Source of the DNA: an uncultured Gemmatimonadales bacterium
GTDB taxonomy: Bacteria > Gemmatimonadota > Gemmatimonadetes > Gemmatimonadales > GWC2-71-9
NCBI GenBank assembly: GCA_963844035.1
Contig: CAWJMT010000003.1
Location: forward strand, 224,001-288,000
Direction of reading: 5' to 3'
DNA: 64,000 nucleotides
Shown here: positions 1 to 64,000 of the stretch, in pieces
How the letters are laid out: the number at the start of each line of letters is the position of its first letter
Position numbering within the stretch: the first letter of the stretch is position 1
Translations under genes and position numbers: made by a program
The notes under the pieces: model-generated
The model's input: the letters and a program-made list of their open reading frames with translations, nothing else
Told to the model about the DNA's origin: nothing
Databases searched by the model: none

Positions 1-497
1 ACTACGATCACTCGCCCCGCCCGGCGCAGCGCCTCGCCTTCGAAGCCCAGCTCGCGCTCGCGGCGGAGCTGGGGAAGCCGGTCGTGGTGCACGCGCGCGA
101 GGCCGACGACGATGTCGCGGCGCTGCTGCGTGACACGCGGGCGACCGTCGTGCTGCACTCCTTCAGCTCCGGGCCCAAAGTGTTCGAGGCGGGATTGGCC
201 GCCGGGGCCTACTTTTCCTTCAGCGGCATGATCACGTTCAAAAGTTGGAGTGCCCGGGAGGTGCTGACCGCCTGCCCGCCCGACCGCCTCCTGGTGGAGA
301 CCGACGCGCCGTACCTCGCGCCCGTGCCGCACCGTGGCCAGCGCAACGAGCCGGCGTTCGTGCGCGACGTGGCGCTCGCGCTGGCCAACGCGCGCGGGGT
401 CGTGCTGGAGGAGATCGTGCGGCAAACCACGGAGAATGCGCAGCGGGTGTTCGGGGCGCGCGTGGCCGCGGTGCTCCCCGGGCAAGCGCCGACGTGA
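1..497 (+). CDS. tatD: TatD family hydrolase (5' truncated by window)
   Basis: Frame from base 3 reads YDHSPRPAQRLAFEAQLALA..KPVVVHARE..VLHSFS..FSFSGMITF..LLVETDAPYLAP..RNEP, all TatD motifs. Confidence 0.93.
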   Translation, partial: YDHSPRPAQRLAFEAQLALAAELGKPVVVHAREADDDVAALLRDTRATVVLHSFSSGPKVFEAGLAAGAYFSFSGMITFKSWSAREVLTACPPDRLLVETDAPYLAPVPHRGQRNEPAFVRDVALALANARGVVLEEIVRQTTENAQRVFGARVAAVLPGQAPT

Positions 498-537
498 TCA
501 TGGCGAACACGCACTATCCTATCGAGGGATTGTCCTA

Positions 538-930
538 ATGAAACCGAACGAATTGCGCCTGGTGGCGGCTGAGGGGGCTCCCAAAGCCATCGGTCCTTAC
601 AGCCAAGCGGTGATTGTGGACGGCACGATCTACCTGGCGGGCCAGATCGCGCTCGACCCCACGACCAACGAAGTGGTCGGGAAGACCACCGCGGAGCAGA
701 CGGACCGCGTGCTCAAGAATCTCGCCGCGGTGCTGACGGCCGCGGGCTCGGGGTTCAACCGGGTCGTCAAGACCACCGTGTACCTGATCGACATGGCGGA
801 TTTCCCCGCCATGAACGAGGTGTACGCGCGCCACTTCGTGGGTCATAAGCCGGCCCGCGCGACCATTCAAGCGGCGGCGCTGCCGAAAGGCGTGCGGATC
901 GAAATCGACGCGATCGCGCGCGCCGGGTAG
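538..930 (+). CDS. ridA: RidA/YjgF/UK114 family reactive-intermediate deaminase
   Basis: APKAIGPYSQAV, YLAGQI, MNEVY, PARATIQAAALPKGVRIEIDAIA; ATG at 538. Confidence 0.93.
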   Translation: MKPNELRLVAAEGAPKAIGPYSQAVIVDGTIYLAGQIALDPTTNEVVGKTTAEQTDRVLKNLAAVLTAAGSGFNRVVKTTVYLIDMADFPAMNEVYARHFVGHKPARATIQAAALPKGVRIEIDAIARAG

Positions 931-942
931 GGCGACTTTCGG

Positions 943-1036
943 GGGGGCGGCTCTGTCCTGGTGGACGGACTAGTCTTCAAAACTAGCTGGGGTCCTAACG
1001 GACCTCGGTAGGTTCGATTCCTACACGCTCCCGCCA
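943..1036 (+). tRNA. selC: tRNA-Sec (anticodon UCA)
   Basis: 94 nt; 8-position acceptor GGGGGCGG/ACGCTCCC (one G.A), 6-bp D-stem CTGTCC-TGGT-GGACGG, anticodon arm CTAGT-CTTCAAA-ACTAG, long variable arm GGGGTCC-TAAC-GGACCTC, T arm GTAGG-TTCGATT-CCTAC, G discriminator + CCA. Confidence 0.95.
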
Positions 1037-1047
1037 GGCCCGCGTCG

Positions 1048-1409
1048 CTACACCCCGCACCGCGCAAACTCGGGCGGATGCGGCGCCCCATAGGGCACGT
1101 CCACGCCGAGCAGATCGTGCAGCATCTCGTGCTGTACCGTTGCCTTGAGGTTGACGCGGAGTACGAAGGGGACAACGTAGATCGCGTGGCGCGCCTGCCA
1201 CCGTCCCAGGACCCGCGGTCCGAGGTCCGGTGAGACTTTCCACTGCACCGCATCGAATGCGCCCGCCCGATGCGCACACGCTTCCATCGTCGACCCACCA
1301 GCCGCGCCACTCCGCCGGGGGAACGAACCGCTCTCCCGGGAATGACCGCCTCTGTGGGTAGGTAGCATCCGTACAGCAGCAGAATCAGTAAGACGCGCGC
1401 GACGGTCAC
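1048..1409 (-). CDS. Small putative lipoprotein with HExxH motif (frameshifted)
   Basis: N-terminus MTVARVLLILLLYGC (lipobox-like) in one frame; C-terminal part MEACAH..VQW..VQHEMLHDLL..HPPEFARCGV in another frame. Confidence 0.55.
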
Positions 1410-2200
1410 ATGAGGGGTTCCTTACGTCTAGACGCTGGCGCTCCCAGTCGCGGTTGCTCAACTCCCAATCGCTTCCTTCAACGCAGAGCGCGGCGGCGTA
1501 GCCCGGAGCGACGTTCAGCTCGCGCAGACACCAATCGCCCGGGTGCGTCTTGAGCGGCGCCACCAGCTTGGGAGCGCCGCCCTCGAACCCAATCTCGAAG
1601 CTGTTGAGCGGCTGCGTAAGGCCGAGGCCGAGCGCCTTCAGGTACGCCTCCTTGAGCGTCCACAGGCGGGTGAAGATGTGTGGTCGCTCGGCGGGCGAAT
1701 GGGCCAGAATGATGCTCCGCTCGCCGGGTGCGAAGAACTTCTCGGCAATCGCGGGATGCGCCGTGCGGGAGTCGATCTCTTCCAAGTCCACCCCGAGCGC
1801 ACGACCCGCCGAAAAGGCGAACAGGGCGCGCTCACCCGAGTGCGCCAGGTTGAATCGCAGTGCCCGTCCCCCGCGACGCCCGTTCGGCCGGACCAAGTCG
1901 GGCTTGCCGTGCGGTCCGGCGACGAACCGCAGCTCGGTCGGCGACACGGCGAGATAGGTCGCCAGCAGGACGCGCAGCACGCCGTGCGCGGCGGCAAACC
2001 GCTCTCGGTCGCGCTCACTGCGGTACTGCTCGGCCTGTGCGCGTTCCTCCTTGTTGAGCAGCGCCCATAGATCGCGGCGCGCGTGGTCGGACAGTGCCAG
2101 GGAGCCCTGCCACACGTGCACCTGCCGATGCCCCAGGGCCACGGGGCGAGTCGACGGGCGCTCGCTGCCCGTCGTCGCCTGACCGATTGCCAGATTCGAT
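1410..2200 (-). CDS. Sfp-type 4'-phosphopantetheinyl transferase (start and stop uncertain)
   Basis: GPHGKP, LRFNLAHSG, LGVDLE, FTRLWTLKEAYLKALGLGL motifs inside ORF 1048..2262. Confidence 0.88.
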
Positions 2201-2419
2201 CGCAAGCTGCTGACTCCGTGTCGTGAGTACGCCAGGAACGGAAGCAAGTTGGACGCCGCCAAGGAGCCGGGGGTGGGCCCGATATTGCGTGCCGATAAGC
2301 CTTTGAACCACAGGGACCTATGGACTAGGCACTAGACGCGGCGAAGGTGCACTGCCGGGTGATTGGTGTTGCGGGGCCGCTACAAGGAACGGTGCTGCGA
2401 CGTACGTTAGACGGGTGCT

Positions 2420-2746
2420 ATGGCTCGCCTGATCCGTCTCCTCTTCGGACTTGCCCTCGTGGCCGCGGTCCTCGCCGCGGCCTCATGGTCGGTTGCGCTC
2501 CACCGGGTGAACGTCCTGCTCGGCGACCCGCCGCCCCAGCTTGGGAAGCACGAGACGACGTTTCTGTGGGATGGCATGCCGCAGCTCCAGGGCCAGCCCC
2601 GCGCGTGGCGCTTCGCGTTTGGGCCGACCGCGATCCAAGGGGCGCCCTACGTCCGCATCTACGTCTCGCCCCTCGGGAAGGTCGTGCTGACGGAGCCCTC
2701 CGATCTCGCCGCTCGCGTCAAGGTGTTTCACAGCACCGGCTACTAA
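2420..2746 (+). CDS. Hypothetical protein with N-terminal TM/signal segment
   Basis: 108-aa ORF with hydrophobic N-terminus; no recognisable motif. Confidence 0.6.
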   Translation: MARLIRLLFGLALVAAVLAAASWSVALHRVNVLLGDPPPQLGKHETTFLWDGMPQLQGQPRAWRFAFGPTAIQGAPYVRIYVSPLGKVVLTEPSDLAARVKVFHSTGY

Positions 2747-2762
2747 GACCCTCGCAGCGCCG

Positions 2763-4959
2763 CTACTTCCCGCCTAGCTCCGTCACAATGCGAGTTGCCC
2801 CGTACGGGGTGCGCAGCGCCGCGAGAATCCCGCGCACATCCACGGACATGGACCGCGCCCGCTTCGTCGGTATACATGAATTCACCGGGCAGGGACTCGA
2901 CGTTGCCGTCGAAAATCAGGCCGACCACTTCGAGCTTGCGGTTCAAGAGCGGCGAGCCCGAGTTGCCGCCGATAATGTCGTTGGTCGAGACGAGGTTGAG
3001 GGGCGTACCCAGGTCGAGGCCTGCGGGCGGCCGCCGCCAGCGCGTCGGCAAATTCCAGGGCGACCTTCCACCCACCGCCGCGGCGCGCTCGTACACACCG
3101 TAGAAGGTGGTGAAGGGTGGTGCCCAGGTCCCGTTGTAGGGGTAGCCGGCGACACGGCCGTCGGCGAGGCGCAGCGTGAACGTCGCGTCCGGAGGTAGCG
3201 TGCGACCGTACACATCGAACCGCGCGCGCCCCAGCCGGGCCGCCAGGTTGTCGGCGCGCGCCGACAGCCCGCGGGCACGGTCCCGCAGCGGCGCGGTCAC
3301 CGGCGTCACGCGCCGCACGTAGGCGATCGCGGCATCGTTCGAGGTCGCCACGTTCTCTCCCAGCACAGCGGCGACCTGCGCCGAGTCGGCGAGCCGCGTG
3401 TGGGCCAGCAGATCCGCGGCCGCGGCCTCGGGGGTGCGGCCCGCGAGAATCCGCGACGACGAGGGTATCCCGCGCGCCGAGTCCCCGGATGAGATCGCCG
3501 ATCTGCGCCGCCACGAGCTGCCGCTCGAGTGCGGGCGGTTTGTCGCCGATCAGCGACAGGGCGTGCCGCAGCTGCGCGAGCTGCGGCCTCCGGGGCGCCA
3601 CCGGCTTGCGCGTTGGCGTAGCGAATCGCGAGCGTCGCCCGGCCCAGCGTCGCCGAGCCGATCTCGGGGCTCGAGAGGAAGCCGTACACCCGCGGGCCGA
3701 TCGCGGTCAGGTCACGCGAGACCGACGGCAATGGAGTCGATGAGGGTCGCCTGGGCGGCGAGCTGCCGGCCGCTGCTGCAGCTGGGCGCGGAACGCGGCC
3801 TCGCCCGCGGCGCGCCGCCCGAACAGCACCGGGTCGCGCAGCCCGGCGAGCTGTCCTTCTTCGGCCTTGAGCGAATTGGCGTACGAGAAGATCTGCGTCC
3901 GGATGCGGCGCGACGCCGCCACGGCCGGCTGCTCCCGCTCGAACGCTTCGAGCGCGGCGATCCGGCTCTTGTAGATCCCCACGATCGTCGGGATCCGCAC
4001 GTCGCGGGCGTACGCGAGCTGCGCCACCGTCTCGAGCCGGCTGGTCGAGCCGGGATTGCCCACGACGAATACGGGGTCGCCATCGGCCGCGCCGGCCTTG
4101 CTCATCGGGAAGTAGTCCGGCGTCGCGAGCGGGCGGCCGGAGGCGTCGTACACGCGATAGATCGAGAAATCCAGGTTGTAGCGGGGGTAGGTGAAGTTGT
4201 CGTCGTCGCCGCCGAAGTAGCCCATCCCCAGCTCGGGCACCATCACCAGCCGGACGTCGTCGTAGCGCTGATAGGTGTAGGCGGAGTATTCGGCGCCCTG
4301 ATAGAGCGTCACCACCTGGACGCGGATCGTCGAGTCGTTCGCCGCCGCGCCGAGCCGCTCCTCGAGCCCCTCGATCGCCTGTTCACGCGCCTGCGCGATG
4401 GCCTGGTCGCCGGTCACGCCCTTGAGCGCGCTCTCGATCTCGGCCGTTACGTCCGGCGATCGAGAGCAGCCGCTCGACGAACAGGTCCGGCACCTTCCGC
4501 TCGTCCTTCTCGGTGGCGGCGTAGAACCCGGTCGAGTCGAAGTTCTCCCCGGGCGCAGCACGCCGCCGGTGTTTTGCCGCGAGCAGTGGTGGTTGGTCAG
4601 GACCAGGCCGCGCGACGAAACGAACGATGCCGAGCAGTAGGTCCCGAAGCGCAGGGCGCCCAGCCGCGCGCGGGCGAGCCACGCGGAGTCGGGCCGGAAC
4701 CCGTAGGCCTCCTGGAAGTAGTCGAGCGGCGGATGATCGAAGGTCCACATCTTCCCCCCGTCGAACCGTCCGGGCCGGAGCGCGGCCGAGTCGAACACGG
4801 GCGCGGACGCGGGCGCGGCTGCCGGCGCGCCGCCGGAGCGGCCGGCGCGGGCGCTGCGGCACGCGGCTGCGGGGCGGGGGTCGCGACCTGGGCCGGACGC
4901 GAGCAGGCCCCGAGGGCGAGAAGCAGGAGCGAACCGATCGACAGCGACGCACGACGCAT
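2763..4959 (-). CDS. S46 family dipeptidyl peptidase, lipoprotein (multiple frameshifts)
   Basis: Lipobox LALGAC; GKMWTFD, CSASFVS..GLVLTNHHC, FGGDDDNFTYPRY, GNPGSTSR, PDATFTLR, DIIGGNSGSPLLN..GLIFDGN across several frames. Confidence 0.88.
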
Positions 4960-5081
4960 ATTGACCCTTGTGGGCGGAGGGCTGAAGCTAACTTTAGAAC
5001 CGCGGCTGCGAAACCGCCGGACGGCCGCCCGCGTATGGCGGGCAGCAGCGGCGGCGACTTACAACGCAGGGGGGTGCGCTC

Positions 5082-6134
5082 ATGGACCTGAAGGCGTTCT
5101 GGCTCGGCTGGCGGAAGGACATCGCCCGGTTTGTCGCCCTGTGTCTGGCAGCGCTCGCGGTCGGTCTGATCATCAACCGCGCCAAGGCGCGAGCCGGCGA
5201 ACATCTCACCCACATGCTCCCAACCGGGAGCCTCGATGGTCTCGACGCCGATCTGGATTTCGATGCGCCCTCCGGCCCGCGCCACAGCGACGAACCTGGA
5301 CCTATCGCGCGCGCCTTCGAGCCCAGGGCAGGCGGTGTGGGTGCGGGATCTACGCGGGTCGATCGCCGTGGAGGCGGAACGGGGCGAGTCCCTCGAAGTC
5401 GTGGCGGTCAAGGAATTTTCCGACTCCGATCCTGCGAGCGTCCGTATCGTCGCGGTGCCCACACAGGACGGCGTCGCGATCTGCGCGTTGTGGGGCGACG
5501 CGTGCCGGCCGTTGCGGCCGCCGAGGATGAATACAAGGCGGGCATGCACACGATAACGACGTTGGGGTTGAGTTCACCGTGAAGCTCCCGCGCGGCGTGG
5601 CGATCCACGCCACCACCGTCACCGGCGACGTCACGATTGTCGGGAGCGACCGCTCCGGTGGTCGCGGGAACCGTGGATGGCGACGTCGATGCCGAAACCG
5701 CTGGTGGGCCCGTGCGCGCCTTGAGTGTCAACGGGGACGTACGGGCGGCCGTACACGGGTTCGCCGACACCGGCGCGGTGAAAGTGACGACGGTGAACGG
5801 CTCCGTGGCGCTCGAGCTTCCCGCCGATGTCGATGCGACGGTGAGCGCCCAAACGGTCAACGGTGATATCACAAGTGATTTCCCCTTGACCGCACGCAAA
5901 AAATTCTTGCACCACGCCAACGGTGTGATCGGCGCCGGCGGGCGCCGTGTTGAACTGAACGCCGTTAACGGGTCCGTCCACCTGACTCGGGGCACTTCCC
6001 GCACCGCGGCCCGACCCCCGCGCCCACCCTCACCCCCTCACCCCCTCACCCCCCTCACCCCCGAGCCCTCCGTCTCGTTCGCCCTGACGCTGATGGGCGC
6101 AGCGTGCCCAGAATCCCTATACTGTAGGCTCTGA
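5082..6134 (+). CDS. DUF4097/adhesin-like beta-strand repeat protein (frameshifted)
   Basis: N-terminal TM; repeated TV(N/D/T)GDV, SVNGDV, TVNGSV, AVNGSV motifs. Confidence 0.75.
6026..6062 (+). repeat. 8-mer tandem repeat (CCCTCACC) x4
   Basis: ccctcacc ccctcacc ccctcacc (c)ccctcacc at the 3' end of the DUF4097 gene. Confidence 0.75.
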
Positions 6135-7025
6135 TCCACGCGCACGTCATTGTAAATCCCGCGGCCGGCAACGGCGCCGGCCGCAAGGTCGCAGACCGGG
6201 TGGTTCGTGCCTTCCGGGCGCAGGGCTGGTCGGTGGAGCTCGAGCGCACCGACAGTCCGGGACACGGCGCCGTGCTCGCCGCTCAGGCAGTGCAGCGCGG
6301 CGCCCAGCACATCGTGGCGGTTGGCGGCGACGGCACCGTGCACGATGTGGCGAACGGGATGTTGCGACACGCCACGACGGCCGTACTGGGAGTCGTTCCG
6401 GTGGGTACCGGAAACGACTTCGCGAAGCTGGTCGGCGTGTACCGCCACGACCCGGTCCGAGCGGTCGCCCGGCTGGTGGGCGCGCGGGCCCAGCGGTTCG
6501 ACGTGGGGCAGGTGGGCGACGAGTACTTCGTCAACAGCATGGGTGTCGGCTTCGGGCCCGAAGTGCTGCGCGTCCGCGCCGCGGGCCCCGCCCGCTCCGG
6601 GTGGCTGGTCGTACGTGACTCCGGTGCCGAAGGCGTTCCTCGGATTCCGGGCGCCGGAGTTCGAAGTGACCGCCGCGGAACACGGCGAGCGGGGACGGAT
6701 AATGATGGTGGAGGTGTGTAACGGCACCACCGCGGGCGGCGCGTATCGGTTCGCGCCGGCGGCAGATCCCGCGGACGGCTACCTCGATGTGTGCATCGTG
6801 CGGCGCGTCTCGTTACCGCGGTTCCTCATGGCGATTCCGCGGGTCATGCGTGGTACCCAGGCCGGTATGAAGGAGATCAAGATGTTTCGGACTCGTGAAG
6901 TGACGCTGCGCGCGGCCGAGGCACCCCTCCTCCTGCATCTGGATGGCGAGCTGCGTGCTCCCGGGGTGCAGCAGTGCACGGTGAGCGTTGCCGCGGGCCG
7001 GCTGAACGTTCTGGTGGCTTCATGA
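6131..7025 (+). CDS. Diacylglycerol/lipid kinase family protein (YegS/DgkB-like; frameshift ~6610)
   Basis: VIVNPAAGNG, VAVGGDGTVHDVANG, PVGTGNDFA, FVNSMGVGF, NGTTAGG, DGYLDV, HLDGE. Confidence 0.88.
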
Positions 7026-7507
7026 AGGCGGGAAGGCGGGAGGGCGGGAGGGCGGGTACGTCCGCTGGGGCGCTGGCTTTGTTGCTGATTGGCTTCCCGC
7101 CGTCCCGCCTTCCCGCCCAGAAGCCCGCACCGGTCGCCGCCACCGCACCAGTCGCCGCCAAGCGCGTCAACCCCGTGGGCGCATGTATCCGATCGCTCTT
7201 GATCCCGGGATGGGGTCAGGCCCAGACCGGGCGCAACGTCGAAGGCGCGCTGTTCGTGGTGGTCGAGGGCGTCGCGGCCATGATGACGGTGCGGGCGGTG
7301 CAGGAGAAGAAGTACCTGGAAGCCACCGGCTCACAGTCGCTCGACGACAAGAACCAGCAGATCCAGGACTGGGCGGTGCTGTGGGGCTTCAATCATTTGT
7401 TCGCGGCCGCCGAGGCGTACGTCGCGGCCCACCTGATGGACTTCCCGAAGGAGCTGAAGATCCGCGCGATCCCCCGCGGTATCGGGGTCAGTCTCCCCCT
7501 GCCGTGA
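7022..7507 (+). CDS. Secreted/membrane protein, DUF5683-like
   Basis: Signal peptide ending LPA|Q; SLLIPGWGQ, TM segment, NHLFAAAEAYVAAHL; ATGA overlap with the kinase gene. Confidence 0.65.
   Translation: MKAGRREGGRAGTSAGALALLLIGFPPSRLPAQKPAPVAATAPVAAKRVNPVGACIRSLLIPGWGQAQTGRNVEGALFVVVEGVAAMMTVRAVQEKKYLEATGSQSLDDKNQQIQDWAVLWGFNHLFAAAEAYVAAHLMDFPKELKIRAIPRGIGVSLPLP
7025..7117. repeat. Inverted 8-mer tandem repeat hairpin inside signal-peptide coding region
   Basis: (A[A/G]GGCGGG)x4 at 7025-7056 and ([T/G]TCCCGCC)x3 at 7094-7117. Confidence 0.8.
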
Positions 7508-8243
7508 CCCCGTGGGGCTCGAATTGTCGTAGCTCGACCATGTCGCCCGTCACCACCGCGTAGCGGTACCCGTCCAGCCAGGCACCGGGATTGAAGTACG
7601 CCCGCCCGTCGGGCAACCGCTCGAGCGCGCACCGGTGCGTGTGCGCCAGGATCACGAGCTCCAGATCGGCGCGCCGCGCGAGCAGGTCTCGGGCGAACTG
7701 CGCCTGCGCCTGCGCCGCGCGGTCGAGCACCCCCGCGTCGCGCGTGTGATTGCCCAGCCGCCGCGACAGCGTGTCGGCGAGCGGAAACCCCAGATCGGGG
7801 TGCAGCGCCCGGAACAGTGCGATCGTGGCCGGGTGCCGCGTGAGACGGTGCATCAGCTTCGCCGCCCAGTGCTGCTCGGTCAGCCCGTCGCCGTGCGCCA
7901 CGAACGCACGGCGCCCGGCGATCTCCAGGTCCGCCTGCCCGGCGTAAAACGCGATCCCCAGGTCCCGCGTGAAAAACGTGCCACCCCACCGGTCATGGTT
8001 GCCGCCCACGAAGGTGATCGGGATGCCACTGCGCCGCAGCTCGTGCAGGCGGGCGATGGTTTCGAAATGCCGCCGCGGGATGGCGGCGCCGTATTCGAAC
8101 CAGAAGTCGAACAGGTCTCCGTTGATGAGCAGCGCGTCGCCGAGATCGGGCACGGCGGCCAGAAACGCGTGAAACGTTCCCGCCGCGGGCGAATCGACCT
8201 GGCCCAGGTGGGCATCGGCAACAACGACGACGCGGGAAGGCAT
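7488..8243 (-). CDS. lpxH: UDP-2,3-diacylglucosamine diphosphatase (LpxH-like metallophosphoesterase)
   Basis: ADAHLG, NGDLFDFW, GGNHD, AHGD, AHTH, NPGAW motifs. Confidence 0.85.
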   Translation of the reverse strand: MPSRVVVVADAHLGQVDSPAAGTFHAFLAAVPDLGDALLINGDLFDFWFEYGAAIPRRHFETIARLHELRRSGIPITFVGGNHDRWGGTFFTRDLGIAFYAGQADLEIAGRRAFVAHGDGLTEQHWAAKLMHRLTRHPATIALFRALHPDLGFPLADTLSRRLGNHTRDAGVLDRAAQAQAQFARDLLARRADLELVILAHTHRCALERLPDGRAYFNPGAWLDGYRYAVVTGDMVELRQFEPHGVTAGGD

Positions 8244-8331
8244 TACGGCCCAAGCTAGGAATCACGACACAGGGCCGCAAGCGCCTGTCGCATTTGACTT
8301 TTCACAATTCCGCGTCGAAGTTGCCCGAGCC

Positions 8332-8748
8332 GTGATCAGCTCGACCACCGTGCGCGTGAACTACTCCGAAACCGACCAGATGGGTGTGGTCTATCACGCC
8401 AACTACCTCATCTGGTTCGATCGCGCCCGCACCGAGTTGATGCGCGATACCGGACTGACCTACCGCGCGTTGGAGCAGCAGGGCGTGTACCTCGCCGTGT
8501 CGCAGGTCAAGGTCCGCTATCGCGCCCCGGCGCGCTACGACGATCTGCTGCGCATCCGGTGCTGGGTGCGCGAGCTGCTCTCACGCCAGGTGACATTCGG
8601 GTACGCGGTGGAGCACACGGAAACCAATGCGTTGCTCGCCACCGCCGAGACGGCGCTCATCGCACTCACGCACCAGCACACTCTCGCGCGGATACCCCAG
8701 CATGTTCGCGATCTCCTCACGCCGATTCCGGATCCCGTGCGTCTGTAG
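8332..8748 (+). CDS. Acyl-CoA thioesterase, YbgC/FadM (4HBT) family
   Basis: VRVNYSETDQMGVVYHANYLIWFDRARTE, YRAPARYDD. Confidence 0.9.
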   Translation: MISSTTVRVNYSETDQMGVVYHANYLIWFDRARTELMRDTGLTYRALEQQGVYLAVSQVKVRYRAPARYDDLLRIRCWVRELLSRQVTFGYAVEHTETNALLATAETALIALTHQHTLARIPQHVRDLLTPIPDPVRL

Positions 8749-10764
8749 CGGCGCGCTGCTCGCGGCCGGCCTGGTGTTGGGCCGGTCGCTGGCCGCGCAG
8801 CTGCCGGACGAAACGCTTGTCGGCGAGTTGGCGCGCCTGCTCGCCGCCACCGATGCACGGGTGTTGGATGCGTCGCTGCTCGAGACCGCACTGCGCAGCG
8901 CGGACCGCGGCGTGCGCCGCCAGGCGGCGCTGGCCGCCGGACGCATCGGCGACCCGGCGGCGGTGGCGCTGCTGCTTCCCGCGCTCGCCGACTCCGACGC
9001 GACGGTGCGGGCGAATGCGGCGTTCGCCCTTGGCCTGCTCAAGAGCAGCAGCGCGGTGTCCGCCCTGGTCGAGCTGGTGCGCGCCGTTCCGTCGGGCGAG
9101 CAGGACGCGCCCCAGGTGGAAGCAGCAATGGCACTGACCCGGATCGGCGGGGCAGAGGCGGGTCGCGCGCTGCACGACATCCTTGGCAACGGCACGACGC
9201 CGGGCGTCGCCACGCCACGCGCGGTGAGCGCGGCGCTGGTCGCGGTATGGCGGCTCGAGGACCGGGGCTTCGTGGGCTCGATCACCGGGTATGCCGAAGA
9301 TCCCGATCCCGTCGTACGCTGGCATGCCCTGTACACGTTGGGTCGCCTCGGCGCCCCCAAGGGAGCCGCGACGCTGGTTGGCGGGCTGCGGGACCCGGAT
9401 CCGCGCGTGCGCGCCGTTGCGGCGCGCGGGCTGACGCGCGCGCTGCTCGACAGCGCCCGTATTCAGTGGAAGAGCGTGGCGGACGCGCTCCAACCGCTGC
9501 TCACCGACACGGCGAGCGCGGTGCGCGTCAACGCGCTGCGTGCCCTGGCCGCTGTGGGCGACAGCAGTGTGGCGGCGAGCGTGACCTCACACGTCGCCGA
9601 CCTCGATATCAACGTCGCCGTGCAGGCCGAAACGACGTTGGGCGTGCTGGGTGGTAGCAGCGGCCGTCGCGGCCCTCGCGGCACGAGCGCAGAGCCCCGT
9701 CTTTGCCTTGCGGCGGCAGGCCATCATCGCCCTGGCACAGGCTGACCGCGCGGCGGGCGTGGCCGCTGCCGCGGGCGTCGCGGCCGATGCCGATTGGCGC
9801 TGGCGCTCGGTTGCCGCCGAGGCGTTCGGTGCGGCGCGCGAGCGCGACCGGCTGGAAGGCCAGCTCGCCGATCCCGACGGACGAGTCGTGGCGCAGGCAC
9901 TGCAAGCGTTGGGGCGCGTCGTTCCTGTACCCGATACCGCGCTGGCGCGCCGCGCCCGGGCGCTGCTCGAGCACGCCGATCCCGCGGTGCGCAGTGTCGC
10001 CGCTGACCTGCTCGCGAGCCAGCCCGTGATCGCTGATGTCGACGTGCTGATCGCCGCGTACGGCCGCGCGACGGGCGACCCGTTCAACGACGCTCGTCTC
10101 TCGGCGGTGGCTGCCCTCGGAGCGATCGCGCGCACCAGCGCCGAGGCAAGGCTGCGAGGTCGCCACCCGTTTCGTGGGCGTGGTGCCCCGGCCCGACGAC
10201 TTCCTGGTCCGCCGGCTCGCCACCGAGCGTCTGCCCGATGCCGCGGCGCAGTGGGGCCCCGCCGCCCCGATCGCCACCGGCCGCACCGACGCCGACTATC
10301 GCGACGTCGCGCGCCGCTACCTGGCCCCGGCCCTCGCCGGGCAGCCACTGCCGCGGGCGACGATCGAGACTGATCGGGGGACCCTGGTCGTCGAGCTGCT
10401 GTCCGACCAGGCTCCATTGACCGTTGCCGCATTCTTATCCCTTGTCGACCGGCGCTACTTTGACGGATCGCGCTGGCATCGTGCCGTCCCGAACTTTGTG
10501 ATTCAAGACGGGGATCCCCGCGGCGACGGATGGGGTGGTCCCGGGTTCGTGCTCCGCGACGAGGTGAATCCCACGCCCTATCAGACCGGCACTGTCGGGA
10601 TCGCACTCTCCGGGCCCGACACCGGCGGCAGTCAGTTCTTTATTACGCATTCTCCGCAGCCCCGCCTCGACGGCATCTACACGGTGTTCGGACGCGTGGT
10701 CACCGGGTTGCCGGTGCTCGCCGGGATCGCGCAAGGCGACCGGATCCGCAGTATTCATCGGTGA
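8737..10764 (+). CDS. Secreted HEAT-repeat protein with C-terminal cyclophilin PPIase (2-3 frameshifts; start uncertain)
   Basis: Signal peptide ..SLAA|Q; repeated VRxxAAxALG units; C-terminal WHRAVPNFVIQDGDPRGDGWGGPG, GSQFFITH, YTVFGRV. Confidence 0.82.
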
Positions 10765-10792
10765 CATTCACCTTCTCCTTCGGGTTTAACTA

Positions 10793-11508
10793 TTGAATCG
10801 CCAACGGCTTGTGCTTGACCGCCTCCGCGCCCTGTCCTACATTGCCGCCGGTACGCTCGTGGCGGCGTGTCCGCCGCACGTCGCCCCGTTGGTGCCGGTG
10901 CCGCTCACGCCCGCCGATCGGCAGCAGGCCTTGGAGTGGACCGAGGGCACGGTGCCCGGTCACCGGACGGCGATTCGCTTCAAGTTTGAGTTTCAGGACG
11001 ATCGGCGGCACTGGGCGGGGCGGGGCACCGCCCGGGTAGCGCCACCCGATTCACTGCGGTTCGACTATACGGGACCGCTCGGTCTCGGCGCCGGTGCCGC
11101 AGTCGTGGTGGGCGATTCGACGCGTGTGGGCCGACCCGGAGGAGAACTTTCGCTCTCTGGTGCCGGGCATCCCGATGCTGTGGGCCTCGCTCGGGATCGT
11201 CCGGCCCCCCGCTCGCCGACGCGCGGGTGGAGAGTGGTGGTGAAGCGCCGCGCACGATCTGGCGGTTCGCCCGCGCCGGCGACACGCTGGCCTACGTCGC
11301 TACCGATGGCGTGCCGCGTGTGCTCGAGGCGGAGTGGCGGCGGGAGGGAAAGGTGCTGGCACGCAGCCGGACGGAGCTCGGAGGCCGCGCGTTGCCGGCG
11401 AAAGCGCGTGTGGATTTTCCGGAGGCGCCCGCTCGTTTTGAACTTACCGTGGTGGGAGTGGATACGACGGCCGAATTTGCCCCGGCGCTCTGGCGCAGTC
11501 GCCGCTAG
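10793..11508 (+). CDS. Hypothetical lipoprotein, possibly LolB-like fold (frameshifted)
   Basis: Lipobox LVAAC; GRGTARVAPPDSLRFD; continues in the 11227..11508 frame. Confidence 0.55.
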
Positions 11509-11974
11509 CGCCGTCACCGTCGTGCTGGCAGGCTGCCTCTACGGCTTTGCCGGCGGCGGCCTCCCGAACATCAAGACCGTGGCGATCATTCCCTTCGACA
11601 ACCAGACGCCGGAGCCGGCGCTCACCAAGGACGTCAATGACGCGATCACGGACGCCATCCAGGGGCGCCTCGGGCTGCGCTCCGCGGCGCAATCCAATGC
11701 CGATGCTGTCGTCCGCGGGCGGGTCGTGCATTACGAAGCGAATGTCCCCATCGCGTTCCAGCCGGGCGTAGGCCGCGCCGACGTGACGCAGCGGCAGGTC
11801 CAGATCACCGTCGACGTCGAAATCGTCAATCAGAAGAGCGGCAAGACCCTGTGGCAACGCAACGGACTCCTGGTGGTAGGCGAGTACACACCGCCGCAGG
11901 AAGCCCAGGGGCGCAAGATCGCGCTCCAGAAACTCGAGAACGACATCGTGGACGGAGCGCAGTCGCAGTGGTGA
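11477..11974 (+). CDS. lptE: LptE-like LPS assembly lipoprotein
   Basis: Lipobox VLAGC followed by LYGFAGGGLP, IKTVAIIPFDNQT, ADAVVRGRV, C-terminal SQW. Confidence 0.7.
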   Translation: MPRRSGAVAASAVTVVLAGCLYGFAGGGLPNIKTVAIIPFDNQTPEPALTKDVNDAITDAIQGRLGLRSAAQSNADAVVRGRVVHYEANVPIAFQPGVGRADVTQRQVQITVDVEIVNQKSGKTLWQRNGLLVVGEYTPPQEAQGRKIALQKLENDIVDGAQSQW

Positions 11975-12345
11975 GCGCCGCAGCGCGGCGCGCGCGGATC
12001 CGCGGAGCGAGCTCGACGGGGTGCCTCGTCTCGCTCCTGCTGTTTGTGGCGGTGCTCTACTACGGCGTGAACATCGGCGAGGTGTACTTCCGCTACTACC
12101 GCTTGCTTGACGAGATGGAATCGCAGGCCCGGATCGCCGCCGGCCTCGACAACGGCACCATCGCGCGGCGCGTCGCGGCGGCGGTGGACGACATCGGCAT
12201 CCCCGATTCGGCGCGCAACGTCGTGGTGCGCCGCACGCTTTCCCCCCGCGAGATCACGATCTCGACCGACTACAGCGAGACCGTGGTTCTTCCCTTTTTC
12301 ACACACACCTTCGTCTTCCATCCTAAGGCCACGCAGCCGCTCTAG
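11971..12345 (+). CDS. Hypothetical single-TM protein (DUF4845-like)
   Basis: [26 protein letters not shown] pilin-like N-terminus; GTGA overlap with the upstream gene. Confidence 0.6.
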
Positions 12346-12367
12346 CGCGTGGGCCGTCGCTGGCGGC

Positions 12368-13634
12368 ATGCTGCTGATCTCGGCGCTTGCCGGCGCGGCG
12401 GGACACGGGGATGACGTCGGACGTTTCTTCATCGTCCTGGCAGTCATGCTCGTGGCAGGGACGTTCTCGGCGGCGCTGTGTGAGCGGCTGGGGCAGCCCG
12501 GCGTGGTGGGCGAGCTGGTGGCGGGAATGCTCTTGGGCTCGCTCCACATCTTCCCAACGGCCCCGGAAGATTCGCTGACCGGCACCTTCCGGGTCCTCGC
12601 CCACGTCGGGGTGGCTGTCCTCTTGTTCGAAATCGGCCTCGAGACCCGTCTCGATGCGATGGCGCGCGTCGGCACGGCCGCGACGTCCGTGGCCGTCGCA
12701 GGCGTGATCGTGCCGTTCGGGCTGGGGTTCCTGTACTGGATGTCTACGCCGAGCGGCTTCGAGCACGCAGTTGCGAACCACGTCATGACGGCAGTGTTCG
12801 TGGGCGCTACGCTGACCGCGACGTCGATCGGCATCACCGCTCGGGTCTTGACCGACTTGAAGTGCCTGCACACCGTCGAGGCGCGGGTCGTGCTGGGGGC
12901 AGCCGTCATTGACGACGTGCTGGGCCTCATCCTCCTCGGTGTCATCTCCGGGGTGGCGGCCGGCGCGGCGGTGAGTTTGCTCGGTGTCGTGCGCACCCTC
13001 GCGGTGGCGGTCGGGTTCCTGGTGGCGGCCATCGTGGTCGGCCGCGCCGTGGCGCCGTGGCTCTTCGGAGGCGTAGCGCGGATTCGCCTGCGGGGGGTCC
13101 TGCTCGTGTCCGCCTTTGCCTTTTTGCTGATCCTCGGGGCCGTCGCCGCCAGCGCCGGATCCGCCCTGATCCTGGGGGCGTTTGCCGCCGGGATCATCGT
13201 GTGCGAGCACCAAACAGTCCAAGGTGATTCAAGAGCGCATGAGGCCTGTGGCCGACATCTTCACGCCGGTGTTCTTCCTGAGCATCGGGGCCGCGGTAGA
13301 CCTGGGGGCGTGGAATCCGTTCAGTCCCGCCGGGAGAGGCGTGCTCTTGATCGGTGTCATCCTGTTCGCGATCGCCGTCCTGGGAAAGCTCGCCAGCGGC
13401 TGGGCAGCTCCGTGGCTGCGCTTCAACCGTTGGGCGGTGGGGATCGGCATGGTCCCCCGCGGCGAAGTAGGGCTGATCTTCGCGCAAATCGGCGTCACCA
13501 CGGGAATTCTCACCAACCACTTGTTCAGCGCGATCCTGCTCATGGTGCTTACGACCACGCTCGTGGCGCCGCCACTCCTCACGTGGGCGTTCGGCCGCTG
13601 GGGCAGCACGACGCTGACGGAGCCGGCCCAGTGA
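12368..13634 (+). CDS. Cation:proton antiporter (CPA2/NapA type; frameshift ~13200)
   Basis: [63 protein letters not shown]. Confidence 0.9.
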
Positions 13635-14114
13635 GCACCGCCGGCAAGATCCGCAGTGTTGCCGAGGCGACGGCGTGGCGTGCGGCGCTCTCCGGACCGC
13701 TCGTGTTTACGAACGGCGTGTTCGATCTCCTGCACGTCGGTCATGTGGCGCTGCTCGAGGCCGCACGAGCGGAGGGCGCCGCGCTGGTGGTTGGCGTGAA
13801 CAGCGACCGGTCGGTGCGTCGCCTCGGCAAAGGCGCCGATCGTCCGCGTGGTGCCGCAGCAGCAGCGCGCGCGCCTCGTGGCCGCGCTCGCGTGCGTGGA
13901 CGGTGTGGTGCTGTTCGACGACGAGACGCCGCTGGCCCTCATTCGCGGGCTGCGGCCCGACGTGTTGGTGAAGGGGGCGGACTACACGCGCGCTGCCATC
14001 GTCGGTGCCGACGACGTGGAAGGGTGGGGCGGGCGCGTGGTGCGCGTTCCCCTCGTGCCCGGCTTTTCCACGACGGACCTGCTCTCACGCCTGCGAGGAG
14101 GAGCGTCGCAGTGA
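13631..14114 (+). CDS. rfaE2: D-glycero-beta-D-manno-heptose 1-phosphate adenylyltransferase (frameshift ~13845)
   Basis: [47 protein letters not shown]. Confidence 0.9.
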
Positions 14115-14740
14115 AGCTGTTGATCGCCACACGCAACGAAGGCAAGGCCCGGGAGATCCGCGACCTGTTTGTCGGCCTTCCGTTCGAGCTCGTGTTTCCC
14201 AACGATCAAAAGTTCCTCGAGCCTCTGCCCGAGGAAGCCGACGTCGAGCACGGCGCAACGTTTGTCGAAAACGCGGCCGCCAAGGCGCGCTACTTTGCGC
14301 GCCGCAGCGGAATGGTCACCGTCGCGGAGGACTCGGGGATCGAGGTCGATGCCTTGAACGGCGCGCCCGGGGTGCACTCGGCACGGTTCGCGGCGCTGTA
14401 CGGGGACAAAGGACAGGAGACGGGCGACGGGGCCAACAACGCGCTCCTGCTCAAGCGCCTGGAGGGAGTGCCCGAGGAACAGCGCACGGCACGGTACCGC
14501 TGCGTGGTAGCGTATCTCGAGACGCCGGTCGGGGCGCCGCAGCTCGTTGAGGCGACCTGCGAGGGGCGTATTCTGACCGCCCCGGTGGGCAACGGCGGCT
14601 TTGGCTACGACCCGTACTTCTGGTCACTCGATCTGCGCATGAGCTTCGGCGAGGCGCCGGAAGCGGCCAAACAGCGGGTGTCGCACCGCGGCCGCGCGTT
14701 TCGGGCGCTCATCGAGGTACTGGTGCGGCGGTATGCGTAA
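14111..14740 (+). CDS. rdgB: Non-canonical purine NTP pyrophosphatase (RdgB/HAM1)
   Basis: [53 protein letters not shown]. Confidence 0.93.
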
Positions 14741-14794
14741 GGAGGCGGTTGGAACCGCCGGATGTCGTGACTAAGTTGCCTTCGCTGTCGTGAA

Positions 14795-14868
14795 CGGGGC
14801 GTAGCGCAGTCCGGTAGCGCGTCTGGTTTGGGACCAGAAGGTCCCGGGTTCAAATCCCGGCGCCCCGA
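14795..14868 (+). tRNA. tRNA-Pro (TGG)
   Basis: CGGGGCG..CGCCCCG acceptor, anticodon arm TCTGG-TTTGGGA-CCAGA, GGTTCAAATCC T-loop; CCA not encoded. Confidence 0.96.
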
Positions 14869-15016
14869 TTTCTCACAAGACTTCGCGTGACTTCGCGGAA
14901 GGATCACAGGGTATGCCCCGCAAGTGAAGCTGCTCCTCGTTGCGTTGGGTAGGGCCATCGGGTCCGTCCTCCGATATGTTGTGAGTCATGGTGGGTCGCA
15001 TGGTCGCTCAGGTGGT

Positions 15017-15358
15017 ATGGCGATAGGTCGCGTAATGTTTCTCCGGCCCATCGTGGGCCTGCTGCTCGTGGTTTCGCTGCAGGCCTGCATGCGCTGGCGA
15101 ACAGTGCCCGATGCGAAAGACGTGGCCCTGAAGCCCCTGGGCACCGTGCGCTTGACGACCAACAGCGACCCACGACACCTGATCGTACAGAACCCCACCA
15201 TCTCGCACGACAGCGTCGTCTGGATTCTTCCACAGCGCGGGGGGATTCCCCTCGATGAAATCGAATACGTCGAGTCGCGCGCGCCGGACCGGATGCGCAC
15301 CGGGTTCTTCATCCTGGCGGGAGTGAGCATCGTTACCCTGATCACGCTGCTTCAGTAG
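15017..15358 (+). CDS. Hypothetical lipoprotein with C-terminal TM (start uncertain)
   Basis: LLLVVSLQAC lipobox-like; C-terminal hydrophobic segment. Confidence 0.55.
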   Translation: MAIGRVMFLRPIVGLLLVVSLQACMRWRTVPDAKDVALKPLGTVRLTTNSDPRHLIVQNPTISHDSVVWILPQRGGIPLDEIEYVESRAPDRMRTGFFILAGVSIVTLITLLQ

Positions 15359-15403
15359 CCACCCGCAACGATTCTCCACCGGACCTAAGACTTGCGAGTG
15401 CCC

Positions 15404-15958
15404 ATGATGCTTGGCCGTGCGGTAGCCACGACGCTCCTTTTAGTCTGTTTCCTGGCGCCCATCAGCGCTGCTCAGGATGCGGCGATCCCTCAGGCGGCAT
15501 TCCTCGATTCAAGCCCAACGGGCCCCATCCGCCCCGGGGCCCCGTGCCATGTCGATCGGATCGTGGATGGAGACACGATGGAGTGCGCTGGCACCGGGCC
15601 GGTTCGCCTCATCGGAATTGACGCGCCGGAGCTGAGCCAATCGCCCTTCGGAGCCCAGGCGGCGGCCGCCCTCGCCGGCTTTGTCCCCCCTGGCTCGGAT
15701 GTGCTGCTCGAATCGGACGTCGAGGCCCGCGACAAGTACGGTCGCCTGCTCGCCTACGTCTGGTATGATGGAGGGCTCGTGAACTGGCGCATGGTCCGTG
15801 CGGGAGTGGCGGTACTGCTTACCTTTCCACCCAATGTCCAGTACGCGGCGTCGCTGGTGGATGCGGAGCACCGCGCCCAGGGTGAGAAGCGCGGCTTGTG
15901 GGCCACGGGAGGGTTTGACTGTCGGCCCAGCGACCGGCGGCACGGCCACTGCGACTGA
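15404..15958 (+). CDS. Secreted thermonuclease (SNase) family protein
   Basis: Signal peptide; RIVDGDT, VRLIGIDAPE, RDKYGRLLAYVW, KRGLW. Confidence 0.92.
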   Translation: MMLGRAVATTLLLVCFLAPISAAQDAAIPQAAFLDSSPTGPIRPGAPCHVDRIVDGDTMECAGTGPVRLIGIDAPELSQSPFGAQAAAALAGFVPPGSDVLLESDVEARDKYGRLLAYVWYDGGLVNWRMVRAGVAVLLTFPPNVQYAASLVDAEHRAQGEKRGLWATGGFDCRPSDRRHGHCD

Positions 15959-16191
15959 CGGATCAAATGGTGGGCCTCAGGGTATCGTGGAGGCTCACTC
16001 GAGCACTTGCCTGTTACAATTAAGACGTTGCCGCAGTCGCGGAGTCCGCAAAGCGTGCGGCTGGTCTCGCGTACACAGTATTGCGTCCAATGGATTGCAC
16101 GAAACTCCTGGAAGGGGAGCATGAGATGCGCAAGGGGGATAGTACCAAAGTGCAGTGCCCGGCCGGTCCGAATCGCTGGTACGTTTTCACT

Positions 16192-17406
16192 ATGACCACG
16201 CATCCCGATACTCCGATCCTCCTGGGATTGAGGCGGTCTGCCCTCTTCAAGGCCGCCTTCGGCGTTCTATTCCTGGCCGTTGCGACCCCCCTTCCTGCAC
16301 AGCGACCGCAGCCGTCATGGCTGTTGGAGTTCACGGCCTCGCGGAAGGACCCGATCGACAGTCCGCTGTTCGGAGGATTCGGGATTACGCATTACCGGCG
16401 TGCCTTCGGGCTGCGTCTGGGAGTTCAGGGGCACTTCAATGGCGGCGGCGGCACCGTCTGTGACCAGTTTGGGTGCCAGAACCCCGTCAGCGCCCAACTC
16501 GACGCTTGGACGGCGGACGCGGACCTCATGTTCGAGCCCCTGCGTGCGGTGCCCGTCCTCAAGAAGCTCCTGCTGGGTTTCTCTCCTTATGGTTTCGTGG
16601 GAATTGGCGGGTATGGTGTGCGGGTGGACAACGGTGCCGATTCGAGCATCTCCACCCTGAGGTACGGGGCCGGCCTGCGTCACGATCTGGTCGGGCCGCT
16701 CGGGGTTCAGGCCGAAGCCCGTTACCGGCAACCACTCTCGGGTGACAACCAGAGCTCGGTGATCTTGAAGGAGAAGCTGGTATACAGCGTCGGCCTCACG
16801 ATTGGGTTTGGCGGCAAGAAGTCCAAGAAGAGCGCCGCGCCGGTGGCGGCGGCCCCGCCCAAGACGGTGGCGAAGCCAACGGCGGCGCCACGCGCTCCCG
16901 TCGTCGTCAGTTCAGAAGCCGCGGATCGATTCGCGTCCACCGTCTTGGACCTTGCCGAGAGTTACCTCGACAAGCCGTACGCGTATGGCGGGGCGAGTCC
17001 GTACGGTGGCTTCGACGCCGGAGGCTTCGTCCAATACGTGTTCGCGCGCGCAGGCACGCGGCTCCCGCGTACCGCGAAAGAGATGTCCACCATGGGCGAC
17101 GCCCTCTCGCTGAAGGTCGGGTCGCTCCGCCCGGGTGACCTGCTGTTCTTCGCCAGCGACGGCTCGAAGATCGACCATGTCGCGATCTACGCCGGGCACG
17201 AGCGCATCATCCATGCGAGCGCGAGCGGCGGCGGGGTGCGCTACGATACCCTGGGTGAAGGACCGCGCGGTCGGTGGTTCACCGACCATCTGGTCTCGGC
17301 TACGCGGGTGACCGGAACCATAGGCGCGGCCCCCGTGGTCGATCCGGCAACTGGCAAGACACTCGATCCGCCGGATGTGGCTCCGCCGGCGACCAGGGCA
17401 CAATAA
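16192..17406 (+). CDS. OM beta-barrel + NlpC/P60 (C40) domain protein; catalytic Cys replaced by Ala
   Basis: Signal peptide, amphipathic strands (SPYGFVGIGG, YGAGLR, VQAEARY, YSVGLTIGF), K/A/P linker, then PYAYGG..GFDAGGFVQYVF..LPRTA..RPGDLLFF..HVAIYAG..IIHAS. Confidence 0.85.
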   Translation: MTTHPDTPILLGLRRSALFKAAFGVLFLAVATPLPAQRPQPSWLLEFTASRKDPIDSPLFGGFGITHYRRAFGLRLGVQGHFNGGGGTVCDQFGCQNPVSAQLDAWTADADLMFEPLRAVPVLKKLLLGFSPYGFVGIGGYGVRVDNGADSSISTLRYGAGLRHDLVGPLGVQAEARYRQPLSGDNQSSVILKEKLVYSVGLTIGFGGKKSKKSAAPVAAAPPKTVAKPTAAPRAPVVVSSEAADRFASTVLDLAESYLDKPYAYGGASPYGGFDAGGFVQYVFARAGTRLPRTAKEMSTMGDALSLKVGSLRPGDLLFFASDGSKIDHVAIYAGHERIIHASASGGGVRYDTLGEGPRGRWFTDHLVSATRVTGTIGAAPVVDPATGKTLDPPDVAPPATRAQ

Positions 17407-18458
17407 TGAAACACACCATCGTGCTCGGCGCGGCCCTCGCCGCGCTCCTGGGGTTCGGTTCAGACCGGCAGCCGCACAGGAGCAAGCTCCTCCTCCTGAA
17501 AGCGGCGCGCCCCGCCGTGGATAGCGTGCGTCCGGCGGTAGACAGCGTGCGTCCAACCCTCGAGACCGCGCGCCCCGCGCCGGACAGCGTGCGTTTCGCT
17601 CCTGACTACGTGCCCCCGGCCGTCAGAACCGAAGCTGACCTCGCTCCGGCAACGAGTGTGGCCGAGGCTACCAGCGTACTCGGCTTTACGGTCTCGACAT
17701 CAGGGACTGCCCGCGACACGCTGGGGCTGCTGATCTCCCCGGTTGTTCCCGGGGGCGCCGGCGACCGTGGGGGTATTGATCCGGGCAATCGCCTGGCTGA
17801 GGTGAACAACGTGAACCTCAGGATTGCGCCGGCGGACATCGGCCGGCGCGAGCCTGCCGAAGGCGCGATGCGTGCGCTGGCGAGCACCCTACGGACTGTA
17901 CGGCCGGGTGAGTGGGTCAGGATCCGCCTGTTCGGGGGCGGCCGGTATCGCACAGTGGCGATCCAAACGCCGCGCGCGGACACGACGCCCGCGGGCGTGG
18001 GAGCCGCTCCCTCCAGCCTGCAACGCGTCGTGGACGGGATCGGCAGCCTGCGGGGGCAGCTCGATCAGTTGATGCAGGCGCAATCGGTGCCCGTGCCGCG
18101 GGACACGCTGCTGCGTGCGGAGCGCGAGCTTGGCGCCATCCAGCGCCGCTTGAAGGCGGCGCAGCTCGCACCCCGGAACATCGACAACACCGTTGGCAGC
18201 CTGCCGGGCCTGCGCGTTGCGGCGGTCGCGGCCGAGATGAAGGACTACTTCGGCGAGGGAAGCGAGGGTGGTCTCCTCGTTCTCGAGTGCGACATCAGCT
18301 GGGATCCGCTCCGAAACGGCGACGTCATTCTTCGGGTCAACGACGAGCCCGCGAACCTCGACCGGTTACGCGTGGCCCTCGACCCGCAGCGTGAGAGCCG
18401 CATCGACTTCCTGCGCCGTGGGCGGTACATGATGGTCACGCTTCACCCGCGCGAATAA
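17406..18458 (+). CDS. Secreted PDZ-domain protein (two PDZ-like units, coiled coil, no protease domain seen)
   Basis: TAATG overlap; LGFTVS..GLLISPVVPGGAGDRGGIDPGNRLAEVN; GLLVL..LRNGDVILRVND..LRRG. Confidence 0.75.
   Translation: MKHTIVLGAALAALLGFGSDRQPHRSKLLLLKAARPAVDSVRPAVDSVRPTLETARPAPDSVRFAPDYVPPAVRTEADLAPATSVAEATSVLGFTVSTSGTARDTLGLLISPVVPGGAGDRGGIDPGNRLAEVNNVNLRIAPADIGRREPAEGAMRALASTLRTVRPGEWVRIRLFGGGRYRTVAIQTPRADTTPAGVGAAPSSLQRVVDGIGSLRGQLDQLMQAQSVPVPRDTLLRAERELGAIQRRLKAAQLAPRNIDNTVGSLPGLRVAAVAAEMKDYFGEGSEGGLLVLECDISWDPLRNGDVILRVNDEPANLDRLRVALDPQRESRIDFLRRGRYMMVTLHPRE
17507..17594 (+). repeat. Degenerate 21-nt coding tandem repeat x4
   Basis: Encodes RPAVDSV RPAVDSV RPTLETA RPAPDSV. 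Confidence 0.8.
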
Positions 18459-18466
18459 GGGGAGCA

Positions 18467-18494
18467 ACGGGGGCAGGGCTGGCCCTGCCCCCGT
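18467..18494. repeat. Perfect palindrome (REP-like or terminator hairpin)
   Basis: ACGGGGGCAGGGC-TG-GCCCTGCCCCCGT just after the PDZ gene stop; no U-tract. Confidence 0.7.
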
Positions 18495-18866
18495 CTGCAC
18501 CACCCGTGGCTTCTCCACCGGGCCGCAGTCCGGTACCGGATGGAGTGGCAGCCTCGAACACATGCCCGCGTAATCCCACCTGCGCCATCAGGGCCGCCCA
18601 GCGTTTCATGGCCTTCTGATCGGCCCGGTCTCGACTGTCCGTCACGCTCGCCTCGGTGTGTTGGTCGCCAAGGCACAATCGGTTGAGCGCGTCACGCGTC
18701 GGCCGGCCCGCGCGTCACGAGCCTGTCACGCGTCCGCATCCGCAACGGTCGTGATGCGTCGCGGACCCCTGCGCAGTTGGGAGGGTAGGCTTACGAGGTT
18801 GTATCGCCTGCACGCGGCCCGAGTATCGGGTTGGAACAGCACCGCAGCCAAGGTAGCTTACCACCA

Positions 18867-19673
18867 ATGATCCTTCGTACACACTCGCTCCATAAGCACT
18901 TACGGCGCAGTGCCTGTGCCCTCCTGCTGTGCCTGCTCGCCGCGCCGGCCACCGCGCACGCCCAGGTGCGTTGGGTGGTAGACGGGAAGGGCAGCCTCGC
19001 CTGGTGGCAGGTCGATCCCCACATGAACCACCTGTGGGCGACCACCTGCCCATCGGAGCCCACCTGGAAGGTCGGCGAAGGGCACAGCACCGGGTGGACG
19101 AGTCGTGCGGCGGTTGAAGCGGAAGGGGCGAGTTTCGCCAACGTCTCCGACACGATCCATGTCCCGCGCTACCCGCGGCCCCGCATCAGAACCCTTTGCG
19201 AAGAAGCGGTGCGCGGCTGGGTCGACCTGCCGGACACCGTGGGGTGGCGCCGGGCGCACGGGGAGATTGTGGTAAAAGCGGACAAGATCTTCACGGGCGA
19301 GCGAAACCGCGACGAGTATGCCCAAAACGCCATCTTCGGGGTGCACGTGTACCCGGACATCACGTTCTTCATCGACAGCTTGGTGGACATGCGGCGGGTC
19401 GGCGACACTCTGAAGGGCACGGTGGTAGGCCGCTTCAAGTTCCGCGGCAAGGTGCACCCGGTCAATGCCACCCTCGAGTCCTATGCGGCAGCGGGAGGCA
19501 CGCGCGTCCTTTCCAAGTTCCGGCTCCCGGTGATGGATCTCATCAAGAAGTATGGGGTCACGAGGAGATCAGTTGGCCTCGGAATCGGTTTGAACATCTG
19601 GAAGACATTGTTTGTCGGGGTGGACCTGCTGATGCGTCCCGACAAGACCGCGGCCCCCATCGGTCAGTACTAG
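18867..19673 (+). CDS. Secreted YceI-like protein
   Basis: Signal peptide ..AHA|Q; WVVD, IFTGERNRDE..YPDITF..GRFKFRG pattern resembles the YceI barrel. Confidence 0.6.
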   Translation: MILRTHSLHKHLRRSACALLLCLLAAPATAHAQVRWVVDGKGSLAWWQVDPHMNHLWATTCPSEPTWKVGEGHSTGWTSRAAVEAEGASFANVSDTIHVPRYPRPRIRTLCEEAVRGWVDLPDTVGWRRAHGEIVVKADKIFTGERNRDEYAQNAIFGVHVYPDITFFIDSLVDMRRVGDTLKGTVVGRFKFRGKVHPVNATLESYAAAGGTRVLSKFRLPVMDLIKKYGVTRRSVGLGIGLNIWKTLFVGVDLLMRPDKTAAPIGQY

Positions 19674-19699
19674 AAACCCCACCGCCGGTCCCAACACAA

Positions 19700-22013
19700 T
19701 CAACAAGTAGCCCCTCCATCCTCTACCGTGATCGCTAGTGAGGCGGAGACCTGGCTCCCATCCGCCGATGTCACGCTGACGGTGAGAGAGAAATTATCGA
19801 GAACGGAGACGCCGTACGTGCTGGGGCCACTCGTGTTGTCCACGACACTGCCTGACATCCAGCTGTAGGTGTACGGTCCCGTGCCACCCGTGGGCGTGGC
19901 CGTCCAACGGCAGACCTGATTGGTGGAAACCGAAGTTGGGCCGCTGATAGCAACCGACGTGATGGGGTTCCCCACCGCAGCCGCGGGTGGGCGCGGCTCC
20001 GCCTGCGGCTGACCCGTACCGGAGCGCCGTCCGCGATCCTGCGGTGGGGACGGCGGGGGCGGGGGTGGTGCCGCTGGCGCCGCTGCCGGGGGCTGCGCGG
20101 GCGTCACCGGGGGTGCTGGCGGACGCGGCTCCGGTTGCGGCCGGCCGGTATCGGGGCGCCGTCCGCGCTCCTGACGTGGCGGCGGCGGGGGTGATGGGTT
20201 CGCAGGCGGCGCTGGCTCCGCCGGCAGCATCGGTGGAGTGGGGAGCGGAGGATCCGCCGGGCGATCAGCCGGGCGCCGTCCGCGATCGTTGCTGGGCGGC
20301 GGTGCAGGCTGCTCGCTCTCCTGCCGGTCATCCCGTCCCCGTTGCCCGCCGCGATTGTCGCGGTCGTATTGGTCATTCCCGCGGCCCCCTTGCTCCCGGT
20401 CTGGCGCGTTGTCGGACCAGCGCCGGTGGTCGTCGGGGGTCACGGGATGAGGCTCGGGCAGGCCTCGGCGTGCCGGTCGGAGATCAGGCCCGCCGCCTCG
20501 GGTGGCGGAGCGTACCGGCCGGTTCTGCGGTGGTGGATTGCGGTCGCGCAATGTGGCGAGCGTCGCTTCATCGAGCGGCCGGCCCGGATTGCGCTGCAGG
20601 GCGCGCTCCCGCACGCTGAACGGCATCGGCGGAGGCAGGGGGCGTTCTGCGCACCACCAGCCGCCGTGTCACGTTGTTCTCCGGGGGGAGTCGCACGGGG
20701 CGGCCGGACGATCGCAGCACACTCTGACGATTCGGCGCGAAGGGCGCGGCCGTTCCCACGATCGGCGCGCTGTTCAGCCGGTTTCGCGGCACCACGATGA
20801 GGCTGCGGCCCACGGGGCGTCCACCCACGAACGTTTCGCGCGTGACCACGGTGACGCCACCCGGCGCCGCACGGTTGCGATACCTGATGCTCGTCATGTC
20901 GGCGAGCGTGAGTGAGGTGACGTTGACGGTCGTGCTGTTGATGTTGCGCAGGTAGCGGTCGCTCACGCGGTACACCGGGTAGTAGGCTTCGCCGGGACCG
21001 AGCGGGAACCAGCCCACGCCGCCGCCGACGCCCACGCTGATGCTCCAGTTGGAGCCGCCCACGAACGCGACCAGCGCCGGTGCGTACACTGGTCGCGCCA
21101 CGACGCGTCCGGGCACCCACGCCCAGCCCCGCCCCGTGTGGACCCAGCGTCCGTAGTGGTACGGCGCGAACCCCCAGGGCAGGTCGTCGATCCACGTCCA
21201 TCCCCACGGGTCCACCCACGCCCAGTGTCCGTTGCGATACGGCGCCCATCCCGAGGTTACCCGGCGCGGCGTCCACACCGGCCCGTACTCAGCTGACACG
21301 CTCCACACGCCGTATTCGTCCAGGTCCTCGTAGCCGGGCATGTCGGGGGAGACCCAGCGTGCCGACGGGCTTTCATCGCGGCGACGGTCGCGCCCCATGC
21401 CCCAGCTCTCCCACGTGTCCGGCGGGCGCGGAACGCGGACGTCATAGTAGGGCGCATCAAGTCCGGCCAGGGTGGCGGTCTCGCCCGCGTCCACCGAGAA
21501 CCAGGAGCCGCCCGCGATCAGGTCTGCCTCGCCTTCGCGCACGGTGACGGTGGTGGCATTGCCGGTGGCGTTCACGTCCACCCGGTACGTGCCAGGCACC
21601 AGCACCGACACCGCGCCGTTCGGCGTGTCGATCTCGAACGTCTCGTCGTCCGCGAGGTAACGGACGCGGATCTGGAGGGAGCCTTGGGTCAGACGCAGCT
21701 GGGTGAGCTGGTCCTCGAGCGCCAGGAAGCCGAAGTCGGTGGACGGGGCCAGCCGCAGCGTCGTCGGGCCGATGGTGATCTCGACCCGCCCGCCGACGTC
21801 GGACCAGAGGTCGTCGCCGGTCGTGAGCGGATAGTTCAACGGGGCGTTGTCCCAGTCATCGAGGCCGCCGGGCCGCAGTGACACCGGGCCGCTGATGAAG
21901 CTCACCCGGCCGACCCGTTCCGGCGGGTCCTGCGCGGCCGGCGAGCCCGTGATGCCAACGATCAGGAGCAGTGCCGGGGCGAGTGCGGGCAGCACGCGGC
22001 GTGCGATCTTCAT
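19700..22013 (-). CDS. DUF6600/FecR-like secreted protein with Pro-rich linker and C-terminal Ig-like domain (frameshifts ~20630-20730)
   Basis: DPPERVGRVSFISGPVS, NYPLTTGD, FEIDTPNG, PGYEDLDEYGVW, WAPYRNGHW..PWGFAPYHYGRW, YAPALVAF, VGWFPLGP. Confidence 0.8.
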
Positions 22014-22148
22014 GGCGGTCTCCAGAGTGGTGTTCGGCGGTGCCTACGATAAGCGTCTGTACAGTGAGAACCAACCCGCGCACCGCGCCGATGTTCCCGC
22101 GGGAGGTGGGCTCGCCCTTGGCGTATTAGCTTGGTAGTGCTTGGCTGC

Positions 22149-22222
22149 GCGCCCGTAGCTCAGGTGGATAGAGCAGCAGCCTTCTAAGCTGTTGGTCGGA
22201 GGTTCGAGTCCTCCCGGGCGCA
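22149..22222 (+). tRNA. tRNA-Arg (TCT)
   Basis: GCGCCCG..CGGGCGC acceptor, anticodon arm GCAGC-CTTCTAA-GCTGT, GGTTCGAGTCC T-loop. Confidence 0.96.
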
Positions 22223-22254
22223 CTCCTCGATACGTCCGCCGGACCCCGTGCGGG

Positions 22255-22270
22255 TGTGATATGTCTCACG
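22255..22270. promoter_or_regulatory. CRP/FNR-family-like box
   Basis: TGTGA-TATGTC-TCACG, 9/10 match to TGTGA-N6-TCACA, intergenic. Confidence 0.45.
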
Positions 22271-22403
22271 CCGCGTTCTTCCTTCATCAAATGACACGGG
22301 CAACTTCTCCGAGCGCTGGGGTCGTAACAACACTGACGCGCCGACGTCCAACAGGCGATTTCAAGCCTTCGTCGGTGGACTCACAAGCCAAGGAGTGTCC
22401 GTC

Positions 22404-23301
22404 ATGACGTACTCTCGCGCAGTGTGGAGCATCTCGGGACTCGCCGTCGCGCTGCTGTTGGGCGCCGGCGCGTGCGCCACCGACGGCACCGACCCGACGC
22501 CGTTGGTTCTGACGCAAGCCCAGGCCGATAGTCTCGCTGAACACGTGGCGTTCGATGTCGAAGACGAAAACTCCGGCGCGACGATGACCGGATCGAGCGG
22601 GAGCCGGTGCCGCCGCGTCGTTCGCCGGGCTCGGGCCGCTCGGATTGATGCACTGCGCGCCCACAAGGACCCCGGCGTCGCCCATCGACTCCGACAGCTG
22701 ACGGCGTGGCGGACTCGGTGCGGATCGACTTCACCGGCGTGCGTGTTGTCGTTCTTCTTCGAGACCGACACGGTGCGCGGCACGATTGACGTCCTCGATC
22801 CGACCACGCTCGTCGCCGACCATTCGGTGGAGCGGATCTTCACATGACGTCGCCCGCGTGCGCGTGCATACCCTCTCGGGGAAGGTCACGTCGGAAACGC
22901 GCAACGGGACGCGCACTCACGCGTCGGGATGCGACGACGCTCGAGAACAGCGAGACGAATTTCCGGACCGACTACGTATTCCGAAACGGCGCCACGGCCA
23001 CGCACGTGAAGACGTGGACCTCGACGCTTCACGGCCGACGTGGCGGGTGCGATCCAGCCGGAGCAAGCCGTTGCCCTCGGGCACGTGGAACATCGGCGGC
23101 ACGTCGTCCTGGACGCGCGGGGCCGCGACGTATTCTCTGACGGTGACGACGAGCCCGGCGCTGCACTACAACGCGAGCTGCACGGCGGCACCACGGTTCG
23201 ACGCCGGCACGGTGGTCATCGTGGTGATGCGGGGCGGTCGCAGCGCGACGGTGACCATCGAGTTCACCGCGTGTGGCGAGTTCACCACGACGCGCTCGTA
23301 A
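22404..23301 (+). CDS. Hypothetical Thr-rich beta lipoprotein (several frameshifts)
   Basis: Lipobox LLGAGAC; continuous protein-like sequence across frames ending YNASCTAAPRFDAG..FTACGEFTTTRS. Confidence 0.6.
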
Positions 23302-23321
23302 CGGCCGGAAGACGAGCAATG

Positions 23322-23353
23322 GAGGGCCCGGCTGGGAAACCAGGCGGGCTCTC
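23322..23353 (+). terminator. Stem-loop after lipoprotein gene
   Basis: GAGGGCCCG-GCTGG-GAAA-CCAGG-CGGGCTCTC; no clear U-tract. Confidence 0.45.
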
Positions 23354-23429
23354 GCGTCTGGGGGACCCGGTGGTGGCGCCCGGCAAAACGGGGGCTGGTT
23401 GAGGGCGTATCTTCAAGAACGAGACCCCC

Positions 23430-23502
23430 TTGACTCAGGTCCACCGGCCCGGTTAGCATTGGCGTCTCGCTACGAGTTTTTCGTGTAGCAGCTCTTTGAG
23501 AA
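23430..23502 (+). promoter_or_regulatory. rrn promoter and boxA antitermination site
   Basis: TTGACT(23430)-18 nt-TAGCAT(23454); boxA GCTCTTTGAGAA at 23491. Confidence 0.7.
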
Positions 23503-23643
23503 TTGATGATCGAGCGTGTGGAGTGCGGCCCCGATTGAGCGGTGCGTGGTCAGACACGTGCCGTGAGGGGTTTGACTCTGAATTGTGATAAACGGACGAC
23601 ATAGTACCAGTCGTTCTGTTCGAGCTGTTCGAACTACTTCTAA

Positions 23644-25192
<1,549 letters not shown>

Positions 25193-25278
25193 GGAATGCC
25201 GAGTAAGCTCCGATCGCAAGATTGGGGATCGAAAGGCTTCTGGTGTCGCCCGCACTCTCCACACTCGATCATCAAGAC

Positions 25279-25344
25279 TTCAGGTGTCAGGTTTCAGGTT
25301 TCAGGTGTCAGGGTTTTTCTGACACCTGACACCTGACACCTGAA
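25279..25344. repeat. Heptamer inverted tandem-repeat hairpin in ITS
   Basis: (TCAGGT[G/T])x4 then (CACCTGA)x3. Confidence 0.85.
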
Positions 25345-25356
25345 CACCCGCAGTTC

Positions 25357-25369
25357 AGCTCTTTGACAA
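25357..25369 (+). promoter_or_regulatory. Spacer boxA
   Basis: AGCTCTTTGACAA, matching the leader boxA. Confidence 0.75.
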
Positions 25370-25420
25370 CTGATGAGTGGTGTGTTGTAGTGTCGAGGAA
25401 TCACCACTGAGAGAGCACTT

Positions 25421-28400
<2,980 letters not shown>

Positions 28401-28450
28401 TTCTCGGTGCTCCCGAGTGGATGAAGCCTCCGACACTACGACACACGCTT

Positions 28451-28522
28451 GTCAGGTTTCAGGGGTAGGTGTCAGGTGTCAGGGTTTTTTCCCTGGCACC
28501 TGACACCTGACACCTAACACCT
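28451..28522. repeat. Second heptamer inverted tandem-repeat hairpin (23S-5S spacer)
   Basis: GTCAGGT-type units followed by CACCTGA-type units; same family as the ITS copy. Confidence 0.85.
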
Positions 28523-28531
28523 CGATCTTTT

Positions 28532-28648
<117 letters not shown>

Positions 28649-28655
28649 TTCTCAA

Positions 28656-28695
28656 GAAGCCCGCTCCAGGAAACCGGAGCGGGCTTCGTGTTTTT
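28656..28695 (+). terminator. rrn intrinsic terminator
   Basis: GAAGCCCGCTCC-loop-GGAGCGGGCTTC followed by GTGTTTTT. Confidence 0.85.
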
Positions 28696-28696
28696 A

Positions 28697-28760
28697 TGTG
28701 ACTTCCGTCACGCTCGCAGCCCGCCCCAGATTGGGGCGGCCCCACCCTGTTTCCTATATT
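28697..28760 (+). promoter_or_regulatory. CRP-like box plus -10 element of a probable leaderless promoter
   Basis: TGTGA-CTTCCG-TCACG (28697-28712); TATATT (28755-28760) 7 nt before ATG 28768; no SD. Confidence 0.5.
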
Positions 28761-28767
28761 AGCCCCC

Positions 28768-31700
28768 ATGCAGCGGGCCGAAATCCTCGATTTCCTGCAG
28801 CACGTGGGGCGGGACCCCTCACGCCTCATCTTCGAGGACGAGCTGACTGGCGTCCATAACCGCCGCTTCCTCCATAGCTACCTCGAGCACAAGGTCCACT
28901 GGTCCACCGGGGCCGACTACCCCCTCTCGCTGCTCATCCTCGACCTCGACCGGTTCAAGGACATCAACGACACCCACGGGCACGCCACCGGCGACCAGGT
29001 GCTCACCTGGGTCGCCGCAGCGCTGCGCGATGTCGCGGCGGACGGGGGACTGCCGGTGCGCTTCGGTGGGGATGAGTTCATCGTGCTGCTGCCGCGCACC
29101 GACGCCGTGGGCGCGCGGGACATGGCGGCCCGCCTGCTCCAGCGGGTCAATGACCGGCCGTTCCGGCTGCGCGACGCCGGCGTGACGGTCCCCGTGACCC
29201 TGAGCATCGGCATCGCCACCGCCCCCACCGACGGGGCCAGCAGCCGGGCGCTGCTCCAGGCCGCCGACACGGCGCTGTACCACGCCAAGCAGTCGGGCCG
29301 GAACCAGGCGGCGGCCGCCGCCGAGGTCGATCCCAAGAAAGTCTTTCCACGCACCGCCTTGCACCGGCTCCTCGCCTCCGGCATCGCGGGGCGCGACGCC
29401 GAGCTCGGCGCCGTCTCCGAGGCCCTCATCGCCCTGAGTCGGGGCCAAAGCCAATTCGTCATCCTCGAGGGAGCCCCGGGGATGGGGAAGACCACGTTCC
29501 TCGAGACGATCACCCGCAACCTGAGCGGGAACGCCGGATTCGCCGTCGCCCAGGTGGGGGGTGATCCCCAGGAGGCGTACCGGCCGTACTACACTCGCGA
29601 CCCGCCTGCTCGTCGCACTCCTCAACCGGCGCGAAGACAAAGGCGCGGCGCTGCTCCAGAGCCTGAGCGCCGAGGACGTCGCGTATCTCTCCCACATCGT
29701 GCCGCAGGTAGGGGAGGGGGCGACTGCCGCGCCCCCGGCGGACGAAGCGCTGACGCGACAACGCATCTTTTCAGTCCTCGGCCGCTTCGTACCCCGCGTC
29801 GTTGATGGACGCCCCCTCGTCGTGATCATCGACGACCTGCACCTGGTCGACGAGGCCAGCCTCCTGCTGCTGCGCGCGCTGCTCCAGAGCCGCAAGCTCC
29901 CGCTGCTCGTGTGCGGGGCGACGCTTGAGGCCCTGTCCCTGAACCGCGAGGAAGAAGCCCCGCCGATCGAGCGCTTCGTCGCGAGCCGCGGCCGGGAGCT
30001 GGGGATTCGCCAGCTGCGGCTCGGCGCCCTCAGCGCGGAGCACATCACCGATTATCTCCGGAGTGTGTTTCCGAACCTGCGGATGCCGGACGGCTTCGAC
30101 GCGGAACTGGCGCGCGTCACGCAGGGGAATCCGCTGTTCCTCGGAGAAATCATCCGCAAGCTCGTGGCGGACCGCAAAGTCACCTTCGTCGGGCCGGAGT
30201 GGGTGATCGCCGAGATCGAGACGGGGTACCTGCCAAACTCGCTCGAAGGGATCGTGCGCGAGAAGATCGCCGCGTTGGACGCGGAGGGCCGGCACCTGCT
30301 CGAGCAGGCGGCGGCGCTCGGCGAAGGCGTCCCGGTGAGCGTGCTGACGGGAAGCTCGCAGCTCGACGAGAACCAGGTGCTCCGGTTCCTCGACCGGGCA
30401 GAAGCGCTCGGACTCGTGAGCCTCGATTTCCAGCGGAACGACGACGTCATGCGGTTTCTCGGCAAGCGCGTGCTGGAGATCAGCTACGGGGCGATCGACG
30501 AGCCCAGGCGCCGCGCGTTGCACGAGAAGGTCGGCGCGTACCAGGAAAACCTGTACCAACAGCGGACGCTCCCGTCGGCGTCGCTGCTCGCGTATCACTT
30601 CAAGCGCTCCGCGAATCAGGAAAAGGCGCAAGCGTATGAACGCGCGCAGCGGGCGTACGCCCAGACACTGTTCGACCCCGAGGAGGCGGCGCGCTACCCG
30701 ACGGAGCTGCTGGAGGAGGAGGCGGAGCCGGAAGGGCGGCTCGCTCCCGAGACCGTCGCGCTGGTCCCCAACATGGTGCGCGCCCTGATCATGGCAGTGC
30801 GCAGCATCCAGCTCTATCCCCCGGAGAGCAAGGCGATCCCGCAGGCGCGTCATGTACTGCATCAAGGGCTCGAGGAAGTGTTGCGGCAGAGCGCGTGACT
30901 GCAGTTATCGCAGGAGCGCCGCGCGCTGCTCGCCAACGGCCAGCGTCTCGAGGTGTCGGACTGGACCGCGCTCGCGGAATCGCTGCTTGAGCTGCTCGAT
31001 CGCTTCGAGCTCCAGAGCCTCACGTTCCAGCGTGGCGTGGAAGAGGCGGAGCTCCGGACGCTGCTCGTCGCGCTCGCGAGCACCAAACCCGAAAGCATCA
31101 CTCCGGGGTTCTGGAAGACGATGGCGCTCGAGCACGCGCTCAAGCACATCCAGCCGCAGCAGGTGCGCTACGCCAACGTCGTGCGCGCCCGGGGCGCCGC
31201 AGGACGGCGGGCGGCCGGGGAGGAGGAGCGTCTCGATGCGCAGGACCTGGCCGAGATCCCCAAGATCCTTCGCGCCCTCCAGGCGACCGCCAAGGCGGTC
31301 AGGCTCTATCCCGTCGAGAGCGAGCCGGTCGCGCGGGCCGTCGAGCAGTTTCACGCCAGCCTGCAGGACGTGCTGTTCCGGCGGCAGACGCTGACCCTCG
31401 CCTGCGCCGGGCACGCCCTGCTGGGGAACGGCGCCCGGCTGGACACCGCGGGATACGAACGGTCGCCGGTCCCGTGGTCGAATTGCTCGACGGGGCGGGG
31501 CTCGAGAGCGTGACGTGGTTCGCCGGCGTGCCGTCGAGCGAGATGGCGGTATTCTTCGGCGCCCTGCGCGACCTGCCGGCATCGGGTGCGGACGCACGGT
31601 TCTGGGACGCCCTGGTCCGGGACAAGGGCCTCACCGGCCTCGCGTTCAATCATCGCAAGTACGCCCGCGGCGTGGTGGACGGGTTGCTGGCGGAAGGCGA

Positions 31701-33036
31701 AGTCGAGGGAGACGTCACCGAGGCCGACAGCGACGCCGCCGCGGTCGATCGGCTGTCGGAGGAACCGATGGAGGCGCTGCGGCAGGCGCTGCCGCAGTTC
31801 GGGAAGGATCTGCTCGTAAAGGGTGAGCATGCGGTGCTACGCCGCCTGCTGCGCCGGCAGTTCCAGGAGTTCCAGAGCCAGGATCCCGCCTGGCCGCGCG
31901 AAGACGGTGCAGGCGTGCCGCGCGCTGATGGACCGGCTGATCCTGGGAATGCAGCACAAGTTCGCGGAGATCGCGGCGGAGTTCGTGCTGCCCGCGCTCG
32001 CGGCGGAAACGGAGCCCCAGGTGCTGCGCGAGTTCGCCGACGTGCTGAGCACCATGACCGCGACCTCAGTTCAGTTCGCCGACTACCAGCTCGCGAGCCG
32101 TATCCTGCTCGACCTGCGGGGACGCCAGCGCGCCCTCAAGGAGACCGGAGGACGCGAGGGCGACCGCCTCGCGGCATTGCTCGACCGCCGCATCGAGCCG
32201 GCCGCGATCCTCAAGCTGCTGGAAGAGGACCTGCGCTCGGGCCAGCCCGATCGACACGAGCGGGCCGCGCAGGTGCTCGGCGCGCTGGGCGCGGTGGCCA
32301 CGCCGTTGCTGATCGACGTGATCAAGCAGGAGAACGACTTCCGGGTTCGCAATCTCGCGGCGAAGCTCCTGGCCGAGGCCGATCCGCAGGCCCCGGAGCT
32401 GGTCAAGCGGGCGCTCGTGACGGAGGTGATCTTCGAGCAGCGGGCGCGATTGCTCGAGGTGATCGACATGGTCACCCGCGACCTGCGCCTGGAGCTGGAG
32501 CAGTGCCTCCGCGACACCAACCCCAGGGTGCGGCGCGCCGCCTTCCAGTTGTTCGAGCGTCTGGGGCAGGACGAGCTCGTTCCTCTCGTCGCGCCGTTCG
32601 CGCAGCATTCCGATCCGGCGGTCGCCCGCGGGGCGATTCGCGCCCTCACGTCGCTCCGTTCGCCCGCCGCAGTGCATGCCCTCACCGCGATCCTGGAGAC
32701 GACGAAGGATGAAAGCCTGGCGGCGCTGCTCTGCCAGGGGTTGGGCCTGTCGGAGCAGGCGACGGCGATCGATGCGCTCGCCCGCGTGCTGGCGGAGCAC
32801 AAGGTGTTCTTCTTCGGGCGGCGGTGGGGGGTCGAGGTCCGCGGGACGGCAGCCCTGGCCCTGCGGCAGATCCCGCATCCCTCGGTGGCCGAGGTGCTGG
32901 CGCGCTACGAGAACGACGGCAACGTCGGAGGTCCGGCAGGTGGCGCGGGGCGGGGCCGCCCCGGAGCGGGCGGCGCGTCCCACGCGGACGTCCGGCGTAC
33001 AGCCGGCAGATTGTGGGGGACCTGCCGCCGGAGTAG
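28768..33036 (+). CDS. ~1400-aa GGDEF + STAND-type AAA ATPase + duplicated LYP domain + HEAT-repeat protein (frameshifts ~29590, ~31470, ~31890, ~32930; in-frame TGA at 30896; 3' end uncertain)
   Basis: DELTGVHNRR, DLDRFKDINDTHGH..GD, RFGGDEF; Walker A GAPGMGKT, Walker B VVIIDDLH, TQGNPLF, RRALHEKVG, LAYHF; HEAT-like repeats in 31823 frame. Confidence 0.8.
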
Positions 33037-33097
33037 CGCGCCACCTTCCCCTCGCCCCTATCTTCCCCCGATCCTCTTCCCGGCGCCGCCCGACCGT

Positions 33098-33843
<746 letters not shown>

Positions 33844-33888
33844 GCGCGTTCCCCTTCCGCCGTTCCCGTTCCGGGGTAGGTTCGCCTC

Positions 33889-34750
33889 ATGCCCCGCTGT
33901 GGTACCGTCGTCCTTGCCGGCCGGCCCAACGTCGGCAAGTCGACGCTGCTCAACGCCCTGGTCGGCGAGCACCTCGCGATCGTCTCACCCAAGCCGCAGT
34001 CCACGCGTCTCCCCGTGGTGGGGCTGCTGACGCGGGGTGACGCGCAGTTCATCTTTACCGACGCGCCCGGGCTGCTCGAGCCGGAATACCGGTTGCACGA
34101 GATGATGCGCGCGGCGGCGCTGCGCGCGATCGCCGATTCCGAAGTCATCGCGTACCTGCACCCGCTCTCGGAGTATCCCGCGCCGCCGTTCGAGCGGTGG
34201 CCAAGCTCGATCGCGCTCCGCGGGTGCCGGTCGTCACCGTGTACACGAAAGCGGACCTTGTACCGCCCTCCACCGTCCTCGACCGTCCCTCGATCGCCCA
34301 ACGCCGTGGTCGTCTCCGCGCTCACCGGCACCGGCCTCGACGACCTCCTGACGGCGCTCGACCGCGCACCTGCCCGAAAGCCCGTTCCACTACGACCCCG
34401 AGGAGATGGCGACCCAACCGATGCGTTTCTTCGCGGCGGAGTTCATCCGCGAGGCCGCATTCGAAACGCTGCACGAGGAGCTGCCGTACAGCGTGGCGGT
34501 CGAGATCGACGAGTTCCGGGAGGGCACAAGCCCCGTGTATATTCGGGCCGTCGTCTATGTGGAGCGTGAGAGCCAGAAGGGTATCGTGATCGGCGAAGGG
34601 GGCCGCACCATCAAGATGCTCGGGACCGGTGCCCGCGCCAAGATCGAGCCACTGCTCGGCGAGCGAGTCTTCCTCGAGCTCCACGTGAAGGTCCTTCCCA
34701 AATGGCGGCGGCAGAACGCGTCGCTCAAGCGCCTGGGGTACGCCGGATGA
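33889..34750 (+). CDS. era: GTPase Era (frameshifted)
   Basis: [53 protein letters not shown] domain. Confidence 0.93.
34259..34299 (+). repeat. Degenerate 10-mer tandem repeat inside era
   Basis: TACCGCCCTC CACCGTCCTC GACCGTCCCT CGATCGCCC directly after the TKAD motif. Confidence 0.6.
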
Positions 34751-34917
34751 GCCTTTCGCCCGAGCTGCTGGACATGCTGGTGTGCCCGAAGTGCAAGGGC
34801 CCGCTCGAGCATCGCACCGCCTCTCGCGAGGAGCTCGTCTGCCACGCCTGCCGCCTGATCTACGCGGTGGATGACGACATTCCAGTCATGCTGATCGATG
34901 AGGCAACGCACTTCTAA
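34747..34917 (+). CDS. Trm112/YcaR family protein
   Basis: [35 protein letters not shown]. Confidence 0.9.
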
Positions 34918-35944
34918 GAGGCGGGCAGGCGGGCAGGCGGGAGGGCGGGCAGGCGCTGGTGGCTCGGTTTGCTGCTGCTGTCCGCCTACCGCGACCACCC
35001 GCCTGACCGCCCAGTCGTCTCCCAACAACTCCGGCGCTCTGTTTCTCAACCTTCCGGTCGGCGCTGAAGCCGTCGGAATGGGTCAGACCGCGGTCACGCT
35101 CGAGGGGCACGGCGAGGCGGCGTTCTGGAATCCGGCCGGCCTGGCGACGCTCGATGAGAGCGAGTTCGGCCTGCAGAACGGCAGTCTCGCCGTGGGGAAG
35201 AGCTACGCGCTGACGGCGTATGTGCACTCCCATGGCATCGGAGTCCTGGGCGGGGCCGTCTACCTGCTGAACTACGGTGATCTGGAGCGCACGGACTCGA
35301 CGGGCGGCACGATCGCGCAAGTCTCCCCCCGCAACCTCGAATTTCTCGCGTCGTACGCCACGCAGGTGGGCGCGCTGAGCATCGGCGTCAACTACAAGCT
35401 CGTGGAATTCCGCGTCGAATGCACCGGAGACTGCCGGGAGTTTCCCAACGGGGAAGGGGTGACCCACGGGCTCGACGTGGGCGGCCAGCTCGCGGTGGGT
35501 CCCGAGGGTGCGCTGCGAATCGGGGTGGCCGTGCGGAATATCGGGTTCAAGCTTCAGGTCAACAACCGCGACCAGGCCGACCCGTTGCCGGCGCACCTGG
35601 TGGTGGGCGCGTTGTACCGCTTGACGCTGCGGGGCGAAGTGGCGCCCGGAGCCGCGCCCGGAGCGGAGCCCGACGGCCTGGACGTGAAGCTGGCCGCCGA
35701 TCTGGACAGTCCCTGGGGCAGCTATGGCGATTCGGAGGTCCGCATCGGCGTGGACGTCGGATACCAACGCCTGCTGCGCCTGCGCGGCGGGTACGCGTTC
35801 GAGCGCGAGGGCCTCAGCGGGCCAAGCGTCGGCATGGGCATCTCGAGCGGAGCGGTCGGCGTGGACTTCGCGCGCACGTTCCTGAGCGGTTCGGACTTCG
35901 TCACGGAGAACCCCACGTTCTTCTCGTTTCGCGTGGCGTTCTAG
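34898..35944 (+). CDS. PorV/PorQ-family outer-membrane beta-barrel
   Basis: [47 protein letters not shown]-terminal F. Confidence 0.75.
34919..35012. repeat. Inverted 8-mer tandem repeat hairpin inside signal-peptide coding region
   Basis: (AGGCGGGC)-like x4-5 at 34919-34955; degenerate CCGCCT-type units at 34980-35012. Confidence 0.72.
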
Positions 35945-36732
35945 TGCGGGCCCGCACGCTGCTGCTCGGAGCGGTCGCGCTCTTCGCCGGAGGCCGCGCG
36001 ACGGGCCAGGAAGTGGAAGACTCGAGCGCCGCCATCAAGCGCTGGCCCTTCTGGGTGCGCCCGGCCGCTTCGCTGGTGGTCCCGGGCACCGGCCAGATGC
36101 TCGCGCACCAGGACCGGGCCGTGGTCTATATCGGCATCGAGGTCTACGGGCTCACACGGTATCTGCAGCTCACCCTCGCATCGCACGAGGACGCGAACCG
36201 ATTCCGCGACCTGGCATTTGAAGTGGCCCGTGCGGCGTTCAACCCCACGCAGCGCGATACCGTGTTCGAGTACTTCGAGACAATGCAGCGGTACGTGGAG
36301 AGCGGTGCATTCGACCGCGATCCGGGGTCGGGGTTTGCACCCGAGGTGGACACGACGACGTACAACGGATCCGTGTGGTTGACGGCGCGCCGCACCTACT
36401 GGCGCGACCCCAACGTGCCACCGGACCCTCAATCGCTCGAGTACGCCCGCGCCGTGCAGTTCTACGACACACATGCGGTGGGTCCCGGTTACCTTTGGTC
36501 GTGGCAGAACGCGGGCGAGGAGATGGGCGTGTACCGCGAGACCATCCGCAAGAGCGATAGCGCGTTCCGTCAGGCGCAGGATCAGCTCGGCATCTTGCTC
36601 GCCAACCATCTCGTGAGCGCGGTGGACGCATTGATCTCCAGCCGGCTGTCGAGTGCCGTCCACCGTCCGACAACCTGGCGGACCGTAGTGGGCCGGAGCA
36701 CCGCCGTCTTCAGCCTCTCGATCGCGTTCTAG
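35944..36732 (+). CDS. Secreted/membrane protein, DUF5683-like
   Basis: Signal peptide; ASLVVPGTGQ, NHLVSAVDA, C-terminal F. Confidence 0.6.
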   Translation: MRARTLLLGAVALFAGGRATGQEVEDSSAAIKRWPFWVRPAASLVVPGTGQMLAHQDRAVVYIGIEVYGLTRYLQLTLASHEDANRFRDLAFEVARAAFNPTQRDTVFEYFETMQRYVESGAFDRDPGSGFAPEVDTTTYNGSVWLTARRTYWRDPNVPPDPQSLEYARAVQFYDTHAVGPGYLWSWQNAGEEMGVYRETIRKSDSAFRQAQDQLGILLANHLVSAVDALISSRLSSAVHRPTTWRTVVGRSTAVFSLSIAF

Positions 36733-36754
36733 CGCATTTTGCCGCCCGGTTCGT

Positions 36755-36783
36755 TTGACACTTCAGGGTGGCAGTCCTAAGTT
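36755..36783 (+). promoter_or_regulatory. Sigma70-type promoter
   Basis: TTGACA-17 nt-TAAGTT upstream of SD GAGGAG and GTG 36816. Confidence 0.7.
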
Positions 36784-36815
36784 TAAGCGGGCTCGACCCT
36801 TACGCGAGGAGTCAG

Positions 36816-37784
36816 GTGCGAACGCGCCCGACGATTCTCTTCTTTTCGCCGGCTGGTCGTTCGGCGCCGCAGTTCCTGGCGCACTGGGTGGATGGGAAGG
36901 GCATCAGCGTCATCCACGTGACCGAACCAGCCGTGATCGAGGAGATGGTGCTGCGAGCGTTACCGCTGCTAGTGGTGATCGACGCCGACGCCCCAGGCCC
37001 GGCGGGGTTGGAATTGTGCACCCGGCTGAAGTCGGACTCCTACTCGGCCATCGTGCCCCTCGCGGCCGTCGCGGCCCGCCACACGACGGCTGCGGTCCAG
37101 GGCTGGTTTGCGGCTGGCGCGGACGAGGTCATCACACCGTTGTTCGAGCTCGCGGAGCAGACCAGCCGGTTGGACGGGCTGCTGGCGCGCACGGCGCGGG
37201 ATGTGGCGGTCAATCCCTCCACCCGGCTCCCCGGTACGACCGAGATCGACCGCGAGATTCGGCGGCGCATGGATCGGGGCGAGCGGTTCGCCGTGTGCTA
37301 TGCGGACCTCGACCACTTCAAGGAGTTCAACGACCGCTACAGCTACTACGACGGGGATCGGGTGATCAATCTCCTGTCGCGCATCCTGCATGACGTCGTC
37401 AAGGGGATGATCGGCGCTCAGGGATTCGTAGGCCACATCGGCGGCGACGATTTCATCGTGATCATTCCCCTCGAGGCCATCGCCCAGGTGTGCGGCGAGA
37501 TTCTCAACGTGTTCGATACCTTGATCCCGTTTCAGTACAACGAGCAGGACCGCCGTGCCGGGTATTACTTCGGCAAGGATCGGCGCGGGCAGCTGCACCG
37601 GGTGCCGTTGATGACGCTGTCGATTGGAATCGTGACGAACGAGCATCGCCGGTTCGCGCATCCGGCGCAGGTGAGTGAGCTCGCGACCGAGATGAAAAGC
37701 TACGCGAAAACCCAGACGGGGTCGGTGTTCGTCATCGATCGCCGTCGCGACCAGGATCCGGAAGAAGGCGGCGAGGGACGATAG
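36816..37784 (+). CDS. Diguanylate cyclase with atypical receiver domain
   Basis: REC-like N-terminus (LVVIDAD, AGADE); NPSTRLPG, YADLDHFKEFNDRY..GD, GHIGGDDF. Confidence 0.88.
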   Translation: MRTRPTILFFSPAGRSAPQFLAHWVDGKGISVIHVTEPAVIEEMVLRALPLLVVIDADAPGPAGLELCTRLKSDSYSAIVPLAAVAARHTTAAVQGWFAAGADEVITPLFELAEQTSRLDGLLARTARDVAVNPSTRLPGTTEIDREIRRRMDRGERFAVCYADLDHFKEFNDRYSYYDGDRVINLLSRILHDVVKGMIGAQGFVGHIGGDDFIVIIPLEAIAQVCGEILNVFDTLIPFQYNEQDRRAGYYFGKDRRGQLHRVPLMTLSIGIVTNEHRRFAHPAQVSELATEMKSYAKTQTGSVFVIDRRRDQDPEEGGEGR

Positions 37785-37786
37785 GC

Positions 37787-38717
37787 GTGAACGTAACCTG
37801 TCCGTCGTGCGAAACGGTGTACCGCGTGGACCCCGCGAAACTGCCCGCAGCGGGCGTGCGGGCGCGGTGTGCCGTGTGCAACAATGTGTTCGCCGTATCG
37901 ATCGCGCCGGTCGCTACGGCGGTCGCGGCGGCGGTGACTGCGGCCCCGGTTTTCGCGGCGGCCCCCCCGGCCCCCCCGGCCCGCGTCGCTCCCCCTGCTG
38001 CCGCGCCTCCGGCCACGTCGCTGACGCCGAGCCCGCAGGCGCCGCCCGTGGCCGCGCCGGTCTTTACGCCGGCCGCCGCGGCACCGCCAGCGGCACCACC
38101 CCCGCCGCCGCGGCCGCCGCTTGCCCCGCCCAGGCCGGCGATGCCGGCGGCTGCGGCCCCCGTGCCGCCTCCGGTGATGCCCGCAACGCCGCCACCGGCA
38201 CCCGCGTCCGCCGCTCGCGCGTCCCTCGAGTCCCGGGATCGCCGCGCCCCCGGGGCTCGGCGCCGCGCGCCCGCCCGCACCGTCACCGGCGCCGGTAAGC
38301 GTACCGGCATCGCCGCCGGCGCCGTCCCCTGCGGCCGTCCGGCCCGCCGCGCCTGCGGCGCCCGCTGCTCCTGCAGCCCCTCCAGCGCCCGCGGCGCCGC
38401 CCGCGCCGGCCCCAGCCGCGGGTCCGGGGCTGCGCGGGACCGGACCGCTCCGCCCGGTGAATCCGTTCATGGTGCAGGATCCGAAACAGAAGGCGCGGCG
38501 CTTGGCGCGAGCGCTGGTCTCGGATCTCGTCGTGTATCACCCGGAAAAGCGCCAGCAGGGAATTCGCGACGGCACGCTCGCCACGCTCTTCAAGGAGGAG
38601 ATCGAGAAGAGCTGGCAGGAGTATGTTGAGCAGATCGGCGCGGAGCTCGCGAAGAGCACGACGTTCTGGGGCGAGGCGCTCAACGAGATTCTGGCCGGGG
38701 GCGGCAAGGTTTTCTAA
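37787..38717 (+). CDS. MJ0042-type zinc-ribbon protein with Pro/Ala linker and helical C-terminal domain (frameshifted)
   Basis: CPSC..YRVDPAKLPAAGVRARCAVC; C-terminal DPKQKARRLARALVSDLVVYH..FKEEIEKSWQEY..ALNEILA. Confidence 0.75.
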
Positions 38718-38728
38718 GGAGATGCATC

Positions 38729-39829
38729 GTGGCCCTATCTGAACGGTTTCGTGAGTTCGACCGGCGCGTAAACGAGCTTCGGAGTTTCCTTTGACGTAGC
38801 AGGGAAGACGAAGCGATTGGCAGAGCTGGAGCACGCCATGGCCGAGGGAGGCGTGTGGTCCGATCCCGCGCGCGCGCGCCAGGTGGTTGACGAGGTCAAG
38901 GATCTCAAGCGCTGGCTTGAGCCCTACGCCGCGTTGCGCAAGCGGCTCGACGACGCGCAGGCGTTGAACGACCTTGCCGAGCCGAGCAGACCGAGGACCT
39001 CGCCCAGGAGCTTGAGGCCGAGGCGCAGCAGATCGAGGCGCGGCTCGACGCGCTGGATCTCCAGAGCATGCTCCGCGGCCGGGATGACGGGCGCGACGCC
39101 CTGCTCACCATTCACCCCGGCGCGGGCGGGACGGAGTCGCAGGACTGGGCCGAGATGCTCATGCGGATGTACATCCGCTGGGCGGAGCGGCACGGCTTCA
39201 AGGTCGAGATGCTCGACCTGGTTGAAGGGGAAGAGGCCGGGATCAAAGCGGCCGAAATCCAGATCAGCGGGCAGTACGCGTACGGCCTCCTTCACGCGGA
39301 GAAGGGTGTGCACCGCCTGGTGCGGATTTCCCCCTTCGACGCACAGTCGCGCCGCCACACTTCCTTCGCATCGGTCTTCGTCTACCCGGTGGTGGATGAG
39401 GACATCGAGATCGAGATCGACCCCGACGACTTACGTATCGACGTGTTCCGCGCGTCGGGGAAGGGTGGCCAGCACGTCAACAAGACGTCCTCGGCGGTCC
39501 GGATCACCCACCTCCCGACGGGGATCGTGACCTCCTGCCAGCAGGAGCGGAGCCAGCACAAGAACAAGGCGACGTCAATGAAGATGTTGAAGGCCCGCCT
39601 GTACGAGCGGGCGGTCGAAGAGCGCGAGGCCAAGAAGGCCGAGGTGGACAAGGAGAAGACGGACATCGCGTGGGGGAACCAGATCCGTTCCTACGTGTTC
39701 CAGCCGTACACCATGGTGAACGACCATCGCACCGATCTGAAGGTGACCGACGTGCACAAGGTGATGGACGGCGATATCGATCCGTTCATCGAGGCATTCC
39801 TGAAGCGTCCCGGAGGCAAGGCGGCGTGA
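38729..39829 (+). CDS. prfB: Peptide chain release factor 2 (programmed +1 frameshift; extra indel ~38990)
   Basis: SD AAGGAG, GTG 38729, 21 codons to [34 protein letters not shown]. Confidence 0.96.
38780..38795 (+). promoter_or_regulatory. prfB programmed +1 frameshift site
   Basis: CGGAGT-TTC-CTT-TGA-C; the +1 frame joins the downstream RF2 ORF. Confidence 0.92.
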
Positions 39830-41301
39830 GCGGTTTCGTAGAAGCGGCGCGGCAGGAAAAGCTTCAGGAACTTGTGAAACGCGGAGTCGCCCCGTTCGCC
39901 TACCGGTTCGAGCGGTCGGGTCACGCGGCGGAGGCGGTGGCCGCCTACCGTGGCGACGACGATCCGACCGTCCATCGGCTGGCGGGCCGGCTGGTGGCGC
40001 TCCGCCCCCATGGCAAGACGACCTTCGCGCACCTGGCGGATCAATCAGGGAAGATCCAACTCTATTTCAAGCTCGACGAGTTCGGCGCCGCCGAGTACGA
40101 GCTGCTCGCCCTGCTCGACCTCGGCGACTTCGTCGGGATCGAGGGCCCCCTCTTCAAGACCAGGACGGGCGAAATCACGGCGCGGGTGCAAAAACTGACC
40201 CTGCTCGCCAAGTCGCTCCGTCCCCTGCCGCTCGGCAAGGAGGACGAGAGCGGGGTGCGACACGGGGGGTTGGCAGACCCGGAGCAACGTGCCCGGCAGC
40301 GCTACGCCGATCTGGCGGTCCACCCGGAGGTGCGGGCGCTATTCGCGCTGCGCTCCCGCGTCGTACGCCAGATTCGCGCCTTCCTCGACGCTCGCGGGTA
40401 CCTAGAGGTGGAAACGCCGGTGCTCCAGCCGCTGTACGGCGGCGCCGCGGCGCGCCCGTTTACCACGCACTACGAAGCGCTCGATGCGACGATGTACCTG
40501 CGGATCGCGGACGAGCTGTATCTCAAGCGCTGTATCGTGGGTGGCCTCGAAAGAGTGTATGAGATCGGGCACGACTTCCGTAACGAAGGGTTGTCGCGGT
40601 TTCACAACCCCGAGTTCACGATGCTCGAGTGGTACGAGGCGTACGCGGACTACGACCGGATGCGCGAACTCACGGAGGAGCTATTGGCGACGTTGACCGC
40701 CGACCTGTTCGGGACTACCACGCTCCAGCGGCACGGCGCCTCCCTGTCGTTCGCGCGGCCCTTCGCCCGCAAGGACTTCTACACCCTCGTGCGCGAGGCG
40801 GCGGGCGTCGATCTCGCGACCGCGTCCGAGGAAATGCTCCGGGCGGCGCTGCGACGCCGCAGCGAGGAGAAGGTGGATACCATGTCGGGCGCGAAGCTCA
40901 TGGACGAGGTCTTCAAGACGTACGTCGAGCCCACGCTCATCCAACCGACGTTCGTCATGGACTATCCCGTCGCGCTGTCTCCCCTCGCGAAGATCAAGCG
41001 CGACGATCCCACGAAGGTGGAACGGTGGGAGCTGTTCATCCATGGTCGTGAGATCGCGAACGCGTTCAGCGAGCTCAACGACCCCGAGGAGCAGCGGCGC
41101 CGGTTCGAGCAGCAGGCGCGGTTCCGCGCCGCGGGTGATCAGGAGGCCCAGCAACTCGATGAAGATTTCCTGCGCGCCCTGGAGTACGGCATGCCGCCCA
41201 CCGGCGGCGTGGGACTCGGGGTGGATCGCCTGATGATGCTGCTCGCCGATCAGGCCAACATTCGCGACGTCATCCTGTTTCCCATGCTGAAGCCCGAATG
41301 A
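39826..41301 (+). CDS. lysS: Lysine--tRNA ligase (class II)
   Basis: [53 protein letters not shown]. Confidence 0.97.
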
Positions 41302-42635
41302 CGGCGGCTCCGGCACTCTGGGTGAGCATCGCCGCGGGCACTGCGCTGCTGCTCGTGGCGCTGCGGTTCCGGCGCGATCTCTGGCCGGGCCCGCTCGAGC
41401 GGCAGATTGCGCTGCGCTACCTGCGCGGCCACCGCTCGTCCCGCCTGGTGTCGCTGATCACGCTCATTGCCGTCGGCGGCGTGACGGTCGGCGTCATGGC
41501 GCTCGTCCTCGTGCTCGGCGTCATGAACGGGTTGCAGTCCGATCTGCGCGACAAGATTCTCGTAGCCAATCCGCATTTGCGGGTGTTGACGTACGGGGAA
41601 GGGTTGCGGCTCGACGCCTGGCGCCGCATCCGCCGCGACGTCGCGGAAACGCCGGGCGTTGTGGCCGTGGCGCCGTTCGTCATGACCCAGGGGTTGATCA
41701 GCGCCGGCCATGACTACGCCGAAGGGGTCATCGTGCTGGGCGTCGATGCCGACACCGGCAAGCGCGCGGTCACGAGCCTCGCCCGGCACTTCGTGAAGGG
41801 CGATCTCCAGTTCCGCCCCACCCGCTCGGACGTTGAAGGAGGGATCGCACTGGGCGCGCGGTTGGCCAATAAGCTCTCGGCGTTTCCGGGCCAGGTCGTG
41901 ACCCTCGTGTCACCGGCAGGAGCCCGCTTCAATCCGAGTGTGGGGGCCTACGTCCCCAAGTTCCGTCGCTACGAGGTGACGGGTCTGTTCGAGACCGGGA
42001 TGTACGAATACGACAACAGCTACGTCGCCCTGGGCCTCTCGGCCGCGCAGCGGTTCGCGGGCCTCGACACGTCGATGACGGGCATGGAGGTGCGGCTGGC
42101 GAATCCCTGGGAGGCCGAGCGCATTGGGCAGGCGCTCGAGGCCCGGCTGGGCTATCCCTATCGCGTGCTCGACTGGCAGTCGCAGAATTCGTCGCTGTTC
42201 TCGGCGCTGAAGCTGGAGAAGCTGGCCATGGGTCTCGTGGTGTTCCTCATTTGCATCGTGGCGGCGTTCAATGTCGTCGGGACGCTGACGATGGTGGTAC
42301 GCGACAAGACGCGCGAGATCGGCATTCTGCTCGCCATGGGGCTCGCGCGGGCGTCGGTCGGCCGCATTTTCCTGGCGCAGGGGATTCTCATCGGCGTGGT
42401 GGGAACGACCCTGGGGGCGACCCTGGGCCTGGTGGTCGGGGGGATGGTGAATTCGGGGGAATGGATTCGCATTGACCCCTCGGTGTACTTCATCGATCAC
42501 CTCCCGGTGCGCACTCAACCGCTGGACGCGCTGGCGGTGATTGCGGCCAGCCTGTTCATCGCGACCCTGGCGCCGCTCTATCCGGCGGTGCAGGCCGCGC
42601 GGCTCGATCCCGTGACCGCGATCCGCTACGAATGA
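41298..42635 (+). CDS. lolC: Lipoprotein-releasing ABC transporter permease
   Basis: IALRYLR, GVMNG, FETGMYEYD, LFSALKLEK, KTREIGILLAMG, YPAVQAARLDP. Confidence 0.92.
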   Translation: MTAAPALWVSIAAGTALLLVALRFRRDLWPGPLERQIALRYLRGHRSSRLVSLITLIAVGGVTVGVMALVLVLGVMNGLQSDLRDKILVANPHLRVLTYGEGLRLDAWRRIRRDVAETPGVVAVAPFVMTQGLISAGHDYAEGVIVLGVDADTGKRAVTSLARHFVKGDLQFRPTRSDVEGGIALGARLANKLSAFPGQVVTLVSPAGARFNPSVGAYVPKFRRYEVTGLFETGMYEYDNSYVALGLSAAQRFAGLDTSMTGMEVRLANPWEAERIGQALEARLGYPYRVLDWQSQNSSLFSALKLEKLAMGLVVFLICIVAAFNVVGTLTMVVRDKTREIGILLAMGLARASVGRIFLAQGILIGVVGTTLGATLGLVVGGMVNSGEWIRIDPSVYFIDHLPVRTQPLDALAVIAASLFIATLAPLYPAVQAARLDPVTAIRYE

Positions 42636-43333
42636 CGACGCTGCTCGAGGCCCGCGGGGTCCGCAAGGTGTTTGCGGGCGGCGATGGCCAGCCGCTCGAC
42701 GTGCTGCGCGGGGTCGATCTCGACGTCCGCCGCGGCGAAGTGGTGGCGGTCGTCGGCGCCTCGGGGGCGGGGAAGAGCACGCTCCTCCACATGCTCGGGG
42801 CGCTCGATCGCCCGACCGCCGGCGACATCTGGCTCGATGGCTCCCGCTACTCGGATCTGGGGCCCGAGAACCTTGCCGAGATTCGCAACCGGCGGTTGGG
42901 GTTCGTGTTTCAATTCCATCACCTGCTGCGGGAGTTCTCGGCGCTCGAGAACGTGATGATGCCGCTCTTGATCGGCGGGATGTCGCCCCGGCTGGCGCGC
43001 ACGCGTGCGGAGGAGATTCTGGCGCACGTCGGGCTCGCCGGGCGCATGACCCACCGGCCCGCCGAGCTATCGGGGGGGGAGCAGCAACGGTGCGCCGTGG
43101 CACGGGCCCTGGTGCATGATCCCAGTCTCATCCTGGCGGACGAGCCGTCGGGCAATCTGGACCACGCCAACGCGGACCGCCTGCACGATGTATTTTTCCG
43201 CTTGGCGCGGGAGTTTGAGACGGCGGTCATGGTAGCGACCCACAACCGGCAACTTGCCGCGCGGGCGGACCGAATCCTCTGGCTCGAGGACGGTCGCATC
43301 ACCGTGGTGGACTCGGTGGACGCGATACCTTGA
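42632..43333 (+). CDS. lolD: Lipoprotein-releasing ABC transporter ATPase
   Basis: GASGAGKST, GFVFQFHHLL, LSGGEQQR, LADEPSGNLD. Confidence 0.93.
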   Translation: MTTLLEARGVRKVFAGGDGQPLDVLRGVDLDVRRGEVVAVVGASGAGKSTLLHMLGALDRPTAGDIWLDGSRYSDLGPENLAEIRNRRLGFVFQFHHLLREFSALENVMMPLLIGGMSPRLARTRAEEILAHVGLAGRMTHRPAELSGGEQQRCAVARALVHDPSLILADEPSGNLDHANADRLHDVFFRLAREFETAVMVATHNRQLAARADRILWLEDGRITVVDSVDAIP

Positions 43334-43827
43334 TGGTGTGCGACAACTGTAAAGAGCGCGATGCGGTCATCAACCTGACGCAGGTGGAGCACGACTCCAA
43401 GGTCACGCTCCACCTGTGCGAGCAGTGCGCGCAGGACAAAGGGGTCGAGACCGGTGTGGCGGTCCTCAAGTCGCCGCTCGGTGGGTTCATCACGGCGATG
43501 GGAAAGGGGGCGGCGAACCTGCTGCCCACGCCCGCCGACGGTCTCCGCTGCCCGTCCTGCGGCGCTACGCTCAAGGACTTTCGAGAGACTGGACGGCTTG
43601 GCTGCGCCGAGTGCTACGAAGCCTTTGATACCCACCTGCGGGACCTGCTGCGGCGCTTGCATGGATCGAGTCAACACGTCGGGGAGCGCTACGCGCCGCC
43701 GGGCGACGAGGAGTCGGATCCTCGGCACCGCCTGCTCGATCTCAAGGATCAGCTGCGGCGCGCGGTCGAGAACGAGAATTTCGAGCTCGCCGCCGACCTG
43801 CGGGACCGGATCCGGGTGCTCGAATGA
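43333..43827 (+). CDS. mcsA: McsA (zinc-binding activator of McsB, UVR domain)
   Basis: Four CxxC motifs, GRLGCAECY, HGSSQHVG, ENFELAADLRDRI. Confidence 0.93.
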   Translation: MVCDNCKERDAVINLTQVEHDSKVTLHLCEQCAQDKGVETGVAVLKSPLGGFITAMGKGAANLLPTPADGLRCPSCGATLKDFRETGRLGCAECYEAFDTHLRDLLRRLHGSSQHVGERYAPPGDEESDPRHRLLDLKDQLRRAVENENFELAADLRDRIRVLE

Positions 43828-44897
43828 TCGATCTCTCGCTCCTCCCTGATGGCGGGATGAGCTGGCTCGACGCCTCCGGCCCCAAGGGGAGCATCGTCCT
43901 GTCCACCCGGATTCGCCTCGCCCGCAATCTCGCGGGCTACGCGTTCAGCCAGCGCGCGCGGGACGGCGACCGGACCGCGATTCTCACCCGGGTGGAAGAG
44001 GCGGTGTCCGCGAGCGACCTGCTCGGGGGCGCCAGCGGCTTCCGGCTGGACCAGTTGGAGCGGGGTGACCGCCAGCTCCTGCATGAGCGCCATTTGGTGT
44101 CCAAGGAGTTGGCGGGGTTGGACCGCGAGGCCCGTCCGCGTCCCGGCGCCGCCCTTCTCGTCCAAGGTCCCATCGGCGTGATGGTCAATGAGGAAGACCA
44201 CCTGCGCTTGAACGGGTTGCGGTCAGGGTTCGCGCTCGAGGAAGCCTATGCCCATTTGGAGGCCGCAGATGGGGAATTGGGACGGCTGCTGCCCTTCGCG
44301 TTTCACCCGGAATTTGGCTATCTTACGTCCTGCCCGACCAACGCCGGGACGGGGTTGCGGGCGAGCGTGCTTATCCACTTGCCGGGCCTAGTCTTGACGA
44401 AGGAAATCGGCAAGGTTTTGCAGGGCCTCTCCCAGGTCGGACTGACGTTTCGGGGGCTGTACGGGGAGGGGAGCGAGGTCGTCGGAAACTTCTTCCAGCT
44501 GTCGAACCAAACGACGTTGGGTAAGTCGGAAGAAGAGCTGCTCGATCACCTGGGCAAGATCGTCCGGCAGGTGATCGAGTATGAGGAGCAGGCCCGCGAG
44601 ATCCTGCTCCGCGAGGCCACGACGATCGTCGCGGACAAGGTGTGGCGGGCGTATGGCACGCTGCGCCATGCACGTACGCTCACGTTCGAAGAAACGATGA
44701 ACCTGTTGAGCGGCGTGCGGCTGGGTGCCGGGTTGAATCTGATCACCGGCTTGAGTGTATATACGTTGAACAAGTTGCTGATCTTCACCCAACCTGCACA
44801 CCTGGCGACGTTCGAGGGTCGCTCGATCGGCGACCCAGAGTTACCCACGGTGCGGGCCACGTATGTACGACGCGTCCTTGATGCCGAAGCAGGATAG
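43824..44897 (+). CDS. mcsB: Protein arginine kinase McsB
   Basis: STRIRLARN, VNEEDHLR, GYLTSCPTNAGTGLRAS, RGLYGEGSE, QLSNQTTLG. Confidence 0.95.
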   Translation: MIDLSLLPDGGMSWLDASGPKGSIVLSTRIRLARNLAGYAFSQRARDGDRTAILTRVEEAVSASDLLGGASGFRLDQLERGDRQLLHERHLVSKELAGLDREARPRPGAALLVQGPIGVMVNEEDHLRLNGLRSGFALEEAYAHLEAADGELGRLLPFAFHPEFGYLTSCPTNAGTGLRASVLIHLPGLVLTKEIGKVLQGLSQVGLTFRGLYGEGSEVVGNFFQLSNQTTLGKSEEELLDHLGKIVRQVIEYEEQAREILLREATTIVADKVWRAYGTLRHARTLTFEETMNLLSGVRLGAGLNLITGLSVYTLNKLLIFTQPAHLATFEGRSIGDPELPTVRATYVRRVLDAEAG

Positions 44898-44906
44898 GCG
44901 GGGGCA

Positions 44907-47383
<2,477 letters not shown>

Positions 47384-47387
<4 letters not shown>

Positions 47388-49783
47388 CGCGCCGGCTCCC
47401 TCTCGGCATCCTTGTAGCTGTCGTCCTGGTCGCCCCGAGCCTCAGCGAGGCTCAGGGCGATCAAACGTCACGCCCGGTTGACTCGATCGCGGTCGTAGGC
47501 ACGCGGCGCGTCGATCCCCAGCAGGTGGTGGAGGCAAGCGGGTTCGTCACCGGGCGTCCTTTCAGCTACCGGGAAGTGCAGCGCGCCGTGCGCTCGCTGT
47601 ATGCGACCGGAGAGTACTCGGACGTTCACGTGCACGAGCGCATGCTCGACGGCCGCCGCGTGGTCGTCATCACCGTGCGCGAGCGGCCGCTGCTGCTCAG
47701 CTGGACGCTGCGCGGTGCCTCGCGGGTGTCCGAGGGCAAGCTCAAGGGCAAGTCGCAGCTCGTTGATGGCCGTCCGTTCGATCCCGCCGGCTTGATTCGT
47801 TCCGTCGCCTTCATGGATTCCATCTACCGGGCGGAGGGGTACTACCTCGCCCGGGTGCGCCCGTTGCGGGTGTACGACGCCGACTCCAGCCACGTTCGGG
47901 TCACGTTCGAAATCGACGAAGGGAGCCGTGTCGCGATCTCGCGGGTGGAGATCGAAGGCAATACGCACTTCTCGATCGGCAAGCTCGTTGGAAAAATGAA
48001 AAGCCAGCCGGAGGGATTCATGTGGTACCAATCCGGCGAGTACGACGACGACAATCTTCGCGGGGACGTGGCCGAGCGATTGCCGAAATTCTACGGCGAC
48101 CATGGGTACGTCGACTTTCAGGTGCTGCACGACACGCTGCTCGTGAACGAGGCGAGCGGCAAAGCCAAGCTGTTGATGCGGGTGAGCGAAGGCGAGGTAC
48201 GGCAGGTCGGCACGTTCGAGATCGTCGGCAACCGGAAGTTCTCGACCGACGAGCTCGAGAGTTACTACCCGTTTGCCCGCGGCAACGTCGACCGCCTGCT
48301 GGGGCGCGCGCCGAAGGGGCCCGTGGTGTTCAACCAGGAGAAGTGGGAGGCGGCGACCCGGGCGGTGCAGACGTTGTATTTCAACAACGGCTACATCTAC
48401 ATGAACCTCCGCCCTGATATCATTCGTCGCACGGACGCCCAGGGGCGACCGATCGTCGACCTGCGGTGGGTGCTGACCGAGGGCCAGCCGGCGATCGTCA
48501 ACCGCATCGAGATCGTCGGCAACGAGCTGACGCGCGAGCGGGTGATCCGGGACGCGATCACGCTGCTCCCGGGCGACGTGTTCCGCCAGGACGCCATGAT
48601 CCGCTCCTATCAGAACATTTCCAACCTGGGATTCTTCGAGCAACCGCTGCCATTCCCCGAAACGCGGCCGGCCAACGACCAGGGCGACATCGACATCATT
48701 TTCAAGGTGGTGGAACGGCACACCGGCCAGATCAACTTCGGTGCGTCGCTCGGGCAGGGAACCGGAATCGGCGGGTTTATCGGGCTCGAGGAGCCCAACC
48801 TGTTCGGCCAGGGAAAGAAGGGCCGATTCCAGATCCAGCTCGGCCAGAACCTGAATCAAATCGACCTGTCGTATACCGACCCGGCGATCCGTGAGTCGCG
48901 CATTTCCGGTACCCTGGGCTTGCACGATACCCGGGTCATCTACGTGATCTCGAACCTCGGTACGCTGCGAACCCGAGGCGGTAACCTGCAGATTGGATTT
49001 CCGGTGCTGAAGGACCGCTACAGCCGGATGACGCTGTCGTATGCGCTGGACAACCAGACCTTTACCGGCACCAGCACCGACACCGCGTTTGCGTTCGTGT
49101 TCGGCTGCAACAACTGTCTCCGGTCAACCCTCGGCGCCAGCCTGTCGCGCGACACGCGTGTCGAGCTGCCGTTCCCGACCGGAGGAACATTCCATCAGGT
49201 CAGCCTGTCCCAGAGCGGCGGTCCGCTGGGCGGCACCGGTAACTTCCAGCGGGTCGAAATCCAGGGGCATTGGTACGCGACGCTCGCTCACCTGGGGGAC
49301 CAGCGTGGTGCCATGAAGGTCGCCCTGGGTTTGTCGGCGCGCTCGGGCCTCGTGTTCGGCTTCGCACCATTCTTCAATCAGCTGTTCGCCATGGGTGGTA
49401 CCCAGTTCGGGATCCCGCTGCGCGGCTACGACGAGTTTTCCATCACGCCCCGGGGGTTCGACCCCAGGGCGGCGGGCGGGATTGCGAACCCCCGGGCCTT
49501 CGGTAAGTCGTATATGGCGATGACGGCGGAGGTTGGGGTGCGCCTGTCGGGCATGCTGTACCTGAACACCTTCTACGACGCCGGCAACGTGTGGGCCCAA
49601 GCGAGCGACTTTAACCCCTCGCGCCTCTTGCGGGGCGCGGGCGTGGGCCTCAGCATGGTGTCGCCGGTGGGACCGCTCGGACTTGCCTTTGCCTACGGCT
49701 TCGATCGGACGGACCTGAACGGCAACCCGACGCCCGAGTGGAAGCTCCACTTCAGCATCGGCCAGACGTTCGTCCAGCAATGA
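47384..49783 (+). CDS. bamA: Outer-membrane protein assembly factor BamA
   Basis: Signal peptide, POTRA repeats, NLFGQG, LRGY motif, SPVGPL, terminal strand LHFSIG. Confidence 0.94.
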
Positions 49784-49830
49784 TGTCCCGCGCCGGCGGC
49801 GGCGCGACACCCTGTTTCCCGGAGACGGCT

Positions 49831-50349
49831 ATGAAGCGGGCAGTGTACGTGTGGATGTGCCTCGGGCTCTTCGCTGCGACGACGGCGGCGGCGCAAGGCT
49901 TGAAAATAGGATTCATCAACTCCCGGCAGATTCTGCAGCAGACCCCGGGATACACGGTGGCGGAATCCACCTTCAATCGCGAAGTCAAAGGATTCCGCGA
50001 CGAGGTGCAGAAAATGCAGCGGCAGCTCGATTCGGCGGTCCAGGTATTCGAGCAGCAGCAGATCGCCCTGTCGCCCGCTGCCAAGGCGGCAAAGCAGAAG
50101 GACCTTCAGGCGCAGCAGCAACGGATGGAGCAGCGTTCCACCGAGCTGCAGCAGCGGGCGCAACAGCGCGAGGGGGAGCTCATGGCGCCGATCCAGGCGC
50201 GCATCAACGCCGTCATTCAGGGGCTGCGCGCCGAAGGGAACTACTCGGTGATCTTCGACGCCGACGCCCAGGGAGGCACCATCGTGGCCGCCGATCCCGC
50301 GCTGAACCTCACGGCCAAGGTGCTGCTGCGCCTGCGAACGGCCCAGTAA
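49831..50349 (+). CDS. skp: Skp/OmpH chaperone
   Basis: Signal peptide, KIGFIN, Gln-rich coiled coil; between bamA and lpxD. Confidence 0.9.
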   Translation: MKRAVYVWMCLGLFAATTAAAQGLKIGFINSRQILQQTPGYTVAESTFNREVKGFRDEVQKMQRQLDSAVQVFEQQQIALSPAAKAAKQKDLQAQQQRMEQRSTELQQRAQQREGELMAPIQARINAVIQGLRAEGNYSVIFDADAQGGTIVAADPALNLTAKVLLRLRTAQ

Positions 50350-50359
50350 GAGTCACGCC

Positions 50360-51417
50360 GTGACCGCCGCGGGCGGACGGCGAATCACGGCTGGGGAGCT
50401 CGCCGCACTCACCGGCGGCCGGCTCCTCGGGTCAGCGGCGGTCGGCGTCGAGGGCGTCGCCCCGCTCGATCGCGCCGGCCCGAGCGAGCTCTCGTTTCTT
50501 GTCACTCGCCGCTATCTCCCCTACTTTCAACGTTCTCAGGCCGCGGTGGTGCTCTGCACGCCGGAGTTTGCCGAAGAGCGGGACGGACCCGCGTGCCGGG
50601 TCGTCGTCGCCGACCCGCACGTCGCGCTCCTCGCCGTGTTGCCGGTGCTGTATCCGGAGCCCGCGTGGACACCGGGCATCCATCCGTCCGCGGTGATCGG
50701 TCCTCGCTGCGTGTGGGAGGAACCGGTCGCGATCGGTCCCTACGCCGTGTTGGGTGACGGGGTGCGCTTGGGCCGCAACGTCCGTGTCGGTGCGGGCTGC
50801 GTGCTGGGGGACGGAGTCGTGGTCGGGAACGCAGTGCAGCTCTACCCTCAAGTCGTGTGCTACAGCGGCACGACCCTCGGAGATCGCGTGATCGTGCACG
50901 CCGGGGCGCGGCTGGGCAGCGACGGGTTCGGATACATCCCCGGCGAGCCGGGCACGCCGCCCCGCAAGATTCCGCAGGTCGGGCGCTGCCTGGTCGGGGA
51001 TGACGTGGAGATCGGGGCGAACACGACGATCGACCGGGGCAGCATCGACGACACGATCATCGGCGCCGGAACGAAGATCGACAATCTCGTGCAGGTGGGC
51101 CACAACGTGCGCATCGGGGCGCGCTGCCTGATCGCGTCCCAGGTCGGGCATCGCCGGGAGTGCGCACCTCGAGGACGACGTGATGGTCGCCGGCCAGGCG
51201 GGGATAGGCGATCACGGCCGAGTCGGGCGTGGCGCACAGGTCACGGGAGGGGGCAGCGTGTACGGAGACATCGAGGCCGGGACGACTGTGTCGGGATATC
51301 CCGCGACGCCCGCATCGCGAGTTCTTGCGGGCCCAGGCCGCCCTGTATCGCCTGGCGCCGATCATCGACCAACTCGAGGCGCTGGCGCGCGCGGCCGATG
51401 AGTTCCCAGGGCAGTAG
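50360..51417 (+). CDS. lpxD: UDP-3-O-acylglucosamine N-acyltransferase (frameshifts ~51145, ~51305)
   Basis: Hexapeptide repeats, GSDGFGY, KIPQVG, EIGANTTIDRG, TKIDNLVQVGHN. Confidence 0.95.
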
Positions 51418-52692
51418 ACGGTCGGTCGAGCGCCGGACGTCGGTGCGCGGCACGGGTCTGCACACCGGTGCCGAGACCGAGGCCACGTTCGTCCCGCGCC
51501 GCGGCGGGGCAGGGGATCGTGTTTCGGCGCGTCGACCTTCCGGGCGCACCGCAGGTGCCGGCACGTCTCACCGAAGTGGATGCGGTGGAGCGGCGGACCG
51601 CGATCGGACGCGCCGAGTGCCACCATTCACACGGTCGAGCACCTCCTGGCGGCCGTCGCCGCGCATGCGATCGACGATCTCACCATCGAACTCACGGGCC
51701 CGGAGCTGCCGATCCTGGATGGGAGCGTGCGGCCCTACTTCGACGCGCTGGCGGAAGCCCATCCGGTCGAGGTGGGCGGCGTGCCCGTGATCCTCACGGT
51801 CCAGGCGCCGTTCACCGTCACAGAAGGCGATTCGTCGTACGTCGTGGCGCCCGCCAAGGACTACCGGCTGACGGTCACGATCGAGTGGCCGCATCCGCTG
51901 ATCGGCCGCGAGGCGGGGAGCTACGAGGTGACGCCGGAGGCGTTTGCGCGCGATCTGGCCGGGGCCCGCACCTTCGGGTTCACGAGCGAGATCGCCGAGC
52001 TCGAGGCGAAGGGATTGATCAAGGGCGCGTCCACGGCCAGCGCGATCGTCCTGGACGAGCGCGGCCTGGTGAATGGCGGGGCGCTCCGCTGGCCTGACGA
52101 GTTCGTACGGCACAAGGCCGCGGACGTCATCGGGGACCTGGCGCTGACGGGGGCGCGGATTCGGGCGCACGTCATCGCCACCCGGCCGAGTCACCGGGGG
52201 AACATCGCCCTGGCGTGGGCGTTGTCGCGCACCGCCAAGCTGTCTGGTCCGCCGCGGATGGACATCGGGCGCATCATGGACGTGCTGCCCCATCGCTATC
52301 CGTTCCTGCTCGTGGACCGGATCATCGAGATCGAGGGGCAGAAGCGGATCGTGGGCATCAAGAACGTCACGATCAACGAGCAGTTCTTCCAGGGTCACTT
52401 TCCCGGCCACCCCATCATGCCCGGCGTGCTGATCATCGAGGCGATGGCGCAGGTCGGGGGGATGCTCTTGATGAGCCACTTCGAGGGACAGAATACCGAC
52501 GACAAGGTCGTGTACTTCATGTCGCTCGACAACGTGAAGTTCCGCCGGCCGGTGGTGCCGGGCGACCAGATCCGCTTTGAGCTCGAGATGGTGCAGTTCC
52601 GGGGCAAGACCTGCCGCATGAAGGGCGCGGGGTACGTGGACGGGCAGGTGGTCGCGGAGGCCGACATGATGGCCATGGTCACCGACCGATGA
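51398..52692 (+). CDS. lpxC-fabZ: Bifunctional LpxC/FabZ (frameshifted near 5' end)
   Basis: GTGLHTG, TVEHLLAA, ELPILDGS, ARTFGF, EFVRHKAADVIGDL; in-frame LPHRYPFLLVD, FFQGHFP..PGVLIIEAMAQ. Confidence 0.94.
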
Positions 52693-53456
52693 TCCATCGC
52701 ACCGCCCTCGTCGATCCCAAGGCCCACCTGAGCCGCGACGTGTCGATCGGGCCGTTCGCGATCATCGGTCCGCGGGTGACGGTCGGGGAGGGGTGTACGG
52801 TTGCCGCGCACGCCGTGCTGGAGCGCAACGTGAAGCTGGGAGCGGGCGTGAAGGTCGGCTACGGGGCGGTGATCGGCAACGACCCGCAGGATCTCAAGTA
52901 TCAGGGCGAAGAGACGTGGGTGGAGATCGGGGACGGCGCGGTCGTTCGCGAGTACTGCACGATCAATCGGGGCACGTCGGCTACGGGCAAGACCACCGTG
53001 GGCGAGCGCTGCTTCCTGATGTCCTACGTGCACGTGGCGCACGACTGCGCCATCGGCAACGACGTCATCATCGCGAACGCGGTCCAAATGGCCGGCCACG
53101 TGACCATCCAGGATCGCGCGATCATCAGCGGGCTCGTGCCGATCCATCAGTTCGTGCGCATCGGCACGTTCGCGTTCGTGGGTGGCGGCTCGCGGGTCAA
53201 CCAGGATGTGCCGCCGTACACCAAGGCGGTGGGGAATCCCGTGCACCTGTACGGCCTGAATTCCGTTGGCCTGCAGCGCGCCGGGTTCTCGCCCGAGGTG
53301 AAGCTGGTCCTGAAGCGCGCCTATCGCCTGCTCTTCAACTCCGATCTGACGGTCACCCAGGGAATCGCGCGGGCGCGCGCGGAGCTGCTGGTGGGACCGG
53401 AAGTCGAAACCTTCCTCCAGTTCATCGAGGGGTCCCAGCGGGGAGTCCTGGTGTGA
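52689..53456 (+). CDS. lpxA: UDP-GlcNAc O-acyltransferase
   Basis: PQDLKY, REYCTINRGT, HVAHDC, AGHV, IHQFVRIG, DVPPY, GLNSVGL. Confidence 0.96.
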   Translation: MIHRTALVDPKAHLSRDVSIGPFAIIGPRVTVGEGCTVAAHAVLERNVKLGAGVKVGYGAVIGNDPQDLKYQGEETWVEIGDGAVVREYCTINRGTSATGKTTVGERCFLMSYVHVAHDCAIGNDVIIANAVQMAGHVTIQDRAIISGLVPIHQFVRIGTFAFVGGGSRVNQDVPPYTKAVGNPVHLYGLNSVGLQRAGFSPEVKLVLKRAYRLLFNSDLTVTQGIARARAELLVGPEVETFLQFIEGSQRGVLV

Positions 53457-54430
53457 CGGCGCCGCCGGTGCGCGTCGGGGTCGTCGGCACCGGAGCCCTC
53501 GGCTATCATCACGCCCGCCTGATGCGGCGCCTGACGGGCGCCGAGCTGGTCGGTATCTACGACATCAATCCGGCGCGCGCGGCCACGGTGGCCCGCGAGC
53601 TCGAAACCACCGCGTTCCCCTCCCTCGACGCTCTGCTCGAACGCACGGAAGCGGTGACCGTGGCGGTCCCGACCCCGTCCCATTTGAGCGTGGGGCTCGC
53701 CGTGTTGGACGCGGGGCGCGCCCTGCTGATGGAGAAGCCGCTCGCGGACTCGGTGGCCGGCGCAGAGGAGCTGGTACGACGGGCGGCAGCGGCGAAGGTG
53801 GTGCTGCAGGTCGGCCACGTCGAGCGGTTCAACCGCGCGGTGCGTGCGGCGGCACCGTACCTCGAGGAGCCACGCTTCCTGCAGACCGAGCGGCTGGCTC
53901 CGTTCCAGCCCCGCGGGACCGACGTCGCCGTCATTCTCGATCTCATGATCCACGACCTCGACCTGGTACTCGAGCTGGTGCGCTCGGAGGTGACCGACGT
54001 GCGGGCGATCGGGGTCGCCATCCTCACGCCGCACGTGGACATCGCCAACGCACGGGTCGAGTTCGCGAACGGTGCGGTGGCCAACGTGACCGCCAGCCGC
54101 GTCTCACGCGAGCGGACCCGGAAGCTGCGCGTGTTCCAACCCACGGGGTATTGCTCGCTCGACCTGGCGCAGGGCAGCGGGGATTTCTACCGCCTCAAGT
54201 CGGGCTGGCAGGCGCTGGGCGCAACCGAGATCGACGCCATCGTCGAGCACGTCCGCCTGGACGCGCCGGAGGCCGAGCCGCTCCGGCTCGAGCTCGAGAG
54301 CTTCGTCCGGGCCGTGCGCGGCGAGGGCGATGTGGTGGTCTCCGGCGCCGCGGGGGCCCAGGCACTGGCGCTCGCGTTCCGGGTCGCAGAAGCAATTCAG
54401 GCCTCGCCGCTCGCAGCGGCGGGGTCATGA
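53453..54430 (+). CDS. Gfo/Idh/MocA oxidoreductase, GnnA-like (UDP-GlcNAc 3-dehydrogenase)
   Basis: GTGALG, AVPT, EKP, QVGHVERFN, DVAVILDLMIHDLD, TASRVS; sits between lpxA and lpxB. Confidence 0.8.
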   Translation: MTAPPVRVGVVGTGALGYHHARLMRRLTGAELVGIYDINPARAATVARELETTAFPSLDALLERTEAVTVAVPTPSHLSVGLAVLDAGRALLMEKPLADSVAGAEELVRRAAAAKVVLQVGHVERFNRAVRAAAPYLEEPRFLQTERLAPFQPRGTDVAVILDLMIHDLDLVLELVRSEVTDVRAIGVAILTPHVDIANARVEFANGAVANVTASRVSRERTRKLRVFQPTGYCSLDLAQGSGDFYRLKSGWQALGATEIDAIVEHVRLDAPEAEPLRLELESFVRAVRGEGDVVVSGAAGAQALALAFRVAEAIQASPLAAAGS

Positions 54431-55536
54431 ACCGACCACCCCGCATCTACATCTCGGCCGGGGAGCCCTCCGGGGACGCGCACGGGGCCGCGGTTGCCAG
54501 TGCCCTGCGCCGGCGCATCGACGTGGAGATCGAAGCGTTGGGGGGCCCGGAGCTCGAAGCGGCGGGCGCGACAGTGCTCGACCGCATGGATCAGTACTCG
54601 GTCGTGGGGTTCGTCGAGGCGCTCTGGAAGGTTCCGGCGCACGTGCGTCTGTTGGGCCGGGTGAGCGCCGCATTCCGCACCGGCCGCTACGATCTCGCGA
54701 TCCTCGTGGACTACCCCGGCTATCACCTGCGCGCCGCCGCCGCGATCGCGAAGGCGGGGGTGCCGGTTCTCTACTACATCGCCCCGCAGATGTGGGCCTG
54801 GGCGCCGTGGCGCGTGCGCCGCCTGGCCCCGGTACGCCGCCTGGCGGTGATCCTGCCGTTCGAAGAAGCCTTCTTCCGAGAGCACAACGTATCCGCCACG
54901 TTCGTCGGCCATCCCTTGTCCGACCGGGCGCCGCTGCCGAGCCGGCTGGAAGCACGGGGCATCCTCGGGCTCGATCCCGCCCGGCCGGTGCTTGGCCTGT
55001 TTCCCGGCAGCCGGTCGCAGGAGGTGAAACGCCTCTGGCCGGTGTTCCGGGACGCCGCCGCTGCAGTCGTCGCCGCGCGGCCCGATGTGCAGGTGGTGGT
55101 CGCCGGGATGCCGCGTGGGACCTACCCCGCCGCGGGAGCCATGCGGGTGTGCGAAGGGAACCCGCTGGCGGTGTTCGCGGCCGCAGATGCCGGGCTATGC
55201 AAGTCCGGGACGACGACGCTCGAGGCGGCATTCGCCGACGTGCCCATGGTGATCGCCTATCGCTCGCACCCGGTGTCGTTCGCGATTGGAAGGCGCATCG
55301 TGCGGGTCCCCCACGTTGGCCTGGTGAACCTGATCGCGGAGCGGGAGGTTGCCCCCGAGTTTCTTCAGGATGCCGCTACGGCGCCGGCGCTGGCGGCGGC
55401 CGTCCTGCCGCTGCTCGATCCGGCGGGCGAGGGAGCGCGGCGCCAGCGCGCCGGATTTGCCGAAGTGCGCGAGCGTCTCGGACCCCCCGGGGCGGCGGAT
55501 CGGGTGGCGAACATCGCACTGGAGCTGTTGGGGTGA
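54427..55536 (+). CDS. lpxB: Lipid-A-disaccharide synthase
   Basis: AGEPSGD, DYPGY, PQMWAW, ILPFE, FVGHP, FPGSR, KSGTTTLE, PEFLQ. Confidence 0.95.
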   Translation: MNRPPRIYISAGEPSGDAHGAAVASALRRRIDVEIEALGGPELEAAGATVLDRMDQYSVVGFVEALWKVPAHVRLLGRVSAAFRTGRYDLAILVDYPGYHLRAAAAIAKAGVPVLYYIAPQMWAWAPWRVRRLAPVRRLAVILPFEEAFFREHNVSATFVGHPLSDRAPLPSRLEARGILGLDPARPVLGLFPGSRSQEVKRLWPVFRDAAAAVVAARPDVQVVVAGMPRGTYPAAGAMRVCEGNPLAVFAAADAGLCKSGTTTLEAAFADVPMVIAYRSHPVSFAIGRRIVRVPHVGLVNLIAEREVAPEFLQDAATAPALAAAVLPLLDPAGEGARRQRAGFAEVRERLGPPGAADRVANIALELLG

Positions 55537-55560
55537 GGCTGCGGTTGCGCGGAGCCGCTG

Positions 55561-56187
55561 GTGACGGGGTTGGGAGTGTGGCTGGTCCAGCTGCTCGCGG
55601 CCACGTGGCGATACCGCGTGCGGGGCTGGGAGCATGTAGAGGAGACCCGCCGCGCCGGCCAGCCGATCGTCTACGTGCTGTGGCACAGTCGCCTGTTACC
55701 GCTGATTCATCATCGGCGTGGCGAGCGCGTCGCCCTGCTGATCAGCCGCAACCGGGACGGTGGTTATCTCGCGGATCTGTGCGAGCGATGGGGCTACACC
55801 ATCGTCCGGGGATCGAGCCACCGGGGTGGGGCGGTGGGGCTTCGCGGTCTCATCCGGTATCTCGAAGAGGGTCACGAGGTCGGGACCACGCCCGACGGCC
55901 CGCGGGGACCGGCCGAGCAGGTCAAGCCGGGCGCGATTGCCGCCGCGCAGCATGCCAATGCCCTCGTGATTCCGATGGGTGCCCGGACGTCCTCGGCGTG
56001 GTGGCTGCGATCCTGGGACCGCTTTTGCCTCCCGTATCCCTTCGCCGCGATCGAGGTTGTGTACGGCGCTCCGATCGCAGTGGCGGAAGGCAAGGACGGG
56101 TTGCGGCGCGGCATTGAGGAAACGGAGCGCGCGTTGAACGAAGTGACGTACGGCGGGGACGGGGGAAGGGGGACGGGGGACGGGTGA
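55561..56187 (+). CDS. DUF374/LpxJ-like lipid A secondary acyltransferase
   Basis: LWHSR, ISRNRDG, VRGSS, TPDGPRGP, SWDRF; between lpxB and lpxK. Confidence 0.8.
   Translation: MTGLGVWLVQLLAATWRYRVRGWEHVEETRRAGQPIVYVLWHSRLLPLIHHRRGERVALLISRNRDGGYLADLCERWGYTIVRGSSHRGGAVGLRGLIRYLEEGHEVGTTPDGPRGPAEQVKPGAIAAAQHANALVIPMGARTSSAWWLRSWDRFCLPYPFAAIEVVYGAPIAVAEGKDGLRRGIEETERALNEVTYGGDGGRGTGDG
56154..56184 (+). repeat. G-rich heptamer tandem repeat (GGGGGA[C/A]) x4
   Basis: ggggac gggggaa gggggac gggggac ggg at the acyltransferase/lpxK junction. Confidence 0.7.
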
Positions 56188-57220
56188 ATGCGGCCCGCGT
56201 CGCCGACTGGGTGTGGAGGGGCACCGTCGCGGGTCGAGTGGCGCGGCTCCCATTGATCCCGTTCTCGTTGCTCTATGGTGCAACGATGCGCCTACGCGCC
56301 GCCGCATACCGGCAGGGCTGGCTTGCCACCGAGCGCCTGCCGCTTCCAACCATCGCGATCGGCAACCTCTCCGTGGGCGGCACCGGCAAGACACCCCTCG
56401 CCGCCTGGATCGCGGCGTATTGCGGGGCCCGGGGGCGGAAGGCCGGCATCCTGCTGCGCGGGTACGGCGCGGACGAGCCGCTGGTCCACCAGCGCCTCGT
56501 CCCGGATGCGGTGGTCGTGGCCGACCCCGACCGCGCCGCGGGGGCGCGCCGTGCGGCCGCGGGGGGTGCGCAGGTGCTCGTGCTCGACGACGCCTTCCAG
56601 CTGCTGCGCGTGGCGCGCGATCTCAACATCGCGGTGATCAGCGTGGAGAGCTCCGGGGTGTCGTCGTGGGCGTTGCCCGCGGGCCCGTGGCGCGAGGGTC
56701 GGCAGGCGCTGGGACGAGCCGACTGGGTCGTGCTGACCCGCAAATTCGCGGGCGTTGACGTGGCGGGAGCTATGGCGGAGGAAATGGCGGCCCGGCGTCC
56801 CGCGCGCCCAGTCAGCGTCGCGCACCTCGCACTCGACGGGTTCACCGGAATGCGATCCGACACGCGGGTACCCGGCGAGCGCGGTCCAAGGACGCCGAGT
56901 GACGGCAGTGGCAGGGATCGGGGATCCCCACAGTTTCGCCGCGCAACTCAGCGCGCTCGGCGCCACCGTGTGAGCTGCTGGCCTATCCGGACCATCACCC
57001 GTACACTCTCGAGGATATCGAACGGCTGGCGCGGGTGTCCGGCGCGGCCGATTATCTTGTAGTCACGGAGAAGGACGCCGTCAAACTGCGGGGACGGTGG
57101 CCCCGCGAGGCTCCCGAGCCCCTCGTGGCTGCGCTCGCCGTCCAGTGGGAGCGCAATGGGCGGCCACTTGAAGAGAAGCTCGACGCGGTGCTGCGGCTGC
57201 CGCGCGTTTCCGACCCCTAG
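56184..57220 (+). CDS. lpxK: Tetraacyldisaccharide 4'-kinase (frameshifts ~56875, ~56970)
   Basis: IGNLSVGGTGKTP, RGYG, DEP, LDDAFQ, LPAGPWRE, AGIGDP, YPDHH, TEKDAVK. Confidence 0.93.
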
Positions 57221-57238
57221 CCCCGTCGCGAGGAATAT

Positions 57239-58555
57239 GTGAGCGAGCCCGCGATCAAGTCCGAGGCGCACCGCGCCGGTATCCGGCCAGACAAGGACAC
57301 GTTCCTCGCCGAGGAAAACCCATTCGAGGCGATGATGGAGCGGTTCGATCACGCCGCCAAGATCCTCGCCCTCGATCCCGGCCTCTACAAGATCCTCCGC
57401 AATCCCGAAAAGCAGATCATCGTATCGGTGCCCGTCCTGCGCGACAACGGCGAGCTGGACGTGTACACCGGCTACCGCGTGCTGTACAACACGTCGCGCG
57501 GCCCGGCCAAAGGCGGCATCCGGTTCGACCTGAACGTGACCCTGGAAGAGGTCAAGGCGCTGGCGGCGTGGATGACCTGGAAGTGCGCCGTCGTGAACAT
57601 TCCCTTCGGCGGGTCCAAGGGCGGCGTCGTGTGCGATCCGGCGTCCATGTCGATGGGCGAGCTCGAGCGGGTGACCCGGCGCTACACGTCGAGCATCATC
57701 GAAACGCTGGGCCCCGACTCGGACGTGCCGGCGCCGGACGTCAACACCAACGAGCGCGTGATGGCGTGGATCATGGATACGTATTCCATGCATCACCGCC
57801 ATACGGTCACGGCCGTGGTGACGGGGAAGCCGGTGGCAATGGGCGGATCGCTGGGCCGGCGCGAGGCGACGGGCCGGGGGTGCATGATCGCGACGCGCGA
57901 GGCGCTGGCGCGCATCGGCCGCGAGCTCAAAGGCGCGCGCGTGGTGGTGCAGGGGTTTGGCAACGTGGGATCGGTGGCGGCCGATCTCATGGCGAAGGCG
58001 GGCGCCGTGATCATCGGCGTGGCGGACAAGACCGCGGGCGTGTACGACCCCAAGGGGATCGACATCGTGGACCTGCTGCAGTGGGCGCGGGAGCACGGTC
58101 GAGGTTGCCGGGCTATGCCAAGGGCCAGGCGGTGACCAACGAGCAGCTGCTCGACCCTCGACTGCGACGTGCTGGTGCCGGCAGCGACGGAGAACGTGAT
58201 CACGCGCAAGAACGCGTCCCAGATCAAGGCGAAGATCGTGTGCGAGGGCGCCAACGGGCCCACCACGGCGGCCGCCGACGAGATCCTCGAGCGGCAGGGC
58301 ATCTTCGTGATCCCCGATATTCTCGCCAACGCCGGCGGCGTGACCGTGAGCTACTTCGAATGGGTGCAGGACCGCGGTGGGTATTTCTGGGATGAGGCCA
58401 CCGTGAATCAGCGTCTCGAGAGCATCATGACGCGCTCGTTCGCGGAGGTGATGGCGATGGCGGACCGGCACAAGGTCAGCAACCGGATCGCCTGCTACAT
58501 GCTCGCGGTAGACCGGGTGGCGGCGGTGCACCGGCTCCGCGGCATGTATGCCTGA
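57239..58555 (+). CDS. gdhA: Glu/Leu/Phe/Val (glutamate) dehydrogenase (frameshifts ~58100-58160)
   Basis: [67 protein letters not shown]. Confidence 0.93.
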
Positions 58556-58980
58556 TGCGCTATCGCCTGGTCACGGTGGGGCGGGTGAAAGATGCCGCGC
58601 TCCGGTCGGTGTGTGACGAATACCTGACGCGGTTGCGGCACTACGCGAAGGTCGAGGAAACGGAAGTGAAAGATGAGGCGCGGATCCTCGGATCCATTCC
58701 CGAGGGCTCGCGCCTCGTCGCGCTATCGCGTACCGGCGACCCGTGGACGTCGCGGGCGTTGGCCGAGTGGACCGCACGCTGGGAGATGGACGGACGCGAC
58801 GTCGGGTTCGCCATCGGTGGCGCGGACGCGCTACCGGCCGCCGTGCTCGAGCGCGCGGAGGCGACCTGGAGCCTGTCGGCGTTGACGCTGCCGCACGAGC
58901 TGGCGCGCGCGATCGTGCTCGAGCAGCTGTACCGCGCCCACACCATCCGGCGGGGAGAGCCCTATCATCGCGGCCCCTGA
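58555..58980 (+). CDS. rlmH: 23S rRNA pseudouridine-1915 N3-methyltransferase
   Basis: FAIGGADAL, SLSALTLPH, EQLYRA..GEPYHR. Confidence 0.93.
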   Translation: MRYRLVTVGRVKDAALRSVCDEYLTRLRHYAKVEETEVKDEARILGSIPEGSRLVALSRTGDPWTSRALAEWTARWEMDGRDVGFAIGGADALPAAVLERAEATWSLSALTLPHELARAIVLEQLYRAHTIRRGEPYHRGP

Positions 58981-59543
58981 GCTGACGGCGGCCGACCGGG
59001 CGGCACTGCTGCGCGTGGCACGTGGCGCGCTCGAAGCCCTGCTCACAGGCGGTGCGCCGCCGCCGCCGCCCGACACGCCCGCGGCGCGAGCGAAGCGGGG
59101 CGTGTTCGTGACGCTCGAGGTGGGCGGTGCGCTCCGGGGCTGCGTGGGGCAGCCGCGCCCGGGCCACGTGCTGGGAGCGCTGGTCGGCGAGCTTGCTGTG
59201 GCGGCCGCGCGCGACGATCCGCGATTCCCGCCCGTGTCGTCCGACGAGCTGGGCGCAGTGCGGATCTCGATCTCCGTGCTGACCGACCTGCGGAGGCTGC
59301 AACCGGTGGTGGCCGAAGCAATTGCCATCGGCCGCGATGGCCTGCTGGTGCGCGGGCGGGACGCCTCGGGCGTGCTGCTCCCACAGGTGGCGGAGGAACA
59401 GTGCTGGGGGCCGGATGCGTTCCTGGCGGCAGCGTGTCGCAAAGCGGGGTTGGCGGCGGAAGCATGGCGCGACCCGGGTATCGAGGTGTTCACGTTTCAG
59501 ACGGAGGTATTCGGAGAATCAGGGGAGGGAGACGGAAGTGTGA
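58964..59543 (+). CDS. AMMECR1-domain protein (AmmeMemoRadiSam protein A); start and end uncertain
   Basis: GVFVTL..LRGCVG, AARDDPRFPPV, ISVLT, GRDGL, GVLLPQVA, CRKAG, FQTEVF. Confidence 0.88.
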
Positions 59544-60972
59544 TACCGCGGATCGTGTCAACGCCGATTGCACCGCTCGTCCTGCCCGACCGGCGCGTGA
59601 CGCCACGTCGCCGTCGCGCCGGACGTGGTCGCCGCGGCCCTGCCGGGTCCCGGGCGCGACAAGCTCGCCGCCGGCAATGTGCTTGCCGTCACGACTGGCC
59701 AGCAGCCCGGGATTGTTCACGGGACCGCTGTACACGATCTACAAGGCGCTTGCGGCGTGGCGTCTGGCGCGCCGGCTCGAGGCGGCGTGGGGCGTGTCGG
59801 TCGTCCCGGTGTTCTGGGTGGCGGGCGACGACCACGATTTCGCCGAAGCGAACCACGTGTCGATCCTGGACGTCCAGGGGGACCTGGCCGAGATCCGGTT
59901 GCGCGAGCGGCCGGCCGAGGCGCCGCAGCTTTCCCTGGCGCGGGAGCCGTGCGGGGAGGAGATCCAGGGGGCGCTCGACCGGTTGCGCGCGACAACGCCG
60001 GAAACGGAGTTCAAGGGCGCGGTACTCAGCTGGCTCGAGGCCGCCTACCGGCCCGAGGCGACGCTCGCCGATGCCTTCGCGCACGCGTTGCAAGGATTGC
60101 TGGGGCGGAGTGGCTTGGTGGTGTTGCGGGCGCACGACCGGCACGCCAAGCGGGTGGCCGCCCCCTATGTCCTCAAGGGCCTTGCTACCACACTCCCCGA
60201 TGGCCTCACCCCCGTTCTGGTCGAGGCGGGGCTTGGTCGCGACCGGCTGCGGGCCGACGGGGCCGGGTTCGTCACGCGCCGCAGCGAGGAGCTGTTCACG
60301 CGTGAGCAGCTCGAGCAGATCGCGCGCGACGAGCCGGAACGTCTCTCACCCAACGTGTTGCTGCGCCCGGTGGTGGAGGCGGCGCTGCTGCCAACGGTGG
60401 CCTACGTCGGGGGACCCGCCGAGCTCGAGTACCTCCCGAATGCGGCGCCGCTGTATCAGGTGGTGGGCGGCGGCGTCGAGCGTCAGGTCCCGGTACCGCG
60501 CTGGTCGGGTGTGCTGGTCGAAGGGCGGGTCGACAAGTTGCTCACGCGGTACGGACTGAGTCTCGAAGACCTGCAGGCGCCTCCTGGGGCGCTCGAGGCC
60601 CGTGTGGCGCGCGAGTCGCTGTCGCCCCGGGTCTTAGAGCGGTTTGGCGCGCTCCGCAGCGCCCTGGAGCAGGGATACGCGCACCTCGCCGAAGCGGTGG
60701 AGGGCGTCGATCCCACCCTGGCGCGCACGGTGCAATCGGCGCGCAACAGCGCCCTCTCCGGCACACAGGAGATCGAGAAGAAGCTGCTCGCCAGCGTGAA
60801 GCGCGAGAGCGACGGGTTGGTGCGGCAGATCGCGCGGGCGCGCGCCGTGGTCTATCCCGGCGGCGAGCCGCAGGAGCGCGTGCTCACCCTCGCGTCGTTC
60901 TTGATCCGCTACGGCCCCGCCTTGATCGAGGAAGTGGAGCAGGAGGTGGCGCGCTGGGCGGACGCCTCGTAG
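59540..60972 (+). CDS. bshC: Bacillithiol biosynthesis protein BshC (frameshifted near 5' end)
   Basis: VTTGQQPG(L)FTGPLYTIYKA, VPVFWVAGDDHDFAE, LSPNVLLRPV, YVGGPAELEY, PQERV. Confidence 0.9.
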
Positions 60973-60982
60973 AATCCCTGCC

Positions 60983-61252
60983 ATGTGGATACTCGCTGTC
61001 ATCCTGCTGGTCGCGCTCATGATTCCGATCGCCGCGATCCTCGCGGATTCGCCCCTCGGGCGCTCGATCGCGCTCCGCCTGGAGGGGCGTGGCGACAAGG
61101 GGGCGGCGGATGCGACGGTGCAGCTGCTCGAGCGACGCATAGCGGTACTGGAGAGTGACATTGAGGACTTGACGCGCTCGGTCGGGGGCATGCGGGACGA
61201 GCTCCAGTTCATGCAGCGCCTGCTGGAAGACCCCAAGAAGAAATCATCCTGA
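60983..61252 (+). CDS. Small membrane-anchored coiled-coil protein
   Basis: N-terminal TM, DSPLGR, heptad C-terminus. Confidence 0.65.
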   Translation: MWILAVILLVALMIPIAAILADSPLGRSIALRLEGRGDKGAADATVQLLERRIAVLESDIEDLTRSVGGMRDELQFMQRLLEDPKKKSS

Positions 61253-61254
61253 CG

Positions 61255-62840
61255 GTGCCGGACGCTGCGCCGGGCGCGGGAGACGGGAGGGGGAGGCCGT
61301 CACGCCGCTCAGGTCGCCGCCGGCATCTTCGTCACGCGCGTGTTGGGCTACGCGCGCGAGCGGGTATTCGCGTACTACTTCGGCAACACCAGTGTCGGCG
61401 CCGACGCCTTCCGCGCCGCGCTGCGGATCCCCAACGCGATTCGCAACCTGCTCGGGGAAGGCACGCTCTCCGCTTCGTTCATCCCCGTCTACGCCGCCCT
61501 CAATCAGCGGTCCGACAAACAGGCAGCGCGGGCGCTCGCCGGCGCGGTGCTGGGCCTGCTGCTCCTCGCCACGGGCGTGCTTGCGGCGCTCGGGATCGGC
61601 TTCGCGCCGGCCATCACGACGTTGATCGCGAAAGGGTTCGACGCGCCGCGCCGCGAGCTGACCGTCACACTGGTGCGCATCCTGTTTCCCATGACCGGGC
61701 TGATGGTCGTCTCGGCCTGGTGCTCTGGGCATTCTCAACACGCACCGGCGGTTCTTCCTCCCGTACGCCGCGCCGGCGCTCTGGAACGTCGCGGGGATGG
61801 TCGCGATGGCGGCCGCGGGCACGTGGTTCGCCAACCGCTCGCTGCCGCTGGAGGCGCAGATGCACCGCCTGTCGCTGGCGCTGGCGTGGGGCACGGTCGT
61901 GGGCGCGCTGCTCCAGGTCGGAATTCAGCTTCCGGCATGTTGGCGGCTGTTGCACGGCATCGCGATCCGGTTCAGTGTCGCGCCGGAGGGGGTGCGCGGC
62001 GTGCTGGCGGCCTGGCTGCCGCTCGTGCTGGGCGCCGGCGTAGCGCAGGTCTCCGGGTTCGTGGACACGCTGCTGGGCTCGTTTACGGGGGCCGGGGGCG
62101 TGTCCGCGCTCGGCTACGCCCAACTGGTCCAGGTGCTGCCGGTGAGCCTGTTCGGGGTGTCGGTGGCGGCGGTGTCGTTGCCGGAGCTGTCGCGCGACGC
62201 TGCCGCCGCTCTTCCCAACGACCTCCTGCGCGCCCGGATCGCGACCGCGTTCCGGCGGATCACGTTCTTCGTGCTCCCGTCGGCGTTTGCGTTCGCCGCG
62301 CTCGGCCCCGTGATCGTCGGCGCGCTGTTCCAGACCGGGCGGTTCGGCGCCGACGACACGGCGCTCGTCGGCGGCGTGCTGGCCGCATACGGTGTCGGCC
62401 TGGTGGGGCAGGCGACGGTGAAACTGTTCGCGTCCGGGTTCTACGCGCTGCGCGACACCCGCACTCCGGTCGCCATCGCGATATTGTCGCTCCTCGTGTC
62501 CACGGCGCTGGCCGTCGTCTTCATGCGCTGGTACGGGCCGGCGGGAATTGCCCTCGGCTCGTCACTCGGGGCCACGCTCAACGTCGTGTTGAACCTGCAT
62601 CGGTTGGATCGACGTATCGGCGCCGTGCTTGGTCGCGCCGACTGGCGGGCGGCGGCGGTGAGCGGGGGCGCGGCTGCTGCCGCTGCGGCGGCCGCCGTCG
62701 CAGCCTCTCATGCCGCGAGCGGCGCCGGGCCGGTGCTCCTGGCCGTTGTCAGTCTAGGTATTTTTGCAGGGACGTACCTTGGCCTGGTCATAGCGCTCAA
62801 GCACCCCGACGCCGCCCGTCTGTGGAAACTCGTGAGCTGA
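61255..62840 (+). CDS. murJ: Lipid II flippase MurJ (frameshifted)
   Basis: TRVLGYARE, ADAF..RIPNAIRNLLGEGTLSASFIP, QVLPVSLFG, FQTGRF, FYALRDTRTP. Confidence 0.92.
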
Positions 62841-64000
62841 TCGCCCGCAAGCTCGACGCCCTGCCCGACAAGCCCGGCGTCTATCTGTGGAAGAATGCCG
62901 CCGGTGAGATCCTCTACGTAGGCAAGGCCAAGAGCCTGCGCTCACGGGTCTCGAGCTACCTCGGTCCGGACGCCGGCTCCACCCCGGAGCGCGCCGCCCT
63001 GGTGCGCCAGATCGCCGATGTCGAGACGATCGTGGTGCCAAGCGAGCCGCAGGCGCTGCTGCTCGAGAACAACCTCATCAAGGAGCACCGGCCCCGGTTC
63101 AACATCCGGCTCACCGACGACAAGAGCTATCCCCGCATCGCGGTGACCCTGGCGGAGCCGTTTCCTCGTGTGCTCGTGGTACGGCGCCTCAACATCCCGG
63201 GTGCACGTTATTTCGGTCCCTACACGGACGTCGCGACGCTGCGGCAGACCCTGAAAATCATCCGCCGCATTTTCACCGTCCGTTCCTGCACCTGGAACCT
63301 GCCGGACGAGGCGCCCGACCGGCCCTGCCTCGACTACCACATCGACCGGTGTAAAGCCCCGTGCGTGGGATACCAGGCCCAGGCGGAATACCGCGGCATG
63401 ATCGACGACGTGCTGGTCTTTCTCGAGGGCAAGACGGTGGATGTCCGGACGCGGTTGCGGGGGCGCATGCAGGAGGCGTCCGGGACCCTCGCCTTCGAGC
63501 GGGCGGCACAGCTGCGGGATGCCTTGAAATGGCTCGACCAGGTGGAACAGCCCCAGGCGATGGAGGTTGTGGGCGGCGGGCATGCCGACGCGATCGGGCT
63601 CGCGCGTGACGGGGACGACGCGTGCGGAGTCATCCTGCGCGTTCGCGACGGCCGCATGATCGCGCGTGAGCATCGCTTTCTCGAGAACGTGGAGCACGAG
63701 CGTGATGGCGCCATTCTGAGCGCTTTTCTCGTCCGATTCTACCTGCCCCTCGAGCAGCGCGCCGAGCGCGTGTTCCTCCCGTTCGCGCCGGACGATCTGG
63801 ATCCGCTGCAGGCGCTAGTGAGCGGTGTGGAGTGGCATGTGCCGCAACGCGGCACGGGCGCCAAGCTGGTGGAGCTGGCCGATCAGAACGCGCGGCATTT
63901 GCTCGAAAGCCTGATGATCGAGAGCTTCGACATCGAGGAGCGGGCCGCCGATCCGGTATATGCGCTGGGCCGGGATCTTGGACTCACCGTGGTGCCGCGC
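62822..64000 (+). CDS. uvrC: Excinuclease ABC subunit C (3' truncated by window)
   Basis: Own translation from GTG 62822: LPDKPGVYLWK..ILYVGKAKSLR..EAQALLLENNLIK..PRFNIRLTDDKSYP..YFGPY..CLDYHIDRCKAPC..FERAAQLRD. Confidence 0.96.
   Translation, partial: METRELIARKLDALPDKPGVYLWKNAAGEILYVGKAKSLRSRVSSYLGPDAGSTPERAALVRQIADVETIVVPSEPQALLLENNLIKEHRPRFNIRLTDDKSYPRIAVTLAEPFPRVLVVRRLNIPGARYFGPYTDVATLRQTLKIIRRIFTVRSCTWNLPDEAPDRPCLDYHIDRCKAPCVGYQAQAEYRGMIDDVLVFLEGKTVDVRTRLRGRMQEASGTLAFERAAQLRDALKWLDQVEQPQAMEVVGGGHADAIGLARDGDDACGVILRVRDGRMIAREHRFLENVEHERDGAILSAFLVRFYLPLEQRAERVFLPFAPDDLDPLQALVSGVEWHVPQRGTGAKLVELADQNARHLLESLMIESFDIEERAADPVYALGRDLGLTVVPR

Follow-up and report, generated by a model that had tools for sequence, protein, structure and literature searches.

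The gene at positions 16192–17406 of the window (the whole 64,000-nucleotide stretch of DNA from an uncultured Gemmatimonadales bacterium that was analysed; all features described here lie on its plus strand) encodes an OmpA-type β-barrel carrying an NlpC/P60 domain, likely periplasmic and inactive, in which alanine stands in place of the catalytic cysteine. The cysteine is absent throughout a clade of homologs whose γ-D-Glu pocket has decayed, and the protein ends in a conserved motif that is predicted to fill its own active-site cleft. A gene for a PDZ protein follows directly. The pair likely serves in docking or regulation and not as a wall anchor; our best explanation, in which we place somewhat less than even confidence, is that of a self-plugged pseudo-peptidase that holds the PDZ protein in place at the outer membrane and whose tail is the contact point or switch. 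The conserved tail motif and the linked partner gene are new with respect to an earlier note on this DNA.

Gene and protein architecture

The reading frame is open over 404 residues; an in-frame ATG further upstream, at 16126, would give 426 residues and makes the start codon ambiguous. A signal peptide (16192–16299, read by eye) is predicted to end in PLPA before Gln37 and has no lipobox cysteine, with Ala36 and Gln37 around the predicted cleavage site 92% and 97% conserved in alignment A1. A promoter scan found none. Portions of this gene and of the PDZ gene are represented in contigs assembled from RNA runs, contigs being no measure of expression. A search of the Atlas grouped the protein with unnamed Gemmatimonadota clusters.

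An AlphaFold2 model built on a 116-row alignment (mean pLDDT 83.9, pTM 0.50) displays eight long strands at residues 43–206 (16318–16809) and a separate NlpC/P60 domain. The top structural matches of the barrel were the N-terminal barrel of OprF (Z 17.8, rmsd 2.4, 130 aligned residues) and OmpA (Z 16.3); the Pfam OMP_b-brl match at residues 58–180 (E 7.9e-5, 23.3 bits) lies under its cut-off of 28.7. The earlier note had proposed an N-terminal barrel within a layout of signal peptide, barrel, linker and periplasmic-type domain, and the model and structural matches bear out both. Phe206 (91% conserved in A1) closes the barrel. Cys90 and Cys95 (16459–16476) in the loop between strands 3 and 4, 91% and 92% conserved, likely form a disulfide on the outer face if the topology follows that of OmpA. 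Since the number of strands is even, the C-terminal domain should emerge on the side of the N-terminus, presumably the periplasm as in OmpA. On this putative periplasmic side, residues 116–133 (16537–16590) form a near-invariant helix-bearing turn between strands 4 and 5 (Pro116, Arg118, Leu126–Leu128 and Gly129–Pro132).

The barrel is followed by a Lys/Ala/Pro linker (residues 207–240, 16810–16911) that is modelled with low confidence and varies between homologs, and then by the NlpC/P60 domain (residues 241–373, 16912–17310). The latter matches Pfam NLPC_P60 (PF00877) at residues 261–358 (E 3.9e-23, 81.9 bits, cut-off 23) and is structurally similar to the solved enzyme 7cfl (Z 20.9, rmsd 1.2, 122 aligned residues).

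Elsewhere in the window, several genes look frameshifted (about 8600–14800 and 23400–26000), which suggests that the assembly is error-prone; the shadow-ORF pattern at 23400–26000 is presumably that of an rRNA operon. A staphylococcal-nuclease-family gene lies upstream of the barrel gene (15392–15958); it was considered as part of the module and set aside, as it was found only here and in locus L035.

Loss of the nucleophile and decay of the substrate pocket

Bases 17014–17025 read gac gcc gga ggc (Asp275-Ala276-Gly277-Gly278), giving GFDAGG in place of the canonical motif, with Ala276 at the catalytic cysteine position and Gly277 at the serine position (17017–17022); His329 (17176–17178) and His341 (17212–17214) are retained, just as the earlier note had read them. 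Among the best 119 homologs, with the protein itself left out, this position holds Ala in 108, Gly in 10 and Cys in one, the sole aligned Cys belonging to a frameshifted fragment (P0031). All four alanine codons are in use (GCG 48, GCC 36, GCT 5, GCA 2; for glycine GGC 13, GGA 2), as counted over locus ORFs with a barrel score above 120, where five rows have Cys and six were mis-parsed by the motif search. Across 65 clade representatives the position is Ala, Gly or Ser in every one, and the Cys of the Cys-His-His triad is thus absent, while 64 of the 65 still have both His. The suggestions that the nucleophile is lost and that an indel error is unlikely therefore hold for the clade as a whole, with 118 of 119 homologs carrying Ala or Gly. 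Contigs from three RNA runs that span the Ala276 codon show no difference among the rows listed (39 more are unlisted), which is a weak check.

Relaxed selection was looked for in the domain, and purifying selection was seen instead: the median dN/dS is 0.16 (43 disjoint pairs) versus 0.19 for 14 pairs of Cys members, the linker having 0.40 and the barrel 0.145, all by simple Nei–Gojobori counts on GC-rich DNA. Sequencing error and recent pseudogene formation are ruled out by the Ala/Gly state of the homologs, the varied codons and the low dN/dS. Members of the Cys-less clade come from 29 named genomes, each of them titled Gemmatimonadota, and nine of these hold at least two copies; within the phylum the distribution is patchy, with three of the 301 genomes sampled scoring in the range of the clade (G000, G034 and G287). 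One unpublished genome, G157, enters the genome totals and a single locus only and underlies none of the conclusions.

The similar constraint on the barrel, its conserved loop cysteines with their predicted disulfide and its many invariant residues would also suit a protein that works through its barrel and outer loops, as an adhesin or a receptor at the cell surface, with the plugged domain persisting as a stable relic that aids folding or spacing. We regard this as decidedly improbable, because conservation of the dead domain matches that of active ones and includes surface residues specific to the clade (Asp253, Gly310, Gly357 and His366), and no close barrel-only form was found, shorter proteins lying outside the search.

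The state of the catalytic position was mapped onto trees, as the earlier note had proposed. In a domain tree of 201 representatives, from which the Cys and Ser columns had been taken out, the 65 Cys-less rows form one branch among Cys rows (SH-like support 95), and four further Cys-less rows are placed elsewhere; in a full-length tree of 115 loci the main clade comprises 79 rows with support 100. Both trees were computed with FastTree and rooted at the midpoint. Barrel–NlpC/P60 proteins with an intact DCSG motif are common among the more distant matches and loci in Gemmatimonadota, and one of them, L001 (G000, C3:187384), is a paralog in the same genome in which a frameshift splits the barrel from the domain. 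Since such fusions are common and the dead clade is nested among them, the fusion is older than the loss of Cys.

Several other lineages of these proteins were encountered. A tail-less, Cys-intact subfamily (L001, L197, L199, L224 and L030–L034) seems near-universal in family f1, where its profile matched 125 of 125 genomes and some loci were inspected. A Cys-intact fusion (L175) occurs in a genome titled Rhodothermales, by transfer or misbinning. Independent changes from Cys to Ala are seen in other tailed barrel–NlpC/P60 lineages (L187, L189, P0256 and also P0181), of which L187 and L189 have no PDZ neighbour. Proteins such as P0122, P0126, P0137 and P0147 carry three to nine tandem NlpC/P60 repeats, many of them Cys-less (GFDSSG, GFDPSG).

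The γ-D-Glu site of YkfC is formed by Tyr226, Trp228, Asp237, Ser239, Arg255 and Ser257 according to the available text of PMC2954226; these residues were mapped by motif to positions 263, 265, 275, 277, 293 and 295 of the present protein. Of 132 Cys representatives, 131 have the full set of six, as does one of 65 dead ones, the other dead representatives keeping two (14), three (16), four (25) or five (9) of them. The serine at position 277, which in active enzymes binds the α-carboxylate of D-Glu (PMC2954226, available text), is present in 132 of 132 Cys members versus one of 65 dead members, and an aromatic residue at 265 in 131 of 132 versus 13 of 65; the mean net charge of the domain is +4.0 in Cys members versus about 0 (−0.6) in dead ones. 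Asp275 and both His are nearly invariant in the dead clade, and Tyr263 is largely kept, with Phe or Trp in 11 of 65 representatives. The window's copy holds five of the six residues, the serine being the one missing. The γ-D-Glu pocket has thus decayed clade-wide.

These observations bear on the idea that the protein is a non-catalytic peptidoglycan binder linking outer membrane and wall as OmpA does, perhaps only once the tail has been displaced or clipped. The OmpA-like layout, the retention of Tyr263, Asp275, His329 and His341 in most members, and the five pocket residues and Lys-rich linker of the window's own copy all fit such a role, and RipD binds peptidoglycan without cleaving it, its C-terminal region lowering that binding (available text of PMC12067865 and PMC3987819). 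However, Ser277 is lost in 64 of 65 dead members and 30 of the 65 hold just two or three of the six pocket residues; the net charge has fallen, the cleft is predicted to be occupied (see below), and the linkage to a PDZ gene would be left without explanation. The genome, moreover, encodes an ordinary barrel–OmpA protein (L255), one of six PF00691 (OmpA-domain) matches that stand alongside Pal-like domains; none of the six lies at the present gene, whose product has no PF00691 match in Pfam at E 0.1. A substitute for a missing OmpA is thereby ruled out, and we consider a wall tether unlikely. The proposal of the earlier note that an OmpA-like anchor had arisen convergently from a new domain is consequently not supported: Cys-intact fusions pre-exist, the pocket has decayed, the cleft is predicted to be filled and the genome has its own OmpA.

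The C-terminal tail and the PDZ partner

Beyond a variable spacer lies the C-terminal motif L-D-P-P-D-x-A-P (residues 391–398, 17362–17385). Its core is present in 57 of 60 dead tails and 86 of 94 Cys tails of at least 12 residues, shuffled means being 12 and 15, and the AlphaFold2 pLDDT rises to 88 at residues 391–400 between flanking blocks of 62 and 60. When the tail (residues 375–404) was folded against the domain (residues 240–374), the complex scored 0.66, with 0.02 for the best control, a mark that was reached by 116 of 157 solved versus two of 215 mismatched pairs; at least 92% of the contacts agreed between runs, with a partner pLDDT of at least 68. This pass may rest partly on likeness, as the two parts come from one chain and solved peptide-in-cleft complexes exist (for example LytE–IseA, PDB code 8I2E). 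Asp395 is predicted to contact Ala276, His329, Ser343 and Ser345, Asp392 to contact Thr294, Ala295 and Asp328 near Arg293–Ala295, and Ala397 to contact Arg359, Trp362 and Phe363. The model thus predicts that the tail fills the protein's own active-site cleft.

Six alignment columns (363, 297, 345, 346, 294 and 350) discriminate best between the 87 tailed and the 37 tail-less Cys members. They were identified before the complex model was available, and all fall within the predicted 27-residue interface (p 4.5e-5, uncorrected for kinship); the kinship-corrected association between tail and residues comprises three independent pairs and is not significant. Of the 35 dead members in which residue 392 is acidic, 31 retain Arg293, versus 12 of the 21 in which it is not. 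We take the tail to be, probably, a plug that mimics the product and that stems from an ancestral enzyme with autoinhibition. A dead subclade without the PDZ gene ends in Trp-containing C-termini (RW, RWP, RWPW; L072–L074, L077, L080–L082, L127, L130, L132, L135, L146, L148 and L155) and is found mostly between hydrolase-like genes.

The placement of Asp395 beside Ala276 and His329 also allows an enzyme with changed chemistry, in which the two His with Asp395, or a water molecule in the Ala/Gly cavity, would replace the thiol. Retention of both His in 64 of 65 representatives, unlike in RipD (Ala-Ser-Glu), would be expected of such an enzyme, but Cys members have the same tail Asp, most plausibly as an inhibitor, the oxyanion residue Tyr263 is Phe or Trp in 11 of 65 and the substrate pocket has decayed; we deem this reading highly improbable.

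The partner gene (17406–18458) begins on the last base of the upstream stop codon, with which its ATG overlaps (TAATG). Its product comprises a signal peptide, a PDZ domain, a predicted helical hairpin and a second PDZ-like domain. The first PDZ domain is matched by Pfam PDZ (E 5.8e-9), and the best match of the partner in the PDB, DegQ, spans both PDZ domains, the second weakly, as in a tandem PDZ arrangement. No protease family was matched in Pfam or NCBIfam, and a 47-row alignment of the partner is taken up by the signal peptide, the two PDZ domains and the helical middle. An ADLAP sequence (D-x-A-P) in the N-terminal part of the PDZ protein was dropped from consideration, as it lies outside the conserved columns of alignment A2. 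The N-terminus of the partner seems to contain two compensating indels (17450–17510), the shifted frame, unlike the open one, reading PAAAQ as in L038; these are probably assembly errors.

The PDZ gene is single-copy in this genome. Across the family, a place immediately behind the barrel gene is seen for it in 64 of 83 distinct Cys-less loci versus none of 73 Cys loci, 28 of the latter being barrel-plus-tail forms; 12 dead and eight Cys loci with flanks under 600 nt were left out of this count. The gap was at most 68 nt in 47 of 47 measured cases, with overlap in 19, and the upstream neighbours vary by subclade. Among the 19 exceptions, two stem from an independent Cys loss, and eight of the ten in named genomes are accompanied by a PDZ-linked copy in the same genome. 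On the tree, the linkage corresponds to one gain and three losses, with 17 of 79 main-clade rows lacking it. As it arose once, it is not statistically independent of the Cys loss (two independent pairs), and its weight lies in its persistence across the clade. Dead copies in tandem pairs followed by one PDZ gene occur at L043 and L141. Multi-PDZ relatives are frequent in family f2 (58 of 69 matched), and no fused longer PDZ form was found among 7,990 candidates of 757–2160 residues, which is weak evidence. Close stand-alone homologs of the PDZ gene exist in two genomes (L261 in G171 and L262 in G271), in which the barrel–NlpC/P60 protein is a near Cys-intact, tailed form encoded elsewhere.

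Such homologs, together with the presence of the tail motif and tail-binding residues in Cys members, are what one might expect if the dead protein acted on active NlpC/P60 paralogs as a decoy or regulator, either swapping tails in trans or soaking up a tail-specific protease or PDZ adaptor that would otherwise unplug or degrade them. Other NlpC/P60 genes are present in 17 of 17 distinct carrier genomes checked, and C-terminus-dependent turnover of NlpC/P60 enzymes is known (bioRxiv 2020.03.31.019315, available text). A tailed Cys paralog, however, occurs in only five to seven of the 17 genomes (60 of 71 matches examined), and the Cys paralogs of the window's genome, L001 and L002, have no tail, leading us to regard a decoy role as quite improbable.

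The reading that we prefer, of a plugged domain that docks the PDZ protein, would begin with a tail-autoinhibited, barrel-anchored DL-endopeptidase as the ancestor. After the loss of Cys, the cleft may have been kept to hold the tail and not wall peptide, the PDZ protein may bind the exposed end of the tail, and the plugged and unplugged states could then make up a protein-interaction switch that helps to regulate the envelope. Several observations count against docking. The free C-termini are variable and polar, and typical PDZ ligands are unlike this. PDZ-linked copies without the tail motif exist (L060, L100 and L136), in G171 and G271 close homologs of the PDZ gene occur on their own, and the window's copy keeps all but one of its pocket residues. 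A precedent for recognition of an NlpC/P60 C-terminus by a PDZ domain is provided by a docking model of Prc with MepS (bioRxiv 2020.03.31.019315, available text). A broader proposal, which we put forward as possible but on balance doubtful, is that these proteins constitute an undescribed envelope module, in which barrel-anchored wall peptidases are shut by a C-terminal Asp plug mimicking the carboxylates of γ-D-Glu, and a dead, plugged descendant has become a dock at the outer membrane; a dedicated PDZ protein without protease domain would grip or release the plug of this dock, the two genes forming a periplasmic switch.

Comparison with known systems

Dead NlpC/P60 and related domains are already known from RipD and MagC (available text of PMC12067865, PMC6628586, PMC3987819 and PMC10318531). 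Searches of open-access papers turned up neither the barrel fusion nor the tail plug nor the PDZ pairing; tables in subscription papers or supplements could list the fusion. The restraint of wall hydrolases is known from a few models, namely lipoprotein anchors, proteolysis by NlpI–Prc and LbcA–CtpA, the RipA prodomain and IseA. The present family, from a phylum abundant in soil, differs from these in design: its anchor is an integral barrel, and its predicted plug consists of eight C-terminal residues. It also provides a clean case of the passage from enzyme to pseudoenzyme, in which loss of the cysteine, decay of the pocket and acquisition of a new gene partner all map to one branch. The reach of the module is limited by its patchy occurrence in the sampled genomes, and its function is putative.

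In accounts of the mycobacterial protein RipD (Rv1566c), as far as their available text goes, it shares with the barrel protein the NlpC/P60 fold, an alanine at the cysteine position and a C-terminal region that dampens the domain. RipD differs in having lost the catalytic His as well, in binding peptidoglycan and in having no barrel, whereas the barrel protein has both His, a pocket that has decayed across its clade and a linked PDZ gene; against the NCBIfam RipD model (NF033743) it scores 52.9 bits, far under the cut-off of 215. The available text on MagC (DUF1175) of Pseudomonas likewise describes an inactive papain-like cell-wall domain that interacts with peptidoglycan. Its structural match to the present domain (Z 11.1) is distant (17% identity, rmsd 3.7), it is not barrel-fused, and no DUF1175 match was found in the window protein in Pfam at E 0.1.

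OmpA and OprF have in common with the protein the eight-stranded barrel, the Pro/Ala linker and a C-terminal domain that is presumably periplasmic here. The C-terminal domain is, however, NlpC/P60 and not PF00691; a tether between outer membrane and wall would be putative here, and the sequence evidence leans against it.

MepS and PA1198/PA1199 are lipid-anchored. IseA inhibits LytE by blocking its cleft. In the RipA/RipB prodomain (RipA by the available text of its description) and the LytE–IseA complex (PDB codes 8I2E and 8I2F), as in the model proposed here, a peptide segment blocks an NlpC/P60 cleft; the predicted block in the barrel protein differs in being a short C-terminal motif that acts in cis and has outlasted the death of the enzyme. 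MepS (Spr) with NlpI–Prc and PA1198/PA1199 with LbcA–CtpA are, from the available text on them, likewise envelope NlpC/P60 proteins whose C-termini are controlled by PDZ-bearing machines. Those proteins are active enzymes degraded by a PDZ protease, whereas here a barrel anchor carries a dead domain and the linked PDZ protein is protease-less.
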